Source: Bryobacteraceae bacterium
GTDB lineage: Bacteria; Acidobacteriota; Terriglobia; Bryobacterales; Bryobacteraceae
DNA: 58,736 nt
NCBI GenBank assembly: GCA_039934475.1
Contig: JBDTMC010000001.1
Span: forward strand, 1 to 58,736
Direction: 5' to 3'
In this document: positions 1 to 58,736 of the stretch, in pieces
Position numbering within the stretch: the first letter of the stretch is position 1
Layout of the letters: every line of letters begins with the position of its first letter
The notes under the pieces: model-generated
What the model was told of the DNA's origin: nothing
Database searches by the model: none
The model's input: only the letters and a program-made list of their open reading frames with translations
Made by a program: the position numbers and the translations under genes

Positions 1-496
1 AGCGATCGAGGCGTTCGAGGCGGCGGTCGAGGGCGAGGCCGAATTCGCCGTTGGTAAGTTCGGCCTGGTGGGCGCGGGTGATGCGGAGGGAGGCGTGGGC
101 GTTGAAGAACTCGCGGTCGAAGCGGGGGCGCTGATCATCGATGCGGATGATGACGGAGTTACGCTGGTCGGTCCAGGCACGGCGCATTTCCCATTGCAGT
201 TTGACGAGTTGTTCGACGCAGGCGAATTCGGAGTGGTCCTGAGGCTGGAAGCGATGGAGGTAGGCTTCGTGTAAGTGGACGTGACCGGCGTGGGATTCAC
301 CGGGTAAGAGGATGAATTCGCCGTAGTAACCGTGTTTGAAGGCATTCATTTTGGAGATGTCTTTGCCTTCCTGGGTTTTGGGGCCTTTGGATTTGGTGCC
401 GTTGGCGCGGGAGGTTTCGACTTGCTTGGGGGTGCGGGGGGCCTTTGGTTTGGCGGCGCCGTTGCCGTTGAGATTCGGTTCGGTTTGTTCAGACAT
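1..496 (-). CDS. hypothetical protein, N-terminal part only (runs off window start)
   Basis: Minus-strand frame is open from ATG at 494-496 to the window edge. It is absent from the supplied track because no stop lies in the window. Translation MSEQTEPNLNGNGAAKPKAPRTPKQVETSRANGTKSKGPKTQEGKDISKMNAFKHGYYGEF... has a Lys/Pro-rich N-terminus followed by an NAxKHG-type motif. Confidence 0.5.
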   Translation of the reverse strand, partial: MSEQTEPNLNGNGAAKPKAPRTPKQVETSRANGTKSKGPKTQEGKDISKMNAFKHGYYGEFILLPGESHAGHVHLHEAYLHRFQPQDHSEFACVEQLVKLQWEMRRAWTDQRNSVIIRIDDQRPRFDREFFNAHASLRITRAHQAELTNGEFGLALDRRLERLDR

Positions 497-530
497 GGAA
501 ATACCTTTCTTGTTGGTTGCATGTGTGGCA

Positions 531-638
531 GGCGCACAGCGGTCCTGCTCCGGGGGAAGCGTAGCAGGAGGGCGGGACGAATCCGTTCGGTGGGTTTAGC
601 TATGTGATTGATGGGATGGGAGATAGAGGCGTGGAAAA
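531..638. repeat. direct repeat R1, copy a (108 bp)
   Basis: Hand alignment to 4201-4308 gives 106/108 identical positions. Contains hairpin CCTGCT(544-549)...AGCAGG(563-568). Weaker similarity continues about 30 bp further on both sides. Confidence 0.9.
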
Positions 639-1037
639 GTCGTCACTGACGATTTGGCTGCGGCTGGGGGTAAGTTTTTGGCGTTGCCGGATGGAGTGGA
701 CTCGGCGTTTTTGCGTGATCAGGCGAAGGCGTTCAGATTGGGGCCAGTTAAAGGAAGTTTCGGGCGTCGGGATGAAAGCGCACAATGCCTCTCGATTCGC
801 CGCCGCAGTTAGCTATCGATATTCATGGATAATGGGCCCGTCGCGATGGACTGCGTCGACCATTGAGTGTCCGCCTCGGCGGGTTGTGCCCCGACTACTC
901 CAACGCAGATATCGCCAGCCGGGTCAAACACAGAGTTTCAGGGGTGGCGGCCATCCGGGCGGCGCGGTAGAGCGGCAAGCGCCACAGTTCTGTTCGGAGC
1001 CCGGCCGACTCGCTCTATTCCCCGGTGATGTCCTCCT

Positions 1038-2073
1038 TTAGGGTTGGCCGTCGCTCGGCGCGAGCGTAAGGATGAAGCCGTGGTCCTTGTGGTGAGAGTC
1101 GGTATAAGACCCGATGATCACGTCATGGTCGTTGATTCCGTGGACAGATGTTCGCTCGGAATCGGGTGGAATAATGAACGTCCAAGAGCCTGCTGAGAAC
1201 TGGAGAACTCCCTGTATAGGGAACGGCGACTTGTTGCCCAGTGTGGTTCCCACCATGACGTTTCGGTTGTTGAACGCGGATGGAAGGAAATTGCCTGGGC
1301 CCGTGTACGTGGTTAAACTGCCTCCCAAGCTCAGAAGAAATCCCTCATTCCCAAGTCCATCCTCGCCGAGGACTGAGCCGGACTCATTAATCGCGACCAG
1401 AGCGCTAATGCTTAGACCTGGCGGAGCAAACGTTAATGAGACCAGTGGACTGCGTCCATAAGAAGCTATGTTCGTTGTCTGCCGAGTCCCAGTAGTAACC
1501 CACCACAACATTCCTGTTATTGATACCTTGGGGCCGGATATACGGTGAGCCTGGCACGTCGATAGTTGCGAATCGGCCGTCGGGGAACCGAACGAAGCCG
1601 TGAGGACCGGGAGTTTCATAGTAGCCGGTGACAGTGCCCAGGTCATTCATTTGCAAGGGAACTGTGTTCAGGGCACCCGGCGCATCGAAGGTGGTGATTG
1701 CCCCATCAGGGGTTCTCAGGAAGCCGTGAACTGTATTAGCGGCGATATACCTACCGACGACTGTACCCGCCTCGTTAATGAGGGCCGCATCGGTGGAGTC
1801 GGCTCCGGGAACGTCGAACGTAGTGAAGGTTCCGCTTGGGTCCCGAACGAGTCCGTGGTTCACGCACGAACCTGAAATGACGCCTTTGTTGTTGATGCTC
1901 TCCGGGCTAAGGGATCCACAGCCCGGTGTGTCCAGAATTTGGTATGTACCCTTCAGTGGAAGAGGAGGTAAGGTTTGAGAATGGAGCGCTCCAGGAACCA
2001 GGCAGGCTGCGAAGAGCGCCGGGCAGAACAGAGTAGATGAGCGTAGGCAAGTCATTGATGTTGTCTCCTTCAT
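1038..2073 (-). pseudogene. secreted repeat protein (repeated INNxGxVVG...HGF[LI] units, HAF-repeat-like) with one frame break
   Basis: ORFs 1405..2073 and 1038..1646 carry the same repeat unit in two frames. The N-terminus MKETTSMTCLRSSTLFCPALFAACLVPGALHS looks like a signal peptide. The frames can be joined near the A3 run at 1428-1430 to give ...HSFLWTQSTGLINV/APPGLSISALVAINESGSVLG. Confidence 0.6.
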
Positions 2074-2438
2074 CGAGGAATTCGTGTCGCGAAACGGCGG
2101 ACCGTTTCAAATTTCGGGATCGCGTCGAGCATGTTCCTTCGCAGCAACAAGCGGATCAAAGATGATAACGTCATCGCTACTACACGGTCGTCGAAAGCCG
2201 GCGCCTGAAATCTGGTGGAGTCACGCAGCGCCAAGTGCTCTATCTCGGAGAAATCAGTGATAGCCAGACATGGACCTGGCGCAAGACGATGGAAGTGTTT
2301 GATGAACACCGGCGCCGTTCATCTGCCATCGTCCAACTTTAACGCAAGCCTTTGCGGGCCATGCCGCGGCACCCGTCCGCAGTGCCGCTCGAAAGCATAA
2401 GAGTCACTACGGCGTATTCGCCGTTGCCAGCGCTTCGG

Positions 2439-4064
2439 TCACTTCTCGGCCGCGTAGCTGTGCGCCCAGACCAATTCAGGCCTAGAAGTGTCGGCGTCTT
2501 TGGCAATTTCCAGAAGTTGAAGCGCGTAGGCGCGGGCTTCGGCTGCCTGCCCCGACTTGTCGGCTGCCCTGGCAGCGCCCGCAGTGGCGTTGAAGCGGCG
2601 CGGCGCAATCTTCAAAACCGCCTGATACTCCGTCGCGGCTTCAACCGCCGCGCCGCTTTCCAGCAGCAGATCGGCCAGTATCTCGCGTACGGGCAGCAAC
2701 GCCCCCGGCGTCACGGGGTGTTTGTCCACTGCATCCTCATGGTCGGCAGCTGCGCGTAGCAGTTGCAGACCCTCGGCCTTCTTGCCTTCGGCGAATGTGA
2801 TTAGCGCCACTGCGGCTTCCAACTGCGCGCCTATAGAACCGGCCCAATCGTAATCGCGGGTTGCCGGCAAGGCCTCACGGATCGCGCTGATTTGCTCAGC
2901 CGAACGGCGCGCCGACGCCGCGTCACCAGCGCGTGCCGCCCCGACTGCTCTGGCATAATGCACCAGGGCTTCGACGTTTCGGAAACGGTGCCACGGGAAC
3001 CATACCGGCTGAATCTCCAGGGCGGCGGCAGCTTTCCAGTCGTGCCGCTCCAGGGCCCAACGCGCTGGAACGGCCGCAAACGCGTAGGCGGCGGCGAACT
3101 GCTTCTCGTCGAGTCTGTTGATGGCCATTAGCTCCGTCACGAGCCTTTGAGCGCTCTTGTCCTTCGCCTGCTGCAGATAGGCGTAGACCAGGTAATCCAT
3201 AGCGTGGAGCTGATCGAATGCGCCACCGCCTCCGTGCAGCCTCTGCGCCTGCGCGATGGCCGATCGCACCGCGGCCGTGTTCGATGTGATCGAGTCGTCC
3301 CACAGGCCCAGCCGGGTGAAGATGTGAGACGGCATATGCAGTGCGTGCGACGAATCCGGCGCGATCTTCGCGTAGGCGCGCGCTGCCTGGAGGCCGATTT
3401 CCGCCGTGGACGGGTAGTCTACGCTGTGAATGATGTAGTGGGCCACGCCAGGGTGATTCCGGTGTCGTGGCAGCAGTTGATTGAGAATCCCAGAGCCCTC
3501 CTTCTGCCACTTGTACGTCTTGTCGGTCGGGTCGAGGTAGCCGATCGCGACCAATTGCAGCGCGTGAAAGATAGCGGCCTCATCGTCGTCGGGGTAGCGT
3601 TCGCTGACCTTGGCCAGCGCCCGTTCGTAGGCCTTCGCGCGGGTCGCGTGATCCACCGTCTCCCAATCCTGATAGAACACGGCCAGGGAATTGATATAAC
3701 CGCGTTCGCGCTCGGTTTTCGCGCCGGCCTTCAGGGCCAAATCCAGGGCTGCAGTGCCTTGCTTCAGTTCGTCCCGTGCCGGAGGCGCCCAGATCGGGTG
3801 ATACCAGGTTCGGGCGACGCCCCAGTGGGCCATGCCGCAGGTCGGGTCCGCCTTGGCCGCATTGATGAACGTGAGGCGCGCTTCCTCGTACCCGAAGGAA
3901 TGCAGCATAGCTGCTGCACGGGAAATCAACGTCTGCGCCGGGGTGTTGCATGAGGTCGAAAGACTAACGGCGCCGAGACCTGCAACGGCGTTTTGATGTT
4001 TGGAGTGATCGTCCTGGCCGGCTACCGCGAGTACTGCGCCAAGAATTACTAGTACGAGGCGCAT
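2439..4064 (-). CDS. secreted TPR-like/helical repeat protein of unknown function
   Basis: 555-aa ORF. The likely start is the internal ATG at 4062-4064 (MRLVLVILGAVLAVAG, signal-like). The body is a long Ala/Leu-rich helical repeat region. Confidence 0.7.
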   Translation of the reverse strand: MRLVLVILGAVLAVAGQDDHSKHQNAVAGLGAVSLSTSCNTPAQTLISRAAAMLHSFGYEEARLTFINAAKADPTCGMAHWGVARTWYHPIWAPPARDELKQGTAALDLALKAGAKTERERGYINSLAVFYQDWETVDHATRAKAYERALAKVSERYPDDDEAAIFHALQLVAIGYLDPTDKTYKWQKEGSGILNQLLPRHRNHPGVAHYIIHSVDYPSTAEIGLQAARAYAKIAPDSSHALHMPSHIFTRLGLWDDSITSNTAAVRSAIAQAQRLHGGGGAFDQLHAMDYLVYAYLQQAKDKSAQRLVTELMAINRLDEKQFAAAYAFAAVPARWALERHDWKAAAALEIQPVWFPWHRFRNVEALVHYARAVGAARAGDAASARRSAEQISAIREALPATRDYDWAGSIGAQLEAAVALITFAEGKKAEGLQLLRAAADHEDAVDKHPVTPGALLPVREILADLLLESGAAVEAATEYQAVLKIAPRRFNATAGAARAADKSGQAAEARAYALQLLEIAKDADTSRPELVWAHSYAAEK

Positions 4065-4200
4065 GAGATGCTCCGATCCGGGGCAATCCGTCCGAATTGG
4101 TCTCACACCACCCCTTCCAACCGAGGGAATCCGGCGAGTACATCCTCAGGGCATTGTAGCTCACCGGCCGAAGTGTCTGGGCTCAACTGCCCGCATGCCT

Positions 4201-4308
4201 GGCGCACAGCGGCCCTGCTCCGGGGGAAGCGTAGCAGGGGGGCGGGACGAATCCGTTCGGTGGGTTTAGCTATGTGATTGATGGGATGGGAGATAGAGGC
4301 GTGGAAAA
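4201..4308. repeat. direct repeat R1, copy b
   Basis: Near-identical to 531-638, with an offset of exactly 3670 bp. Confidence 0.9.
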
Positions 4309-4867
4309 TCTGTGACCTAAGATTGGCGCCGGTGGATGATGGAGAAGGCGAATACGTGTTCGACGAGCGAACTGGGCACGTACGAACGTCACCTCCTCAG
4401 AGCCCAACACCGTCTGCGCCTTTCGGGACCAGCTTCTGGGAGAACACCTTGGTCGGGGATAGGTCTTGCATGGAATCGCGAAGCTTTGCAGCCAGGGCGA
4501 TTTCAAACCGGCGATGGCGCCGGGCTCCACTACTACACCGTGATTGTGGATGGCGCGGAAGTAAGCGATCCCGGCAGCACGGCGTACTTCGGTGGCAGCA
4601 AATGGGCGAGCGCGGTTCAAGTGCCGGAAGCGGGTGAGACGTATTTATCTGCCGCAGAATGTCTCCCAGGGACAGGTCCGGGAGGTATAGTATGACTCAA
4701 AGGTCACCGGCACCTGGCGGCACGCGTTGGTATACACGCCGCCGGGCTACGACGCACGGCTGAAAGAGCGCTACGAATGGCAGACATGGCGACGTAATTT
4801 GCAGGACTTTGCTCCGCGGCTGTTCCAACCGGCGGGGCAGGCGTCGGCGTCCGCGCGGTTGAGGTAA
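4278..4867 (+). pseudogene. carbohydrate-esterase-like (putative esterase family) gene remnant
   Basis: Esterase-like segments lie in different frames: ...GLHYYTVIVDGAEVSDPGSTAYFGGSKWASAVQVPEAG..., then ...NVSQGQVREV*YDSKVTGTWRHALVYTPPGYDARLKERY, joined directly to the C-terminal tail EWQTWRRNLQDFAPRLFQ. There is an in-frame TAG at 4688-4690, and the whole catalytic core between RY and EW is missing. Confidence 0.75.
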
Positions 4868-4940
4868 AGCGGGGGGCGCAGCGGGCTGAGGCTTTGCGCG
4901 GTTGAGGTGCGATCGCTGCGAGAGTGGAACAGGGTAGACG
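4760..4940. repeat. direct repeat R2, copy a (esterase 3' end and downstream)
   Basis: Aligns with 5239-5410 at roughly 85% identity with several indels (hand alignment). Confidence 0.8.
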
Positions 4941-5117
4941 CCTCCCGGAGGCGGCCGTGCTGACATCGCTCATTGGGCGGACTGTTCTGGTGAAATACAG
5001 CCGTGCACCGCTTGTGCTGTTAATGATCTATTGGGCGGGCATCCTTTAAGTCCCGAAATCTATCGAAAACACGCCTTTAACTCCCAAAAAGTGATAATCG
5101 AGCCACAGCAGGGCAGG

Positions 5118-5972
5118 CTAATGCCCGATTTCTCTGCCAGGAGATTTTCGTGTCGCCCCGTGGGATCGCGGGGGCGCTGTCGCGCAAGACCAAACTGGGC
5201 CGACTGAGACAGATCGGATCCAGGCTCTAACACGCAGTTTGAAAGAGAGCAAAACGTGGCGCTGTAATTTGCAGGACTTTGCGCCGCGACTGTTCCAGCC
5301 AGTAGGGCAGGCGTCGGCGTCCGCGCGGTTGAAGTAGAGCGGGGGCGTAGCGGGCTTAGGCAGTTGAGTGGTTGGGGGGAATCGCTGCAGAAGTGGGAAC
5401 AGGGTCAACGGTTGCATGTGCACTCGAAGCACCGCAACGGTCTGGAGCAGACCTTGCCTGGCGAGCGTTTCCAGGTATTCTACCAATGTCTTGGGAGGGT
5501 TCTTAAGGCTCTCGCGATGATTCTGGGCCGCTTCCACAACAGCATGGGGCGCAAGGTGGAGGAGGTGAAGGACGAATTCGTCGGGATGTTGGGCTTTAAT
5601 GCCGAACGATCCAACGGTGTCAGCAGGAAAGTCTCGCAGGTTCATCGTTACGATGACGTCCGCACGACCCATAATGGCGGCAGCCACGACATGCCTGTCG
5701 TTGGGATCGGGAAGATGTAAACCGGGGATAAGATGCTGGTAGCCGGTGACAAGTGTATTGATGGCATGCGTGTCCATCAAGACCCGCGTACGTTCCAGTT
5801 TGTCGCGGGTGACGTCGGACCGGTGTTGTAGCAGACTGGAAATCCATTCTTCATGAACGTCCGCCGACCATTTCGCGCGAAAGAGCCCAGTGAGGGCTAG
5901 ATGCATCAGGAGGTTCCGAAGTTCCGCAGGATAGAGGACGTTGGCGTCATAGAAGGCGGTGAACCCAGCCAC
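5118..5972 (-). CDS. PIN-domain toxin (VapC-like); ORF extended about 97 codons into antisense repeat R2b
   Basis: GTG start at 5970-5972. The N-terminus FYDANVLYPAELRNLLMHLA...DPNDRHVVAAAIMGRADVIVTMNLRDF is typical of PIN proteins that pair with HTH antitoxins. Recognisable homology ends near aa 187 (about 5410). The rest reads through R2b and looks non-native. Confidence 0.7.
   Translation of the reverse strand: MAGFTAFYDANVLYPAELRNLLMHLALTGLFRAKWSADVHEEWISSLLQHRSDVTRDKLERTRVLMDTHAINTLVTGYQHLIPGLHLPDPNDRHVVAAAIMGRADVIVTMNLRDFPADTVGSFGIKAQHPDEFVLHLLHLAPHAVVEAAQNHRESLKNPPKTLVEYLETLARQGLLQTVAVLRVHMQPLTLFPLLQRFPPTTQLPKPATPPLYFNRADADACPTGWNSRGAKSCKLQRHVLLSFKLRVRAWIRSVSVGPVWSCATAPPRSHGATRKSPGREIGH
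5239..5410. repeat. direct repeat R2, copy b
   Basis: Second, more degraded copy of the esterase tail (..TGTAATTTGCAGGACTTTGCGCCGCGACTGTTCCAGCC..GGCAGGCGTCGGCGTCCGCGCGGTTGAAGTAGAGC..). Confidence 0.8.
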
Positions 5973-5976
5973 GGGT

Positions 5977-6427
5977 TCAAATTCCTAATTCCTGGTCGTA
6001 GGCTGCTAGTTCTGTGAGCGCCGCGCGGCGGGCCGCATCCGCACGGCGCTTGTAGGCAATCAATGCTTCCAATCGAACGCGCCGATGGGTACCGACCCGC
6101 CGGAATTCGATTTTGCCCCTCGTCGAGAAGTTGAATGAGAGAAGGCCGCGAGATATTCAGCATGTCGGCCGCTTCCTGCGTGGTGAGTTCCGCATGAACG
6201 GGGATAACGGTGACCGCATTCCCTCGCCCCATCTCTTCGAGAATGCGAATCAGCATTCGTACCGCAGAGGCGGGAATCTTTACGGTCCCCTTTGCCGGGT
6301 CGTCGAGGAGACGAAGCCGGAGCGGCTCTGCTGTCTGCAGGCGCGAGGTGAGAACCCTGCTCGAGTGTTTGGCAAGGGCCGCTTCGGCCTCAGACGGAAG
6401 CTTTGGTGTTGGTGTTCCCTGTGCCAT
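5977..6427 (-). pseudogene. helix-turn-helix (excisionase/MerR-like HTH) antitoxin, frameshifted
   Basis: ATG at 6427 preceded by AAGGAG. The HTH segment is [24 protein letters not shown]. After the C4 run at 6116-6119 the native continuation [45 protein letters not shown] lies in another frame. Its stop at 5977-5979 is 5 nt upstream of the toxin start. Confidence 0.7.
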
Positions 6428-6468
6428 GTTGCGCTCCTTTGTTCCAGCTAATTCAGATTAGCATATAC

Positions 6469-6502
6469 TCGAAGCAATCGAAGGCAGTCGAAGTATTCGA
6501 AA
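6469..6502 (-). promoter_or_regulatory. four phased TCGAA[G/A] direct repeats overlapping the putative antitoxin promoter
   Basis: TCGAAG at 6469, 6478 and 6488, and TCGAAA at 6497 (9-10 bp spacing). They sit immediately upstream, in the minus sense, of a TATATGCTAAT -10-like box and the AAGGAG-ATG of the antitoxin. Confidence 0.45.
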
Positions 6503-6710
6503 CTGACGCGGTCTTTGAGGCAGACGAAGGCGTCACGCTGATGCTTCTTTGACTCAAACATTCTTATCGGGTCGCTTGAGCCATTGCCGCCGCGAGACTC
6601 TACCGGCCGGCTCCGCTTGGCCGACGATGCGGGAATTAAGGGATAGAACGGCGTTTATGGGGAGTAATCCACAAACCTAACGACGAGCGGTAGAAGACGA
6701 ACGCCGGGAG

Positions 6711-7442
6711 TCAGGAAAACTGCTGCGCGAGCGCGTCGCAGAGTTGGACGAAAGAAAGCAAATCAATCTCCGCCATCCACCCGGTCTTCTGCTCGAAATC
6801 GTCGTAGCAGAAAATGCGCGGTTTAATGAAGTGCTGGTACGGATTGCCACTCTCGTTGCTGTCCAGTACGATGTTCTTCGCGTGCATAATCTTGTTGCAC
6901 GCTTCTCGCAGTGGTAGTGGTTGGAACGCCGTGTCACCAACCTGCTTGAAGAGGTTACCTACCGCGTCTTCGAGCCAGTCCCTCTGCGCTCGTTCGTTGT
7001 CGGCGTTTCCCGCGCCAATAAATCGCACCGCGACCGCCGTCTGGAGAAGGATGCGCATGATTTCGGAATCCTGGAACTCATCGCGCAGTCCCTGCCACGG
7101 GCAGAAATCCCCGCCGTCCGAAAGTTCCGCCAAATACTCACTCGTTTGGAAATAGCAGACCAGCCTATAAAGATCGAGCCGCAGCACCTGTCCGGGAAGA
7201 CTCAGGCCGATGTGGTTGATGCGAAGACCGAGATCGCGCTGGTATCCCTGCGCCTCTTCCGACGATAATGTTCCATCATCCAGCATGACGCCAACACTAT
7301 AGCAGGGTGCCTCGCGCGCGGGCTGCCAAACGTAGTCTGCCAGACGAGTACTAGGGATTCTTCCAGCACAAGGTTTAATCGGCCTCGGCATGATCCCGAT
7401 TGAATCGTTGACGGCATTGCGGAGCAGTTGCTTACTTCCCAA
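6711..7442 (-). CDS. hypothetical protein (243 aa), Cys-rich, no family recognised
   Basis: Clean ORF 106 bp downstream of, and co-oriented with, the TIGR02391-like gene. It contains LREACNKIMHA (6882-6908), an R-x7-H spacing that is only loosely HEPN-like. Alternative start at 7391. Confidence 0.6.
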   Translation of the reverse strand: MGSKQLLRNAVNDSIGIMPRPIKPCAGRIPSTRLADYVWQPAREAPCYSVGVMLDDGTLSSEEAQGYQRDLGLRINHIGLSLPGQVLRLDLYRLVCYFQTSEYLAELSDGGDFCPWQGLRDEFQDSEIMRILLQTAVAVRFIGAGNADNERAQRDWLEDAVGNLFKQVGDTAFQPLPLREACNKIMHAKNIVLDSNESGNPYQHFIKPRIFCYDDFEQKTGWMAEIDLLSFVQLCDALAQQFS

Positions 7443-7548
7443 ATAGCGCTGTTTAGGCGCTGACGTGCCGGAACAAGAACTGACACCATGCGCGCCAATC
7501 CGCGCTTTGTTGATGGCCTTAGGTCAGCCCATCAGTGATGTTTTGTCG

Positions 7549-8379
7549 TCATTCGCTCGCCGGCGCTTCCCAGTCATCGACAGGAGGGTGCGCCATCGTC
7601 ATCTCATGCATGATTCGGAATCGCTGCGCCTCGACAATTCGCAGGAGCGTGCTCGCGGAGACGATCACCTCGGCCGCTTCCTCAGCCGTACTGCCGACAT
7701 GACGGTGCCCTGTCGAGTTGCGAAACACGCCAATGGCACCCGCGAACAGATGCGCCATGGATTCCTGCTCCGCCACAGGCCGACGCGTCTCTGTGAGTGG
7801 TCCCGGCGAAATCGGTTGTCCCCTCTTATCGCCCGCAGGCCTGAAAGCGACTCGCATTAGATCAGGACCGTAGTACGGCTCATCCTGCAAGGAGCCCGCT
7901 TCACGAACGGCCATTTCCACCTGCCGGAAGGCTTCAAAGATCGCTGTGTCGTATTTGCCGCTCAGAAAGATCGGGTAAACCTCGTTCCCGATGAGCGGGT
8001 GAAGCTGATGCTTTGGCAACAGACTTCCCTTCCGGTAGGAGGCGTATTTATCTCGTGTCTTGATCGCCTTGCCGCGACGCGTGATGAAATAGAGCTGGGA
8101 GCTGTCAAGCTCCCGCGCCAGCAATCCGTCACTTTGCAGCCAACTCCACGCTTCCAACAGCGCTCTTTGAAGCTCCGTTTGATTGGCCCCGGGGTACGAC
8201 GGATTCTTCCAGAGCCAATTGAAAAACTCCGACTGGCTCACTCTCCCGTGTTGCGCGATCGCACTACTGCCAGCATCCGCCCAGGCGTTCAGATAGACAA
8301 GCAGCACGCCGGCTAGGTCCTCCACCGGAAGCGAAAAGAAATCGACGGTGTTTGGAATCAGCTGCGTGAGCGGGTACAT
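7549..8379 (-). CDS. TIGR02391 (hypoth_ymh)-family protein with HEPN-type RNxxxH motif
   Basis: The C-terminal half ...YDTAIFEAFRQVEMAVREAG...LMRVAF...GPL...ESMAHLFAGAIGVFRNSTGHR...EEAAEVIVSASTLLRIV matches my recollection of the TIGR02391 pattern. The R-N-S-T-G-H motif is at 7705-7722. Confidence 0.7.
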   Translation of the reverse strand: MYPLTQLIPNTVDFFSLPVEDLAGVLLVYLNAWADAGSSAIAQHGRVSQSEFFNWLWKNPSYPGANQTELQRALLEAWSWLQSDGLLARELDSSQLYFITRRGKAIKTRDKYASYRKGSLLPKHQLHPLIGNEVYPIFLSGKYDTAIFEAFRQVEMAVREAGSLQDEPYYGPDLMRVAFRPAGDKRGQPISPGPLTETRRPVAEQESMAHLFAGAIGVFRNSTGHRHVGSTAEEAAEVIVSASTLLRIVEAQRFRIMHEMTMAHPPVDDWEAPASE

Positions 8380-8545
8380 AGCTAATCATGCCGTTTTCGT
8401 CTATTCGGCGGCAAGTGATGCGATCTCAGTCGCCCTTTCAATACCCCGCCGTTGGTCGCTAGATCGAGGCGTCAGGATCAACGGCGCACTACTTTGCGGG
8501 TCGCGCCTTGATTGTTGATCATTCGAAAGTTGGGCGGATTAGTCC

Positions 8546-8590
8546 CCGCAAGTCGGAATGGGACAGTTCAACTTCCGGGTAGTGCGTCAC
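8546..8590 (+). repeat. R4 hairpin-type repeat, copy a
   Basis: CCGCAAGTCGGAATGGGACAGTTCAACTTCCGGGTAGTGCGTCAC matches 9822-9866 at 37/45 positions. Confidence 0.75.
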
Positions 8591-8781
8591 TCGCTCGGAG
8601 CGCGGGGAGCGGTTGCATTCCGGCCGAACTTGGGCCGCTCAGCCTGCGCGAAGTTGATCTTGGCGGTAAGCCCTGATTCGCCTGCGCGCTCAATCAGACT
8701 GAAAGGGGGGCGCGCTCGGCGGCGTGCGTGCGACGCTGTATGACAATGACGATTCCGTGATGCGGCTGCACCTGAACACCG

Positions 8782-9761
8782 ATGCCGGGGATTTGGGAAA
8801 CTGATCTTCAACCAGTTATGAATTCCCCGAAACAGGATGCCACGTCGGAACAAGGCGTCGCGTGGGTAAAACATGCCGTGTCGCGTCACACTGGCTGGAT
8901 TTTCCGTGAGCAGACTAACATGGACAAAGGCGTCGACGCCCAAGTGGAAGAAGTCGCAGACGGGCGAGCAACCGGTCGATTGATCGGGCTACAGATTAAG
9001 TCCGGCCAGTCCTGGTTCAAAGGCAAAACCAGAGGCGGCTATACCTATAACGGCGATGCCAAACACCTCACGTACTGGCACACAGCCTCCCGATTCTAAT
9101 CGTCCTCTACGATCCGATATCAACCCAAGCCTACTGGCAGTGGGTAGCGGAGCAGCATATCAAAATCAATCCCAAGGGTTGGGCCATCAGTGTGCCACCC
9201 ACGCAGATGATCAACGCGAGTACCGCAGCAGCATGGCATCAGATTTGCTTACCCGAGTCCGACAAGCGTTTCATTCGTCGCAAGAGCCACTTCGAAGAGA
9301 TCGCCAACGCATTCTCGCGCTACCCAGAACGCCGACAGACCCTGATCTATGAGGCACTCAGCCACAGTCGTCACAGCATTTACCTCTCGACACCCTACGT
9401 CAGTGCAGACATCATCGCCGTTCTCGATTACGTTGCCGTCAAAACCCCAGTTCGACTCGTGATTGGTGACATTCAACCCGAGGAGGTCTGGAAGCTTCTC
9501 CGCTCGCGAACAAGGCCGGGCTTCGAAGTCCGCGTCGCCCTGCACCTGCATTTAAAACTGTCCATTTTCGACAGCCTCTTTCTCATCAGCGGTTCCGGGA
9601 ATCTCACGGCTATGAGCCTAGAACGTCAGACGGAACAGTTTTCTACGCTCGTTGACGAAGACGAGACGCAACAGCACCTGGAACACTTCTTTGACGTTTG
9701 GAACGACAGCATCGACGTCAATAACCTTCCAGCGTCTACCGGTGCCCGTGCATCAGCCTAA
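8782..9761 (+). pseudogene. DUF4365 (PD-(D/E)xK-like) - phospholipase D-family nuclease fusion, one frameshift
   Basis: ORF 8782..9099 reads ...NMDKGVDAQVEEV..TGRLIGLQIKSG...HLTYW, which is DUF4365-like. The expected continuation PILIVLYDPISTQAYWQWV... is in the frame of ORF 9192..9761. The break is at the C3 run 9089-9091. The C-terminal domain carries the HxKxxxxD motif HLKLSIFD (9549-9572) followed by GSGNLT. Confidence 0.7.
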
Positions 9762-9821
9762 GGCTTGCATACCAAGAGCCTCCAGAGTTGTCGGCAGACA
9801 GGAAGTTGACCGGATCCGTAC

Positions 9822-9866
9822 CCGGAAGTCGGCATTGGACAGTTCAACTTCCGAGTGGCGCGTTAT
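9822..9866 (+). repeat. R4 hairpin-type repeat, copy b
   Basis: CCGGAAGTCGGCATTGGACAGTTCAACTTCCGAGTGGCGCGTTAT. It has an internal 7-bp stem CGGAAGT/ACTTCCG. A degenerate inverted GGAAGTTGAC lies at 9801-9810. Confidence 0.75.
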
Positions 9867-10176
9867 CCGGACGGGGCAGTCAGGTCCATCATCACAGATG
9901 CGGACTTCGGAGTGCCGAGTCGCGCTTCGCAGCTACTGGCTCGCGCGTGTTTCGTCAGCTTGATGGCGACCGGCCTAATTCATGGAGGGCGCCTCGAACA
10001 GGTGTAAGGCAGATGGAGATTGCGACATTGTGGTGGAGCACGGCCGACCGGCCGCGGACATGGGGCTTGAGTGTGTGCTCCCTGGGTTCCTGACTTGCAA
10101 GGAACCCCAGGCGGCTGTGCAACAAGCTTGCCTTTGCGACGGAGGATGCCGGAACGGCGATGCGACAAGTTCTTTC

Positions 10177-10213
10177 CCTGACAACTCGCATCATTTTGAC
10201 GCGAGTTGTCAGG
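10177..10213 (-). terminator. 13-bp perfect stem-loop 15 nt downstream of the LTD gene stop
   Basis: CCTGACAACTCGC (10177-10189), 11-nt loop, GCGAGTTGTCAGG (10201-10213). No U-tract follows on either strand, so terminator function is uncertain. Confidence 0.4.
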
Positions 10214-10227
10214 CGGGGGCTAGGCCA

Positions 10228-10719
10228 TCAGCGCAGGGTATAGGCGGCTTTCGTCGTGGGAACCAGCTTGCCGCCGCTGCGGACCAGCACTTCACCCTCC
10301 GGCGGATTGGGATCGTAGCTTGCGGAATCGAGTGTCGCCTGGGTGACGGGGTTGTAGAGAGCCGGCGTGTCGCCTTCCTTGTTGTTCCAGACGTAATCCT
10401 TGTCCGTGAACAAGTGAAAGTCCGCCCCCCGAAGGTCTTCATCCCGGATCACGCTTTCGGGACCGCTGCCCGAGTGAACACGCACCGTTTTCCCCGGTTG
10501 CAGGGTCCCCTTGAACGACATGACCTTGTCCCAGGTGGGCGCTTGCCCGTGGTGATACGCCCGGTGCCACAGCTCAAGCTGAGCGCAGTCAAACTGGGCT
10601 GTTCCGTCGTTTATAAAATCGACCCATTCTGCCGCCAGTTGGGAAGCAGGGGTTTGTCCGTAGCGATTCCGGTCTTTACCCGCCGGATTGGGCTTGATGC
10701 CAGTGATCTGTAAAGCCAT
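10228..10719 (-). CDS. lamin-tail-domain (LTD) protein, 163 aa, no signal peptide
   Basis: MALQITGIKPNPAGKD...EWVDFINDG...LELWH...LQPGKTVRVHSGSG...YVWNNKEGDTPALYNP fits the LTD pattern (I..NPxGxD...EwVel.N.g...L.gw.l...l.pG..v.v.sg.g...iwNn.gD...L). Confidence 0.65.
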   Translation of the reverse strand: MALQITGIKPNPAGKDRNRYGQTPASQLAAEWVDFINDGTAQFDCAQLELWHRAYHHGQAPTWDKVMSFKGTLQPGKTVRVHSGSGPESVIRDEDLRGADFHLFTDKDYVWNNKEGDTPALYNPVTQATLDSASYDPNPPEGEVLVRSGGKLVPTTKAAYTLR

Positions 10720-10927
10720 AATTGAAAGACATCCTTAAAGCAATGTGAGGGCGTTGCCGCCGTCAAAGGTTCTTCGGGAACCTTCACTCTCCTTACGAAT
10801 AAGGGCCGGCGGTTTTCCCCCTGAGCCCGGGAATTATTTTTCCGGGGGGAAGACCGGGCCTGCTGGTTCGTATAGTCAGTGAAGGGACGCGGCAGTGACA
10901 AAATAGGCTATTGGTAAAGTCCGGGGC

Positions 10928-11509
10928 ATGGTGAATCGCTTCCAGAACGTCGATTTTGTGAGGGCCTACAAGGTCCTGTCACTCAGGGCGATGGGGATCG
11001 TCCGTCATTACGGCGGCCCGGACACTTTTGATGGCGGTTTCGACTACGAAGACGTTCTCGGAGAGGTCTTCCACGAGTTTTTCAACTCCCCGGACGGTCT
11101 GGGCTGGAAAGAGAGCAAGGGCAGCATCGAGGCCTTTCTGGGCAAGATCCTACACAACAAGATCGTCGATCATTTGCGGCGACAGAAACACCTTGGCGGC
11201 CCTCTCGATGACGACAGCCGGACCGTCGCGCCCCCGGCTTCTAAGAACAGCCCTCAGGGCGTAGCCCCGGCACGCGCGAAGACCGATTTCACGGCCAAGC
11301 TCTATACGCTGGTGGGCGATGACAGCCCGCTGAAGGATTTAATCGTGGCAGCCGAAATGATATCCGGCAGCCATAACGTCAATCAGGAATTGGGAGAAAT
11401 CTTGGACAAAACGCCCCATCAGGTATCCAAGCTGAAGGATCGCCTGCTGAAGAAAGAAGGGGTACGGGAACTTTATGCCTCGCGACAAGCAGCCAGAACA
11501 AGAGCCTGA
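10928..11509 (+). CDS. divergent sigma-70 family (ECF-like) sigma factor
   Basis: Region-2-like segment DYEDVLGEVFHEFF...SIEAFLGKILHNKIVDHLRRQKH. Region-4-like HTH NQELGEILDKTPHQVSKLKDRLLKK. The start codon is uncertain. Confidence 0.6.
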   Translation: MVNRFQNVDFVRAYKVLSLRAMGIVRHYGGPDTFDGGFDYEDVLGEVFHEFFNSPDGLGWKESKGSIEAFLGKILHNKIVDHLRRQKHLGGPLDDDSRTVAPPASKNSPQGVAPARAKTDFTAKLYTLVGDDSPLKDLIVAAEMISGSHNVNQELGEILDKTPHQVSKLKDRLLKKEGVRELYASRQAARTRA

Positions 11510-11909
11510 CATCCTGGACAAGCTGTTCGGAGACGCGGCGGAGCTTGCCGACGACGAACTGGACATGCTCTTTGCCGCCCTTGCGCCCGGCGCTGATCCG
11601 GCGGCCGATATTCACGCCATCGCCGAAGCGGCGGCGGTGAAGTACCGTATTCAAAACAAGATGCCGCCGGATCACGTCCAGGCCGCGATTGATGCCACCC
11701 GCGAAATCAAGACTCTCGACAATGTCGCGCCGTCAAAGCTGCGCCAGATCGTGGACGCCATCAAGTCACCCTTTACAGGGGCCGTCTCCGATCCCGCTTA
11801 TGCCTATCGGAACCGCGACGGCGAGTTGGACAACGACGACCAGGCCATCGTGGATGACCTGACGGACGAACTTCAGAAGGATTGGGATGACGAGGAAAAG
11901 GAGCCATGA
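11475..11909 (+). CDS. highly acidic small protein (144 aa), unknown function
   Basis: ORF overlaps the sigma gene stop by 35 nt and the protease gene start by 4 nt (ATGA). It is Asp/Glu-rich throughout (..ELADDELDML.., ..DGELDNDDQAIVDDLTDELQKDWDDEEKEP). An alternative start at 11565 would remove the 5' overlap. Confidence 0.55.
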   Translation: MPRDKQPEQEPDILDKLFGDAAELADDELDMLFAALAPGADPAADIHAIAEAAAVKYRIQNKMPPDHVQAAIDATREIKTLDNVAPSKLRQIVDAIKSPFTGAVSDPAYAYRNRDGELDNDDQAIVDDLTDELQKDWDDEEKEP

Positions 11910-12763
11910 GCCCGGCCGCCCAGCTTGCCTGCCTCGTGACTCAGCGTTTCGTAAAAAGCTCGCCGCCCGATCTCGCGTCCCTCTGCAAAGAGCTTGGCTT
12001 GCGCATTCAGGAAGTTCCTGCCAAGGGGTTTGACGGCGCTCTGGTGCGCAGCAAATCCGGGCAAAAGGGCATCATTGCGGTCAAGGCGAGCGTCCGGGAG
12101 GCGTCGCGCAAGCGGTTCACCGTCGCGCATGAAATCGGGCATTTCGTCATTCCGCACCACCGCCTGCTGAAGAACGTCTGCGATGAGAAGACAATCGACA
12201 GTTTTGATTCGCGGCTGAACCGGCCCGAGATCGAGGCCAACGAGTTTGCCGCGGAGCTTTTGCTGCCAAGCGCCCTTCTTGCAAAGCGATTCAACCTGAA
12301 AGAACTCTCGATCCCAGAAATCTCCGCGGTCGCCACGGAATTCGAAACGAGCCTGACGGCGACGGTTCGCTCTTTCCTTCGGCTGACGGCCCTGCCGTGC
12401 GCTATGGTCTGGAGTTCGGATAATCAGGCGCGGTGGTGCGCCCGCAGCGATACGTTCCGCTTCTTCCTGCCGCTTGCCGAGTTGCCGGCGGAAGGTTCCT
12501 TTGCCACCGGACTTTTCAAGGGCCGGATGGTCCCTTCGGATTTCGCGGCGGTTCCCGCCGAGGCGTGGCTAGAGCGGCAAGCCGCCGAAAGCGTGGAGAC
12601 GTTGCTGGAGCATTCCATTTACCTGCCGAACTACAATTCCGTGCTTACACTGCTATGGCTTTCTGAATTGGACACAGAGAGCTTCTCTCGGGAAGAAGAC
12701 GGCCTCTTGAACGAGCTTGACTCCCGAGAGTTTACGCTAGCTCGTCGAAGATGGCCCGGCTGA
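11906..12763 (+). CDS. ImmA/IrrE-family (COG2856-like) zinc metallopeptidase with about 130-aa C-terminal extension
   Basis: HEIGH at 12128-12142 (FTVAHEIGHFVIPHH), followed by EANEFAAELLLP. This is the canonical ImmA/IrrE arrangement. The C-terminal half belongs to no family I recognise. Confidence 0.8.
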   Translation: MSPAAQLACLVTQRFVKSSPPDLASLCKELGLRIQEVPAKGFDGALVRSKSGQKGIIAVKASVREASRKRFTVAHEIGHFVIPHHRLLKNVCDEKTIDSFDSRLNRPEIEANEFAAELLLPSALLAKRFNLKELSIPEISAVATEFETSLTATVRSFLRLTALPCAMVWSSDNQARWCARSDTFRFFLPLAELPAEGSFATGLFKGRMVPSDFAAVPAEAWLERQAAESVETLLEHSIYLPNYNSVLTLLWLSELDTESFSREEDGLLNELDSREFTLARRRWPG

Positions 12764-12870
12764 TCTCGCGCTACTAGAGCCCGTAAGATCTGAATTAATT
12801 GTAGATATGGGCGACTCGGACCTCTATTCACACCTTGCCCAGAACCGGCGTTCTGGGAAGCGTCCGGTCA

Positions 12871-12906
12871 GCTGCGAGCGAATCGTCGGCAAACCGGAAG
12901 TTGAAC
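12871..12906 (-). repeat. R4-related sequence, inverted orientation (copy c, partial)
   Basis: The reverse complement contains the exact 13-mer GTTCAACTTCCGG shared with 8566-8578 and matches about 27/36 positions of the R4a right half. The hairpin arm is not conserved. Confidence 0.45.
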
Positions 12907-13110
12907 GAAGGCTGACCGAAGCAAGTGCGAAGTGCAAGTGCTCGAATCTGCCCGGCCAGGATCCGACGTTCTAACGCAAGGCCGGCTGAGGCGGCCGCGA
13001 TGACGGCTCCTCGCGTGACTAAGCAACCCGTAGGCGGCGCCGTTGGCATTGGCCCGGCGACAAGCCCCGATTGAGCAGCCTATCGCCGATGGTATCTGAG
13101 GGCTTGTCGC

Positions 13111-16100
13111 CTACTTCACTTTCACCGGGTACGGGGCGTGCTCCGGTAACTTCGGCGAAGACTCTTTCAGCTTCTTGAGTAACTCCGCGACGCCGCGTTC
13201 GAGTTGGGGGTCGTGGCCTTCCATTAGGGACTTGGCGTCGTTCTCTACTACGATGTCGGGATCTACGCCGTGGCCTTCCACGGTCCATTCTCCCTTCGCG
13301 GTCGCGTAGCCGAACTCGGGTACGCTGACTCCGCCGCCATCCATCAGAGGGCCGTGGCCGCTGATGCCCACTACCCCGCCCCAGGTGCGCTGGCCTACCA
13401 GCAGACCGAGGCCGGCGGTGCGGAACATCCAGGGGAAGATGTCTCCGTCAGAGGCGGAATTGCCGTCGATGAGCACCAGTTTCGGTCCAATGAAGACGCT
13501 CGAGGGATACGCATTGGCTGTCTCAGTCGTACGGGAGTAGCTGACCGAGAGGAGCGGCCGGATCAACCTCGCGATCACCATCCGTGAGATGTTGCCACCC
13601 CCATTCGCACGGTCGTCGATCAGAAAAGCGTCCTTCATGAGCTGGGGGTAATACCATTTGATGAACTCACGGATCCCGTTGGCGCCCATGTCCGGCAAGT
13701 GCATATAGGCGATGCGGCCACCGGAGAGTTCGTCCACACGGCGGCGGTTTCGCTCCACCCAATCGTGATAGATCAGGTCGGCCTCGCTGCCCAGCGGACG
13801 GTAAGAAACCTTTCGCGCTCCGGTGAGGCTCGCCGTGGTGTTCAGCGTCAGCTCCACCGGAGCATCGCCGGCATTACGAAGCCACTTGTAGATGTCTTCC
13901 TTGGTGGTAACGTCCTCACCGTTGATCGCCAGGACGTAGTCGCCCAGTCGGGCATCCACGCCGACTTCAGTAAGTGGTGCCCGGAACGTTGCCTCTTCGT
14001 TTTGACCGCTGAAGATCCGTTCGATGCGGTACCGTCCCGACGCTGGGTCAACGCTGAATCGCGCTCCTGGCAGTCCCGCATGGGGACGGGGCGGAATCTG
14101 GTAGTCGCCACCTTCGATATACGTGTGCTGGACGGTGAGTTCCGCAATCATCTCGCCCATCACATAGTTCAAATCGGAGCGGTGCGCGACATAGGGCAGC
14201 AGCGCTCTGTAACGCTTCCCGATGGCTTCCCAATCGTGCCCGTGCATGTTGGGGTCGTAGAAGAAGTCCCGGTAGCGGCGCCACACTTCGTCGAAAATCT
14301 GATTCCATTCCGCGGTGGGAACGCGCTCCAGCATGAGGTTGGCCGTGGAGACAGCCTTCTTGGATGACGCGCCGGATGCCGTGGCGTCGTATACGTTCCA
14401 TTGCGCACCCTGCCGCACCAGCACCTTGGAGCCATCGCGAGAGAGATCGAAGCCGCCGCCGATGTCGTCGGCGAGAGTGGTTTCCTTGCGGTCCTTGAAG
14501 GTGTAGATGCGGAGCGACGCTTTGGTATCAGACGGCCGCCCGTAGTAACCGGCGGGCCCGATGGAATAGACAAGCGCACCGGTTTTCGCATCCAGCCCGT
14601 TGTAGTTGTTGGCCTCTACAGGGACTGGGGTGACTCGCTGGGCCAGGCCATCGAAGTCTATGTCCTTGTCCTTCTTTGCGGCTTCGTCCTCTTTGTCCTT
14701 CTCTTTGTCCTTCTCTTTGTCCTTGTCCTTGTCTTTGTCCTTTGGCTTGGCGACAGTAACCTCGTCGCTCTCAGGAGGGAACGGGTTCTTCACGTCCTTA
14801 CGCAGTGCCAGCGCGTAGATTCCCCCAGAGCGGTTGCCTGCGAAATCGAATTCGACGTTGGAGATCTGCGGATGGAATTCATGGTTCGCGAGGTAGTACA
14901 AATAGTCGCCGGCGGGGTCCCAGACAGCACTGTTTTCGTTAGTCAAACCCGAGGTGATTTTGCGAAGCTGGCCGTCCTTGATGCTCCAGATGTAAATGGC
15001 CGAGAACCCGGCGGCGTCGTTGATGCTGAACGAAAGGTAACTGCCGCCCGGAGACCAGGAGTAGTCGCGAATTTCGCCCTCCTTGCAATGAGCCACCTCG
15101 CGCGGCGTCTTGTCGGCGAGGGAAACCACCCACAGGCGGCCATCCTTGTCGGAATAGGCGAGGTGTTGATTGTCAGACGCCCACTTCGGATCGTAGCGGA
15201 ACGCTTTGCCGCCGCTGGTGATCTTTTCGGCTGGCGCGGAGCCATCCTGCGGCGCCACATACAATTCCTCCTCGCCGCTGGCATCGGAAAAGAACGCGAC
15301 TTTCGCGCCATCGGGAGACCAGGCCGGCCACTTGTCGTGGGCACCGGGGGAACGGGTAAGGTTGCGCGGAGTCCCCTTCTCCACCGGCGCGGAGAAGATC
15401 TCGCCGCGGGCGGCGAAGAGGACCCGCTCGCCTTTCGGGCTGAGGCCCGCCTGCTCCACGTGTGCGGAGGCGGAGATCCAACTGGGGCGGCGATTGACGC
15501 CGTCGTCGGGCACGGTGACTGAAATTGGCTTCGTCTTGCCGGTTTTCACGGCCAGAATCTGGAGCTCTCCATCGAGTTCAAAAACGATGCGGTCCTGGCG
15601 ATCGGAACTCGGCCAGCGCACATCCCACGTATCGTATTTCGTCACCTGCGTGGTCTTGCCGGTGCCGGTGTCGTACGAATAGAGGTTGAAGTGGCCATCG
15701 CGGTCGGAGTTGTAGTAAATGGTCTTGCCGATCCACATGGGATCGCGGCTGGAACGGGGACCTTCGGTGATGCGCTTGGCAGCGTGGGTTTCGGTGTCGA
15801 AGATGTAGAGGACGTTGGCGGTACCGCCGCTATAGCGTTTTTCGGGCCGGAAGTCGCGAGCCTGCGGGGAATAGACAACTTGATTGCCGCCCGGCGAGAA
15901 GGAACCCGCGCCGGAGACGGGCATGGGCAGGGCCTCCGCGGGACCACCAGCGACGGGGACACGGTAGAGGCGGCTGATTCCGACATTCCAGCTATCGCGC
16001 AGCGAACGGAAGATGACGTAGTGGCCATCATTGGACCAGCCATAGACCTGATTGTCGTAACCCCAGCGGGGGGCCAGTGGTCCGCGGGCGGGATAGTAGG

Positions 16101-16401
16101 TGAGTTGTTTCGGCTCCCCGCCTGTGGCAGGGACGACGTAGACTTGTTCGTCGCCGTCGTATTGTCCGGTGAAGGCGATCCACTTGCCATCGGGTGAGAA
16201 TTTGGCAAAGAGTTCGACGCCAGGGTGGGCGGTGAGGCGGGTGGCCATGCCTCCATCGGCGGGCACGGTCCAGATGTCTCCGCCGTAGGTGAAGGCGATA
16301 CGGCTATCGTGGATGTCAGGGAAGCGCAGCAGCCGCGTTTGGGCTACGGCGGGAGTGAGGACGAGCAGAAGGAGGGCGAGCGGGGAAGCGAGGCATTTCA
16401 T
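13111..16401 (-). CDS. tricorn protease homologue (S41-family, beta-propeller + PDZ + peptidase)
   Basis: RLLRFPDIHDSRIAFTYGGDIWTVPADGG..TRLT.HPG.E.FAKFSPDGKWIAFTGQYDGDEQVYVVPATGG is the tricorn N-terminal signature. The likely start is the ATG at 16399-16401 (MKCLASPLALLLLVLTPAVAQ, signal peptide) rather than the ORF-track start at 16449. Confidence 0.9.
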   Translation of the reverse strand: MKCLASPLALLLLVLTPAVAQTRLLRFPDIHDSRIAFTYGGDIWTVPADGGMATRLTAHPGVELFAKFSPDGKWIAFTGQYDGDEQVYVVPATGGEPKQLTYYPARGPLAPRWGYDNQVYGWSNDGHYVIFRSLRDSWNVGISRLYRVPVAGGPAEALPMPVSGAGSFSPGGNQVVYSPQARDFRPEKRYSGGTANVLYIFDTETHAAKRITEGPRSSRDPMWIGKTIYYNSDRDGHFNLYSYDTGTGKTTQVTKYDTWDVRWPSSDRQDRIVFELDGELQILAVKTGKTKPISVTVPDDGVNRRPSWISASAHVEQAGLSPKGERVLFAARGEIFSAPVEKGTPRNLTRSPGAHDKWPAWSPDGAKVAFFSDASGEEELYVAPQDGSAPAEKITSGGKAFRYDPKWASDNQHLAYSDKDGRLWVVSLADKTPREVAHCKEGEIRDYSWSPGGSYLSFSINDAAGFSAIYIWSIKDGQLRKITSGLTNENSAVWDPAGDYLYYLANHEFHPQISNVEFDFAGNRSGGIYALALRKDVKNPFPPESDEVTVAKPKDKDKDKDKEKDKEKDKEDEAAKKDKDIDFDGLAQRVTPVPVEANNYNGLDAKTGALVYSIGPAGYYGRPSDTKASLRIYTFKDRKETTLADDIGGGFDLSRDGSKVLVRQGAQWNVYDATASGASSKKAVSTANLMLERVPTAEWNQIFDEVWRRYRDFFYDPNMHGHDWEAIGKRYRALLPYVAHRSDLNYVMGEMIAELTVQHTYIEGGDYQIPPRPHAGLPGARFSVDPASGRYRIERIFSGQNEEATFRAPLTEVGVDARLGDYVLAINGEDVTTKEDIYKWLRNAGDAPVELTLNTTASLTGARKVSYRPLGSEADLIYHDWVERNRRRVDELSGGRIAYMHLPDMGANGIREFIKWYYPQLMKDAFLIDDRANGGGNISRMVIARLIRPLLSVSYSRTTETANAYPSSVFIGPKLVLIDGNSASDGDIFPWMFRTAGLGLLVGQRTWGGVVGISGHGPLMDGGGVSVPEFGYATAKGEWTVEGHGVDPDIVVENDAKSLMEGHDPQLERGVAELLKKLKESSPKLPEHAPYPVKVK
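14661..14746 (-). repeat. coding low-complexity tandem repeat (KDKDKDKEKDKEKDKED)
   Basis: Plus strand shows tandem TCCTTCTCTTTG / TCCTTG units. It encodes the KPKDKDKDKDKEKDKEKDKEDEAAKKDKD linker inside the tricorn homologue. Confidence 0.85.
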
Positions 16402-16457
16402 TGGTAAAGGGGCCTTGTTACAGCATAACGTGAGGCTTGAAAATGGCACCGGTTAAA

Positions 16458-16560
16458 CGCCTTGCGCCGGAAAAATTGGGGCAGGCACGAGTTTCCTCCC
16501 TTGAAAACTCCTGTATTTTCAGCCTACTAGGGTCGGAAAGTCATGCCAGCCCCATTTTTC
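16458..16560. repeat. direct repeat R3, copy a
   Basis: GCCTTGCGCCGGAAAAATTGGGGCAGGCACGAGTTTCCTCCCTTG...GGGTCGGAAAGTCATGCCAGCCCCATTTTTC aligns to 18142-18247 at roughly 80-85% identity. Confidence 0.85.
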
Positions 16561-16637
16561 GAGGACGATGATGATAGAGTGAATTCGACGGTAGTGGTGG
16601 AAAAGCGTTTGTTTTCGACGAATGTGAGCGATTTTCG

Positions 16638-18137
16638 ATGATCGTCCCGGATGGCACTCGCCTCGCTGGCTGGGCTCGGCTTGTGCATGACCTGGGCATC
16701 GCCGCTCCCGTCACACGCCCGACCTGCGTCTCTGAACAGTACGTCAGCGGCAGCCGCCGCGAGGTGGACGGCTGGACCATCCTGGATAAGAGATATTGGC
16801 CCGGCGACACCCTTATCGATCATCTGCTATTTGCCCTGCGGCAGGAAGACATCGATCTGCTCATCCTGAAGCGGACTTTCGATGCTATGCCGAAGGCCGA
16901 TGTGGAGGCAATGGTCCGCGCAGCGCCCACCAGCGTTCCGGTTCGCCGCGCGTGGTATCTCTACGAGTTCCTCACAGAACGAACGCTCGACGTGGCTGAC
17001 GCGCAGCGCATGGCGGCCGTTGACCTTCTCGATTCCGCGGCGTACTTCACCGGCGCGCCGCGTCTATCAAAGCGGCACCGCGTCCGCGATAACCTTCTCG
17101 GCACACGCGCGTTTTGTCCAGTCATCAGACGCACGCAGTCGCTCGAAGATCTCCTCAGTCTCGACCTTGCAGCCAAGGCCCGCGAAACCGCAGGCCGCAC
17201 CGGCGCCCACCTGCTGGCGCGCGCGGCGAGTTTTCTGCTGCTGGCCGATAGCCGGGCCAGCTTCGAAATTGAAGGCGAACGGCCGGCTCGCAATCGCCTG
17301 GAGCGGTGGGGCCGCGCCGTGCTGCAGGCGGGCAGGAACCCGCTGACCCTGAATGAAATCGTTCGCCTGCAAAGCGTCCTGATCGAGGACACGCGCTTTG
17401 TAGCAGTTGGTCTTCGTACCAACGGTGTGTTTTTGGGGGAACGCGATCACACCGGCGATCCCTTACCGGAGTTCATCGGCGCGCGTCCCGCGGATTTGGG
17501 CGATCTGATGAACGGCGTACTGGAAGCAAACAACCGCATGCGCGATGACGGCCTGGACCCGGTGCTGCAGGCGGCCGCGATCGCCTTTGGCTTTGTCTAC
17601 GTCCACCCGTTTGAGGATGGCAACGGGCGGCTGCAGCGGTTCCTTATCCATCATGTCCTGGCCGAACGGAAGTTTACGCCGACAGGCATGGTGTTTCCGG
17701 TTTCGTCCGTCATGCTCGACCGCATTGACGAGTATCGCGCCACGCTGGAAGGTCATTCCGATCCGCTGATGCCCTACATCGAGTGGCGGCCCACGGCGGG
17801 GCATAACGTTGAAGTGCTGAACGATACCTGTGACCTGTATCGCTATTTTGATTGCACGGAGGAAGCGGAGTTCTTGTACCAGTGCGTCAGGCGGACCGTG
17901 GAGGTAGACTTGCCGCGGGAGATTGACTATCTACGCCGTCATGACAAGGCAATGCGACGCGTTATGGACGCGGTGGAGATGCCCGACAGGCTCGCCGAGA
18001 ACCTGATCCTGTTTATACGACAGAACAACGGTAGCCTCTCCAACAGGCGCCGGCAGGGAGAATTCAAGAGCCTGCGGGACGAGGAAGTGACGTTACTCGA
18101 AGGAATTGTCCGCGACGCGTTTGCACGCGACGAGTGA
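16638..18137 (+). CDS. Fic-family protein (AMPylator-type motif) with intramolecular inhibitory motif
   Basis: HPFEDGNGRLQR at 17604-17639 matches HxFx(D/E)GNGRxxR. SFEIEG at 17259-17276 matches (S/T)xxxE(G/N) N-terminal to the core, which is the class II arrangement. Confidence 0.85.
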   Translation: MIVPDGTRLAGWARLVHDLGIAAPVTRPTCVSEQYVSGSRREVDGWTILDKRYWPGDTLIDHLLFALRQEDIDLLILKRTFDAMPKADVEAMVRAAPTSVPVRRAWYLYEFLTERTLDVADAQRMAAVDLLDSAAYFTGAPRLSKRHRVRDNLLGTRAFCPVIRRTQSLEDLLSLDLAAKARETAGRTGAHLLARAASFLLLADSRASFEIEGERPARNRLERWGRAVLQAGRNPLTLNEIVRLQSVLIEDTRFVAVGLRTNGVFLGERDHTGDPLPEFIGARPADLGDLMNGVLEANNRMRDDGLDPVLQAAAIAFGFVYVHPFEDGNGRLQRFLIHHVLAERKFTPTGMVFPVSSVMLDRIDEYRATLEGHSDPLMPYIEWRPTAGHNVEVLNDTCDLYRYFDCTEEAEFLYQCVRRTVEVDLPREIDYLRRHDKAMRRVMDAVEMPDRLAENLILFIRQNNGSLSNRRRQGEFKSLRDEEVTLLEGIVRDAFARDE

Positions 18138-18141
18138 ACAA

Positions 18142-18247
18142 TGCCTTGCGCCGGAAAAATTAGGACAGGTACGAATTCCCTCCCTTGGGAACTCCCGTAG
18201 TTACAGTAGCTTACGGGGGTCGGGAAATCATACCAGTCCCATTTTTC
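18142..18247. repeat. direct repeat R3, copy b
   Basis: See copy a. It lies between the Fic stop (18137) and the aldolase stop (18264). Confidence 0.85.
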
Positions 18248-18263
18248 CATACGGACCGGCGGC

Positions 18264-19577
18264 TTAGCCCTTGCCGAAGAAAGCCTTCTCCAATTCGCGG
18301 ATCTTCTCCTGATCCATTGGCTCCAAGGGCCCTATGGCTTTGCAGTTGATGATGGCTTCGGCGGTGGATTCCAGGACTTCAAGACGGTCGAAGGCTTCGA
18401 GGATGTTCCCGCCTATCACCAGCACACCATCGTTCTGCAGCAGCGCTGCCGGTTGCTCCGGCGAGACGTAACGCGAGAGCGCCGCGGCGTCGTCGAACTG
18501 AGGTCCGTAGGGCATCAGCGAGGGATGCCTCACCACGATGTAGCTCTCAGGTATAGTACGGGTGTCCAACTCGGCGCCGGTTACTGAGAACGCCGTCGCA
18601 TTCACCGGATAGGCGTTGATTACCGCGCCGATCTTTGCATATTTGCGGTAAATCTCATGGTGACTGTGGGCGGCGCGGCTGGGGGTCTTGCCGGCTTCGG
18701 CCTTTCCGTCGCGCACCAGAACCAGTTCGTGACCTTCCAGCGTGGCACGGTCGCAGTGATAGGGGGTCACGAGGAAACTGCCATCGTCCAGGCGCGCCGA
18801 GAAGCTGCCTTGCGTACTGATAAACAGGCGCTGACGGTAAGCGCGCCGGATGAACTCAGCCAGACTGCGGCGCAGTTCCCGCTCTTCGCTACTGGCCGGA
18901 CCATGGTCGAAAGACTCCAGGTCATTCAGCCGGCGGCGCGGCCATGAGATCTCTTCATCGTTCAGGTAGCGCACGTCACCAAGCAGCCGCCCCTTGATGA
19001 TTGTCTTGCCCGTGAATTCCAGCGTTTCGAAGCGCCGGAAGGCGTGGGCGAAGCTATCGGCGGCACAGACGACTCCGTGGTTTTCCAGAATCACGCAGTT
19101 GTAGCCTTGTTCAAACGTGCCCGCTACGCTGTCGCCCAGCGCCTGGCTGCCGGGGAGTTCGTAAGGCGCGAATCCAGCGCGACCACAAACGTTCCACGCC
19201 TGGTGAAACAGCCGCGTGTCAGGCACCTGGTGCGCCAGGCTGAAGGCGACCAGCGCCACCGGATGGGCGTGAACAATGCCGCGCAGATCGGGACGGCGGC
19301 GGTAGATCTCGAGATGGAATGGAAGCTCGGATGAGGGCTGCCGTACTCCACAAACAACGCCATCGGCTTGCACGCAGACAATGTCGTCTCTGGTGAGGCC
19401 GCCCTTGTCAACGCGCGCCGGCGTGATCCACACGTTTCCGTTGGACTCGCGGAGCGACAAATTGCCGCCCGAGGTGGTGGTCATGCGATAGCTGTAGATT
19501 CGCTCCATGGCGCGCAGCAGTTCGTCGCGTGGATGCAGGTAGGCTTCCCGTGTTTGCACAGTGGTCCATTGTCTCAA
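18264..19577 (-). CDS. class II aldolase/adducin-family protein (duplicated domain)
   Basis: 437 aa with two aldolase-II-like halves (..TTTSGGNLSLRE.. and ..STQGSFSARLDDG..). The TTG start at 19577 is uncertain; an ATG lies 25 codons downstream. Confidence 0.75.
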   Translation of the reverse strand: MRQWTTVQTREAYLHPRDELLRAMERIYSYRMTTTSGGNLSLRESNGNVWITPARVDKGGLTRDDIVCVQADGVVCGVRQPSSELPFHLEIYRRRPDLRGIVHAHPVALVAFSLAHQVPDTRLFHQAWNVCGRAGFAPYELPGSQALGDSVAGTFEQGYNCVILENHGVVCAADSFAHAFRRFETLEFTGKTIIKGRLLGDVRYLNDEEISWPRRRLNDLESFDHGPASSEERELRRSLAEFIRRAYRQRLFISTQGSFSARLDDGSFLVTPYHCDRATLEGHELVLVRDGKAEAGKTPSRAAHSHHEIYRKYAKIGAVINAYPVNATAFSVTGAELDTRTIPESYIVVRHPSLMPYGPQFDDAAALSRYVSPEQPAALLQNDGVLVIGGNILEAFDRLEVLESTAEAIINCKAIGPLEPMDQEKIRELEKAFFGKG

Positions 19578-19656
19578 GAAAAGAAGCTTCGCTTTCGCTC
19601 GAACATTTCCCGGCCAAAATCGTCTATCCTGTAGACGATCTAGGGGAGGCTTGCCT

Positions 19657-20217
19657 GTGTTCAGATTTCTGTTTGTTTTAGCCGTCGCGCTGGGCGTGTC
19701 GGCGCAGACTGCATCGGATGGTCCCGTGTTTGCGGCATCGGGGAAATTACAGCTACCGTCGAATTATCGGGAGTGGGTCTATCTCAGCTCCGGTCTCGGG
19801 ATGACTTATGGTCCCGCCGCCCAGGCGGACCAGGGACACCCGATGTTCGACAACGTGTTCGTGAACCCCTCCTCGTACCGGGCTTTTCTTAAGACTGGTC
19901 ATTGGCCCGACAAGACAATGTTCATCCTGGAGGTGCGCGCGGCGACGGGAAAAGGCTCCATCAACAACGGAGGCCACTATCAGGCGGGCGTGATGGCCGT
20001 GGAAGCCGCGGTGAAAGACGAGGCTCGGTTTCCCCAGAAATGGGCCTACTTCGGGTTTGAGCACGGCGTTGAGGCGACGGCGCTTCCGGCGACTTCGGGA
20101 TGCAACACCTGCCACGTGAACAATGCGGCTGTAGAAAACACCTTTGTGCAGTTTTATCCCACCTTACTGGAAGTAGCCCGCAACAAGAAGACGCTGAACC
20201 CTTCTTTCAAGGAGTGA
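19657..20217 (+). CDS. cytochrome P460-family protein
   Basis: NYREWVYLSSG...HPMFDNVFVNP...WPDKTMFILE...KDEARFPQKWAYFGF...CNTCHVNNAAVENTFVQFYP. The likely GTG start at 19657 is preceded by GGGGAGG and followed by a signal-like VFRFLFVLAVALGVSAQ. Confidence 0.75.
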   Translation: MFRFLFVLAVALGVSAQTASDGPVFAASGKLQLPSNYREWVYLSSGLGMTYGPAAQADQGHPMFDNVFVNPSSYRAFLKTGHWPDKTMFILEVRAATGKGSINNGGHYQAGVMAVEAAVKDEARFPQKWAYFGFEHGVEATALPATSGCNTCHVNNAAVENTFVQFYPTLLEVARNKKTLNPSFKE

Positions 20218-20225
20218 GTGGCCAC

Positions 20226-21617
20226 TTACTCTAAGTTGAACGCAACATAACTCAGTGTGCTGTCCCGCTCCACGTACAGCGCCACGGCCTCCCCGGGCTT
20301 CATCGGCTCGATGCCTGCTCGCAATTCCTCCAACGTGCTTACCGCTTTGCCGTTGAGCGAGTAAATGACATCGCCGCTCTGGAGCCCCGGGTTGAAGCCG
20401 GCAAACTCCGCTGGAATCGCAGCCACGACAACGCCCCGCAACTTCCGCAGATTGGGAAGCACGGCGTTCACTTTCTCATCCAAGGTCACCGCCAGAATGC
20501 CCAGCCGGCGGATGAGATGACCTTCCTCATTCACCAGATCCGCCAGACTCGCCGGGCTGCGCGGTTTCTCCAGCACGGTTACTTTCTTCTGCAGACGCTC
20601 CTCGCCACGCAGTAGATCCAACGACATCAACTGGCCCGGAGCATGCTGAAAAACGGCTGCCATCAGTTGGCGGCCCTCCTCGAGAGGACGTCCGTCGATT
20701 GCTTCCACGATGTCTCCCGCCTCCAGTCCTGCGGCCGCAGCCGGACTCTCCGGTAAGACGTCGGAGATCAAAACACCGGACTGCCGTTTGAGCGACAGCG
20801 CCTTGGCCAGTTCCGGCGTGATCTCCTGCGAAATAACCCCAATCACACCGCGATGCACATGTCCTTCCTCGCGAAGCTGCTTGTAGACCATTTGCACCAG
20901 GTTGCTGGGTATGGCAAACCCGATTCCTTCACTGCCGCCGGACTGCGACAGAATCAAGGTATTGAGTCCGACAATGCGGCCTTCGATATCCAGGAGCGGT
21001 CCACCGCTATTGCCCGGATTGATCGGCGCATCGGTCTGGATATAGGTATTCGGACGGTCAGGACGCAACTGCCGGCTGATTGCGCTGACGTAGCCAACAG
21101 TAAGGGTGTTGTCCAGTCCTAGTGGACTGCCCATGGCGACAACCACTTGCCCTTGCCGCAGCTTATTGGAATCGACAAAGGGTAAGACCGGCAACGCAGC
21201 GCCGTCGATCTTCACCACCGCCAAGTCCGTCTCACGGTCGAAGCCGACCAACTTGCCGGCGTAGTGACGATGCTCCACCTTGCCGCCCGCCTCGGCAGGC
21301 GACATGACGCTGACATCGATGTGCCGCGCTCCCGCCACAACGTGGGCATTGGTCACGATGTACCCGGAGGCATCGACTATCGCGCCGGAGCCCGTGCCGC
21401 GCTGTTCGGCAACAAAGCCAGCCTGCTTCCCTTCCGCGGAGTCTATCGGCGCACGCGAGCGGACCTCAATCGAGACAACGGCGGGACCAACGCTATGCGC
21501 CAGTTCCTCAATCGCCGCGCTGAATTCCCCCAGGACTCGTGACGCATGGCCTTGCTGAGCCAGAGCAGGCGCCGACGCTAACACCAGCAAAGCAAGGGTA
21601 TGGTAACTCTTCCGCAT
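20226..21617 (-). CDS. HtrA/DegQ-family periplasmic serine protease with two PDZ domains
   Basis: Signal peptide, catalytic GNSGGPLLD motif, and two PDZ-like C-terminal segments. Confidence 0.9.
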   Translation of the reverse strand: MRKSYHTLALLVLASAPALAQQGHASRVLGEFSAAIEELAHSVGPAVVSIEVRSRAPIDSAEGKQAGFVAEQRGTGSGAIVDASGYIVTNAHVVAGARHIDVSVMSPAEAGGKVEHRHYAGKLVGFDRETDLAVVKIDGAALPVLPFVDSNKLRQGQVVVAMGSPLGLDNTLTVGYVSAISRQLRPDRPNTYIQTDAPINPGNSGGPLLDIEGRIVGLNTLILSQSGGSEGIGFAIPSNLVQMVYKQLREEGHVHRGVIGVISQEITPELAKALSLKRQSGVLISDVLPESPAAAAGLEAGDIVEAIDGRPLEEGRQLMAAVFQHAPGQLMSLDLLRGEERLQKKVTVLEKPRSPASLADLVNEEGHLIRRLGILAVTLDEKVNAVLPNLRKLRGVVVAAIPAEFAGFNPGLQSGDVIYSLNGKAVSTLEELRAGIEPMKPGEAVALYVERDSTLSYVAFNLE

Positions 21618-21730
21618 AATTCCAGGATAGAGGCAAAGGCGAATGCCCCGTGTGAAGATTTGTAGGGCTACAGAGCTACCCGAAACGGAGGGACAACTAC
21701 TCGCGAGAGTTTTAATCGGGGGCGTACGCT

Positions 21731-22858
21731 CTAAGGCTGCGGACTATCGGCCGGAAGGGTGAAAAAGAAGATTGTTCCCTCTCCTGGCTGCGATTCTGCC
21801 CAAATGCGGCCTCGTTGGGCTTGTACGATACGCCGGCAAATGGCCAGCCCAACGCCCGTCCCGGGATATTCCTCGGTGGTATGCAAACGTTTGAACGGTT
21901 CAAAAATCGTCAGTGCGTACTTCGGATCGAAGCCGACTCCGTTGTCGCGAATCGAGATGACCCATTCGGCGCCCTTTTGTTCGGCCGCAACGTGAACCTT
22001 GGGAGCCTGATCTGGCTTTCGATACTTGACCGCATTTCCAATCAGGTTCTGAAACAGCCGAACCATCTGACCGCGATCCACCTGCAGAGTGGGCAGAGGA
22101 TCGTGGGTTACGGCCGCGCCACTTTCTGAAATCGCCTGATCGAGGTGAGTTAGCGCGGCTTCTAAATCCTCGTCCAGAGCGATGGAAAGGGGCCGCTCTT
22201 CTTCGGTTGTCAGGCGCGCATAGGCGAGCAGATCCTTCACTAGAGCATTCATACGTACGGCCGCGCTTGAAATAAAATTGAGAAACCGATCCGCCTCGGC
22301 ATCCAGCGCGCCTAGATATTTCTTGGAGAGCAGCTCAGCGAAGGTGCTCATGGTGCGAAGCGGCTCCTGCAGATCGTGGCTTGCTACATACGCAAATTGC
22401 TCCAGAGCCGAGTTGGATTCAGTGAGCGAGTCCTGCAACTGCTTGCGCGCCGTTTCGTCGCTCAGGATCTTTGCATATCCCATGAACGCACCCTGCTCAT
22501 TATGAAGCGCATTCATGAAACCATTCGCGAAAAATTCGGTGCCGTTCTTGTGCCGGTGCCATCGAATGTCCGTTGCGCTGCCGCTCTCACGCGCGAGCCT
22601 CATCTCTGACTCGCAAATTTCGGCAGCCTTCTCCGCGGGAGTAAAGATGATGGAGGCATGCTGGCCGATCCATTCCTGTTCCGAGTATCCGATGAGCTGT
22701 TCTACGCCCGAGTTCCAGGAGATTAGAATGCCCTCAGGATCGATAATAAACATCGCATAGCCGCGCAGTTCTCGTACCTGGAGACGATAGAGATCGGCGG
22801 CTTGGCGTTCGGTTAAAGGAAGCGGTTTAGCGGGAAGGGGTTGACTCATCTCAGGCAT
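21731..22858 (-). CDS. PAS-domain sensor histidine kinase
   Basis: PAS-like N-terminus, H-box FAYVASHDLQEPLRT, and an HATPase_c segment with the G-box (GTGVGLAICRRIV). Confidence 0.9.
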   Translation of the reverse strand: MPEMSQPLPAKPLPLTERQAADLYRLQVRELRGYAMFIIDPEGILISWNSGVEQLIGYSEQEWIGQHASIIFTPAEKAAEICESEMRLARESGSATDIRWHRHKNGTEFFANGFMNALHNEQGAFMGYAKILSDETARKQLQDSLTESNSALEQFAYVASHDLQEPLRTMSTFAELLSKKYLGALDAEADRFLNFISSAAVRMNALVKDLLAYARLTTEEERPLSIALDEDLEAALTHLDQAISESGAAVTHDPLPTLQVDRGQMVRLFQNLIGNAVKYRKPDQAPKVHVAAEQKGAEWVISIRDNGVGFDPKYALTIFEPFKRLHTTEEYPGTGVGLAICRRIVQAQRGRIWAESQPGEGTIFFFTLPADSPQP

Positions 22859-22958
22859 CCTTTCCCCAGAGAGCTACGTGAAGAGCGAATGGTGGGGTAG
22901 AGGAGATTTGAACACCATCCGCGATTGTACCGCAATCGAGAAGTGACCCAACCAAAAA

Positions 22959-24083
22959 CTAAGCGGGGCTGAAATCCCCCAGGACCACAGGGCGGTGCGC
23001 CCCGGTGGCCGAGGGTAGATTCGACGGACGGCCGTGCCGCGTTTCGTACGCCAGAACCGCAAACGCGATCGCCTCTTTGGCATCGACGCTAATCCCTAAT
23101 TCGGCCGTCGTCATGACGGCGACACCGGGCAGCAGCGCCTTAATGCCGTTCATCAGCACCGGGTTGTGAGCCCCGCCTCCGGCCACAATCAGGTCATCTA
23201 CCTTCCATGGCACATGGCGGCGAATCCCTACTGCGACCGTCTCCGCGGTGAAGGCCGTTGCCGTCGCTATCGCATCCAGCGGCGCCAGCGCGGAAAAGTG
23301 ATTCAGAAAGGCCTCGCCGTATTCTTCTCGTCCGGCGGTCTTTGGCGGCTGGGCCCGGTAGAACGCCGCCCGCAGCAGCGGCTGCACAAGACTACGATCC
23401 ACAGTGCCTCGGGCCGCTAACCTTCCTCCGCGATCGAACATCTTGCCCGTGTGCCTCTGCACCAAAGCATCGATGACCATGTTGCCCGGCCCGGTGTCGA
23501 AGGCGATCACCTGGTCCGGCGAGGCACCCGGAGCGATGGCCGTAAGATTTCCGATGCCGCCAAGGTTCAACGCCACACGGCCGCGCCTGGCATGGCGGAA
23601 GAGCAGATAGTCCACATACGGAACCAACGGCGCACCCTTACCGCCCGCGGCCATATCGCGCACACGGAAGTTGGAAATCACGGGCACACCAGTGCGCTCC
23701 GCGACTACGCCGCCCTCTCCCAGTTGCAGCGTGCTGGCCACACGGCGGCCGAGGTATTGTCTTCCCTGCCCTTCATGAAACACCGTCTGGCCGTGGCAAC
23801 CGATCAATGCCACATCGGCTATCGCAACACCGTGCTTACGGCACGCGTCAGTTATGGCCTCAGCATATAACTCACCGAGGAGGAACCCCAGCCGCGCAAT
23901 CTCGCCCGTATGCGCCTCGCGGTTTGAAACACCCAAAATCGCCTCGCGGACCCGCTTCGGATACGGCGTTGTAGACGTCGCGACCGTCGCTATCTTCTTC
24001 GACCATCCGCGCCCTGTGATGTCGACGATGGCGACATCGATACCATCGAGCGATGTGCCGCTCATCACGCCCGCTACTCTCAT
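22959..24083 (-). CDS. anmK: anhydro-N-acetylmuramic acid kinase
   Basis: MRVAGVMSGTSLDGIDVAIVDI is the AnmK N-terminal signature, and the length is right. The start overlaps the mutS stop by 4 nt. Confidence 0.9.
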   Translation of the reverse strand: MRVAGVMSGTSLDGIDVAIVDITGRGWSKKIATVATSTTPYPKRVREAILGVSNREAHTGEIARLGFLLGELYAEAITDACRKHGVAIADVALIGCHGQTVFHEGQGRQYLGRRVASTLQLGEGGVVAERTGVPVISNFRVRDMAAGGKGAPLVPYVDYLLFRHARRGRVALNLGGIGNLTAIAPGASPDQVIAFDTGPGNMVIDALVQRHTGKMFDRGGRLAARGTVDRSLVQPLLRAAFYRAQPPKTAGREEYGEAFLNHFSALAPLDAIATATAFTAETVAVGIRRHVPWKVDDLIVAGGGAHNPVLMNGIKALLPGVAVMTTAELGISVDAKEAIAFAVLAYETRHGRPSNLPSATGAHRPVVLGDFSPA

Positions 24084-26692
24084 TGCCGGCGCAGCTCCTT
24101 TTGCAGGTCCGCCAGTAACTGCAGTGCTTCGATCGGCCGCAGTTCATCCACGTTCAGTGCGCGGATCCGTTCGGCAATCTGATAACCGACCGGCTCGAAT
24201 AATTGGATCTGCAGCGGCGCCTGCTCCCGAGTCCTGGTCCGCGGCGCCAACTCCTCCGTCACCTCGTGTTCGCTCTTTTCATGGCGGATCAGAATCTCCC
24301 GCGCGCGTTCGATGACAGACATGGGGAGCGCGGCCAAACGCGCCACTTCAATGCCATACGATTTGTCAGCCGAACCGGGCTCCACTTTGCGCAGGAAGAT
24401 GATCTGGTCGCCTGCCTCTTTCACCGAAACGTGCAGGTTACGCACACCCTCCAGCAACTGTTCCAACTCAGTGAGTTCATGGTAGTGCGTGGCGAACAAC
24501 GTCTTCGCGCGGATGTGACGGTGGATGTGCTCCACCACAGCCCATGCCAATGCCAGCCCGTCGTAGGTTGCGGTTCCGCGGCCAATCTCGTCCAGAACGA
24601 TTAGGCTGCGCTCCGTGGCGGTGTTCAAGATCAAGGCCGTTTCCGTCATCTCCACCATGAACGTGGAGCGCCCGCGCGCCAGGTTGTCAGAGGCCCCAAT
24701 CCGGGTAAACACACGATCCACAAGAGGCAGCACAGCTTCATCGGCGGGCACGAAGCAGCCGATCTGTGCCATCACCGTGATCAAAGCCGCCTGTCTCAGA
24801 TAAGTTGACTTACCACCCATGTTAGGTCCGGTGATCACGGCTACAAACTGGCTGCTCTGATCCAAATACAAATCGTTGGGAATGAATCGTCCGGCATCCC
24901 TTTCGGCCAGCCTTTCAATCACTGGATGGCGCCCAGCCGCAATCTTCATCTCACCCGTCTCAGAGAAGCGCGGCCGGGTGTAACGTCGTTCCGCGGCCAG
25001 TTGCGCCAGCGCGGCCGTCACGTCCAGTTCCGCTACCGCCGCGGCTGCACTGCGAATGCGCGCCGCGTGCGCCGCCGCAAACGCACGGACTTCGCCGAAG
25101 ATCTCTTTCTCGATAGCGAGTATCTTCTCCTCCGCCTCCAGGATCTTGGTCTCAAGAACCTTCAATTCAGGCGTGGTGAAGCGCTCGGCGTTTACCAGCG
25201 TCTGCTTGCGCTCATAGTCACCCGGCGCCAGGTGCATGTTCGCCTTTGAGATCTCGATGTAATAACCGAAGACGTTGTTGAAGCGAACCTTCAACGATTG
25301 GATACCGGTTCGCCCGCGCTCGCGCGATTCAATCTGCGCGATGTACTGCTTGCTGTTGCGGCTGATGTCGCGTAGTTCGTCCAGCTCCGGATGGAGGCCA
25401 TCGCGAATCGTCCCGCCGTCGGCGAGGTTCAACGGCGGCTCGTCGGAGATTGTCTCAAGTATCTTTCGATGCACTTCCGGCACATCGTCCAGCGCCACAA
25501 CTAACTCTGCCAGGCGCGCCGCCGCGCATCGCCCGATAGCCTCACGCACGCCGGGAACCCGCGCTAATGACCGCCCCAGCGCCACCAACTCCCGTGGCCC
25601 CGCGCTGCCCAGGGTCGCTTTCGCCAGCAAGCGCTCCAGATCCAGCACCTGCTCCAGCATCTTGCGCACACTGGCGCGCAGGATGGTCTCTTTCAACAAC
25701 TCCTCCACCGCATCCAGGCGCGCCTCAATCTCCGCTCGCTCCAGTGACGGGCGTACCAGGCGCCGCCGCAGAAGGCGTCCTCCCATGCCGGTTACGGTGA
25801 CATCCAGCAGCGCCAACAGTGTCGATTCCCTGCCCCCGCCCAAGTCCGCCGAAAACAGAGGCTCTACCAATTCCAGGTTCCGAACGGTCACCGCGTCCAA
25901 CACCATCGAATCGCCGCGATCGTAGAACGCTGGCCGTTCCACGTGATCTAAAGCCGCACGCTGCGTATCGCGCAGGTAATGGAGAATCGCGCCCGCCGCG
26001 CACACAGCGAGGCGCTTGTCCCCTAACCCGCATCCATCCAGACTTAGCAGCTTGAAGTGTTCGCGCAGCAAGCGGTCCGCATAGTCGTGCGTGAACACCC
26101 AGCCTTCCAGTTCGGTCCTACAGCGCCCGCTGGAGCCTTGCTCAAACAGCGCCGGAGCCTCCGCCGCAGTCAGCACTTCCCGAGCGTTGAGGTTGTCGAG
26201 CGCCGCACTGACTTCGGCCGCTTCCAATTCCGTGACGCGAAACTCGCCCGTTGAGACATCCACGTGCGCCAATCCAGCCCGTAGGCCGTCGCGCGCCACC
26301 GCCGCCAGGTAATTGTTCTCATGCGACCGCAGCAGGCTCGCCTCAGTGGCAGTGCCAGGAGTGACAATCCGCGTCACGTCGCGCTTCACCAGTTTCTTGG
26401 CGAGTTTGGCGTCCTCCATCTGGTCGCAGATGGCCACGCGGTAGCCCTTCTGGATCAGGCGCCCGATGTAGCCTTCCGCCGCATGGTAAGGCACGCCGCA
26501 CATCGGCACGCCCTGGCCCTTGTCTTTACTCCGCGAGGTCAGCGTAATCTCAAGTTCGCGGGCCGCGGTCACCGCATCTTCGTAGAACAACTCGTAGAAG
26601 TCGCCGAGACGGAAAAACAACAGCGCATTGGGGACCTGCTGCTTGATGGCGTGATACTGCCGCATCAGCGGCGTGGAGGCGTCTGAACTCAT
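24080..26692 (-). CDS. mutS: DNA mismatch repair protein MutS
   Basis: TPLMRQYHAIKQQ..ALLFFRLGDFYELFYEDA, Walker A GPNMGGKST and ..STFMVEM.. motifs. 870 aa. Confidence 0.97.
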   Translation of the reverse strand: MSSDASTPLMRQYHAIKQQVPNALLFFRLGDFYELFYEDAVTAARELEITLTSRSKDKGQGVPMCGVPYHAAEGYIGRLIQKGYRVAICDQMEDAKLAKKLVKRDVTRIVTPGTATEASLLRSHENNYLAAVARDGLRAGLAHVDVSTGEFRVTELEAAEVSAALDNLNAREVLTAAEAPALFEQGSSGRCRTELEGWVFTHDYADRLLREHFKLLSLDGCGLGDKRLAVCAAGAILHYLRDTQRAALDHVERPAFYDRGDSMVLDAVTVRNLELVEPLFSADLGGGRESTLLALLDVTVTGMGGRLLRRRLVRPSLERAEIEARLDAVEELLKETILRASVRKMLEQVLDLERLLAKATLGSAGPRELVALGRSLARVPGVREAIGRCAAARLAELVVALDDVPEVHRKILETISDEPPLNLADGGTIRDGLHPELDELRDISRNSKQYIAQIESRERGRTGIQSLKVRFNNVFGYYIEISKANMHLAPGDYERKQTLVNAERFTTPELKVLETKILEAEEKILAIEKEIFGEVRAFAAAHAARIRSAAAAVAELDVTAALAQLAAERRYTRPRFSETGEMKIAAGRHPVIERLAERDAGRFIPNDLYLDQSSQFVAVITGPNMGGKSTYLRQAALITVMAQIGCFVPADEAVLPLVDRVFTRIGASDNLARGRSTFMVEMTETALILNTATERSLIVLDEIGRGTATYDGLALAWAVVEHIHRHIRAKTLFATHYHELTELEQLLEGVRNLHVSVKEAGDQIIFLRKVEPGSADKSYGIEVARLAALPMSVIERAREILIRHEKSEHEVTEELAPRTRTREQAPLQIQLFEPVGYQIAERIRALNVDELRPIEALQLLADLQKELRRQ

Positions 26693-26693
26693 C

Positions 26694-26728
26694 GCAAAAG
26701 AAAAAGGCGGGCCACTCGGCGGCCCGCC
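26694..26728 (-). terminator. rho-independent terminator after the glutamate dehydrogenase gene
   Basis: Minus strand: GGCGGGCC-7 nt loop-GGCCCGCC (26706-26728) followed by TTTTTCTTTTG (26694-26705). It ends 1 nt before the mutS ATG. Confidence 0.7.
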
Positions 26729-26755
26729 CTCTCATGATACGTCGAATGTCCCGGT

Positions 26756-28057
26756 TTACGCGTAGATCCCGCGCAGCTTAATGGCAAAGGCCACGCGGTC
26801 CAGTGCCAGCATATAGGCTGCCGTCCGGTTGTGGACATTGTGCTTCTCGCCATAACCCACCACATCGCGGAAGCTGTTCACCATGATCTCTTCCAACCGC
26901 CCGTTTACTAACTGCTCATTCCAGAAGAAACCCTGCCGGTCCTGCACCCACTCGAAGTAAGAAACAGTGACTCCGCCCGCATTGGCAAGGATGTCGGGCA
27001 TCACGAAAACGCGCTTGTCGGCTAGTATCTTGTCCGCCTCAGCCGTAGTCGGTCCATTGGCGCCCTCACACAAAATCTTTGCGCGAATCCTGTCCGCGTT
27101 CTGTGACGTGATCACGCCTTCTCTGGCCGCCGGCAGCAGCACATCGCAATCCAGAAACATCGCCTCATGCGGATCCATATTCTCACCTTCGGAGAAATTC
27201 AAGATGGAGCCGGTCTCTTCCCGATGTTCGCGTAGCTTCTGAATATCAATTCCGTGGGGGTTATAAACCGCGCCATCCCACTCAATGATGCAGATGATTT
27301 TGAAGCCGGCGCGCTGCATCAGCTTCGCCGCCATACCGCCCACATTTCCAAATCCTTGTATGACCACGCGCGTGTTCGCCGGCTCTAAGCCGAATTTCCG
27401 CAGCGCCTGCAGCGTCACAATCAGGCATCCTCGCCCGGTAGCCTCACTGCGCCCGCGCGAGCCGCCCAATTGATATGGCTTACCAGTGACAACAGCGGTC
27501 ACGGTTGTGCGTTTGTGCATGGAATAGGTATCCATGATCCACGCCATCGTCTGCTCATTGGTGCCCATGTCCGGCGCCGGCACATCGCGCTCCGGCCCGA
27601 TGAAATCGATGATCTCCGCGGTGTAACGGCGCGTGATCCGCTCCAATTCACCCTGCGATAGCAGCGGCGGGTCGCAGATCACTCCACCCTTGGCGCCGCC
27701 GAACGGAATGTTCACCACGGCGCACTTCCACGTCATCCACGAGGCCAACGCCCGCACTTCGTCCAACGTCACATCAGGCGCAAAACGAATGCCGCCCTTC
27801 CCCGGACCGCGGGCAATTGAATGCTGTACACGATAACCTGTAAACACTTCCAGCCGGCCGTCATCTAATTGGACGGGGATGTGAACTGTGATTTCCGTGG
27901 CAGGACTCTTCAGGACTTTACGCATACCGTCGTCAAGTCCAAGCTTTTCGGCCGCCTCGTCGAAGCGGACCTCAGCGGCCCGCCATGGATTCAATTCCTG
28001 CTCCATGGAGGGGCTGGCCATCGCGTCAAGGATCATCGTGGATGCCTCCGAACACAT
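26756..28057 (-). CDS. Glu/Leu/Phe/Val dehydrogenase family (glutamate dehydrogenase)
   Basis: ..[19 protein letters not shown].. and ..[11 protein letters not shown].. motifs. The true start is probably an internal Met (28036, 28021 or 28006). Confidence 0.9.
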
Positions 28058-28058
28058 T

Positions 28059-29933
28059 ATGACACCAAATTATGACCGTAAAAGAACTATTACACCCACT
28101 CTTCAGTGGGTCCTATTGATCTTCATGCTCGGCAACGCGTTACCAGCGATTGCGGAGCTTCCGCCTGTCTCACTCACTTCCGTTGCCACAGGCATCGAAG
28201 CTCCTACTACGATTCAAAGTGCCGGCGACGGTTCCGGCCGTCTCTTCCTCGTCCAGCAAGGCGGTCAAATCCGCATTCTGCGGGGAGGAATCTTGGTGTC
28301 CACGCCGTTTCTGGACATCGGCGCTCACATCTCTTCCGGCGGCGAACGCGGTCTTCTCGGACTCGCCTTTCCCCCTGACTTTGCCTCAAAAGGGCACTTC
28401 TACGTGGATTATACCGATCCTCAGGGCAACAGCGTCGTCGCCCGCTATGGTGTTTCCGCAGCCAACCCCGATGTCGCCGACCCGTCCTCAGAGACCGTCC
28501 TGCTCCGGCAGCAGCAACCCTTCGAAAACCATAACGGCGGCAATATTCAGTTCGGCCCCGACGGGTATCTCTACATCGGGTTCGGCGACGGAGGCAGCGG
28601 CGGCGACCCTCAGGGCAACGGCCAAAATCGGCGCACGTTCCTCGGCAAAATTCTCCGTATCGACGTGGAAAGCGATCTTAACGCGTACCGGGTCCCACCC
28701 ACCAACCCCTTCGTCAACGATTCGTCGTATCTGCCTGAAATCTGGGCTATGGGAGTCCGCAATCCGTGGCGTTTCTCCTTCGATCGCGTCACGGGTGACC
28801 TGTGGATTGCCGATGTGGGTCAAAACCGGGCCGAAGAGATCGATTACCAACCGGCCGGTAGCGCCGGTGGTGAAAACTACGGCTGGAACGCGGTGGAGGG
28901 TTTGCAATGCTTCAGCCAGGCCGGGTGCGATCAAACGCCATACACACGGCCCATCCTGGAATACACGCACGACGATGGCAATTGTTCAGTAACCGGTGGC
29001 TCCGTGTATCGTGGCACTAAGTCACCCGGTCTGCGAGGCACTTACATCTATGCCGATTATTGTTCCGGACGGATCTGGGGTGTTCGCCGCGAAGGCAGCG
29101 AGTGGGTGAATCAGTTACTCTTCAGCTCCGGCCAGCAGCTTACCACCATGGGTGAAGACGAATCTGGTGAGATTTACGCCGGCGCTTCCTCAGGAGTAGT
29201 TAGCCTGATCAATGGCGGTCAGGCGCTGTACTTTACGCCGTCCGCCGTCACTAACGGAGCCAGTTTCGTTTCCGGCCTTGTCCCCGGATCCGCCGCAACC
29301 GTTTTCGCCGCAGGCGTGCTTGACGCTGCAGGCATCCAGCCGGCACAAAGCCTTCCCCTTCCCGTCAGCATCGGCAACGTGTCGGTCACAGTAGGCGGCA
29401 AGACTGCGCCACTCTATGCCGTGGCCAACACCAATGGAATCGAGCAGGTGAACTTCCAAGTGCCCTTTGACCTCACCCCGGCTGAGACCACACCGGTCAT
29501 CGTCACTCGCAACAGCATCGCCAGCGCAGCCGTCAACGTGCCGCTACTGGCATACCAACCGGGTATCTTCAGCACCAACGGCCAAGACGCCATCGCCGTC
29601 TTCCACGATACGAACACATTGGTAACTGCGGACAAGCCAGCCGCCGCCGGCGACCTGCTGTATTTCTACGCTGCCGGACTTGGACCCGTCCATAACACGC
29701 CCGTCACCGGCGCGGCCACGCCTGCCAGCCCCTTCGCGGACACAACGGAGCAGCCAGCAGTAACTTTGAACGGCCAACTTTGCGAGTTCTTCTTCGCTGG
29801 CCTCGCGCCGACCTTCGCGGGCATCTACCAGGTAAACGTTCGCGTTCCGGCAGGCTTGGCGGCGGGCAATGCCGCTCTTGTGATCTCCATCGGAGGTGCT
29901 ACGAGTCCGACAGTCAAGCTTCCCGTGCACTGA
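28059..29933 (+). CDS. PQQ-dependent sugar (sorbosone/glucose) dehydrogenase-like beta-propeller fused to Solibacter C-terminal domain
   Basis: ..[49 protein letters not shown].. The C-terminus QPGIFS...[16 protein letters not shown]...[20 protein letters not shown] is TIGR03437-like. Start chosen at ATG 28059 (signal-like segment follows). Confidence 0.8.
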
Positions 29934-29942
29934 GTACTCGCC

Positions 29943-30824
29943 TTACCGCGAGACAATCACATACTGCTCGAGGTTATTCACATAAAACGCGCGGAACATA
30001 CCCGCAGGCAGCAATCCGTCTTCCTGCGGAACGCCAGTGGACTGCCCTCCGGGCATCAGCGCCACTTGCAAATCGGAGAACTTGTGCCCTCCCACCGCCA
30101 GTTCCGCTAAGCGCGCCCGCGTGACATATCCGGTGCCACACGTGGATTGAACTTCATCGCCAAAGGCAGCACCGCGAAACAACGTGGCGCCGCGAACCCC
30201 GGGACCGCGATCGTGCAGCATCATCCCCGATGCTCCCGTATCCAGAATCAGCGTGAGGGCAATACCGGCGCGCCCGGACGGCATCGCCTCCATCGCCACT
30301 CTGTTGCCAATTCTTTGAAATTGCTCTCGCCGGCCCTTCAGGCTTTCCGAGGCAACCGCCGCCTCGTCACCAACAAGCATCCGTCGGTTCTGGTAGTCGA
30401 TGAGGTAGTTCATGCGCCGCAGAACGTCTTGTCCCAACACTCCCTGAATGCGCGGATGCACTCGTCGCGTTGACTGTAGATTGTGTCTGAGAATTTCTAC
30501 GCCGCGCACTGTCAAGCCGCCAATTTGCAATTCGGCATCGGGCGAAACGCCAACGATTTCCCTGCCCGCCGCAGCGGCTATTTCCACGCGGGAAGTTAGC
30601 ATCAAGCCAGCGGACTCCATGGCCCTGGGAGTCGCCATCGTCCCGTCCGCACCAGTGTCCAACAGGAAGAGAAAAGGCCCAGCACCGTTGATTCGAACTT
30701 CAATCAAGGGCAGATTGCTCTCCAGACGGAGAGGTATGGACTCGCTCCACAACGGTACAACGAGGGCCGCGCTGAGCAGAGGTACTAGAATTCTCAAGAC
30801 CCCCATCAGATCGCCTCCTGTCAC
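29943..30824 (-). CDS. secreted two-domain retropepsin-like aspartic protease
   Basis: Two DTGA motifs (FLLDTGADGTM, LILDTGASGMM) after a signal-like N-terminus. Confidence 0.75.
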   Translation of the reverse strand: MTGGDLMGVLRILVPLLSAALVVPLWSESIPLRLESNLPLIEVRINGAGPFLFLLDTGADGTMATPRAMESAGLMLTSRVEIAAAAGREIVGVSPDAELQIGGLTVRGVEILRHNLQSTRRVHPRIQGVLGQDVLRRMNYLIDYQNRRMLVGDEAAVASESLKGRREQFQRIGNRVAMEAMPSGRAGIALTLILDTGASGMMLHDRGPGVRGATLFRGAAFGDEVQSTCGTGYVTRARLAELAVGGHKFSDLQVALMPGGQSTGVPQEDGLLPAGMFRAFYVNNLEQYVIVSR

Positions 30825-30883
30825 CTAACTGTAATGTTACAGTTCCATGAAGTCAATCCCCGTGTGATACAATCCCCGTTCGA

Positions 30884-31666
30884 ATGCAAGCCAAGAAGCT
30901 GCTCCCCCAACTCATCGCCGAGTTCCTCGGCACCCTTGTCCTCATCACCCTCGGCAACGGCGTTGTTGCCATGGTCGTCCTCTTCGGCCATGGCACACCG
31001 GGCGAAGTCGTTATGGGTGGTTTCACAAACATCACGCTCGCCTGGGGCCTCGCGGTCACCATGGGCATCTACGTGGCCGGTCGCCTTACGGGCGGCCACT
31101 TGAATCCGGCCGTCACCTTGGCCTTAGCGGTATTTCGCGGCTTTCCTTGGAAGAACGTCATCCCGTACTCGATTGCGCAAATCGCGGGAGCCTTCGCCGG
31201 CGCCGCCATCGTCTTCGTCAATTACCGCGAAGCCATCGCCAAGGTTGACCCCATGCTCGATCACACGGCGGGCATCTTCACAACATTCCCGGCGTTCCCC
31301 AACGTTCCCGCGGCTGGCTTCATCGACCAGGTGATTGGCACCGCTCTCTTGCTGTTGCTCATCCTGGCGATCACGGACGAACGGAACCAACCCTCCGGCA
31401 TCCTCACGCCAATTCTCGTCGGCTTAGTGGTTGTAGTCATCGGCATGTCTTTTGGCGGCCTTCACGGTTACGCCATCAACCCCGCCCGCGACTTCGGCCC
31501 CCGCCTGCTCACCGTCTTGGCCGGCTATAAGAACAACGGCCTCACTGATGGCAGCGGCGTTTTCTTAGTGCCCATCTTCGGCCCACTGCTCGGTGGCCTC
31601 ATTGGCGCCGCCATCTACGACTTCGGCATCCGCCGCTGGCTCCCCGCCGCCGGCGCTGCCGAGTAG
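30884..31666 (+). CDS. glpF: MIP-family aquaglyceroporin
   Basis: Two NPA boxes (HLNPAVTLA, INPARDFGPR) and six hydrophobic segments. Confidence 0.9.
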   Translation: MQAKKLLPQLIAEFLGTLVLITLGNGVVAMVVLFGHGTPGEVVMGGFTNITLAWGLAVTMGIYVAGRLTGGHLNPAVTLALAVFRGFPWKNVIPYSIAQIAGAFAGAAIVFVNYREAIAKVDPMLDHTAGIFTTFPAFPNVPAAGFIDQVIGTALLLLLILAITDERNQPSGILTPILVGLVVVVIGMSFGGLHGYAINPARDFGPRLLTVLAGYKNNGLTDGSGVFLVPIFGPLLGGLIGAAIYDFGIRRWLPAAGAAE

Positions 31667-31734
31667 CTCAGGTCTCGAAGAGCCCCGACCGGGCATGGCT
31701 CCAACGGTGGAGCAAATTGGAGGATAATGGAGCC

Positions 31735-31989
31735 ATGCCTGTCCTCAACATCAAAGACCCGGAAGCCTATCGCCTAGCCGCGGACCTTGCCCGACTCACA
31801 GGCAAGTCCTTGACGCGTGTGGTGGTTGACGCCCTCAAGACAGAGACCCAGCGTACCGCCCTGCAACCCAAGAAGATCGACTATGCCCGGATCAGAGCGA
31901 TACAGGACCGGGTCGCGACAAAACTCACGGGTAGTCACCGAACCCCGGAAGAAATTATCGGATATGACGCGAGAGGACTGCCTGAGTAG
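31735..31989 (+). CDS. vapB: type II antitoxin, VapB family
   Basis: MPVLNIKDPEAYRLAADLARLTGKSLTRVVVDAL.. It lies immediately upstream of a PIN gene (15-nt gap). Confidence 0.75.
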   Translation: MPVLNIKDPEAYRLAADLARLTGKSLTRVVVDALKTETQRTALQPKKIDYARIRAIQDRVATKLTGSHRTPEEIIGYDARGLPE

Positions 31990-32004
31990 AAGGACCACCT
32001 AAAT

Positions 32005-32397
32005 ATGGTCCTCGACACATCCGCCATATTCTCGATCCTCACTCTTGAACCGGACCAACATAGATACCTCGAAGCCCTCAGCACGGAGGGGCAGCGCCTC
32101 ATGTCCGCCGCCACCCTCTATGAAACCGCAGTCGTCTTGTTTCTCGACTCGGGCGACGCCTCGCTTATCGTAGATTTGAACGACCTCATTGATGAGCTAG
32201 GCATCGAGATTGTGCCGTTCGATTCCACCGCCGCTTGGGAGGCATTCGAGGCGTACACTCGTTTCGGCAAAGGGATTCATCCCGCCCGCCTAAACCTGCT
32301 GGATTGCGTGGCATACCAGTTGGCCCGTCACGTCGGACACACCATACTATTCAAAGGGAACGACTTCTCGCGTACTGACGCACTCCCGGCAGTGTAA
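32005..32397 (+). CDS. vapC: type II toxin, PIN-domain VapC
   Basis: MVLDTSAIFSIL...LMSAATLYE...LNLLDCVAYQLA fits the PIN acidic-residue pattern. 130 aa. Confidence 0.85.
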   Translation: MVLDTSAIFSILTLEPDQHRYLEALSTEGQRLMSAATLYETAVVLFLDSGDASLIVDLNDLIDELGIEIVPFDSTAAWEAFEAYTRFGKGIHPARLNLLDCVAYQLARHVGHTILFKGNDFSRTDALPAV

Positions 32398-32414
32398 ACC
32401 CTCAGCAATTACTA

Positions 32415-32443
32415 TTGACACTCGGTCCAGTCCACCCTACACT
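32415..32443 (+). promoter_or_regulatory. sigma-70-like promoter of the padR-permease pair
   Basis: TTGACA (32415-32420), 17-bp spacer, TACACT (32438-32443). The ATG is at 32458. The CTAGCTAG palindrome lies between the -10 box and the start. Confidence 0.5.
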
Positions 32444-32457
32444 GTACCTAGCTAGCT

Positions 32458-32793
32458 ATGCCCAAGTCCCGGAACGATAAATTGCAGGGCACCCTCACCC
32501 TGCTTGTCCTGCGCACCCTCGATGCTCGCGGTTCTCTTCATGGCTACGGCCTCTGCGATCACATCCACTCTGTTTCCGGGGATCTGCTCGAAGTGGAAGA
32601 AGGCTCTCTATACCCGGCGCTTCATCGAATGGAGCAGGACGGTTGGATTTCATCCCAGTGGGTAATTACCGACAAAGGACGCAAGGCGAAGGTCTACTCA
32701 CTCACTGTGCTTGGCAAGAAACAACTGGCCGATGAACAGGAGGCGTGGATGAAACTCACTCGCGGCGTGACGAGTGTCCTGCAGTTTTCGTAG
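32458..32793 (+). CDS. PadR-family transcriptional regulator (acidobacterial type)
   Basis: ..GTLTLLVLRTLDARGSLHGYGL...EEGSLYPALHRMEQDGWISSQW.. It is paired with an ADOP permease. Confidence 0.9.
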   Translation: MPKSRNDKLQGTLTLLVLRTLDARGSLHGYGLCDHIHSVSGDLLEVEEGSLYPALHRMEQDGWISSQWVITDKGRKAKVYSLTVLGKKQLADEQEAWMKLTRGVTSVLQFS

Positions 32794-32807
32794 TTCGGAA
32801 ACCGGCC

Positions 32808-35519
32808 ATGCCATGGTATTCACGCTGGCGTAATGTCTTTCGCGCGGGGCGTCTGAATGACGATCTGGAGTGCGAGTTTCAGTATCACGTGGCCGAGACC
32901 ATCGACAGCCTCGTCGCGGCCGGCATGCCGGAAAAGGAAGCGTTGCGAGAAGCGCGACGGCGGCTGGGCAACTACTCCCTGCAAAAGGAACGGACTCGAG
33001 ATATGAACATCGCCTCCTGGCTGGATGAAACACGCGCCGACCTCGTCTACGCGGCGCGCCAATTGAGAATCAATCCCGGATTCGCCTTCATCGCCATCCT
33101 CTCGTTGGCCCTGGGAATCGGCGCGAACACCGCCATCTTCCAGCTTGTGAATGCGATTCGCCTGAAGACACTACCGGTTCAGAACCCGCGGGAACTCGTG
33201 TCGATTGACTTTGAAGAGGGCTCCACCCGTAACGGCACTTGGTACAACGGAGGCGCCGCCGGTACGTATGCTCACTGGGAGCAGATTCGGACGCAACAGC
33301 AGGCGTTCTCCGGTGTGCTGGCCTGGAGTGCCACCCGCTTCAATCTCGCCGACGGCGGGGAACCCCGTTACGTCCAAGGCCTGTACGTCAGTGGAGAGTT
33401 CTTTAAGCACCTTGGCGTGGGCGCGGTAGTGGGGCGCACCTTCACAGCGCAGGATGACAACCCGGCCTGCAATGCCGGAGCAGTTGTCAGTTATTCGTTT
33501 TGGCAACGGGAGTTCGGCGGCGACTCGGCAATTCTCGGAAGGACAGTAAGCCTGGACGGGCATGCATTCCCTGTAGTCGGAGTAACTTCCCCTACTTTCT
33601 TTGGCCTCGAAGTGGGAAACCGCTACGACGTGGCCATCCCCATCTGCGCGGACCGTTTGATGGCGGAAGATGGACGGGGCCGGATTCCAATGCCCGCCGG
33701 GTGGTGGCTATCGATGATCGGACGCCTCAAGCCGGGGTGGACTGTCCAGAGTGCCTCCGCACATCTCCGTGCCCTCTCGCCAGGAATCATGCGAGCTACT
33801 CTGCCGCCTGGCTACAACCCCGACGTAGCAAAGAAATATCTCGCCAATAAGCTGGTCGCCCTCGAAGCGGGCACCGGAGTCTCAGAACTGCGAGAACAGT
33901 ATGAACGTCCGCTGTGGCTCCTCATGGCGACCACCGGGTTGGTGTTACTGATCGCCTGCGCCAATCTGGCCAATCTGCTGCTAGCGCGTGCTTCGGTGCG
34001 GGAACCGGAGATCGCCGTCCGCCTCGCTATCGGCGCGTCGCGATGGAGGCTGGTGCGTCAGCTTCTGGCGGAATCTCTGCTACTCGCCGTGGCCGGCGCC
34101 GCGCTCGGCGCGGGTGTAGCGTTCGCGCTGAGCCAAGCGCTGATCGGCTTCATCAGCACTCCTGGCAATCCGATCTTTGTGGACGCACGGCTGGACTGGC
34201 GAGTCCTCTCGTTTACCGCTGCCCTGGCCGTGGTTACTTGCATCCTCTTCGGCCTGGTGCCGGCCTTGCGAGCGACTTACCTGGCGCCCTCCGCCGCGAT
34301 GCGTTCCGGAGGCCGCAGCACGACAGCCGGGCGGGAACGGGCGAGCCTACGCCGGACCCTTGTCTCCACCCAGGTGGCGCTATCCCTTGTCTTGCTCTTC
34401 GGCGCTTTACTGTTCGTCCGCAGCTTGCATAATCTACTGACTGTCGACGCGGGATTTCAATCGCAAGGGATACTCGCCGTCAATATCGATTTCGCCAAAA
34501 TGCGGTATCGGGAGGACCGCCGCTTCACGGTTTATCGTGAATTATCCGAACGATTGTCCGCCATTCCGGGTGTCGTTTCCGTAGCCCAGGTTTCATTTAC
34601 TCCGATGAGTGGCAGCACTTGGAATAACGTGATTGGCCCGGACGATTCGGCCGCGTTGAACAGCGACAAGCTCTCGTTCTTCAACCTCGCCGGTCCAGGC
34701 TATTTCCGGACGATGGGCACGCGACTGATGGCCGGGCGCGAGTTTGATGCCCGCGACACGCGCTCCGCGCCAAGAGTGGCCATCGTGAACGAGGTGTTCG
34801 CGCGCAGGTTCTTTAGCGGCGCCAATCCGATAGGCCACACGTTCCATATGGGAGCAGAAGCCGGCCAACCGGAAAAACTCTTCCAGATCGTTGGATTTGT
34901 GGAGAACACTAAATACCTCCAACTGCGCGAAGAGTTCAAACCCATCGCTTACTTCCCCATCGAACAGAACGAGCATCCGGGCCCAGACGCCACATTTGTT
35001 TTGCGCATCGCCGGGTCACCAGAGCGATTTCAGAACGGCGCTAAGGCGGCAGTGGGTGCGATGAGTTCGGCGATGGGCGTTGCGTTCCATCCCTTCTCCG
35101 CGCAACTGGATGAGTCTCTGTTGCGTGACAAGCTGATGGCAACCCTTTCGGGAGGCTTCGGATTCCTCGCTGGCCTGCTCGCCACACTGGGGCTCTACGG
35201 TGTGATCGCTTACGGGGTTGCCCGGCGGCGCAATGAGATTGGTGTACGCATGGCCCTTGGCGCTGACCGCCACCACGTCATTCGCCTTGTGCTTCGAGAG
35301 GCAGTCACGTTGATTGGTGTCGGCATCGCGGCCGGCATCCCGCTGGCGTTGTGGGCAGGCAAAGCAGCTTCCACGCTCCTCTTCGGCCTTGCCGCGCATG
35401 ACGCCGTCTCACTGCTGGCAGCCGCTGCGCTGCTTACGCTCATTGCCCTCATCGCCAGCTACGTGCCCGCCCGGCGCGCCGCCGGCCTCAACCCGATTAC
35501 GACTCTGCGAAACGAATAA
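32808..35519 (+). CDS. ADOP-family duplicated FtsX/MacB-like permease
   Basis: The N-terminus MPWYSRWRNVFRAGRLNDDLECEFQYHVAETID...GMPEKEALREARRRLGN is typical of the family. Two FtsX-like membrane modules follow. Start chosen at the ATG at 32808. Confidence 0.9.
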   Translation: MPWYSRWRNVFRAGRLNDDLECEFQYHVAETIDSLVAAGMPEKEALREARRRLGNYSLQKERTRDMNIASWLDETRADLVYAARQLRINPGFAFIAILSLALGIGANTAIFQLVNAIRLKTLPVQNPRELVSIDFEEGSTRNGTWYNGGAAGTYAHWEQIRTQQQAFSGVLAWSATRFNLADGGEPRYVQGLYVSGEFFKHLGVGAVVGRTFTAQDDNPACNAGAVVSYSFWQREFGGDSAILGRTVSLDGHAFPVVGVTSPTFFGLEVGNRYDVAIPICADRLMAEDGRGRIPMPAGWWLSMIGRLKPGWTVQSASAHLRALSPGIMRATLPPGYNPDVAKKYLANKLVALEAGTGVSELREQYERPLWLLMATTGLVLLIACANLANLLLARASVREPEIAVRLAIGASRWRLVRQLLAESLLLAVAGAALGAGVAFALSQALIGFISTPGNPIFVDARLDWRVLSFTAALAVVTCILFGLVPALRATYLAPSAAMRSGGRSTTAGRERASLRRTLVSTQVALSLVLLFGALLFVRSLHNLLTVDAGFQSQGILAVNIDFAKMRYREDRRFTVYRELSERLSAIPGVVSVAQVSFTPMSGSTWNNVIGPDDSAALNSDKLSFFNLAGPGYFRTMGTRLMAGREFDARDTRSAPRVAIVNEVFARRFFSGANPIGHTFHMGAEAGQPEKLFQIVGFVENTKYLQLREEFKPIAYFPIEQNEHPGPDATFVLRIAGSPERFQNGAKAAVGAMSSAMGVAFHPFSAQLDESLLRDKLMATLSGGFGFLAGLLATLGLYGVIAYGVARRRNEIGVRMALGADRHHVIRLVLREAVTLIGVGIAAGIPLALWAGKAASTLLFGLAAHDAVSLLAAAALLTLIALIASYVPARRAAGLNPITTLRNE

Positions 35520-35558
35520 GTAGGCTCCCCTTCTGTTCGGGAATCTTAACGAAAAGTG

Positions 35559-35587
35559 TTGACGAATTCCAGCGGTTGTTTTAAACT
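35559..35587 (+). promoter_or_regulatory. sigma-70-like promoter upstream of the TetR-efflux operon
   Basis: TTGACG (35559-35564), 17-bp spacer, TAAACT (35582-35587). The ATG is at 35614. Confidence 0.4.
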
Positions 35588-35613
35588 CCGGTTTAGAACG
35601 TCTGTTTGAATTC

Positions 35614-36288
35614 ATGCCATCTCCAGTTTCAGACCGCCACGACGAAACCCGGCTTAAACTCATTGATGCCGCTGGTGAAGTCTTCGCCGAAGGCGGCTAT
35701 CAGGCCGCCACCGTGCGCGACATCTGCGCCCGCGCCGGCGCCAACGTCGCCGCCATCAACTACCACTTCGGCGACAAGCTGGGCCTATACACCGAAGCGC
35801 TGAAACGTGCCGTCGTCAAAGCGGAGCGCCCGGCCTTCGAAGCGTTATCCGCCTCCAATGATCCTGAGCAGGATCTGCGGCGCTTCCTGCTCCTCATGTT
35901 CCGCCAACTGCATCGGGACGACCGCCCTGCCTGGTGCACTAAAGTCATGGCGCACGAACTGGCACAGCCGACTGCGGCCCTCGCCGTCGTAGTGGAACAC
36001 GTCATCCGGCCCAACTCGCGCGTCCTCCGCGGCATCGTCGGCCGCATCCTCGGTCTTCCGGAGGATCATTGTCAAACTCGGCTGTGCGTCCACAGCGTCA
36101 TCGGCCAGGTAGTGCACTACGCACATGCCGGCCCGGTGATCGCCCTGCTCTGGCCTGACTGGAAAATGACTCCCGAAGCCGTGGACGAAATCGCCAGCCA
36201 CGTGGCTGAATTCTCGCTCGCGGCCATGCACTCAATCAAACGGAAAGCTCAATTGACAACTCCCAAACCCACCAGGAGATCGAAGTGA
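35614..36288 (+). CDS. TetR/AcrR-family regulator (YbiH/CecR-like)
   Basis: N-terminal HTH ..RLKLIDAAGEVFAEGGYQAATVRDICARAGANVAAINYHFGDK.. It is the first gene of a ybhGFSR-like cluster. Confidence 0.85.
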   Translation: MPSPVSDRHDETRLKLIDAAGEVFAEGGYQAATVRDICARAGANVAAINYHFGDKLGLYTEALKRAVVKAERPAFEALSASNDPEQDLRRFLLLMFRQLHRDDRPAWCTKVMAHELAQPTAALAVVVEHVIRPNSRVLRGIVGRILGLPEDHCQTRLCVHSVIGQVVHYAHAGPVIALLWPDWKMTPEAVDEIASHVAEFSLAAMHSIKRKAQLTTPKPTRRSK

Positions 36289-37556
36289 CTGACCAGCCAG
36301 CGACGGAACAGAAACCCGGTACGGCCTACAAACCCGCCGGCCTCACTCAGACGGCAGCCACTGAGAACGGTAAGAGCCGCGCACCCATCATCCGCATCGT
36401 CGTGCTACTCGCGCTGGCAGTAGGCGGCTATTTCATTTGGAAGTACGTCAAGGGCCCCGAGATTCCCGCTGGACTGGTTCAGCTTAGTGGAAGAATTGAA
36501 GGCGATGATTCCTCGGTGGCCAGCAAAACCAGCGGCCGCATCCTGGAAATCCACTTCCGCGAAGGCGACCTGGTGAAGCAAGGCGACATCATTGCCGTGC
36601 TGGATGAAGATCAGATTCGCGCCCGTGAGAATCAGGCGCAGGCGGCCGTGGCCCAGGCCCAGTCCCGGGTTACTTCCGCCCAACAACAGATCGCCGTGCT
36701 GCAGCAGCAGCTAGTCCAGTCGAAGCTACAATCGGCCCAGTCTGGCGAGGACTCGGCTGGGCGTGTGCGGCAGGCCGAATCCGAACTCGCCGCCGCGCAG
36801 GCTGATCTGGTCCAACAGGAATCGAATCTGAAACTGGCCGAATTCGACCGCGAAGCGTATACGCGGTTGGCCAAGACCGGTGCCGTCTCTGAACGCCAGG
36901 GTAAGGAGGCAGTCAGCCGCGCCGACGCCCAGGCAGCCGCCGTAGCCGCCACCCGCCGTCGCGTGGAAGCCGCGCAGGGCGCGGTCACTCTTGCCAAATC
37001 CAGCCAGTCTAACGCGCCCATCCGCAATGCGCAGTCCGCCGGCGTGGAAAGCCAGATCGTGCAGCAGAAGTCTGAAGTCACCACCGCGCAATTCCAGTTG
37101 ACGCAGGCGAAGGCCCAACTGGCTGAAGCACAGGCCAATCGCCAGGACCTCACCATCCGCGCGCCCTTCGAGGGCGTCGTCGTCACCCGCAACGCGGAAC
37201 CCGGGGAAGTGGTCTCCGCCGGAACCTCGATTGTCACCATCGTCGACCTCAACAAAGTCTATTTGCGCGGCTATATCCCCGAAGGTCAAATCGGCAAGGT
37301 TAAAGTGGGCCAAGTGGCGCGGGTCTTCATCGATTCCGACGTCAACAAGCCGCTCGAAGCCTACGTCTCCCGCATCGATCCGCAAGCGACTTTCACGCCT
37401 GAGAACACTTACTTCCGCAACGATCGCGTGAAGCAAGTAGTCGGCGTGAAGTTACAACTCAAAACCGGCGCCGGCTTCGCCAAACCGGGCATGCCCGCTG
37501 ACGGCGAAGTCCTCGTCCAGGGTGACACCTGGCCGCCTCATGTCAAGCAGCAATAG
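36285..37556 (+). CDS. HlyD-family membrane fusion protein
   Basis: Single N-terminal TM, a long coiled-coil (AQ-rich) hairpin, and a beta-barrel C-terminus. It overlaps the TetR stop by 4 nt. Confidence 0.85.
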   Translation: MTDQPATEQKPGTAYKPAGLTQTAATENGKSRAPIIRIVVLLALAVGGYFIWKYVKGPEIPAGLVQLSGRIEGDDSSVASKTSGRILEIHFREGDLVKQGDIIAVLDEDQIRARENQAQAAVAQAQSRVTSAQQQIAVLQQQLVQSKLQSAQSGEDSAGRVRQAESELAAAQADLVQQESNLKLAEFDREAYTRLAKTGAVSERQGKEAVSRADAQAAAVAATRRRVEAAQGAVTLAKSSQSNAPIRNAQSAGVESQIVQQKSEVTTAQFQLTQAKAQLAEAQANRQDLTIRAPFEGVVVTRNAEPGEVVSAGTSIVTIVDLNKVYLRGYIPEGQIGKVKVGQVARVFIDSDVNKPLEAYVSRIDPQATFTPENTYFRNDRVKQVVGVKLQLKTGAGFAKPGMPADGEVLVQGDTWPPHVKQQ

Positions 37557-37574
37557 CGGATTCGACTAACCGCC

Positions 37575-39545
37575 ATGAGCACAGCCCTTGTACATCCACC
37601 CGGCGCGGCGTCGCCCAACGGTGGCACTCAGATCGCGGTTTGCGTTGAGAACCTCCGGAAGAACTATGGCTCGCTGGAGGCAGTCCGCGGCGTCTCGCTG
37701 GAAGTGAAAGAGGGCGAGATCTTTGGTCTCATCGGACCCGACGGCGCTGGCAAGACCACTACTTTCCAGATCCTCGGTGGAGTCATGGCTGCCACTTCCG
37801 GCATCGCCAATATCTACGGCAAACCGTCGCGCGATGCCCGCGCTCTGGTCGGCTACCTCACGCAAGCCTTCAGCCTGTACCCTGACCTCACCGTCGCGGA
37901 GAACATCCGCTACGCCGGCGACCTTCGCCGCGTGCCCCGTGATGAGATCAAGCGGCGTGCCCAGCAGTACCTGTCGATGTTCGACATGGACCGCTTCGTG
38001 GATCGCCTGGCAGCCCGTCTCAGCGGCGGCATGAAGCAGAAGCTCTCCCTTGTCGCGGCACTCGTCGCACAGCCGCGCATCCTGCTGCTCGACGAACCCA
38101 CCACCGGTGTCGATCCTGTGTCACGCCGCGAATTCTGGGATACCCTCGCGCACCTCGCCTCAAGCGGCCTTACCATTGTCGTCGCCACCCCGTATCTGGA
38201 CGAAGCGGAGCGCTGCCATCGCGTCGCCCTCATGCACTTGGGACAGATTCACGAAACCGGAACGCCGGCCGAACTGCGCCGCGGCTTGGGCATGAAGCGC
38301 CTCGAACTACGCGCCGCCCATCTCGGCGAAGCAGAAGAGAAACTTACTCCCACCAGTGCCGCCAGTGAAATCGCCGACGTACAGCGCTTCGGCGACCGCC
38401 TCGACGTTCTGGTTCGGGACGTCGACCGCGGCCGCCAGGCCATTCAGAACCAGATTCCCGCGGAGGACATTCACGACATCCGTATCGGCGACCCTACGCT
38501 CGAAAATACCTTCGTCGCTACACTCCGGTCCCTCGGCCAGGAGCTGCACGCGCCTCCCTACCCGGGTACCCATTCCCATAGCGAACTGCGGGGACAAGTA
38601 GCCATCGATGCCCGTAATCTCACCAAACGCTTTGGCGATTTCACGGCCGTCAAATGCATCGATGTCCAAGTGAAGTACGGCGAGATCTACGGCTTGCTGG
38701 GAGCCAACGGCGCGGGCAAAACAACCGCCATCAAGATGCTCTGCGGTCTGCTGGAGCCGACGCAGGGGCAGATGACTCTCGCCGGTGAAAGTGGAAGCCT
38801 GCGCTCGCGCGATGTTCGCGAAGGCATCGGTTACATGTCGCAGAAGTTCTCTCTCTACGACGATCTGAGCATTGATGAGAACCTGGAATTCTTCGGCGGC
38901 GTCTATGGAGTGCCCCCTGAGGAACTCCAGGAAAAGAAGAAATGGGTGCTGGCCTTCTCCGGTCTCGAAGGTAAGCAGCAGATGATCACCGGAACGCTCC
39001 CCGGCGGTTGGAAGCAGCGCGTCGCGTTCGGCGCCGCCATCATGCACGAGCCGGGCGTTCTGTTCCTCGACGAACAGACCTCTGGCGTGGACCCTCTAGC
39101 CCGCCGCGCCTTCTGGCGGATGATTAACAAACTCGCCGACATGGGCACCGCTATTTTGGTCACCACTCACTATTTGGAAGAGGCCGAGCAGTGCAACCGC
39201 TTGGCCTTCATGGTGGCCGGAGAAATCGTCGCCCAGGGAACCCCCAGCGGCGTCAAGCAGCAGCAGGGCGGCCATCTGCTGGAGTTCATCGTCGATCAGC
39301 CTCAACTGGCCGCCGACACACTCAAGGAGACAATGGACCGCTGGCGCGTCTCGCTCTTCGGCTACCGTCTCCACGTCATCACCGACGACGATGCCGCGCC
39401 GGCCATCGCCGCCGTCACGGCACAACTACAGCAGGCCGGCGTCAATGTAGAGCACGTCACTGAGGAAACCTATTCGCTCGAGGACGTGTTCATCGCGGTG
39501 GTCGAGAAAGCCCGTGCCCGCGGGAAGTTTGCCCAGGAGGAATAA
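37575..39545 (+). CDS. fused double ABC ATPase (YbhF-like)
   Basis: Two Walker A motifs (GPDGAGKTT, GANGAGKTT), two LSGG signatures (LSGGMKQK, LPGGWKQR) and two Walker B motifs (LLLDEPT, LFLDEQT). Confidence 0.92.
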   Translation: MSTALVHPPGAASPNGGTQIAVCVENLRKNYGSLEAVRGVSLEVKEGEIFGLIGPDGAGKTTTFQILGGVMAATSGIANIYGKPSRDARALVGYLTQAFSLYPDLTVAENIRYAGDLRRVPRDEIKRRAQQYLSMFDMDRFVDRLAARLSGGMKQKLSLVAALVAQPRILLLDEPTTGVDPVSRREFWDTLAHLASSGLTIVVATPYLDEAERCHRVALMHLGQIHETGTPAELRRGLGMKRLELRAAHLGEAEEKLTPTSAASEIADVQRFGDRLDVLVRDVDRGRQAIQNQIPAEDIHDIRIGDPTLENTFVATLRSLGQELHAPPYPGTHSHSELRGQVAIDARNLTKRFGDFTAVKCIDVQVKYGEIYGLLGANGAGKTTAIKMLCGLLEPTQGQMTLAGESGSLRSRDVREGIGYMSQKFSLYDDLSIDENLEFFGGVYGVPPEELQEKKKWVLAFSGLEGKQQMITGTLPGGWKQRVAFGAAIMHEPGVLFLDEQTSGVDPLARRAFWRMINKLADMGTAILVTTHYLEEAEQCNRLAFMVAGEIVAQGTPSGVKQQQGGHLLEFIVDQPQLAADTLKETMDRWRVSLFGYRLHVITDDDAAPAIAAVTAQLQQAGVNVEHVTEETYSLEDVFIAVVEKARARGKFAQEE

Positions 39546-40654
39546 TGTTCCGCCGAATATTTGCCCAAGCCCGTAAGGAACTCACGCAGATCGTGCGCGA
39601 TGGCCTCGCCCTTGCCCTCGCCCTTGTTCTGCCGCTCTTTCTCCTGCTCCTGCTGAGTAACTGCATCTCACTCAGCGTCACTGATCTCCCGCTGATCGTT
39701 CAGGACTTCGATAACTCCGGTGCGTCCCGCGGTTACATCGACGCTTTTCGCGCGTCGGTCACGTTCCGCGTCATCTCCTGGCCAACGGATCGCGCGCCTG
39801 AGGAGGCCCTGCGGTCCAGCTACGCCCGCGGCGCGCTCATCATCCCAGAGCACTTTGGACGCGACATGGCCCGCGGTAGAACGTCCAATGTTCAACTCTT
39901 GATTGACGCCGCCGATGCTAATACGGCCAAGCTGATCGGCGGTGACGCCGCCCAGATCAACCGCGCCTTCGTCCAGCAGAACTCCGGCGCTGCCACCCCG
40001 AACATTGTCAACTCCCAGATTCGCCTTTGGTTCAATCCCGGACGGGTGTCGAATAAGTTCTATGCACCAGGCATCTTCGTCCTCGGCATCTCTATGTTCC
40101 CTCCCCTGCTCGCCTCACTGGCCATGGCCAAGGAGGGCGAACAGAAGACCATTCTGCAGGTCTACGTCTCTAGTATCTCGGCCCACGAATTCCTACTTGG
40201 GAAGATACTCGCGTTCGTCGTCATCGCGCTTGCTGAATGGCTCCTCTCGCTGACCGTGCTGCTCACCGTCTTCGGCCTGAAGATCGTGGGCGACCCCAGC
40301 GTGTTGATCGTCGCCACTCTTCTGTACGCCTTCTGCGTGGCTACGTTTGGCACCATGGTGGGGGCAGCCATACCGAATCAGGCGGCAGCCATACAAGCGG
40401 TGGCCCTTGGAGGGTTCCTGCTCGTCTTCCTGCTCTCAGGACTGATCTTCCCAATTGAGAACATCCCTGCCGGCTTGCGCTGGATCTCAAACATCGTCTG
40501 GGGCCGCTATTACATCGCCATCGTCCGCGACGCGCTGCTGCAAGGCGGCGGGTGGGCCGCCATGTGGTTCAACGTGCTGATGATCGCAGTGATCGGATCT
40601 GTCTTCTACACAATCGCCTGGAGTAACATGCGCCGGATGCAGGTGAAAGCATGA
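39545..40654 (+). CDS. ABC-2 type permease (YbhS/YbhR-like)
   Basis: Large periplasmic loop after TM1, then five C-terminal TMs. Its ATG overlaps the upstream TAA (sequence TAATG). Confidence 0.85.
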   Translation: MFRRIFAQARKELTQIVRDGLALALALVLPLFLLLLLSNCISLSVTDLPLIVQDFDNSGASRGYIDAFRASVTFRVISWPTDRAPEEALRSSYARGALIIPEHFGRDMARGRTSNVQLLIDAADANTAKLIGGDAAQINRAFVQQNSGAATPNIVNSQIRLWFNPGRVSNKFYAPGIFVLGISMFPPLLASLAMAKEGEQKTILQVYVSSISAHEFLLGKILAFVVIALAEWLLSLTVLLTVFGLKIVGDPSVLIVATLLYAFCVATFGTMVGAAIPNQAAAIQAVALGGFLLVFLLSGLIFPIENIPAGLRWISNIVWGRYYIAIVRDALLQGGGWAAMWFNVLMIAVIGSVFYTIAWSNMRRMQVKA

Positions 40655-41820
40655 CTTCCAACCTGGCCACTCCCAGTTTCTGGCGCCGTCTCCGCGTGCT
40701 CATCACCAAAGAGTTCAACCAGATCCGCCGCGACCGCCGTCTTGCCATCTCACTTATCGTGCCGCCCACGCTCCAACTCCTGCTGTTCGGATTCGCACTC
40801 GATTCCACGGTCTCCAACCTCCGCATCGGCGTCCTCGACGACAGCAAAACTCCCGAGAGCCGCGAGCTCATCGCCAACCTCACCGAAAGCAAAAGCTTCC
40901 GCCTCGGCGGCACCTACTTTGACGAACACACGCTGGAAAACGCCATCAGCCGCAGCGACATCGATGCGGGCGTCGTCATCCCTTACGACTTTGCCCGCGA
41001 CGTGCAGCGCGGCCGCCCTACCACCATTCAGTTCATCCTCAATGCCGTGAACGCAAACACCGCCTCCATCGCGCAAGGCTATGCCCAAGGCGTTATGGCA
41101 ACGTACAATCGCTCCCTGGCCGCGCACGGCATTCGTCCTCAAATCCGCACCGTCGCGGCGGACCCCAGCCGCAAGGGCTCGGTTGCGCTCACGCCTGCGT
41201 ATCTCTTTAATCCAGGCCTTATCAGCGCATGGTTCATAGTCACAGGCACGTTTGGGACACTCCTCGTCCTTAATGGATCCCTGGTGGCGTCCACGGCCAT
41301 GATCAAGGAGCGTGAGCGAGGCACGGTCGAACAACTGCTGATGACGCCCGCAGGCACCACGGAGATCATCGTCGCTAAGATCACGCCGTTGTTTGTCCTT
41401 CTCAACGGCATGGTCTTCCTCGCCCTCGCCCTCATCCGCGTCGTCTTCAATGTGCCCATCCGCGGCAGCATGCTGATGGTGTTCGGCGGAGCGTCACTCT
41501 GCCTCCTCTGCGGCATCGGCATCGGAACCTTCATCGCCACGTTCACACGTTCCGCGCAACAGGCACAGCTGCTCAGTTTCTTTGTCAACCCTCCTCTGGC
41601 GACACTATCTGGCGCACTCACGCCGGTGGAGGCCATGCCGAAATTTCTCCAACCACTCACCGTCCTTAACCCCATACGCCATTTCGGAATCATTACCCGG
41701 GGAGTGATGCTGAAGGGAAGCACGCCCGCCGAACTCTGGCCTAACTTTGCCGCGCTCATTGTCTTCGCAGTGATCCTGGTTGGACTCAGCGTCCTCAGGT
41801 TCCGCAAGCAACTCGGCTAA
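40651..41820 (+). CDS. ABC-2 type permease (YbhS/YbhR-like), second copy
   Basis: Same architecture, with a 4-nt overlap with the preceding gene. Confidence 0.85.
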   Translation: MTSNLATPSFWRRLRVLITKEFNQIRRDRRLAISLIVPPTLQLLLFGFALDSTVSNLRIGVLDDSKTPESRELIANLTESKSFRLGGTYFDEHTLENAISRSDIDAGVVIPYDFARDVQRGRPTTIQFILNAVNANTASIAQGYAQGVMATYNRSLAAHGIRPQIRTVAADPSRKGSVALTPAYLFNPGLISAWFIVTGTFGTLLVLNGSLVASTAMIKERERGTVEQLLMTPAGTTEIIVAKITPLFVLLNGMVFLALALIRVVFNVPIRGSMLMVFGGASLCLLCGIGIGTFIATFTRSAQQAQLLSFFVNPPLATLSGALTPVEAMPKFLQPLTVLNPIRHFGIITRGVMLKGSTPAELWPNFAALIVFAVILVGLSVLRFRKQLG

Positions 41821-41844
41821 TCACGATTCGGAGATGAACAAGAT

Positions 41845-43359
41845 ATGAACTTCACACTCAACCATCTCGTGACAGGCGTTTGTGCCGTTCTGTCAGCAGG
41901 CGCCCTGGTGGCGCAGCAGAGCTCGTCCGGATCCGGCGCGCAGGCCGCACAGCTCAGCCTCTCCGGGCGCGCAGGCCAGAGCGGTTCCGTCACCGCGCAA
42001 CAGTCCCCCGTCCCCGGCGCGACGCAAAGCGTCAATACGCTGAACGCCACTGTCTCGGTGCAGGGACCCTTCGGACAGAGCATGCTCTCAGACAAACCGC
42101 TGCAAGGAAAACTGTCCCTTCGCGACGCACTCCAACGCGGCCTCGAATACAACCTCGGCGCGGTGGGCCTCAACAACAGCGCGTCCCAGGCCCATGCCCA
42201 GGTCCGCCTGGCCCGCAGTCCCCTGATGCCGAATTTCAGCGGGGCGCTGCGCGAAGTCGTTCAACAGAACAACCTCGCCGCCCAGGGCCTGCGCGTGCCT
42301 TTCATTCCCTCGGTTGTCGGCCCTTATAACTACTTCGACCTGCGGGCTACCCTCAACCAAACTGTCGCCGACCTCACCGCACTGAACAACTACCGCTCTT
42401 CCCAGGAGAACTTTCGCGCCGCTCAGATGGCAGCCAAAGACGCCCGCGATCTCGTCGGCCTCGCCGTCGGCGGAGCCTACCTGCTGGTCATCTCCGCCCA
42501 AGCTCGCGTTGACTCCGCCAAAGTACAACTGGAAACCGCCAAGGCGCTCTACGAACAAGTCCGCCAGCGGCGCGAAGCCGGCCTCAACGCTCAAATCGAC
42601 GCCAACCGCAGCCTGGTTCAGTTCCAAACGCAACAGCAGCGGCTAACCACCACGCAAAACGATCTCGCCAAGCAGAAGATCAACCTTTGCCGCATCATTG
42701 GCCTCTCACCCGACCCCGCTTTGCAACTGGCCGATAACATCACTTACTCTCCCGCGCCCGTCCTCACTTATGACGAAGCGCTGAAGACAGCCCTCGACAA
42801 CCGCGCCGATCTGAAATCTGCCGAGGCCGCCGCCCGCGCCGCTGAGCGCGTTGTCGGCGCAGCCAAGGCTGAACGTCTCCCCTCGCTCGCCGTCTCCGCC
42901 GACTACGGCGCCATTGGAGTCAACCCATCTCAATCGCATGGCACATTCAATCTCACGGGTTCGCTCCGCATCCCCATCTGGCAGGGCGGCAAAACCGAAG
43001 GCGACATTGAGTTGGCGCAGGCCACACTCGCCCAGCGCCGTGCCGAACTCAGCGAAATCCGCGGTCGCATTCAAAGTGATCTGAAAGATGCCTACCTCGA
43101 CTTGGAATCTGCCGCCAGCCAACTTCAGCTAGCGGAGAGCAACCAGAAGGTGTCACGCCAGAACCTCGACCTTACCCGTCAGCGCCTGGAGGCGGGCATC
43201 GCCGATTCCGTAGAGGTCACCCAGGCGCAGGAGACCACCGCCACCGCCGACCTCGACTACATCACCAGCCTCCTGTCGCACAATCTCGCTAAGCTATCTG
43301 TAGCCCGCGCGCTGGGCAACGTTGAAACTCGGATCACCACGTACCTCGCCATTCCCTAG
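41845..43359 (+). CDS. TolC-family outer membrane channel
   Basis: Signal peptide plus two OEP repeats (..LSLRDALQRGLEYNL.., ..YDEALKTALDNRADLKSAEA..). Confidence 0.88.
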   Translation: MNFTLNHLVTGVCAVLSAGALVAQQSSSGSGAQAAQLSLSGRAGQSGSVTAQQSPVPGATQSVNTLNATVSVQGPFGQSMLSDKPLQGKLSLRDALQRGLEYNLGAVGLNNSASQAHAQVRLARSPLMPNFSGALREVVQQNNLAAQGLRVPFIPSVVGPYNYFDLRATLNQTVADLTALNNYRSSQENFRAAQMAAKDARDLVGLAVGGAYLLVISAQARVDSAKVQLETAKALYEQVRQRREAGLNAQIDANRSLVQFQTQQQRLTTTQNDLAKQKINLCRIIGLSPDPALQLADNITYSPAPVLTYDEALKTALDNRADLKSAEAAARAAERVVGAAKAERLPSLAVSADYGAIGVNPSQSHGTFNLTGSLRIPIWQGGKTEGDIELAQATLAQRRAELSEIRGRIQSDLKDAYLDLESAASQLQLAESNQKVSRQNLDLTRQRLEAGIADSVEVTQAQETTATADLDYITSLLSHNLAKLSVARALGNVETRITTYLAIP

Positions 43360-43368
43360 AAACAGCCA

Positions 43369-44829
43369 ATGACTAACAACAACTTTGATCTGGCCGCGTC
43401 AGCCAGCCAGGAGATGATCAACGAGGGGTTCCAACCCGATTTTCCTCCCGGCGTCGAGGAACAGTTGGCGGCCATCCGTTCCCAGGCGGCACAACCCGTC
43501 AACGGAGCCGTGCGCGACCTGCGGTCCCTGCTCTGGTCTTCCATCGACAACGACACCTCCCGCGACCTGGATCAAATTGAAGTGGCCGAACGCGTGCCCG
43601 GCGGCATTCAACTGAGAATCGCCATCGCCGACGTCGATTCCGATGTCGCCATAGGAACCCCCATCGATCAGCACGCCGCCGAACAAACCACGTCGGTCTA
43701 CACCGGCATCAAAACTTTTCCAATGCTGCCGGAAGAGCTGTCCACAGACCTTACTTCGCTCAACCAGGACACTGACCGGATGGCGGTGGTTGTGGATTTA
43801 GTGGTCGGTCCTGATGGTGCGGTTTCGTCCAGTGGGATCTATCGCGCTCTGGTCCGCAATCAGGCGCAATTGACTTACAACGGTGTCGGGCCGTGGCTTG
43901 AAGGCAAAGCAGCGCCGCCGCCCAAGGTGGCAGCGTCCCCCGCTCTTGCGGCACAGTTACACCTTCAGGACGAAGCGGCGCAAATCCTGCTCGAGGAGCG
44001 GCACAGGATGGGAGCGCTGAACATCGACCGCGTCGAGGCCGAGGCCGTGCTCTCAGATGGTAAGGTGCAGAGCATCAATACGCGGCAAAAGAACCGCGCC
44101 AGTGAACTGATCGAGAATTTCATGGTGGCCGCCAACGGAGTGATGGCACGTACGCTAACGGAGGCCGGCGTCTCTTCCATCCGCCGGATCGTACGGACTC
44201 CTGAACGCTGGCCGCGTATCGTCGAACTCGCCGCGCAGTTGGGCGCAAAGCTCCCTGCCGAGCCCGATTCCAAGGCGCTCAGTGAGTTCTTGTCACAACG
44301 AAAGGCGGCCGACCCGGTTCACTACGCCGACCTTTCCCTGGCCGTGGTGAAGTTGATGGGTCCCGGCGAGTACGTTCTCGCGAAGCCTGGAGGCGATCAG
44401 CCCGGTCACTTCGCACTCGCCGCCCATGATTACACGCACTCCACGGCCCCCAACCGTCGCTTCGCCGATACCGTCACGCAGCGTCTCATCAAAGCCGTGA
44501 TCGCCCACCAGCCCGCGCCTTATTCCGATCAGCAACTAGATTCAATCGCGAAAAACTGCACGCTGAAAGAAAATGCCGCACGCAAGGTGGAGCGCATCAT
44601 GAACAAGCGCATGGCCGCAGTGGCCCTGCGCCCGCGCATCGGCGATACTTTCGCCGCCGTGGTAACGGGCGTCACGCCGAAGGGCGTCTTCGTGCGTGTC
44701 CTCAATCCGCCCGCCGAAGGATTGCTCACGGCAGGGCAACAAGGCGTCGACGTAGGCGACCAGTTGCGCGTGAAGCTAGTGAGTACCGATCCCGTGCGCG
44801 GATACATCGATTTCGCACGGACGCATTAA
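43369..44829 (+). CDS. RNB-domain exoribonuclease (RNase II/R family) with C-terminal S1-like domain
   Basis: ..DNDTSRDLDQIEVAE..IAIADV..TSVYTGIKTFPMLPEELS..LSL.. are RNB motifs. The C-terminus FAAVVTGVTPKGVFVRV is S1-like. Confidence 0.8.
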   Translation: MTNNNFDLAASASQEMINEGFQPDFPPGVEEQLAAIRSQAAQPVNGAVRDLRSLLWSSIDNDTSRDLDQIEVAERVPGGIQLRIAIADVDSDVAIGTPIDQHAAEQTTSVYTGIKTFPMLPEELSTDLTSLNQDTDRMAVVVDLVVGPDGAVSSSGIYRALVRNQAQLTYNGVGPWLEGKAAPPPKVAASPALAAQLHLQDEAAQILLEERHRMGALNIDRVEAEAVLSDGKVQSINTRQKNRASELIENFMVAANGVMARTLTEAGVSSIRRIVRTPERWPRIVELAAQLGAKLPAEPDSKALSEFLSQRKAADPVHYADLSLAVVKLMGPGEYVLAKPGGDQPGHFALAAHDYTHSTAPNRRFADTVTQRLIKAVIAHQPAPYSDQQLDSIAKNCTLKENAARKVERIMNKRMAAVALRPRIGDTFAAVVTGVTPKGVFVRVLNPPAEGLLTAGQQGVDVGDQLRVKLVSTDPVRGYIDFARTH

Positions 44830-46427
44830 GGCGTTGCGCAGGCGAAGCTCGACGCTTCATTCGCGTCGCCCTTGCCGTCATACCGCGACACCTGTGGATA
44901 GGGGCACAGCGGGCGCGTCAGCTTCTTTGAAGGCTCGACACTCGACTTACCCGTTCCAATTAGCCGTTCCGGCGCGACACCCTTCTCTACCCACTGGTCC
45001 AGAGCGGTCAACACATCGTGCTCGGCATCGCTTTGCGGCGGTGCTCCGATGTTCCCGAAGTTATTCGGCCCATAGCCGCCGCCACAATGACCCATACCCG
45101 GAACCATGAACAAGCGATAGAAGTCCTGGATCGGCCGGGAAGCGTCTGTCCGTCCGTCCGGATACTTCGCCAAAAACGTGCGCACCTTCTCGTAGTAGTT
45201 GATCGAACTAAGCGGCGCAATGGCCGCGTCGCCCCAACCGTGATACTGAATCAGCTTGCCGCCATGCGCCCGGAACGACCGCAAATCGGGATTGATCGAA
45301 TTGATCACTGCCCCGCCCTTTTCGTGACCCAAGGCCGCATCCCGCTCCATATCAAACGTGCGGAAATTCCACTTCGGATCTTCTAACACCGCCTGCCCAT
45401 AAAACGTATTGCCGAACATGAATTGAATCGCCTTGTCCGGCTCGGCAGCCACAATCCACCCTGGCCACGAGCCCGGCGCGGCTTCCGTACCCGGCGCGTA
45501 TCCTGGGAAAATCTGCTCGCCCGTCCGTGGATTCTTCGGTCCCGCGTAGATCTTCTTCAAGGAAGCCACTTGCTGCGCGGTGAGACAATCCGGGCCCTCC
45601 GCATCCTTGCAAGTGAGAACCGACGGATCGAAATGGCACGTCCGCGGATCTTCGATCAACCCATCTTTAACGCCGTCCAATGTGTCGCAAGCCGTCAGTG
45701 ACGCCTTCTCAATCAACGGGAGTTTCGCCGCGGGAATCGCGCTGCCCGGTTCGGTGAGCAACGCCAGTTCATTCCACAGGAAGCCGGCAAACAAATGCGA
45801 CCAGTCGTTCGCCGGCGCCCCGGCAACAATCCCATCGAAGTCTTCCGGGTACCGCTGCGCCTCCGCCAACGCCTCGCGCCCGCCATCGGAACAGCCAAAG
45901 AAGTAACTGCGTGCCGCTTCCTTGCTGTAGTAGGCCGCGATGATCGCCTTCGATTGCACGTTGGTCTGATGGAGCGCGCGGTAGCCGAAGTCGATCAGTT
46001 TCTCCGGATGTCCAATCGCCCAGGCCGCGCCCGCGCCACCCGCATGGCCGTCATCTGTACCCGCCGCCGCATATCCCCTCTGCACTCCGTAAGCGATGGA
46101 TTGCACGGGAATCGCCCCCGCCCAGCCGCCATTGCCCACCTGTTCGTACTTCCCGTTCCAACCATGCACGGGCATCCACAATTCGAACTTAATCTCTGAG
46201 TCACTGGTGGGCCGGGCCACGGCTTTCACCACGCAGCGCGGCGGCACAGTCATCGCCGGCGCGCCCTGACCTGCCGGCACTGTGCCCTCCACAACCGCCG
46301 CCGACGCAATCGTCGTGTGCGACAGCTTCAACTCCATCAGCTTCCCGCACGCGTCCTGCCCCGCCGCGGCCGGAACCCACAATCCCGCGCACACGGCTGC
46401 CCATACCAACTTCATTCTCATGTTCAT
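44826..46427 (-). CDS. tannase/feruloyl esterase-family hydrolase
   Basis: ..SYFFGCSDGGREALAEAQRYPEDFDGIVAGAPA.. after a signal peptide. 533 aa. Confidence 0.88.
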   Translation of the reverse strand: MNMRMKLVWAAVCAGLWVPAAAGQDACGKLMELKLSHTTIASAAVVEGTVPAGQGAPAMTVPPRCVVKAVARPTSDSEIKFELWMPVHGWNGKYEQVGNGGWAGAIPVQSIAYGVQRGYAAAGTDDGHAGGAGAAWAIGHPEKLIDFGYRALHQTNVQSKAIIAAYYSKEAARSYFFGCSDGGREALAEAQRYPEDFDGIVAGAPANDWSHLFAGFLWNELALLTEPGSAIPAAKLPLIEKASLTACDTLDGVKDGLIEDPRTCHFDPSVLTCKDAEGPDCLTAQQVASLKKIYAGPKNPRTGEQIFPGYAPGTEAAPGSWPGWIVAAEPDKAIQFMFGNTFYGQAVLEDPKWNFRTFDMERDAALGHEKGGAVINSINPDLRSFRAHGGKLIQYHGWGDAAIAPLSSINYYEKVRTFLAKYPDGRTDASRPIQDFYRLFMVPGMGHCGGGYGPNNFGNIGAPPQSDAEHDVLTALDQWVEKGVAPERLIGTGKSSVEPSKKLTRPLCPYPQVSRYDGKGDANEASSFACATP

Positions 46428-46440
46428 GCCGAACCCTCGC

Positions 46441-46458
46441 GTGTATACTAACGCAGAA
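46441..46458. repeat. 18-nt motif GTGTATACTAACGCAGAA (copy a), directly upstream of the tannase start
   Basis: 17/18 identical to 47831-47848. Contains the GTATAC palindrome and a TATACT/TAGTAT -10-like hexamer on each strand. Confidence 0.7.
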
Positions 46459-46488
46459 CTCGATCCTCCGCTCTTGCATCGGTTGAAA

Positions 46489-47778
46489 CTAGTTCCACGT
46501 CGCGAACATGGCGACGCTGGCGCCCGTCATCACTACCACCGTCGTCCATCCCAGCCACTTCAGCCAAGGCGCATTCACACGGCTTCCCATCACCTTGCGA
46601 TTGCTGGTCAGCAGCAGCACAATCACAATCAATGGAGGCGCCAATACTCCGTTCAACACTGCCGACCAGAACAACATCGCCACGGCGTTTATGCCGGCAT
46701 AATCCAGGCCCAGCCCGAGCAGCAAACCCACCGCGATCACGCCGTAAAACTGCGGCGCGCGGTTCGGCTGGTCCGCCAGTGACCCCTTCCACACCGCCGC
46801 CTCGGAGACCGCATACGCGCTGGACCCTGCCAGCACCGGCACCCCCAGCATCCCCGCGCCGATCAAACCCACGCTAAACAGCCAGTACGCTCCCGCCCCG
46901 GCCATTGGACGGAGCGCCTCCGCCGCATCCTGAGCCGTGGAAATTTCCGTCTTGCCATGCGCATGCAAAGTCGCCGCCGTCGTCAGAATGATGAAATACA
47001 TGATGAGGTTCGAAAACAACATCCCCGCGATGACATCGTTCCGCGACTTGCGCAACTCGGCTTTGGTCGCGCCCTTCCGCGACTCCACAGTCAATTCGCC
47101 CTGTTCAATCTCCTCCTCCACTTCTTCCGAAGCCTGCCAGAAGAATAGGTAGGGCGAAATCGTAGTCCCGAAAATTCCCACCAGCGTCGCCCAATATCGT
47201 CCTGTCCACTCCACGTGTGGAACCACCGTCGCGTGAAGGACGGCTGCCCAATCCGGCTTGGCCATGAAAGCCGCCACTACGTAGGCGAACAACACCAGTG
47301 TCAGCCATTTGAAAATGCGGGCGAGCTTCTTATAGGAAGACCAGATCAGAAACGATCCGATCAACAGAGCGTAGACCGGAGTCCAGTACATGCTACCGAT
47401 CCCCGTCACCATTTCCGTCACCTTCGCCATGCCGCCAAGATCGGCGCCAATATTTACGGTGTTCGCCGTCACCAGCAGAGCGCATGCCGCCCAGAGCACC
47501 CAGCGGGGGTAGTTTTGCTTGATCACCGCGGCCAGCCCCTGGCCTGTCACCATGCCCAGCCGGGCGCACATCATCTGAACCGCCGTCATCAGAGGGAATG
47601 AGAACAGCGCAGTCCACAGGGGCGCGTACCCAAACGCCGCGCCCGTCACGGAATAAGTGGAAACTCCCGATGGATCGTCGTCCGCGGCCCCCGTTATCAG
47701 GCCCGGCCCGAGGCTTCCGAAAAAGCTCCCGAACCGGTTCCGCCGGACGCCATGTTTCTTCTTTGCCTTGATTGCCAA
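46489..47778 (-). CDS. NRAMP-family divalent metal transporter
   Basis: ..GPGLITGAADDDPSGVSTYS..PLMTAVQMMCARLGMVTG.. I prefer the TTG start at 47778, 9 nt after AGGAGG. The ORF-track start at 47862 would place the 18-nt promoter-like motif inside the coding region. Confidence 0.85.
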   Translation of the reverse strand: MAIKAKKKHGVRRNRFGSFFGSLGPGLITGAADDDPSGVSTYSVTGAAFGYAPLWTALFSFPLMTAVQMMCARLGMVTGQGLAAVIKQNYPRWVLWAACALLVTANTVNIGADLGGMAKVTEMVTGIGSMYWTPVYALLIGSFLIWSSYKKLARIFKWLTLVLFAYVVAAFMAKPDWAAVLHATVVPHVEWTGRYWATLVGIFGTTISPYLFFWQASEEVEEEIEQGELTVESRKGATKAELRKSRNDVIAGMLFSNLIMYFIILTTAATLHAHGKTEISTAQDAAEALRPMAGAGAYWLFSVGLIGAGMLGVPVLAGSSAYAVSEAAVWKGSLADQPNRAPQFYGVIAVGLLLGLGLDYAGINAVAMLFWSAVLNGVLAPPLIVIVLLLTSNRKVMGSRVNAPWLKWLGWTTVVVMTGASVAMFATWN

Positions 47779-47830
47779 ACGCGCCCCCCTCCTGATGTCC
47801 TTGCACGAGACGTACCAACCTCGTCGCCGG

Positions 47831-47848
47831 GTGTATACTAGCGCAGAA
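47831..47848. repeat. 18-nt motif GTGTATACTAGCGCAGAA (copy b), in the NRAMP / PSCyt divergent region
   Basis: See copy a. The TATACT hexamer ends 28 nt upstream of the 47868 ATG. Confidence 0.7.
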
Positions 47849-47867
47849 ACGGAGGGGACCACCTGGG

Positions 47868-50678
47868 ATGAAAGTTACGGCAATCGTCATTCTTGCCGCC
47901 ACCCTCAGCTGTCTCCACGCCCAGGAAGGCTTCCAGATCGTCGAGCGATGTACGGCCTGCCACAGCGGCGCGAAGCCCGCGGCCGGACTCAACCTCACCA
48001 ACCGCCCCGGTGCCCTCGCCGGCGGACGCTCCGGTCCCGCTCTTATCCCACAGGACGCCGCCGCCAGCCGCATCTATCAAATGGCGGCCGCCGGCAAAAT
48101 GCCTCCCGGTTCACCGCTCTCGAAGGCGGAACTCGCGTCACTGAAATCCTGGATCGACGCCGGAGCCGAATGGCGCAAGACCGAGAGTAAGCGTGCCGGC
48201 CCCGATTGGTGGTCGCTACAACCGTTGAAGCCGCCGGCCGAAGACTCCATCGACGCCATACTTACTAAGCGCCTCGCCGCCAAGGGTCTCGCGCTCTCCC
48301 CGCCGGCATCCCGCGCCATCCTGCTCCGCCGCGCCACCTTCGACCTTCACGGTCTTCCCCCAACGCCGGAGGAGATCGCCGACTTTGACAGGGACAAGTC
48401 CCCGCAAGCCTGGGATCACGTGATTGACCGCCTGCTGGCATCGCCCCGGTATGGCGAGCGTTGGGCGCGCCACTGGCTCGACGTCGCCCGCTTCTGTGAG
48501 AGCCAGGGTTATGAGCGCGACAAAGTCCGCACCAACATCTGGCAATACCGCGACTATCTCATTCGCGCCTTCAACAACGACAAACCCTATCCTCAGTTCG
48601 TTCGTGAACAACTCGCCGGAGACGTTCTAACCCCAGTTACTCTCGACGGCATCGCCGCCACCGCCTTCCTCGTCGCCGGACCGTGGGATGAGGTGGGCAA
48701 CGAACAGCAAAGCGCCATCATGAAGGCGCGCGTTCGCGAAGACGAATTCGAAGATCTGATCGGCACTGTCAGCCAGACCTTCCTTGGCCTCACCACCAAC
48801 TGCGCCCGCTGCCACGATCACAAATTCGATCCCATCGCCCAGCGTGACTACTACGGCATGAAGGCGTTGTTCTCCAGCGTCGCGCCCGCTGACCGCCCCT
48901 TTGAAACTCCTCAGGATCGTCAGCACCGCATCGCGATGCTGAAACCCCACCGGGAACGCATGGAGCAGTGGGACCACCAGATTGCAACCCTCGAAGGCGC
49001 TCCCGCCGAAACGCGCCCCGACGCCCGCTTCACCTTCAACTACGATGCCCGCGACAACGCCGGCAGCCTTCACGGAGAACTGCGCAACGGTGCCCGCGTT
49101 GAAAACGGCAAGCTCATCCTGGCTAAACCCGATCAGTCTGTGCGCTTGCCCGACGTCGCCAGCGAGTGGCGTGAGAAAACCTTCGAGGCCTGGGTGAAAC
49201 TCGCCGACGTCAAGCGCCACGGCCAACAGATCGTCTCTTTTGCAGATCCCTTTGACCGCATCACCGACGGCCTTCAATTCGGAACACGCGGTAAGCCGCG
49301 TTGGGGAACCGATTCCGAATACGACTACCGCACCCACTTGCCTGAAGGTCCCGATGAAACCAGCAGCGCTGCCTTCGTCCACGTCGCCGCGGTTTGGTCT
49401 GCAGACAATTCAATTCGCATCTACCGCGATGGTGTCCTCACCCACTCCTACACGCCGGAACTGAACGGTGGCAAAGGAACTCTTCAGACCTTTCCCGCCG
49501 AGTTCTCCCATCTCACGATAGGAGGAAACACAGTAGGCGAAATCGACGAGATCCGCCTCTACAGGCGCGCCCTCACGGCATCTGAGATCGCCCAGACATT
49601 CGCCAAAGGAACAGCGCCCTATACTGGCATCGGGCTCGCCGAACGAACCCGCCTCATCGCCGAGCAACTGGCCTATCGCAAAGCCAACATCGATACAATC
49701 CCGCAAGTACCCACGATCTTCGCCTTTCACGCACTGCCGCCGCAGCCAATCACAGTCCTCGATCGCGGCGATCCGGCCAAGCCTCGCGATCCTGTCAACC
49801 CTGGCTACATGACGCTCCAACTGACCACCAACGCGCCGGACCCGGAGCGCCGCCTGACCTTCGCGAACTGGATCGTCCAGCAGCCCATCGCCGCCCGCGT
49901 CATGGTCAATCGCGTCTGGCACTATCACTTCGGCCACGGCGTCGCCGGCACTCCCAACGACCTCGGCTTCAACGGCGAAGCCCCCTCGCACCCCGAGCTA
50001 CTCAATTACCTGGCCGCGCGCTTCGGCACCGAAGACGGCTGGAGCCTGAAGAAACTCCATCGCCGCATCATGCTCTCCGCCGCCTACCAACAGTCCGGCC
50101 ACTACAACGAAACCGCCGCTGCGCAGGATCCCGAGAATCGCCTCTTATGGCGTTTCCCACCGAAGCGCCTGGAAGGCGAAGCCGTCCGCGACACCATGCT
50201 CTCCATCACCGGCATGCTCAATCCTGAGATGTATGGCGAGAGCTTCCAGCCCTTTGACATCGTGATTGCCAACTCGCACTTTTACAACCTTAAGGACTCC
50301 GATGAGCCCGCCTTGCGCCGCCGCACCATCTATCGTATGAATGTCCTCTCCGCTCGCCTCCCACTCCTCGAATCTCTCGACTGTCCCGATCCCTCCATGC
50401 GCGCCCCGGCGCGCCCCGTCACTACCACGCCCCTCCAGGCACTTGCACTGATGAACAACTCCTTCGTGATGCGCTACGCCGGGCACCTCGCCCGTAGGGC
50501 GGAACAGGAAGCACCCGGCACGCTGCCCGATCAGATCCGTCTCGTCTATCGCCTTGCCCTCGCGCGCGATCCATCGGCAACCGAACTCAATGAGGCGCAG
50601 GCACTCGCCCATCGCCAGAGCCTCACTTCCTGGTGTTGGACCATGCTTAACTCCAACGAATTCGTCTATGTGGAGTAA
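47868..50678 (+). CDS. PSCyt1 (CxxCH) - DUF1549 - LamG-like - DUF1553 protein
   Basis: Signal peptide, haem motif CTACH, ..FDLHGLPPTPEE..RWARHWLDVARF.. (DUF1549-like), a central jelly-roll-like insert and a C-terminal DUF1553-like region. Confidence 0.85.
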   Translation: MKVTAIVILAATLSCLHAQEGFQIVERCTACHSGAKPAAGLNLTNRPGALAGGRSGPALIPQDAAASRIYQMAAAGKMPPGSPLSKAELASLKSWIDAGAEWRKTESKRAGPDWWSLQPLKPPAEDSIDAILTKRLAAKGLALSPPASRAILLRRATFDLHGLPPTPEEIADFDRDKSPQAWDHVIDRLLASPRYGERWARHWLDVARFCESQGYERDKVRTNIWQYRDYLIRAFNNDKPYPQFVREQLAGDVLTPVTLDGIAATAFLVAGPWDEVGNEQQSAIMKARVREDEFEDLIGTVSQTFLGLTTNCARCHDHKFDPIAQRDYYGMKALFSSVAPADRPFETPQDRQHRIAMLKPHRERMEQWDHQIATLEGAPAETRPDARFTFNYDARDNAGSLHGELRNGARVENGKLILAKPDQSVRLPDVASEWREKTFEAWVKLADVKRHGQQIVSFADPFDRITDGLQFGTRGKPRWGTDSEYDYRTHLPEGPDETSSAAFVHVAAVWSADNSIRIYRDGVLTHSYTPELNGGKGTLQTFPAEFSHLTIGGNTVGEIDEIRLYRRALTASEIAQTFAKGTAPYTGIGLAERTRLIAEQLAYRKANIDTIPQVPTIFAFHALPPQPITVLDRGDPAKPRDPVNPGYMTLQLTTNAPDPERRLTFANWIVQQPIAARVMVNRVWHYHFGHGVAGTPNDLGFNGEAPSHPELLNYLAARFGTEDGWSLKKLHRRIMLSAAYQQSGHYNETAAAQDPENRLLWRFPPKRLEGEAVRDTMLSITGMLNPEMYGESFQPFDIVIANSHFYNLKDSDEPALRRRTIYRMNVLSARLPLLESLDCPDPSMRAPARPVTTTPLQALALMNNSFVMRYAGHLARRAEQEAPGTLPDQIRLVYRLALARDPSATELNEAQALAHRQSLTSWCWTMLNSNEFVYVE

Positions 50679-52088
50679 GTGATGAACACGCGCCGCTCAT
50701 TCCTCTTGGATGTTACTGGCCTCGGCTCCGTCGCGCTCGCCTGGCTGACGCAGCGCGACGCGCCGGCCGCCTCCAACTCCCCATACGCGCCGAAACCGAC
50801 CCACTTCCCGCCCAAGGCCAAACGCGTCATCCAGGTCTTCTGCTGCGGCGGCGTCAGCCACATCGACACACTCGACTACAAACCCGAACTTGTGCGCATG
50901 GACGGTAAGGCCATGACCGGAAAAGGCGAAGTGGATACCTTCTTCGGCAAGCCCGGCAACCTCATGAAGAGTCCGTGGGCCTTCCACCAGTACGGGCAAT
51001 CCGGCCACTGGGTAAGTGACTTACTGCCCCACCTCGCGCAGCGTGTTGACGACATGACGTTCATCCATTCCATGGTGGCCCAAAGTTCCAATCACACACC
51101 CGCCACCTTCCAGATGAACACCGGCTTCCAGCGCAACGGCTTCCCTTGCCTCGGCGCCTGGCTCAGCTATGGTCTCGGCTCTGAGAACGAAGATCTCCCC
51201 GCCTTCATCGTCCTTCCCGATTCGCGCCAGCTGCCCGCTGGAGGCTCCATCAACTGGACCTCCGGCTTTCTGCCGGCCGTCCACCAGGGTGTCGCCTTCC
51301 GTACTAAAGGCGAAGCCATTGTCGACCTTGAAACGCCCTCGGATATCGCACCGGCGCGCCGCACCGACGAGATGGAATTCCTCCACCGCCGCAATGAGGA
51401 ACACCTCGCCGCGCACCCTGGCGATTCCATGCTTGAAGCCCGCATCCACGCCTACGAACTCGCCGCCCGCATGCAAACCAGCGTGCCTGAAGTGACGTCG
51501 CTCGACTCCGAACCCGCCCACATCCAACAGCTCTACGGTCTCGATTCCCCGATCACTGAAGGCTTCGGCCGCAACTGCCTGCTCGCCCGCCGCCTCCTCG
51601 AACGGGGCGTCCGCTTCGTCCAGCTATTTCACGGCGGCGCCTTTGGCTCCCCCCGCATCAACTGGGACGGTCACGAAGACATCGTCGATAACCACAGTAA
51701 GCAAGCCGCCGTTCTCGACAAACCACTGGCGGGACTTCTCGCGGACTTGAAACAGCGCGGCATGCTGCACGACACGCTAGTCGTCTTCAACACCGAGTTC
51801 GGCCGTACGCCCATCACCCAAGGCTTAGGAGAAAAGGGTCGCGACCACCACCCTAACGCCTTCACGTGTTGGATGGCCGGCGCCGGCCTACCCGCCGGAA
51901 CGTCCTATGGCGCGAGCGATGAGATCGGCTGGGGCGTCGCCCAAAACCCGGTCACGGTTTACGATTTCCACGCCACCATCCTCCACTTACTCGGCCTCGA
52001 TCACAAACGGCTTACTTACTACCACAACGGAATTCGCCGCCGCCTGACAGACGTTCACGGCGTCGTGGTCGAAGGAATGCTGGCATAG
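50679..52088 (+). CDS. DUF1501 (sulfatase-fold) protein with twin-arginine-like signal
   Basis: MNTRRSFLLDVTGLGSVALAWL, ..FCCGGVSHIDTLDYKP.., ..GRDHHPNAF.. GTG at 50679 or ATG at 50682, directly after the upstream stop. Confidence 0.85.
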   Translation: MMNTRRSFLLDVTGLGSVALAWLTQRDAPAASNSPYAPKPTHFPPKAKRVIQVFCCGGVSHIDTLDYKPELVRMDGKAMTGKGEVDTFFGKPGNLMKSPWAFHQYGQSGHWVSDLLPHLAQRVDDMTFIHSMVAQSSNHTPATFQMNTGFQRNGFPCLGAWLSYGLGSENEDLPAFIVLPDSRQLPAGGSINWTSGFLPAVHQGVAFRTKGEAIVDLETPSDIAPARRTDEMEFLHRRNEEHLAAHPGDSMLEARIHAYELAARMQTSVPEVTSLDSEPAHIQQLYGLDSPITEGFGRNCLLARRLLERGVRFVQLFHGGAFGSPRINWDGHEDIVDNHSKQAAVLDKPLAGLLADLKQRGMLHDTLVVFNTEFGRTPITQGLGEKGRDHHPNAFTCWMAGAGLPAGTSYGASDEIGWGVAQNPVTVYDFHATILHLLGLDHKRLTYYHNGIRRRLTDVHGVVVEGMLA

Positions 52089-52095
52089 AACACCA

Positions 52096-53430
52096 CTAGA
52101 CGACCTCGATGAGGTCGGGCTTGATAATCGCCCGCGCGGGATCCAATTCCGCCGCGGGTACGAGAAGCTCCATCTTGACAAGTGGCCCGAAGTCGAAGAA
52201 GAGCGAGCGGTAATGGAACGTCCGAATCAGCGAGTCGAAGCCCTGTTTGGCGAGCAGACCGTGCAGGTAGGCAGCGCAGTAGACGTTGTCCATTTCCAGC
52301 AGACAGGCCACGTGATCGCGATGGCGGTGCCGAAAACGCCACTCGGCGACGATGTCGAATCCGAAAGCGACTGCCATTGCCAATCCAGGAAAGCCAAAGA
52401 CGGCAAGTCGAAGATCCAGGTATCTATCGGCCACCGGAAAGCCGGCACCGAATACGGCAAGCAGGGCCGTCGTTAGTATCAGAGATTGGAGGGGAATAAC
52501 GCCCCCTGCCGGCGGTAACACGCCGTGAGGCAAATTCCGGCTTAAGCGACCTCGGCCGCTGAACAGACTGCATGCGCCAAAGCTGAGAGCGACGATTAAG
52601 ACGGCTATCAAAAATAGGTCGATGGGTGATTGCGTTAACCATACAAGAGACGCTAAAACCGACTTTAGCGGCGATAGGAAAGTAATTATGGCGTAGGCCC
52701 AAAGGACGGGGAGAATCCCTTGCGGGAATGCGGGTAGAGTCAACACGGGGATCGATTCCTGCCCGGCGTCGATAAGCGCCGCCTGCTGGCGAAGGGAGAA
52801 CCTCCACACAAGCAATGCGATGGCGGCCAACCAAATTAGGTCCCCCACAACACTCCCAAAGGAGAGGCCAGTCGCCGGGACAGATTTGTAGGCCAGTCCA
52901 AATGCTCGCCACACGGCGTCGTGCAGGAGGATCACGCAGAATCCGTTACCCAGGCCCCAGCGGGAGATGAGCCGGCCAAGGAGGTACGTCAACGCCGTGC
53001 CGGCGCTCAGAGTCGCTATGGTGGACAGGACAAACAGAGGTCCAGGATGGGTTACAAAAACTACACCACCTGGCGGGCTGGCATTTTGCAGGGCTATCGC
53101 GATTGTAAATGCCTGGAATAGAGCGAACCCGAATCCGAATCGAATCGCGAGCGCATTTAGCTTCGCTCGCCCGGCACTCCCGCCTCGACGAAGCTTTCGG
53201 GTGATTGGAAATACGAACGACGATAACTCAATGAAGACGAAGCTGCCAACAAGGGGCGTAACTCCGAGGGCCATGACGCCGAAGCGGAACGCCCCATTCC
53301 AATGTTCCAGGCCGATGCTGTTCACGGCAAGGACAGGAAGCAGAGCGGCAAGCTCCAAAACGGCGAGCAGCGCCAGCGTGACAACGATCCTCATCCACTT
53401 ACTGCCTGCAAACACGGAAGTTCCAACCAT
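52096..53430 (-). CDS. divergent SecY-family paralogue with extra C-terminal soluble (DUF2007-like) domain
   Basis: Hand alignment to E. coli SecY: [51 protein letters not shown] vs [68 protein letters not shown] vs [40 protein letters not shown] vs HLPLKVNMAGVIPAIFAS. About 70 additional C-terminal residues (..[17 protein letters not shown]...[17 protein letters not shown]) follow. Confidence 0.6.
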   Translation of the reverse strand: [444 protein letters not shown]

Positions 53431-53647
53431 GGTTACCTCACAGGGGGCACGCGGTGCCGTGCCCGGCCATTCTCTCCCGTGGAAGCAGCATTCTTGGGAT
53501 TAGCCGAGATCCTCATCTTGGATTCGACGTTGGAGGAAAGCGTACAACAACCATGCCGCTTCTGGCAATAGGGTGAAAATAGACTAAGTAAATTTTCGTG
53601 CCCCGAACGATTGACGCCGCGCCCAGAGTGGAATAACCTACCGGGAT

Positions 53648-54793
53648 ATGTCCAGTCCACTATCACGACGCGACTTCGTTGGTCGCGGAGCCGCCGCGGC
53701 CGCCGCCCTTGCCGGAACAGGCTCCCTTTTTGGCCTGCCGCCGCTTGCTGACGGCGAAACCCTCGTGCCCTTCCTCACTCCGCAAGGGATCAGTGCGGAG
53801 CGGCCCATGGTGCAGTGGGACCAGCTAACGTCATGGATCACGCCTACCAAGGAGTTCTTCTTCGTGGGCCACTATGGCTATCCCGAAACGAAGGCCGAGG
53901 GCTGGACGCTGGACGTCGGCGGCTTCGTACATAAGCCCCGCACTTTCACTCTCGACGAATTGAAGAAGCGCCCCCGGCGCGAGTACACAGCGACGCTGGA
54001 ATGTTCCGGAAACGGCGTCTCGGCGGGCTTTCTTGGCGGCATCGGCAATGCGAAATGGGGAGGCACACTGCTGGCCCCGCTGCTGAAGGAATGTGGCGTC
54101 AAACCCGAAGGCATTGAGGTCGTGTTCTTCGGCAAAGACTCGGGTACGGAGAAGCTCCGCGGCGCCGAGTATGTCCAAAACTTCGGCCGCAGCCTGTCAC
54201 TCGCCGACGCGATGAAGGACAACATCTTACTTGCTTGGGAGATGAACGGAGAAACACTCGACAATAAACACGGGGGCCCGCTCCGCCTGATCGTCCCCGG
54301 CTGGTACGGAGTCGCCTGGACGAAGTGGATGGACCGCATCGAGGTTCACGACCGCCGTTTTGAGAGCCGCTTCATGGGCCGCGACTACGTCACCATCCGC
54401 GGCGAGAAACGTGGTGACCAGACCATCTGGCGCGAACTCTCCGTCGGCAAGATGAATCTTAAATCGATCGTTGCCCGGGTCACCAAACGCCAGGATGGAA
54501 CTCTCACCGTCACCGGAGCCGCCTGGAACGACGGCACTCCGCTCAAGTCGGTAGAACTGAAGATCGACGACGGCCCCTGGGTCGCCACCCGACTCGGCGA
54601 AGGGATGAAGGCCGACCACTGCTGGAAGTTCTTCACTTACGAATGGAAGAACGCCGCCCCCGGCGAACACACGCTTGTATCCAGGGCCACCGACGCCAAG
54701 GGCGCACAACCCGCCGCCGACGACCAACTCATCGCCATGAAAAAGACTTACTGGGAAGCGAACCAGCAATACGCCCGTAAGATCAAGTTGTAG
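53648..54793 (+). CDS. sulfite-oxidase-family molybdopterin oxidoreductase (Tat signal)
   Basis: MSSPLSRRDFVGRGAAAAAALAG; ..ATLECSGNG..; ..GGPLRLIVPGWYGVAWTKW..; C-terminal Mo-co dimerisation-like domain. Confidence 0.88.
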   Translation: MSSPLSRRDFVGRGAAAAAALAGTGSLFGLPPLADGETLVPFLTPQGISAERPMVQWDQLTSWITPTKEFFFVGHYGYPETKAEGWTLDVGGFVHKPRTFTLDELKKRPRREYTATLECSGNGVSAGFLGGIGNAKWGGTLLAPLLKECGVKPEGIEVVFFGKDSGTEKLRGAEYVQNFGRSLSLADAMKDNILLAWEMNGETLDNKHGGPLRLIVPGWYGVAWTKWMDRIEVHDRRFESRFMGRDYVTIRGEKRGDQTIWRELSVGKMNLKSIVARVTKRQDGTLTVTGAAWNDGTPLKSVELKIDDGPWVATRLGEGMKADHCWKFFTYEWKNAAPGEHTLVSRATDAKGAQPAADDQLIAMKKTYWEANQQYARKIKL

Positions 54794-54868
54794 TGTGTCC
54801 CACCGCCACCCGCGACAACCAGTGACACTGTAATCCAGTCAGTTTACGGTTAAATTGTGACCTTGAGG
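54771..54868. repeat. direct repeat R6, copy a (last 7 codons + stop of the oxidoreductase gene and downstream)
   Basis: ACGCCCGTAAGATCAAGTTGTAGTGTGTCCCACCGCC matches 55198-55234 at 35/37 positions. A second block ACTGTAA.TCC...GTGAC.TTGAGG is also shared. Confidence 0.85.
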
Positions 54869-54876
54869 ATTACCCT

Positions 54877-55151
54877 ATGGAGGACATCCTTCCCGAGGTT
54901 GGCCTATCCGTCACATCTACCGCGAAGGCTCTTGGTGTCTCGCGCCAGATGGTTCATGACATCCTGGCCGGGCGCAAGGCGCTGTCCGCCGTCATGTGCC
55001 TAAAGGTATCCCGCTTGTTTGGTAGTACACCGGAATTCTGGATGCGTCTCCAGGCAGATTACGACCTTAAAAAGGCGGCGCAAATAAGAAAGTTATGGAG
55101 CGCGTCGCGCGGATCGTACCGGTCAAATCACCCGCCGAACTCCGCCCCTGA
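54877..55151 (+). pseudogene. higA: HigA-family (XRE HTH) antitoxin remnant, frameshifted, no HigB partner
   Basis: ..GLSVTSTAKALGVSRQMVHDILAGRKALSAVMCLKVSRLFGSTPEFWMRLQADYDL.. The native tail NKKVMERVARIVPVKSPAELRP* is in another frame after the A3 run at 55082-55084. Only 83 nt separate it from the upstream gene, leaving no room for a toxin. Confidence 0.7.
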
Positions 55152-55197
55152 TAGAACTGCGGCTCCCGATCACTTTCTCTTCCACCTCCCCACGCGC

Positions 55198-55299
55198 ACG
55201 CCCGTAAGATCAAGCTGTAGTGTGTCCCGCCGCAGGCTTCGCCGGGTTCTTTCGACACGCTCGCCACGCAGCGCCAAACTGTAAGTCCGTGACTTGAGG
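55198..55299. repeat. direct repeat R6, copy b
   Basis: Contains a non-functional duplicate of the ARKIKL* codons of the oxidoreductase gene. Confidence 0.85.
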
Positions 55300-55340
55300 C
55301 AACAATCAGGCTGGCCCTCAAACTGCCTTCATACCGCCGA

Positions 55341-57488
55341 ATGCGGCATACATACGTTCTCTTTGCTTTCTCGCTGTGTATTCTTCCCTCTCACGCGGCC
55401 GCACCTCCCGCGATTCGCGACGGAATCCGAATCGCCGGGCCAGCAGTGGTCCGTGCCGCGGCATTCGATGGTAGTGGCAATCTTTATCTAGCCGGAACCA
55501 CGGATGGACTCAGCGGTTCTCCACATCGCACGGTCTTTGGACCGGCGCCAAGCGGACATGTCTTCGTAATGAAGATCGCACCCTCACGCCAGGAGATTCT
55601 CTACACAGCCGAGTTCGGAAGCTCTCAGTCCGACGATTTTGGCGCGTTCGCGGTGGATCCCTCAGGCGCGGCCTATCTCGCTGGATTCAGTGGCGCCAGC
55701 GATTTCCCCGTCACACCCGGTGCGTACCAAAGACATGCAGCCGCGGGCGGTCCTTTCATCCTGCAGTTAGACAATTCCGGCGCGAGGCTTGTCTATTCCA
55801 CGTTCTTGGATCAAAGCCCACACACACGCATCAACTCCCTTGCCTTGAACGCCGCCGGAAATGTCTACCTGGCGGGCGAGACAGACGGACTCACATACCC
55901 GACAACCTCCCAAGCCTACCAGCGCAGTGCCCCGGCGGACTGGTCGAACTACTACACGGTTGGGTTCGTTACGGAGCTTCAACTGGACGGCTCGGGACTG
56001 GTGTTCTCAACCTTGTTCGGCGGCACTAGTGGCCGCGACACGATCAGTTCGGTCACTGTGGCATTCGACGGCACCGTCAACATAGCCGGCGATGCCGATT
56101 CCAGGGACTTTCCAATAACCGAGGGATTCTCGTGGCAGGGACATAACGCCTTCCGCGCAAGACTCGATGCGACTGGGTCGCACTTACTCCAATCGTCACT
56201 CCTCGCGGGCACTACTCCCTTAGGAATGGTGAGCGACAGCGAGGGCAACCAGTGGATGGTTGAGAACGTCAACGGCGCGATCTTCGTGCTGAAATGGGAC
56301 GTGACGGGAGCACAGGTATTGGCCCAGGTGATCTCGCCGAGGGGGCGTGCGAACAGCATGACGATCCTTCCAAACGGCCACCTCGTAATCGGAGGAACGA
56401 CGGAGTTCCTCGATTTCCCTACCCGCGACGCGATTCTTCCCTGCATGGCGAACCTGCCGCACGATCCACTAGGAACGTTCGACAGCCAAGACGGAACGGG
56501 GTCGCAGGCCTTTGTGATGGAGATTGACGCCGCCGGGACAACCGTGTTCTCGACGCTCCTCGGTGGGCGCGCTTTCGGCGGTGGGAACAGTGTCATCGCC
56601 GTCACGGTAGACCCCAGGGGCGGCACTCTCATTACAGGAACGGCCTCCGACCCGTCATTTCCTGGCGGCGCCACGTTGGGAGCCATCGATATCGCAGGTT
56701 TCACCTTCGCCCTGCGACTCGACACGGCTCAGGCGACACGAGGCAATCCCGCGCCATCGTGCCTTGTAGACGGCGTATCGTTCCGTTCTGCTCCCTTGGC
56801 CCGAGGATCGTTTGCAACGCTGTTCGGCAGCAACCTCGGCCCCGCAGAAGGCATATCGTCCAACCTCACATCCGACGGTCGGGTACCGCTGGAACTTTCC
56901 GGGGTGCGAGTCTCGGTCGGTGGCATCGATGCACCCATTCTTTACGCTTCGGACGGCCAGATGAACTTCCTCGTGCCCCAAAGCGCCGGAGATTCGGGCC
57001 AGGTATGTGTTTCGAGGGGAGAGGCAACTAACTGCATTTTCACTTACCTTGCCGCATCCTCGCCGGGCATTTTCAAAATCTTCAGCCTTGGCGTGTATGC
57101 GATCCTGAACCAGAATGCGACGCTCAACACGCCGCAAAATCCAGCTTCCCGAGGTTCTTATATCAGCCTCTTTGGAGCGGGTTTTGGGCCCTTGGATAGA
57201 TCGGTCGCCGATGGTTCAATTACAGACTCGCGCTTGTCATATCTAACCCAGCCCATCCAGGCGATCTTCGATGACCCGCGGAGGGCTTGCAATGGCATCC
57301 ACGGCGGATGCCTGTTCCCTGAGAGGTACCAGGGCACCGTTTCGTTCGCGGGCGCGGCCCCACTCGCGGTCAACGGCCTCACGCAGATCAACGTAAAAGT
57401 GCCGGACATACCCGTGCCGGGAACCACGTTGCTGTCCTTGATTCTGGGCGACACTGGCGGCGCAGCCGTGACGATCTCCGTAAAGTAG
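55341..57488 (+). CDS. SBBP beta-propeller repeat protein with Solibacter C-terminal domain
   Basis: Repeated ..GNLYLAGTT../..DFPVTPGAYQ../..DFPIT.. units are SBBP-like. The C-terminus ..SPGIFK...SRGSYISLFGAGFGP...FAGAAPLAVNGLTQINVKVP is TIGR03437-like. Signal peptide present. Confidence 0.8.
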   Translation: MRHTYVLFAFSLCILPSHAAAPPAIRDGIRIAGPAVVRAAAFDGSGNLYLAGTTDGLSGSPHRTVFGPAPSGHVFVMKIAPSRQEILYTAEFGSSQSDDFGAFAVDPSGAAYLAGFSGASDFPVTPGAYQRHAAAGGPFILQLDNSGARLVYSTFLDQSPHTRINSLALNAAGNVYLAGETDGLTYPTTSQAYQRSAPADWSNYYTVGFVTELQLDGSGLVFSTLFGGTSGRDTISSVTVAFDGTVNIAGDADSRDFPITEGFSWQGHNAFRARLDATGSHLLQSSLLAGTTPLGMVSDSEGNQWMVENVNGAIFVLKWDVTGAQVLAQVISPRGRANSMTILPNGHLVIGGTTEFLDFPTRDAILPCMANLPHDPLGTFDSQDGTGSQAFVMEIDAAGTTVFSTLLGGRAFGGGNSVIAVTVDPRGGTLITGTASDPSFPGGATLGAIDIAGFTFALRLDTAQATRGNPAPSCLVDGVSFRSAPLARGSFATLFGSNLGPAEGISSNLTSDGRVPLELSGVRVSVGGIDAPILYASDGQMNFLVPQSAGDSGQVCVSRGEATNCIFTYLAASSPGIFKIFSLGVYAILNQNATLNTPQNPASRGSYISLFGAGFGPLDRSVADGSITDSRLSYLTQPIQAIFDDPRRACNGIHGGCLFPERYQGTVSFAGAAPLAVNGLTQINVKVPDIPVPGTTLLSLILGDTGGAAVTISVK

Positions 57489-57505
57489 GGGAGTCTCGCA
57501 ACCCC

Positions 57506-57867
57506 TCAAGGATTCCAGATAACATCAGCATCGAGAACATCGATGATCGCTTCGTGCCCAACGAACTCAGGATGGGATTCACAAGCCTCAAGCAGCACTC
57601 GTAGTAGCGCAGGTCCATATAGTTGGCAAGATCCCAGTCGAAAAAGTCGATCAGGGACGCCTGCAGTTGGGCGGCCGAAAAGTTCGCCTTCACGAGATCC
57701 CACATGCCCCCCGCCGTCGGTCCTGCCGCTTCCCGATTCACCATGAGTGTGGCAATCACACCTGGCGCTGGCTTCGGCACAATCTTGAAAGCCGGACCGA
57801 ACATTCTTGCCGGAGTCTCCCCCATCGGCTCCAATCGATCGGCGACCATCAAAGGTAGGTATTCCAA
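57506..57867 (-). pseudogene. small hypothetical protein, apparent frameshift
   Basis: As given, ORF 57388..57867 would overlap the convergent gene by 100 nt. A second frame (ORF 57506..57703) ends ...LLEACESHPEFVGHEAIIDVLDADVIWNP* 18 nt beyond the neighbour's stop. The frames can be joined around 57590-57620. Confidence 0.4.
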
Positions 57868-57940
57868 AGCTCTCTCAACGCCAGCCTGTACTGATGAACT
57901 AGTTCAGTCGCGTAGGTCATGATTTCAGTGGTTCCACAAA

Positions 57941-57969
57941 AGCGAAAGGCCGGAGCTTTCGCTCCGGCC
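57941..57969 (-). terminator. rho-independent terminator downstream of rpoC
   Basis: GGCCGGAGC (57948-57956), TTTC loop, GCTCCGGCC (57961-57969). On the minus strand it is followed by TTTCGCTTTTGTGG. Confidence 0.75.
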
Positions 57970-57997
57970 TCTTCCTCACTCACGCTGTAAAAGCGAC

Positions 57998-58736
57998 TTA
58001 CTCGGCTTCCACCAAAACATCTTCGCCGCCAAGATCCTCGCTCAGCCCGCCAGTATAAGTAATCCGGGCGTCTTCGTCGTAGCCAGGAATCCCTTCCAGA
58101 GCTTCCGGCTCCTGGATGACTTCCTCTTCCACGTCCTCGCCCGCAATCTTCACCCGGCGATAATACTCCATACCGGTGCCGGCCGGAATCAACCGGCCCA
58201 TGATCACGTTCTCCTTCAGACCGCGCAGGTAGTCCACCTTGCCGTTGATCGCGGCTTCGGTGAGTACACGCGTTGTCTCCTGGAACGACGCCGCCGAGAT
58301 AAACGAATCGGTCGACAGCGACGCCTTCGTGATGCCCAGCAGCACTGCCTTACCTTGGGCCGCGCGGCCCCCGGCTTCAATCACGCGATTGTTCTCTTCC
58401 CGGAACTTGAACTTATCAACCACTTCTTCCGGCAGGAACTCGGTGTCGCCGATCTCTTCGATCTTAACCCAGCGCATCATCTGTCGTGAGATGACTTCCA
58501 GGTGCTTATCGTTGATGTTCACGCCCTGCAGACGGTACACTTCCTGGATCTCGTTCACCAGGTACTTCTGCAGTTCCTTCTCGCCCAGCACGTGGAGAAT
58601 ATCGTGCGGGTTCACCGGGCCATCGGTAAACCGGTCGCCTGAACGAACACGCTCACCCTCCTGCACGTTGATATGCAAGTTACGAGGCAGAGCGTATTCC
58701 TTCTGCTGCCCGTCGTCGCCCATCACGTACATCTTG
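57998..58736 (-). CDS. rpoC: DNA-directed RNA polymerase beta' subunit, C-terminal part (gene continues beyond window)
   Basis: ..[56 protein letters not shown].. is the conserved RpoC C-terminus. The frame is open to the window end. Confidence 0.97.

Follow-up and report, generated by a model that had tools for sequence, protein, structure and literature searches.

What does a metalloprotease cut when its gene lies behind those of a sigma-like factor and an acidic protein, and what would the cut set free? This question is raised by a contig of a Bryobacteraceae bacterium (JBDTMC010000001.1), of which a stretch of 58,736 nucleotides (the window) was analysed. The window contains three overlapping genes on the plus strand:

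10928-11509, plus strand: ORF1, 193 aa, a divergent ECF-like (sigma2 + sigma4) sigma factor
11475-11909, plus strand: ORF2, encoding protein X, 144 aa, acidic and all-helical, in the gene position of CapH
11906-12763, plus strand: ORF3, 285 aa, a CapP-family Zn metallopeptidase with an M78 domain, a linker, and a GAF-like region

The three ORFs are where the initial annotation had placed them, and both of the overlaps that it described were found. The start of ORF2 is 35 nt ahead of the stop of ORF1, and ORF2 and ORF3 share an ATGA stop/start overlap, which is visible in the sequence itself (GGAGCCATGAGCC) and is preceded by an AAGGAG ribosome-binding site. The ORF2 start (MPRDKQP...) is kept in homologues. 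Since the homologues of each gene are numerous and uniform in length (67 for ORF1, 94 for ORF2, and 546 for ORF3) and the sigma-X-CapP gene order was found again on independent contigs, the three genes are real and not chance ORFs. No XRE or HTH gene adjoins the triad in the ORF list or in profile searches of the window, as had been noted before. Thus, the combination of an adjacent XRE-type partner and a prophage or ICE site that marks ImmA/HTH-Xre toxin-antitoxin and ImmR/ImmA systems is not found at this locus.

ORF3 had been annotated as an ImmA/IrrE protease, but it is not a generic one and falls into the characterised CapP family. It matched Pfam Peptidase_M78 (9.6e-16), the PADLOC capP model (7.2e-57, residues 7-252 against positions 8-241 of a 242-position model), and Thauera CapP in the PDB (7T5T; 1.6e-16 over residues 33-253, with the switch cysteine aligned), and its match to IrrE (PDB 3DTE) was weak (0.0056). 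The HEIGH motif reported earlier is at residues 75-79 (H75-E76-x-x-H79), and the other key residues are E108/E110 and the cysteine-switch residue C92 (codon 12179-12181). C92 is invariant in 32 relatives, with D-E next. The cysteine-switch loop, which is found in about one-third of CapPs, is present in ORF3, where C92 lies 13 residues past H79 just as C113 of the Thauera protein lies past H100. The 130-aa C-terminal extension, previously regarded as a possible sensory add-on, corresponds to the CapP linker and GAF domain, and the full CapP architecture (peptidase, HTH-like linker, and C-terminal GAF) was matched by ORF3 on the profile and on the 7T5T alignment. Judged by these alignments, ORF3 is a full-length CapP, a family for which ssDNA arising from DNA damage has been published as the signal. 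From family membership only, ORF3 would be expected to have a peptidase activity that is stimulated by ssDNA. The PDB entry 7T5T names its own molecule 'CapP toxin'.

ORF1 scored 24.6 bits with Pfam Sigma70_r2 (cut-off 24), and TIGR02937 aligned over residues 25-176 with 26.1 bits, which is below the NCBIfam ECF cut-off of 42.9. In the PDB, the ORF1 family profile matched SigL (0.0024) and a pan-phylum sigma profile matched SigH at 2e-8, SigL at 1e-5, and SigE at 2e-4; SigW was also among the matches of these profiles. When the AF2 model of ORF1 (pLDDT 76) was searched with Foldseek, the top nine matches were ECF sigma factors, with probabilities of 0.77-0.99 over 173-207 columns. By profile and fold, ORF1 fits, as a weak match, the domain composition of ECF (group 4) factors, which have sigma2 and sigma4 only. 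The sigma-70/ECF-like assignment made earlier therefore passed the profile and fold tests, though weakly, and ORF1 is a divergent member of the ECF (group 4) sigma-70 family. Sigma-like counterparts from Bacteroidota were homologous to A2 by hhalign (97.7% probability, E=1.7e-12); their profile alone barely matched sigma factors in the PDB.

The remaining gene of the triad encodes protein X, which is as strongly acidic as the initial annotation stated (35 D/E against 15 K/R, net charge -20, pI 4.2). No sequence match to X was found in Pfam, NCBIfam, PADLOC, PHROGs, or the PDB. Its AF2 model is helical with a pLDDT of 66, and at this low confidence the Foldseek matches were meaningless and revealed no structural neighbour. 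CapH has an N-terminal XRE-type HTH, but Pfam and NCBIfam found no HTH family in ORF2. Only one of the 59 middle proteins had an HTH, and it is a canonical CapH from a locus without a sigma gene. The pI of 4.2 predicted for X also argues against DNA binding. Anti-sigma domains (zinc-binding, non-zinc, RskA, NepR, and others) were found by Pfam and NCBIfam neither in ORF2 nor in 58 relatives, and the PDB sequence search found none for ORF2. X may act like an anti-sigma factor, yet its sequence is outside the described anti-sigma families.

CapH is cut at F82|R83 and the cleavage is blocked by R83A (Lau 2022, bioRxiv 10.1101/2022.04.27.489752). The CapH module that contains this site continues into a helix that docks on CapP. 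A similar site was predicted in X:

11805-11810, plus strand: Tyr111-Arg112 codons of X, predicted CapP scissile bond (from motif conservation and analogy to CapH)

The arginine is present in 55 of the 59 middle proteins and is preceded by F or Y in 46 of the 59. The full form of the motif, [FY]-R-N...L-[ST]-x-x-D, is near-invariant and is followed by an amphipathic C-terminal helix, which spans residues 120-141 in the X of the window. Bona fide CapH proteins from the same scan have similar tails (FFR/MFR/AFR...L..D), and one of these proteins matches PDB 7T5U and 7T5W. When a set of 6,812 ORFs was searched with the C-terminal profile of X, three canonical CapH proteins (2.4e-4, 0.13, and 0.28; one below 1e-3) outranked every unrelated ORF. 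Against the PDB, the 38-position profile of the X C-terminus found low-complexity helical repeats only and did not retrieve the CapH structure 7T5W, and therefore the homology between the cleavage module of X and CapH is suggestive, not proven. When the tail of a CapH protein was searched against the PDB, designed armadillo repeats dominated the matches. The link between X and CapH is thus based on ranking within the loci and on inspection of the motif. X is also naturally fused to CapP in four representative clusters and in L014, and the F-R motif is missing from some of these fusions. As far as sequence goes, the CapH-like cleavage motif and the fusions to the protease are in line with the proposal that the acidic protein is the protease substrate. 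Two candidate sigma-X fusions (P0272 and P0275) were rejected since their long forms are upstream-start artefacts, and a single reading frame that spans sigma, X, and CapP (P0276) looks like a deletion or assembly product.

The 94 close homologues of X are accompanied by 79 representative clusters. Bacteroidota X did not match acidobacterial X by hhalign. However, group A11 matched A12 with 96.6% probability (E=6.6e-10) and A12 matched A3 (E=2.4e-4, collinear), so the homology of Bacteroidota and acidobacterial X is transitive only, via a group from Desulfobacterota and Verrucomicrobiota. By these comparisons, X is one fast-evolving family. Alphaproteobacterial X found nothing in plasmids by tblastn, whereas the CapP query did give matches.

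Upstream of ORF1, a 208-bp region separates it from a divergent LTD gene, the presence of which agrees with the initial annotation. An ECF-like promoter motif occurs twice in this region, in opposite orientations:

10848-10872, plus strand: predicted autoregulatory sigma-dependent promoter facing the sigma-X-CapP operon, GGAAGAC-N12-TTCGTA
10794-10818, minus strand: predicted sigma-dependent promoter facing LTD, GGAAAAC-N12-TTCGTA, with the same bipartite word and geometry as the plus strand copy
10228-10719, minus strand: LTD cargo gene, 163 aa, a stand-alone lamin-tail-domain protein (Pfam LTD 1.6e-08, 35.4 bits against a cut-off of 34.3)
10177-10213, minus strand: hairpin 15 nt past the LTD stop, a possible terminator of the cargo transcript (17-nt arms, 94% complementary, 3-nt loop)

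The plus strand copy is 56 nt ahead of the ATG and is kept in relatives, and the motif is conserved before different cargo (Bub in L001, LTD in L007 and L008). Across 182 kb of sequence taken from 12 loci, a strict form of the pattern matched 12 times; eight of these matches were in the ~260-nt regions upstream of sigma, and base-composition shuffles gave a mean of 1.56. The spacing from AAC, in the candidate -35 element, to CGT, in the candidate -10 element, is 14 nt; classical ECF promoters have a longer spacing of 16-17 nt. The twin-promoter architecture was found with other words in other phyla and in C. sphaeroides. A scan of the intergenic region for the sigma-70 consensus found no convincing housekeeping promoter. 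LTD and the sigma operon are each behind a copy of the same ECF-like motif, as would be expected if the sigma drives the divergent LTD effector.

LTD and, on the opposite strand, sigma, X, and CapP make up a self-contained four-gene cassette of ~3 kb. CapP systems typically lie ahead of a defence or stress operon that varies in content and is read in the other direction, and this arrangement was found here with LTD and in relatives with other cargo. LTD also adjoins the triad in L003/L004, L007, L008, L010, L087, and L088, and across the loci the cargo comprises CBASS, Bub, DUF2188, DUF3892, LTD, and others. CBASS, DUF2188, DUF3892, and Bub operons are known to adjoin CapH/CapP (Lau 2022 and the Bub paper). 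A search of the PDB with LTD gave spurious glutathione S-transferase matches only, and a literature search on stand-alone bacterial LTD proteins found no reported function. The placement of LTD under a defence-type regulator is a lead to its function. By eye, the LTD protein has no obvious signal peptide.

The inverted repeats that had been said to bound the block are the ends of this cassette:

9842-9853, unstranded: left terminal inverted repeat of the 3-kb cassette, GTTCAACTTCCG, a 12-nt perfect pair with 12895-12906
12895-12906, unstranded: right terminal inverted repeat, CGGAAGTTGAAC, 100% complementary to 9842-9853

The left repeat is within a REPIN-like doublet (9785-9853), and an imperfect match to the right end runs ~40 nt further inward from it. 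Other contigs contain a 94%-identical cassette, and its similarity to the window breaks off at these repeats: homology to L087 and L088 (89-94% identical) begins at 9850, and homology to L087 and L089 stops at 12898. The cassette in L087 ends in a different pair, which is again mutually inverted. The 3-kb cassette appears to move, with its cargo, between genomic sites. The defence-type island described around it is only partly borne out. On the left, PIN_3 beside an HTH_17 gene, Hypoth_Ymh, a truncated DUF4365, and a PLD nuclease were found, but the genes on the right are housekeeping ones (tricorn protease, Fic, aldolase, and HtrA).

The distribution of the triad was examined in the 80 loci most similar to the CapP of the window, which come from about nine phyla. 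A sigma-like gene was present in 61 of the 80 loci, and all 61 had either an X-like gene that lacks an HTH or X fused to CapP. Twelve loci had an HTH partner and none of them had a sigma gene. The triad is thus conserved as a unit in about nine phyla, and among these loci it never occurs together with an HTH partner. Among 2.9 million viral contigs there was one partial match to X. The initial annotation regarded the triad as possibly undescribed, which is only partly so. In Lau et al. (2022), capH and capP are listed for 24 CBASS loci 'alongside a sigma70-family sigma factor'; these loci are flagged "Sigma-70 present", with X entered as capH, but were left unanalysed there. Our literature search found no described sigma/anti-sigma mechanism with CapP or ImmA. 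Since 61 of the 80 closest CapP loci are of the sigma type, many 'CapH/CapP' annotations may hide a different mechanism. We conclude that sigma-X-CapP is a widespread but unstudied variant of the CapH/CapP regulator, in which the sigma and the acidic partner replace the usual repressor and the protease probably cuts the partner.

With a probability of about 0.6, the locus is a CapH/CapP-like DNA-damage switch built around a sigma factor, in which X is an anti-sigma factor, CapP cuts X, and the freed sigma drives LTD and its own operon. In the resting state, acidic X would keep the ECF-like sigma inactive. Phage infection or DNA damage would produce single-stranded DNA and activate CapP, which would then cut X at Tyr111|Arg112, just ahead of the C-terminal helix. 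The freed sigma would guide RNA polymerase to the two back-to-back promoters (GGAAAAC/GGAAGAC-N12-TTCGTA), one of which would express the LTD cargo while the other would express sigma-X-CapP, giving positive feedback and then a reset. Every computationally testable part of the mechanism proposed in the initial annotation passed; that X binds the sigma, that CapP cleaves X, that ssDNA is the signal, and what LTD does are steps that we infer. At slightly better than even odds, the same circuit operates in about nine phyla: a cytoplasmic, ssDNA-sensing CapP would cleave a soluble anti-sigma of a new family, made of a CapH-like cleavage module and a new sigma-binding domain, and would free an ECF-like sigma for CBASS, Bub, LTD, or other cargo via twin divergent promoters, with a 3-kb inverted-repeat cassette in the case of this locus.

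X might instead be a substrate or partner of CapP without being an anti-sigma factor, such as a CapP inhibitor or chaperone, or an antitoxin-like neutraliser of the cargo, and the sigma would then provide promoter specificity and be controlled otherwise. The X-CapP fusions tie X to the protease and not to the sigma, X lacks similarity to known anti-sigma domains, and the name 'CapP toxin' given in 7T5T would also suit this explanation. We consider it unlikely, since X is found only where the sigma occurs (61/61 against 0/12 HTH-type loci) and X is constant while the cargo varies completely, and therefore X cannot be cargo-specific. Moreover, its strong acidity would suit a partner of the basic DNA-binding surfaces of a sigma factor. 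It is less likely still that the protease acts on the sigma (either a pro-sigma or a factor to be inactivated) with X as an adaptor, or that a dimeric repressor from elsewhere in the genome uses the intergenic palindromes as operators and the bipartite motif is not a sigma promoter. The intergenic centres in several phyla are indeed near-perfect palindromes, for example TTTGCCA-N5-TGGCAAA. However, the motif has conserved outer and inner words around a non-conserved 12-nt spacer and is present in a single copy for each direction of transcription, as -35 and -10 elements should be, and its words vary between the examined phyla as if they were tracking the sigma of each lineage. In addition, it is X and not the sigma that has the conserved, cleavage-like [FY]-R motif, and no repressor gene is conserved in the cassette.

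The terminal inverted repeats and the different genomic contexts at 94% identity could also point to an ImmR/ImmA-type or toxin-antitoxin-type switch by which a mobile element controls its own mobility or maintenance and not a defence or stress effector, and ImmA-like proteases do control ICE and prophage induction (Lau 2022, discussion). This is very improbable for a cassette that has no integrase, transposase, replication, or phage genes, whose X has a single partial match in the viral contigs, and whose homologous triads adjoin CBASS and Bub operons.

Among the closest known systems is CapH + CapP (Lau et al. 2022; 2026 mechanism preprint, 10.64898/2026.05.16.725639). It shares with this locus a CapP with M78, linker, GAF, and cysteine switch, a partner gene directly upstream with a stop/start overlap, a regulator that is divergent from variable cargo, and an aromatic-Arg site before the C-terminal helix of the partner, like CapH F82|R83. 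The differences are that the sigma-type locus adds an ECF-like sigma gene, which is always present, and that X has no HTH and is strongly acidic, and therefore cannot be a DNA-binding repressor. The predicted logic also differs, since a released sigma would activate twin dedicated promoters in place of de-repression. DdrO/IrrE of Deinococcus and ImmR/ImmA of ICEBs1 and phage phi105 likewise have a DNA-damage-activated M78 metalloprotease that cleaves a regulator encoded alongside, and IrrE has a GAF domain and binds ssDNA, but their substrates are XRE-type HTH repressors and no sigma factor is involved.

In the ECF sigma/anti-sigma pairs RseA-sigmaE and RsiW-sigmaW, the sigma is freed by regulated proteolysis. 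Such pairs resemble the circuit proposed here in having a sigma2-sigma4 factor that is co-transcribed with a presumed inhibitor, an autoregulatory promoter, and loss of the inhibitor by proteolysis. Their known anti-sigma factors, however, span the membrane, have recognisable domains, and are cut by membrane or periplasmic proteases, whereas here the inhibitor would be a soluble X of a new family and the protease a cytoplasmic, ssDNA-sensing CapP from the same operon. ECF sigma factors can control defence islands, as DdvS/DdvA does for a CBASS-CRISPR island in Myxococcus (PMC11506125). CapK + CapS and CapW/BrxR are also ssDNA-responsive regulator modules upstream of similar defence cargo, and CapK/CapS borrows anti-sigma and anti-anti-sigma parts (PMC13373217). 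In contrast to the circuit proposed here, CapS is itself a DNA-binding repressor, there is no sigma, and the signal is passed by phosphorylation or direct binding and not by proteolysis.

CapH/CapP, CapW, and CapK/CapS are the known couplings of DNA damage to the expression of abortive infection, and all of them work by de-repression. A sigma/anti-sigma version, if true, would bring in positive control that amplifies itself and has a promoter specificity of its own, together with a new soluble family of anti-sigma factors and a new, cytoplasmic, ssDNA-activated class of anti-sigma protease. The sigma-X-CapP module is also on a plasmid (pDE) of Rhodobacter sphaeroides 2.4.1, beside a CBASS operon, and X is entered as capH in the row of Lau et al. 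for this strain. The pDE proteins of the module are WP_227590689.1, WP_017208431.1, and WP_011331492.1. Since R. sphaeroides 2.4.1 is genetically tractable, the idea is directly testable there.

The locus is genuine and intact, and it belongs to a widespread variant of the CapH/CapP regulator, one that has been noticed but is uncharacterised. As the initial annotation had proposed, 10928-12763 holds an operon of three overlapping plus-strand genes (the triad), beside which a gene for a lamin-tail-domain (LTD) protein is divergently transcribed:

10228-10719, minus strand, LTD gene, 163 aa, divergent from the triad
10928-11509, plus strand, ORF1, divergent ECF-like sigma factor, 193 aa
11475-11909, plus strand, ORF2 (X), acidic protein, 144 aa
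11906-12763, plus strand, ORF3, CapP protease, 285 aa

The details of that proposal also held. ORF2 starts 35 nt ahead of the ORF1 stop, and its own stop shares an ATGA with the start of ORF3, immediately 5' of which is an AAGGAG ribosome-binding site. All ORF2 homologues (142-149 aa) begin with MPRDKQP, and thus the ORF2 start is kept. The protein is strongly acidic (35 D/E versus 15 K/R, net charge -20, pI 4.2), and no HTH gene, XRE-type or other, adjoins the triad in the window. The LTD protein is the only cargo, and a hairpin (10177-10213) follows its gene.

For ORF1 the initial assignment passed the profile check, although weakly: the protein is an ECF-like sigma factor of a divergent kind. 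It scored 24.6 bits with Pfam Sigma70_r2 (cut-off 24), while TIGR02937 covered residues 25-176 with a score under its cut-off. A profile from 37 ORF1 homologues matched M. tuberculosis SigL, and a profile of all 59 upstream proteins matched ECF sigma factors over the full length (SigH, 2e-8; SigL, 1e-5; SigE, 2e-4; SigW, 1e-3). In the AF2 model of ORF1 (pLDDT 76) a disordered linker connects two helical domains, and the best nine Foldseek matches of the model were ECF sigma factors (173-207 aligned columns, probability 0.77-0.99). By hhalign, the upstream proteins of Bacteroidota and Acidobacteriota are homologous (97.7% probability, E=1.7e-12).

ORF3 had been described as an ImmA/IrrE protease with a 130-aa, possibly sensory extension. 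The catalytic HEIGH (residues 75-79) stands, but the generic family does not: ORF3 matched the PADLOC capP model over its whole length (7.2e-57, residues 7-252 versus model 8-241/242) and the sequence of the Thauera CapP crystal structure 7T5T (1.6e-16, residues 33-253), and matched IrrE weakly (0.0056). The extension is present and is therefore the linker plus GAF region of CapP, the part that, according to published studies of CapP and IrrE, binds single-stranded DNA and switches the enzyme on. C92, 13 residues past the second His, has the same offset as the cysteine-switch C113 of Thauera CapP, aligns with it and is invariant in 32 relatives. Acidobacterial CapPs also carry an extra C-terminal tail of ~33 aa (residues 253-285, window 12665-12763), which extends past the ends of the PADLOC capP model and of the alignment to 7T5T and is missing from the shorter CapPs of other phyla. 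Its near-invariant residues are F276, T277, L278, R280, W283 and P284.

X matched nothing in Pfam, NCBIfam, PADLOC, PHROGs or PDB, and Foldseek with its all-helical, low-confidence AF2 model found no structural neighbour. X sequences diverge fast across phyla. X from Bacteroidota matched that from Desulfobacterota, Verrucomicrobiota and Chloroflexota (96.6% probability, E=6.6e-10), which in turn matched acidobacterial X collinearly (E=2.4e-4); compared directly, Bacteroidota and acidobacterial X did not match. A near-invariant arginine (R112 in the window) was found in 55 of the 59 middle proteins, those encoded just upstream of capP; in 46 of the 59 the residue before it is Phe or Tyr. After it come N, then L-[S/T]-x-x-D and an amphipathic acidic helix. 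The canonical CapH proteins that the scan also returned have similar C-terminal ends (...FFRGYKDLDDASKEM, ...FFRKYKTMPEPTKKQ, ...MFRGIMEFPEKDKET, ...AFRDFKGLSNKDREI). CapP cuts E. coli CapH between F82 and R83, R83A blocks cleavage, and the C-terminal helix of CapH docks on CapP (Lau et al. 2022, bioRxiv 10.1101/2022.04.27.489752). A profile made solely from X C-termini was run on the 6,812 ORFs of all retrieved loci, and the first non-X matches were three canonical CapH proteins (2.4e-4, 0.13 and 0.28), above every unrelated ORF. This ranking is suggestive but falls short of proof, since a PDB search with that profile missed the CapH structure 7T5W. These sequence likenesses are suggestive of X being a CapP substrate with a CapH-like cleavage module.

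As a separate line of evidence, an X-like N-terminal half is naturally fused to CapP in four representative clusters (P0323, P0327, P0329, P0354) and at one locus (L014), parallel to the 15 CapH-CapP fusions of Lau et al.; P0323 retains an S-F-R motif. A weakly matching protein, P0356, joins an X-like N-domain to what appears by eye to be a multi-pass membrane region, a layout like that of classical membrane anti-sigma factors. In P0276 (NCBI, 72-kb contig) a partial sigma, X and CapP share a single frame, probably through a deletion or an assembly error. The X family was essentially absent from the viral contigs scanned, the sole match being partial (L092, an IMG/VR contig of 5.2 kb, 2289-2492; residues 10-77, 81% identity).

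Every contig with an X homologue had the same overlapping sigma-X-CapP arrangement, but the divergent cargo varied: L001 has a Bub ubiquitin-like operon, L003 and L004 have LTD and a 204-aa protein, and L087 and L088 have LTD alone. A CapP profile scan of one genome per species gave 80 loci, 61 of which have a sigma-like gene ~1 kb upstream of capP, not an unbiased frequency because the scan was seeded from the window's clade. In 60 of these 61 the middle gene encodes a non-HTH protein of some 120-190 aa, and in the remaining one (L014) X is fused to CapP. The 61 loci are spread over Acidobacteriota, Desulfobacterota, Verrucomicrobiota (including Kiritimatiellae), Chloroflexota, Bacteroidota, Pseudomonadota, Lentisphaerota and Bacillota; thus the three genes are co-conserved. 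Sigma was absent from all 12 loci with an HTH-type partner (8 XRE-type, 4 MqsA/HTH_17-type), and one XRE-type partner matched the solved CapH domains 7T5U and 7T5W. Among 114 divergent neighbour genes of triad loci, recurrent cargo comprised CBASS cyclases (about 10 loci), ThiF/E1 (11), Multi_ubiq (5), DUF6791 (4), DUF2188 (6), DUF3892 (5) and LTD (5), as well as patatin, SAVED, HORMA and DUF1508. CBASS, Bub, DUF2188 and DUF3892 have been reported beside CapH/CapP (Lau et al. and the Bub paper). X-like and CapP genes close to the Bacteroidota type (MFRNLDTLSDKDKKS) were also seen in a 5.3-kb Promethearchaeota MAG contig (L063, 442-1652); the contig is binned as an Asgard archaeon, and the presence of these genes reflects either bin contamination or horizontal transfer.

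Lau et al. recorded, and did not analyse, 24 CBASS loci in which a sigma70-family sigma factor accompanies capH and capP. Their Table S1 lists Rhodobacter sphaeroides 2.4.1 as 'Sigma-70 present', and we found this locus on plasmid pDE (NZ_CP030276.1, 59899-61684). A 191-aa 'hypothetical protein' matched the sigma profile (2.6e-14), CapP has the cysteine switch, and a CD-NTase and a SAVED effector are encoded divergently. No HTH is present in the 119-aa 'capH', which matches the X profile (1.5e-6) and contains MAARNESELSDAD; what was published as 'capH' in sigma-linked systems is therefore X. In RefSeq (Cereibacter sphaeroides 2.4.1) the sigma-like and X genes are both annotated as 'hypothetical protein', and the intergenic region holds the inverted pair CATCTCCATATGCGG / CCGCATAGATGAG. 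A full-text literature search found no description of a sigma/anti-sigma/CapP circuit. The nearest functional analogue is DdvA/DdvS, a membrane-bound pair that controls a CBASS-CRISPR island (PMC11506125).

The 208-bp region between the LTD and sigma genes contains two inverted copies of one bipartite word in identical geometry, which we predict to be promoters:

10794-10818, minus strand, toward LTD, GGAAAAC-CGCCGGCCCTTA-TTCGTA
10848-10872, plus strand, toward sigma, GGAAGAC-CGGGCCTGCTGG-TTCGTA

The outer and inner words are kept, unlike the 12-nt spacers. L001 (Bub cargo), L007, L008 and L026 share the twin arrangement, and variants of it occur in L003, L010, L012 and L013. The strict pattern gave 12 matches in 182 kb (12 loci), against a mean of 1.56 in base-composition shuffles, and 8 of the 12 fell within the ~260-nt stretches ahead of the sigma genes, which account for about 1.7% of the sequence scanned. 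There is a resemblance to the -35 (GGAAC-like) and -10 (CGT-like) elements of ECF promoters, with a spacing some 2 nt under the classical ECF consensus. The rival explanation is that the motif is a palindromic operator for an unseen repressor instead of a sigma promoter. The back-to-back architecture recurs with different words in Flavobacterium, Desulfobacterota, other Bacteroidota, Verrucomicrobiota and C. sphaeroides, which would follow if every sigma factor evolved together with the promoters it reads. One more strict match (13875-13900, minus strand), inside a tricorn-protease ORF, is most likely due to chance. In L013 a second motif copy (GTAAACCGGGGGCCGGCTGTTCGTA) and the start of a sigma gene (10475-10577, minus strand) lie 5.5 kb downstream of the first triad, inverted, and may represent another module or part of the regulon.

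With sigma promoters as the preferred reading, the most likely mechanism (probability about 0.6) is that single-stranded DNA would activate CapP, which would then cleave the anti-sigma X between Y111 and R112, and the released sigma factor would transcribe LTD and its own operon. This account is weakest at the putative X-sigma interaction and at the role of LTD.

The four genes behave like a mobile cassette. L087, L088 and L089 match window 9850-12898 at 89-94% identity, and their flanking genes are entirely different. The homology ends at perfect inverted 12-mers (9842-9853 and 12895-12906), and therefore the block is indeed bounded by inverted repeats. The ends in L087 (about 7140-7160 and 10415-10432) are a different pair, again mutually inverted (CCCAATCTCCGAGTGGC and GCCACTCGGAGATTGGG). 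The differing flanks and the end pairs, complementary in both copies, suggest either that a 3-kb unit is mobile or that REP-like elements are paired here. Further copies of the repeat element, which is ~100 nt long with an internal hairpin and the core CGGAAGTTGAAC, lie at 8480-8640 and 9760-9920, and a partial, inverted one at 12860-12910. It has a REPIN-like look and is probably the repeat that had been called R4-type. The block had also been placed in a defence-type island, which fits the left flank but not the right, where the genes are housekeeping. Genes of defence or toxin-antitoxin-like type are clustered in the left flank (5118-9761):

5118-5972, PIN_3 gene, adjoining the HTH_17 protein gene
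5906-6427, HTH_17 protein gene
7549-8379, Hypoth_Ymh protein gene
8782-9099, truncated DUF4365 ORF (only model positions 2-82 of 139)
9192-9761, PLD-like nuclease gene
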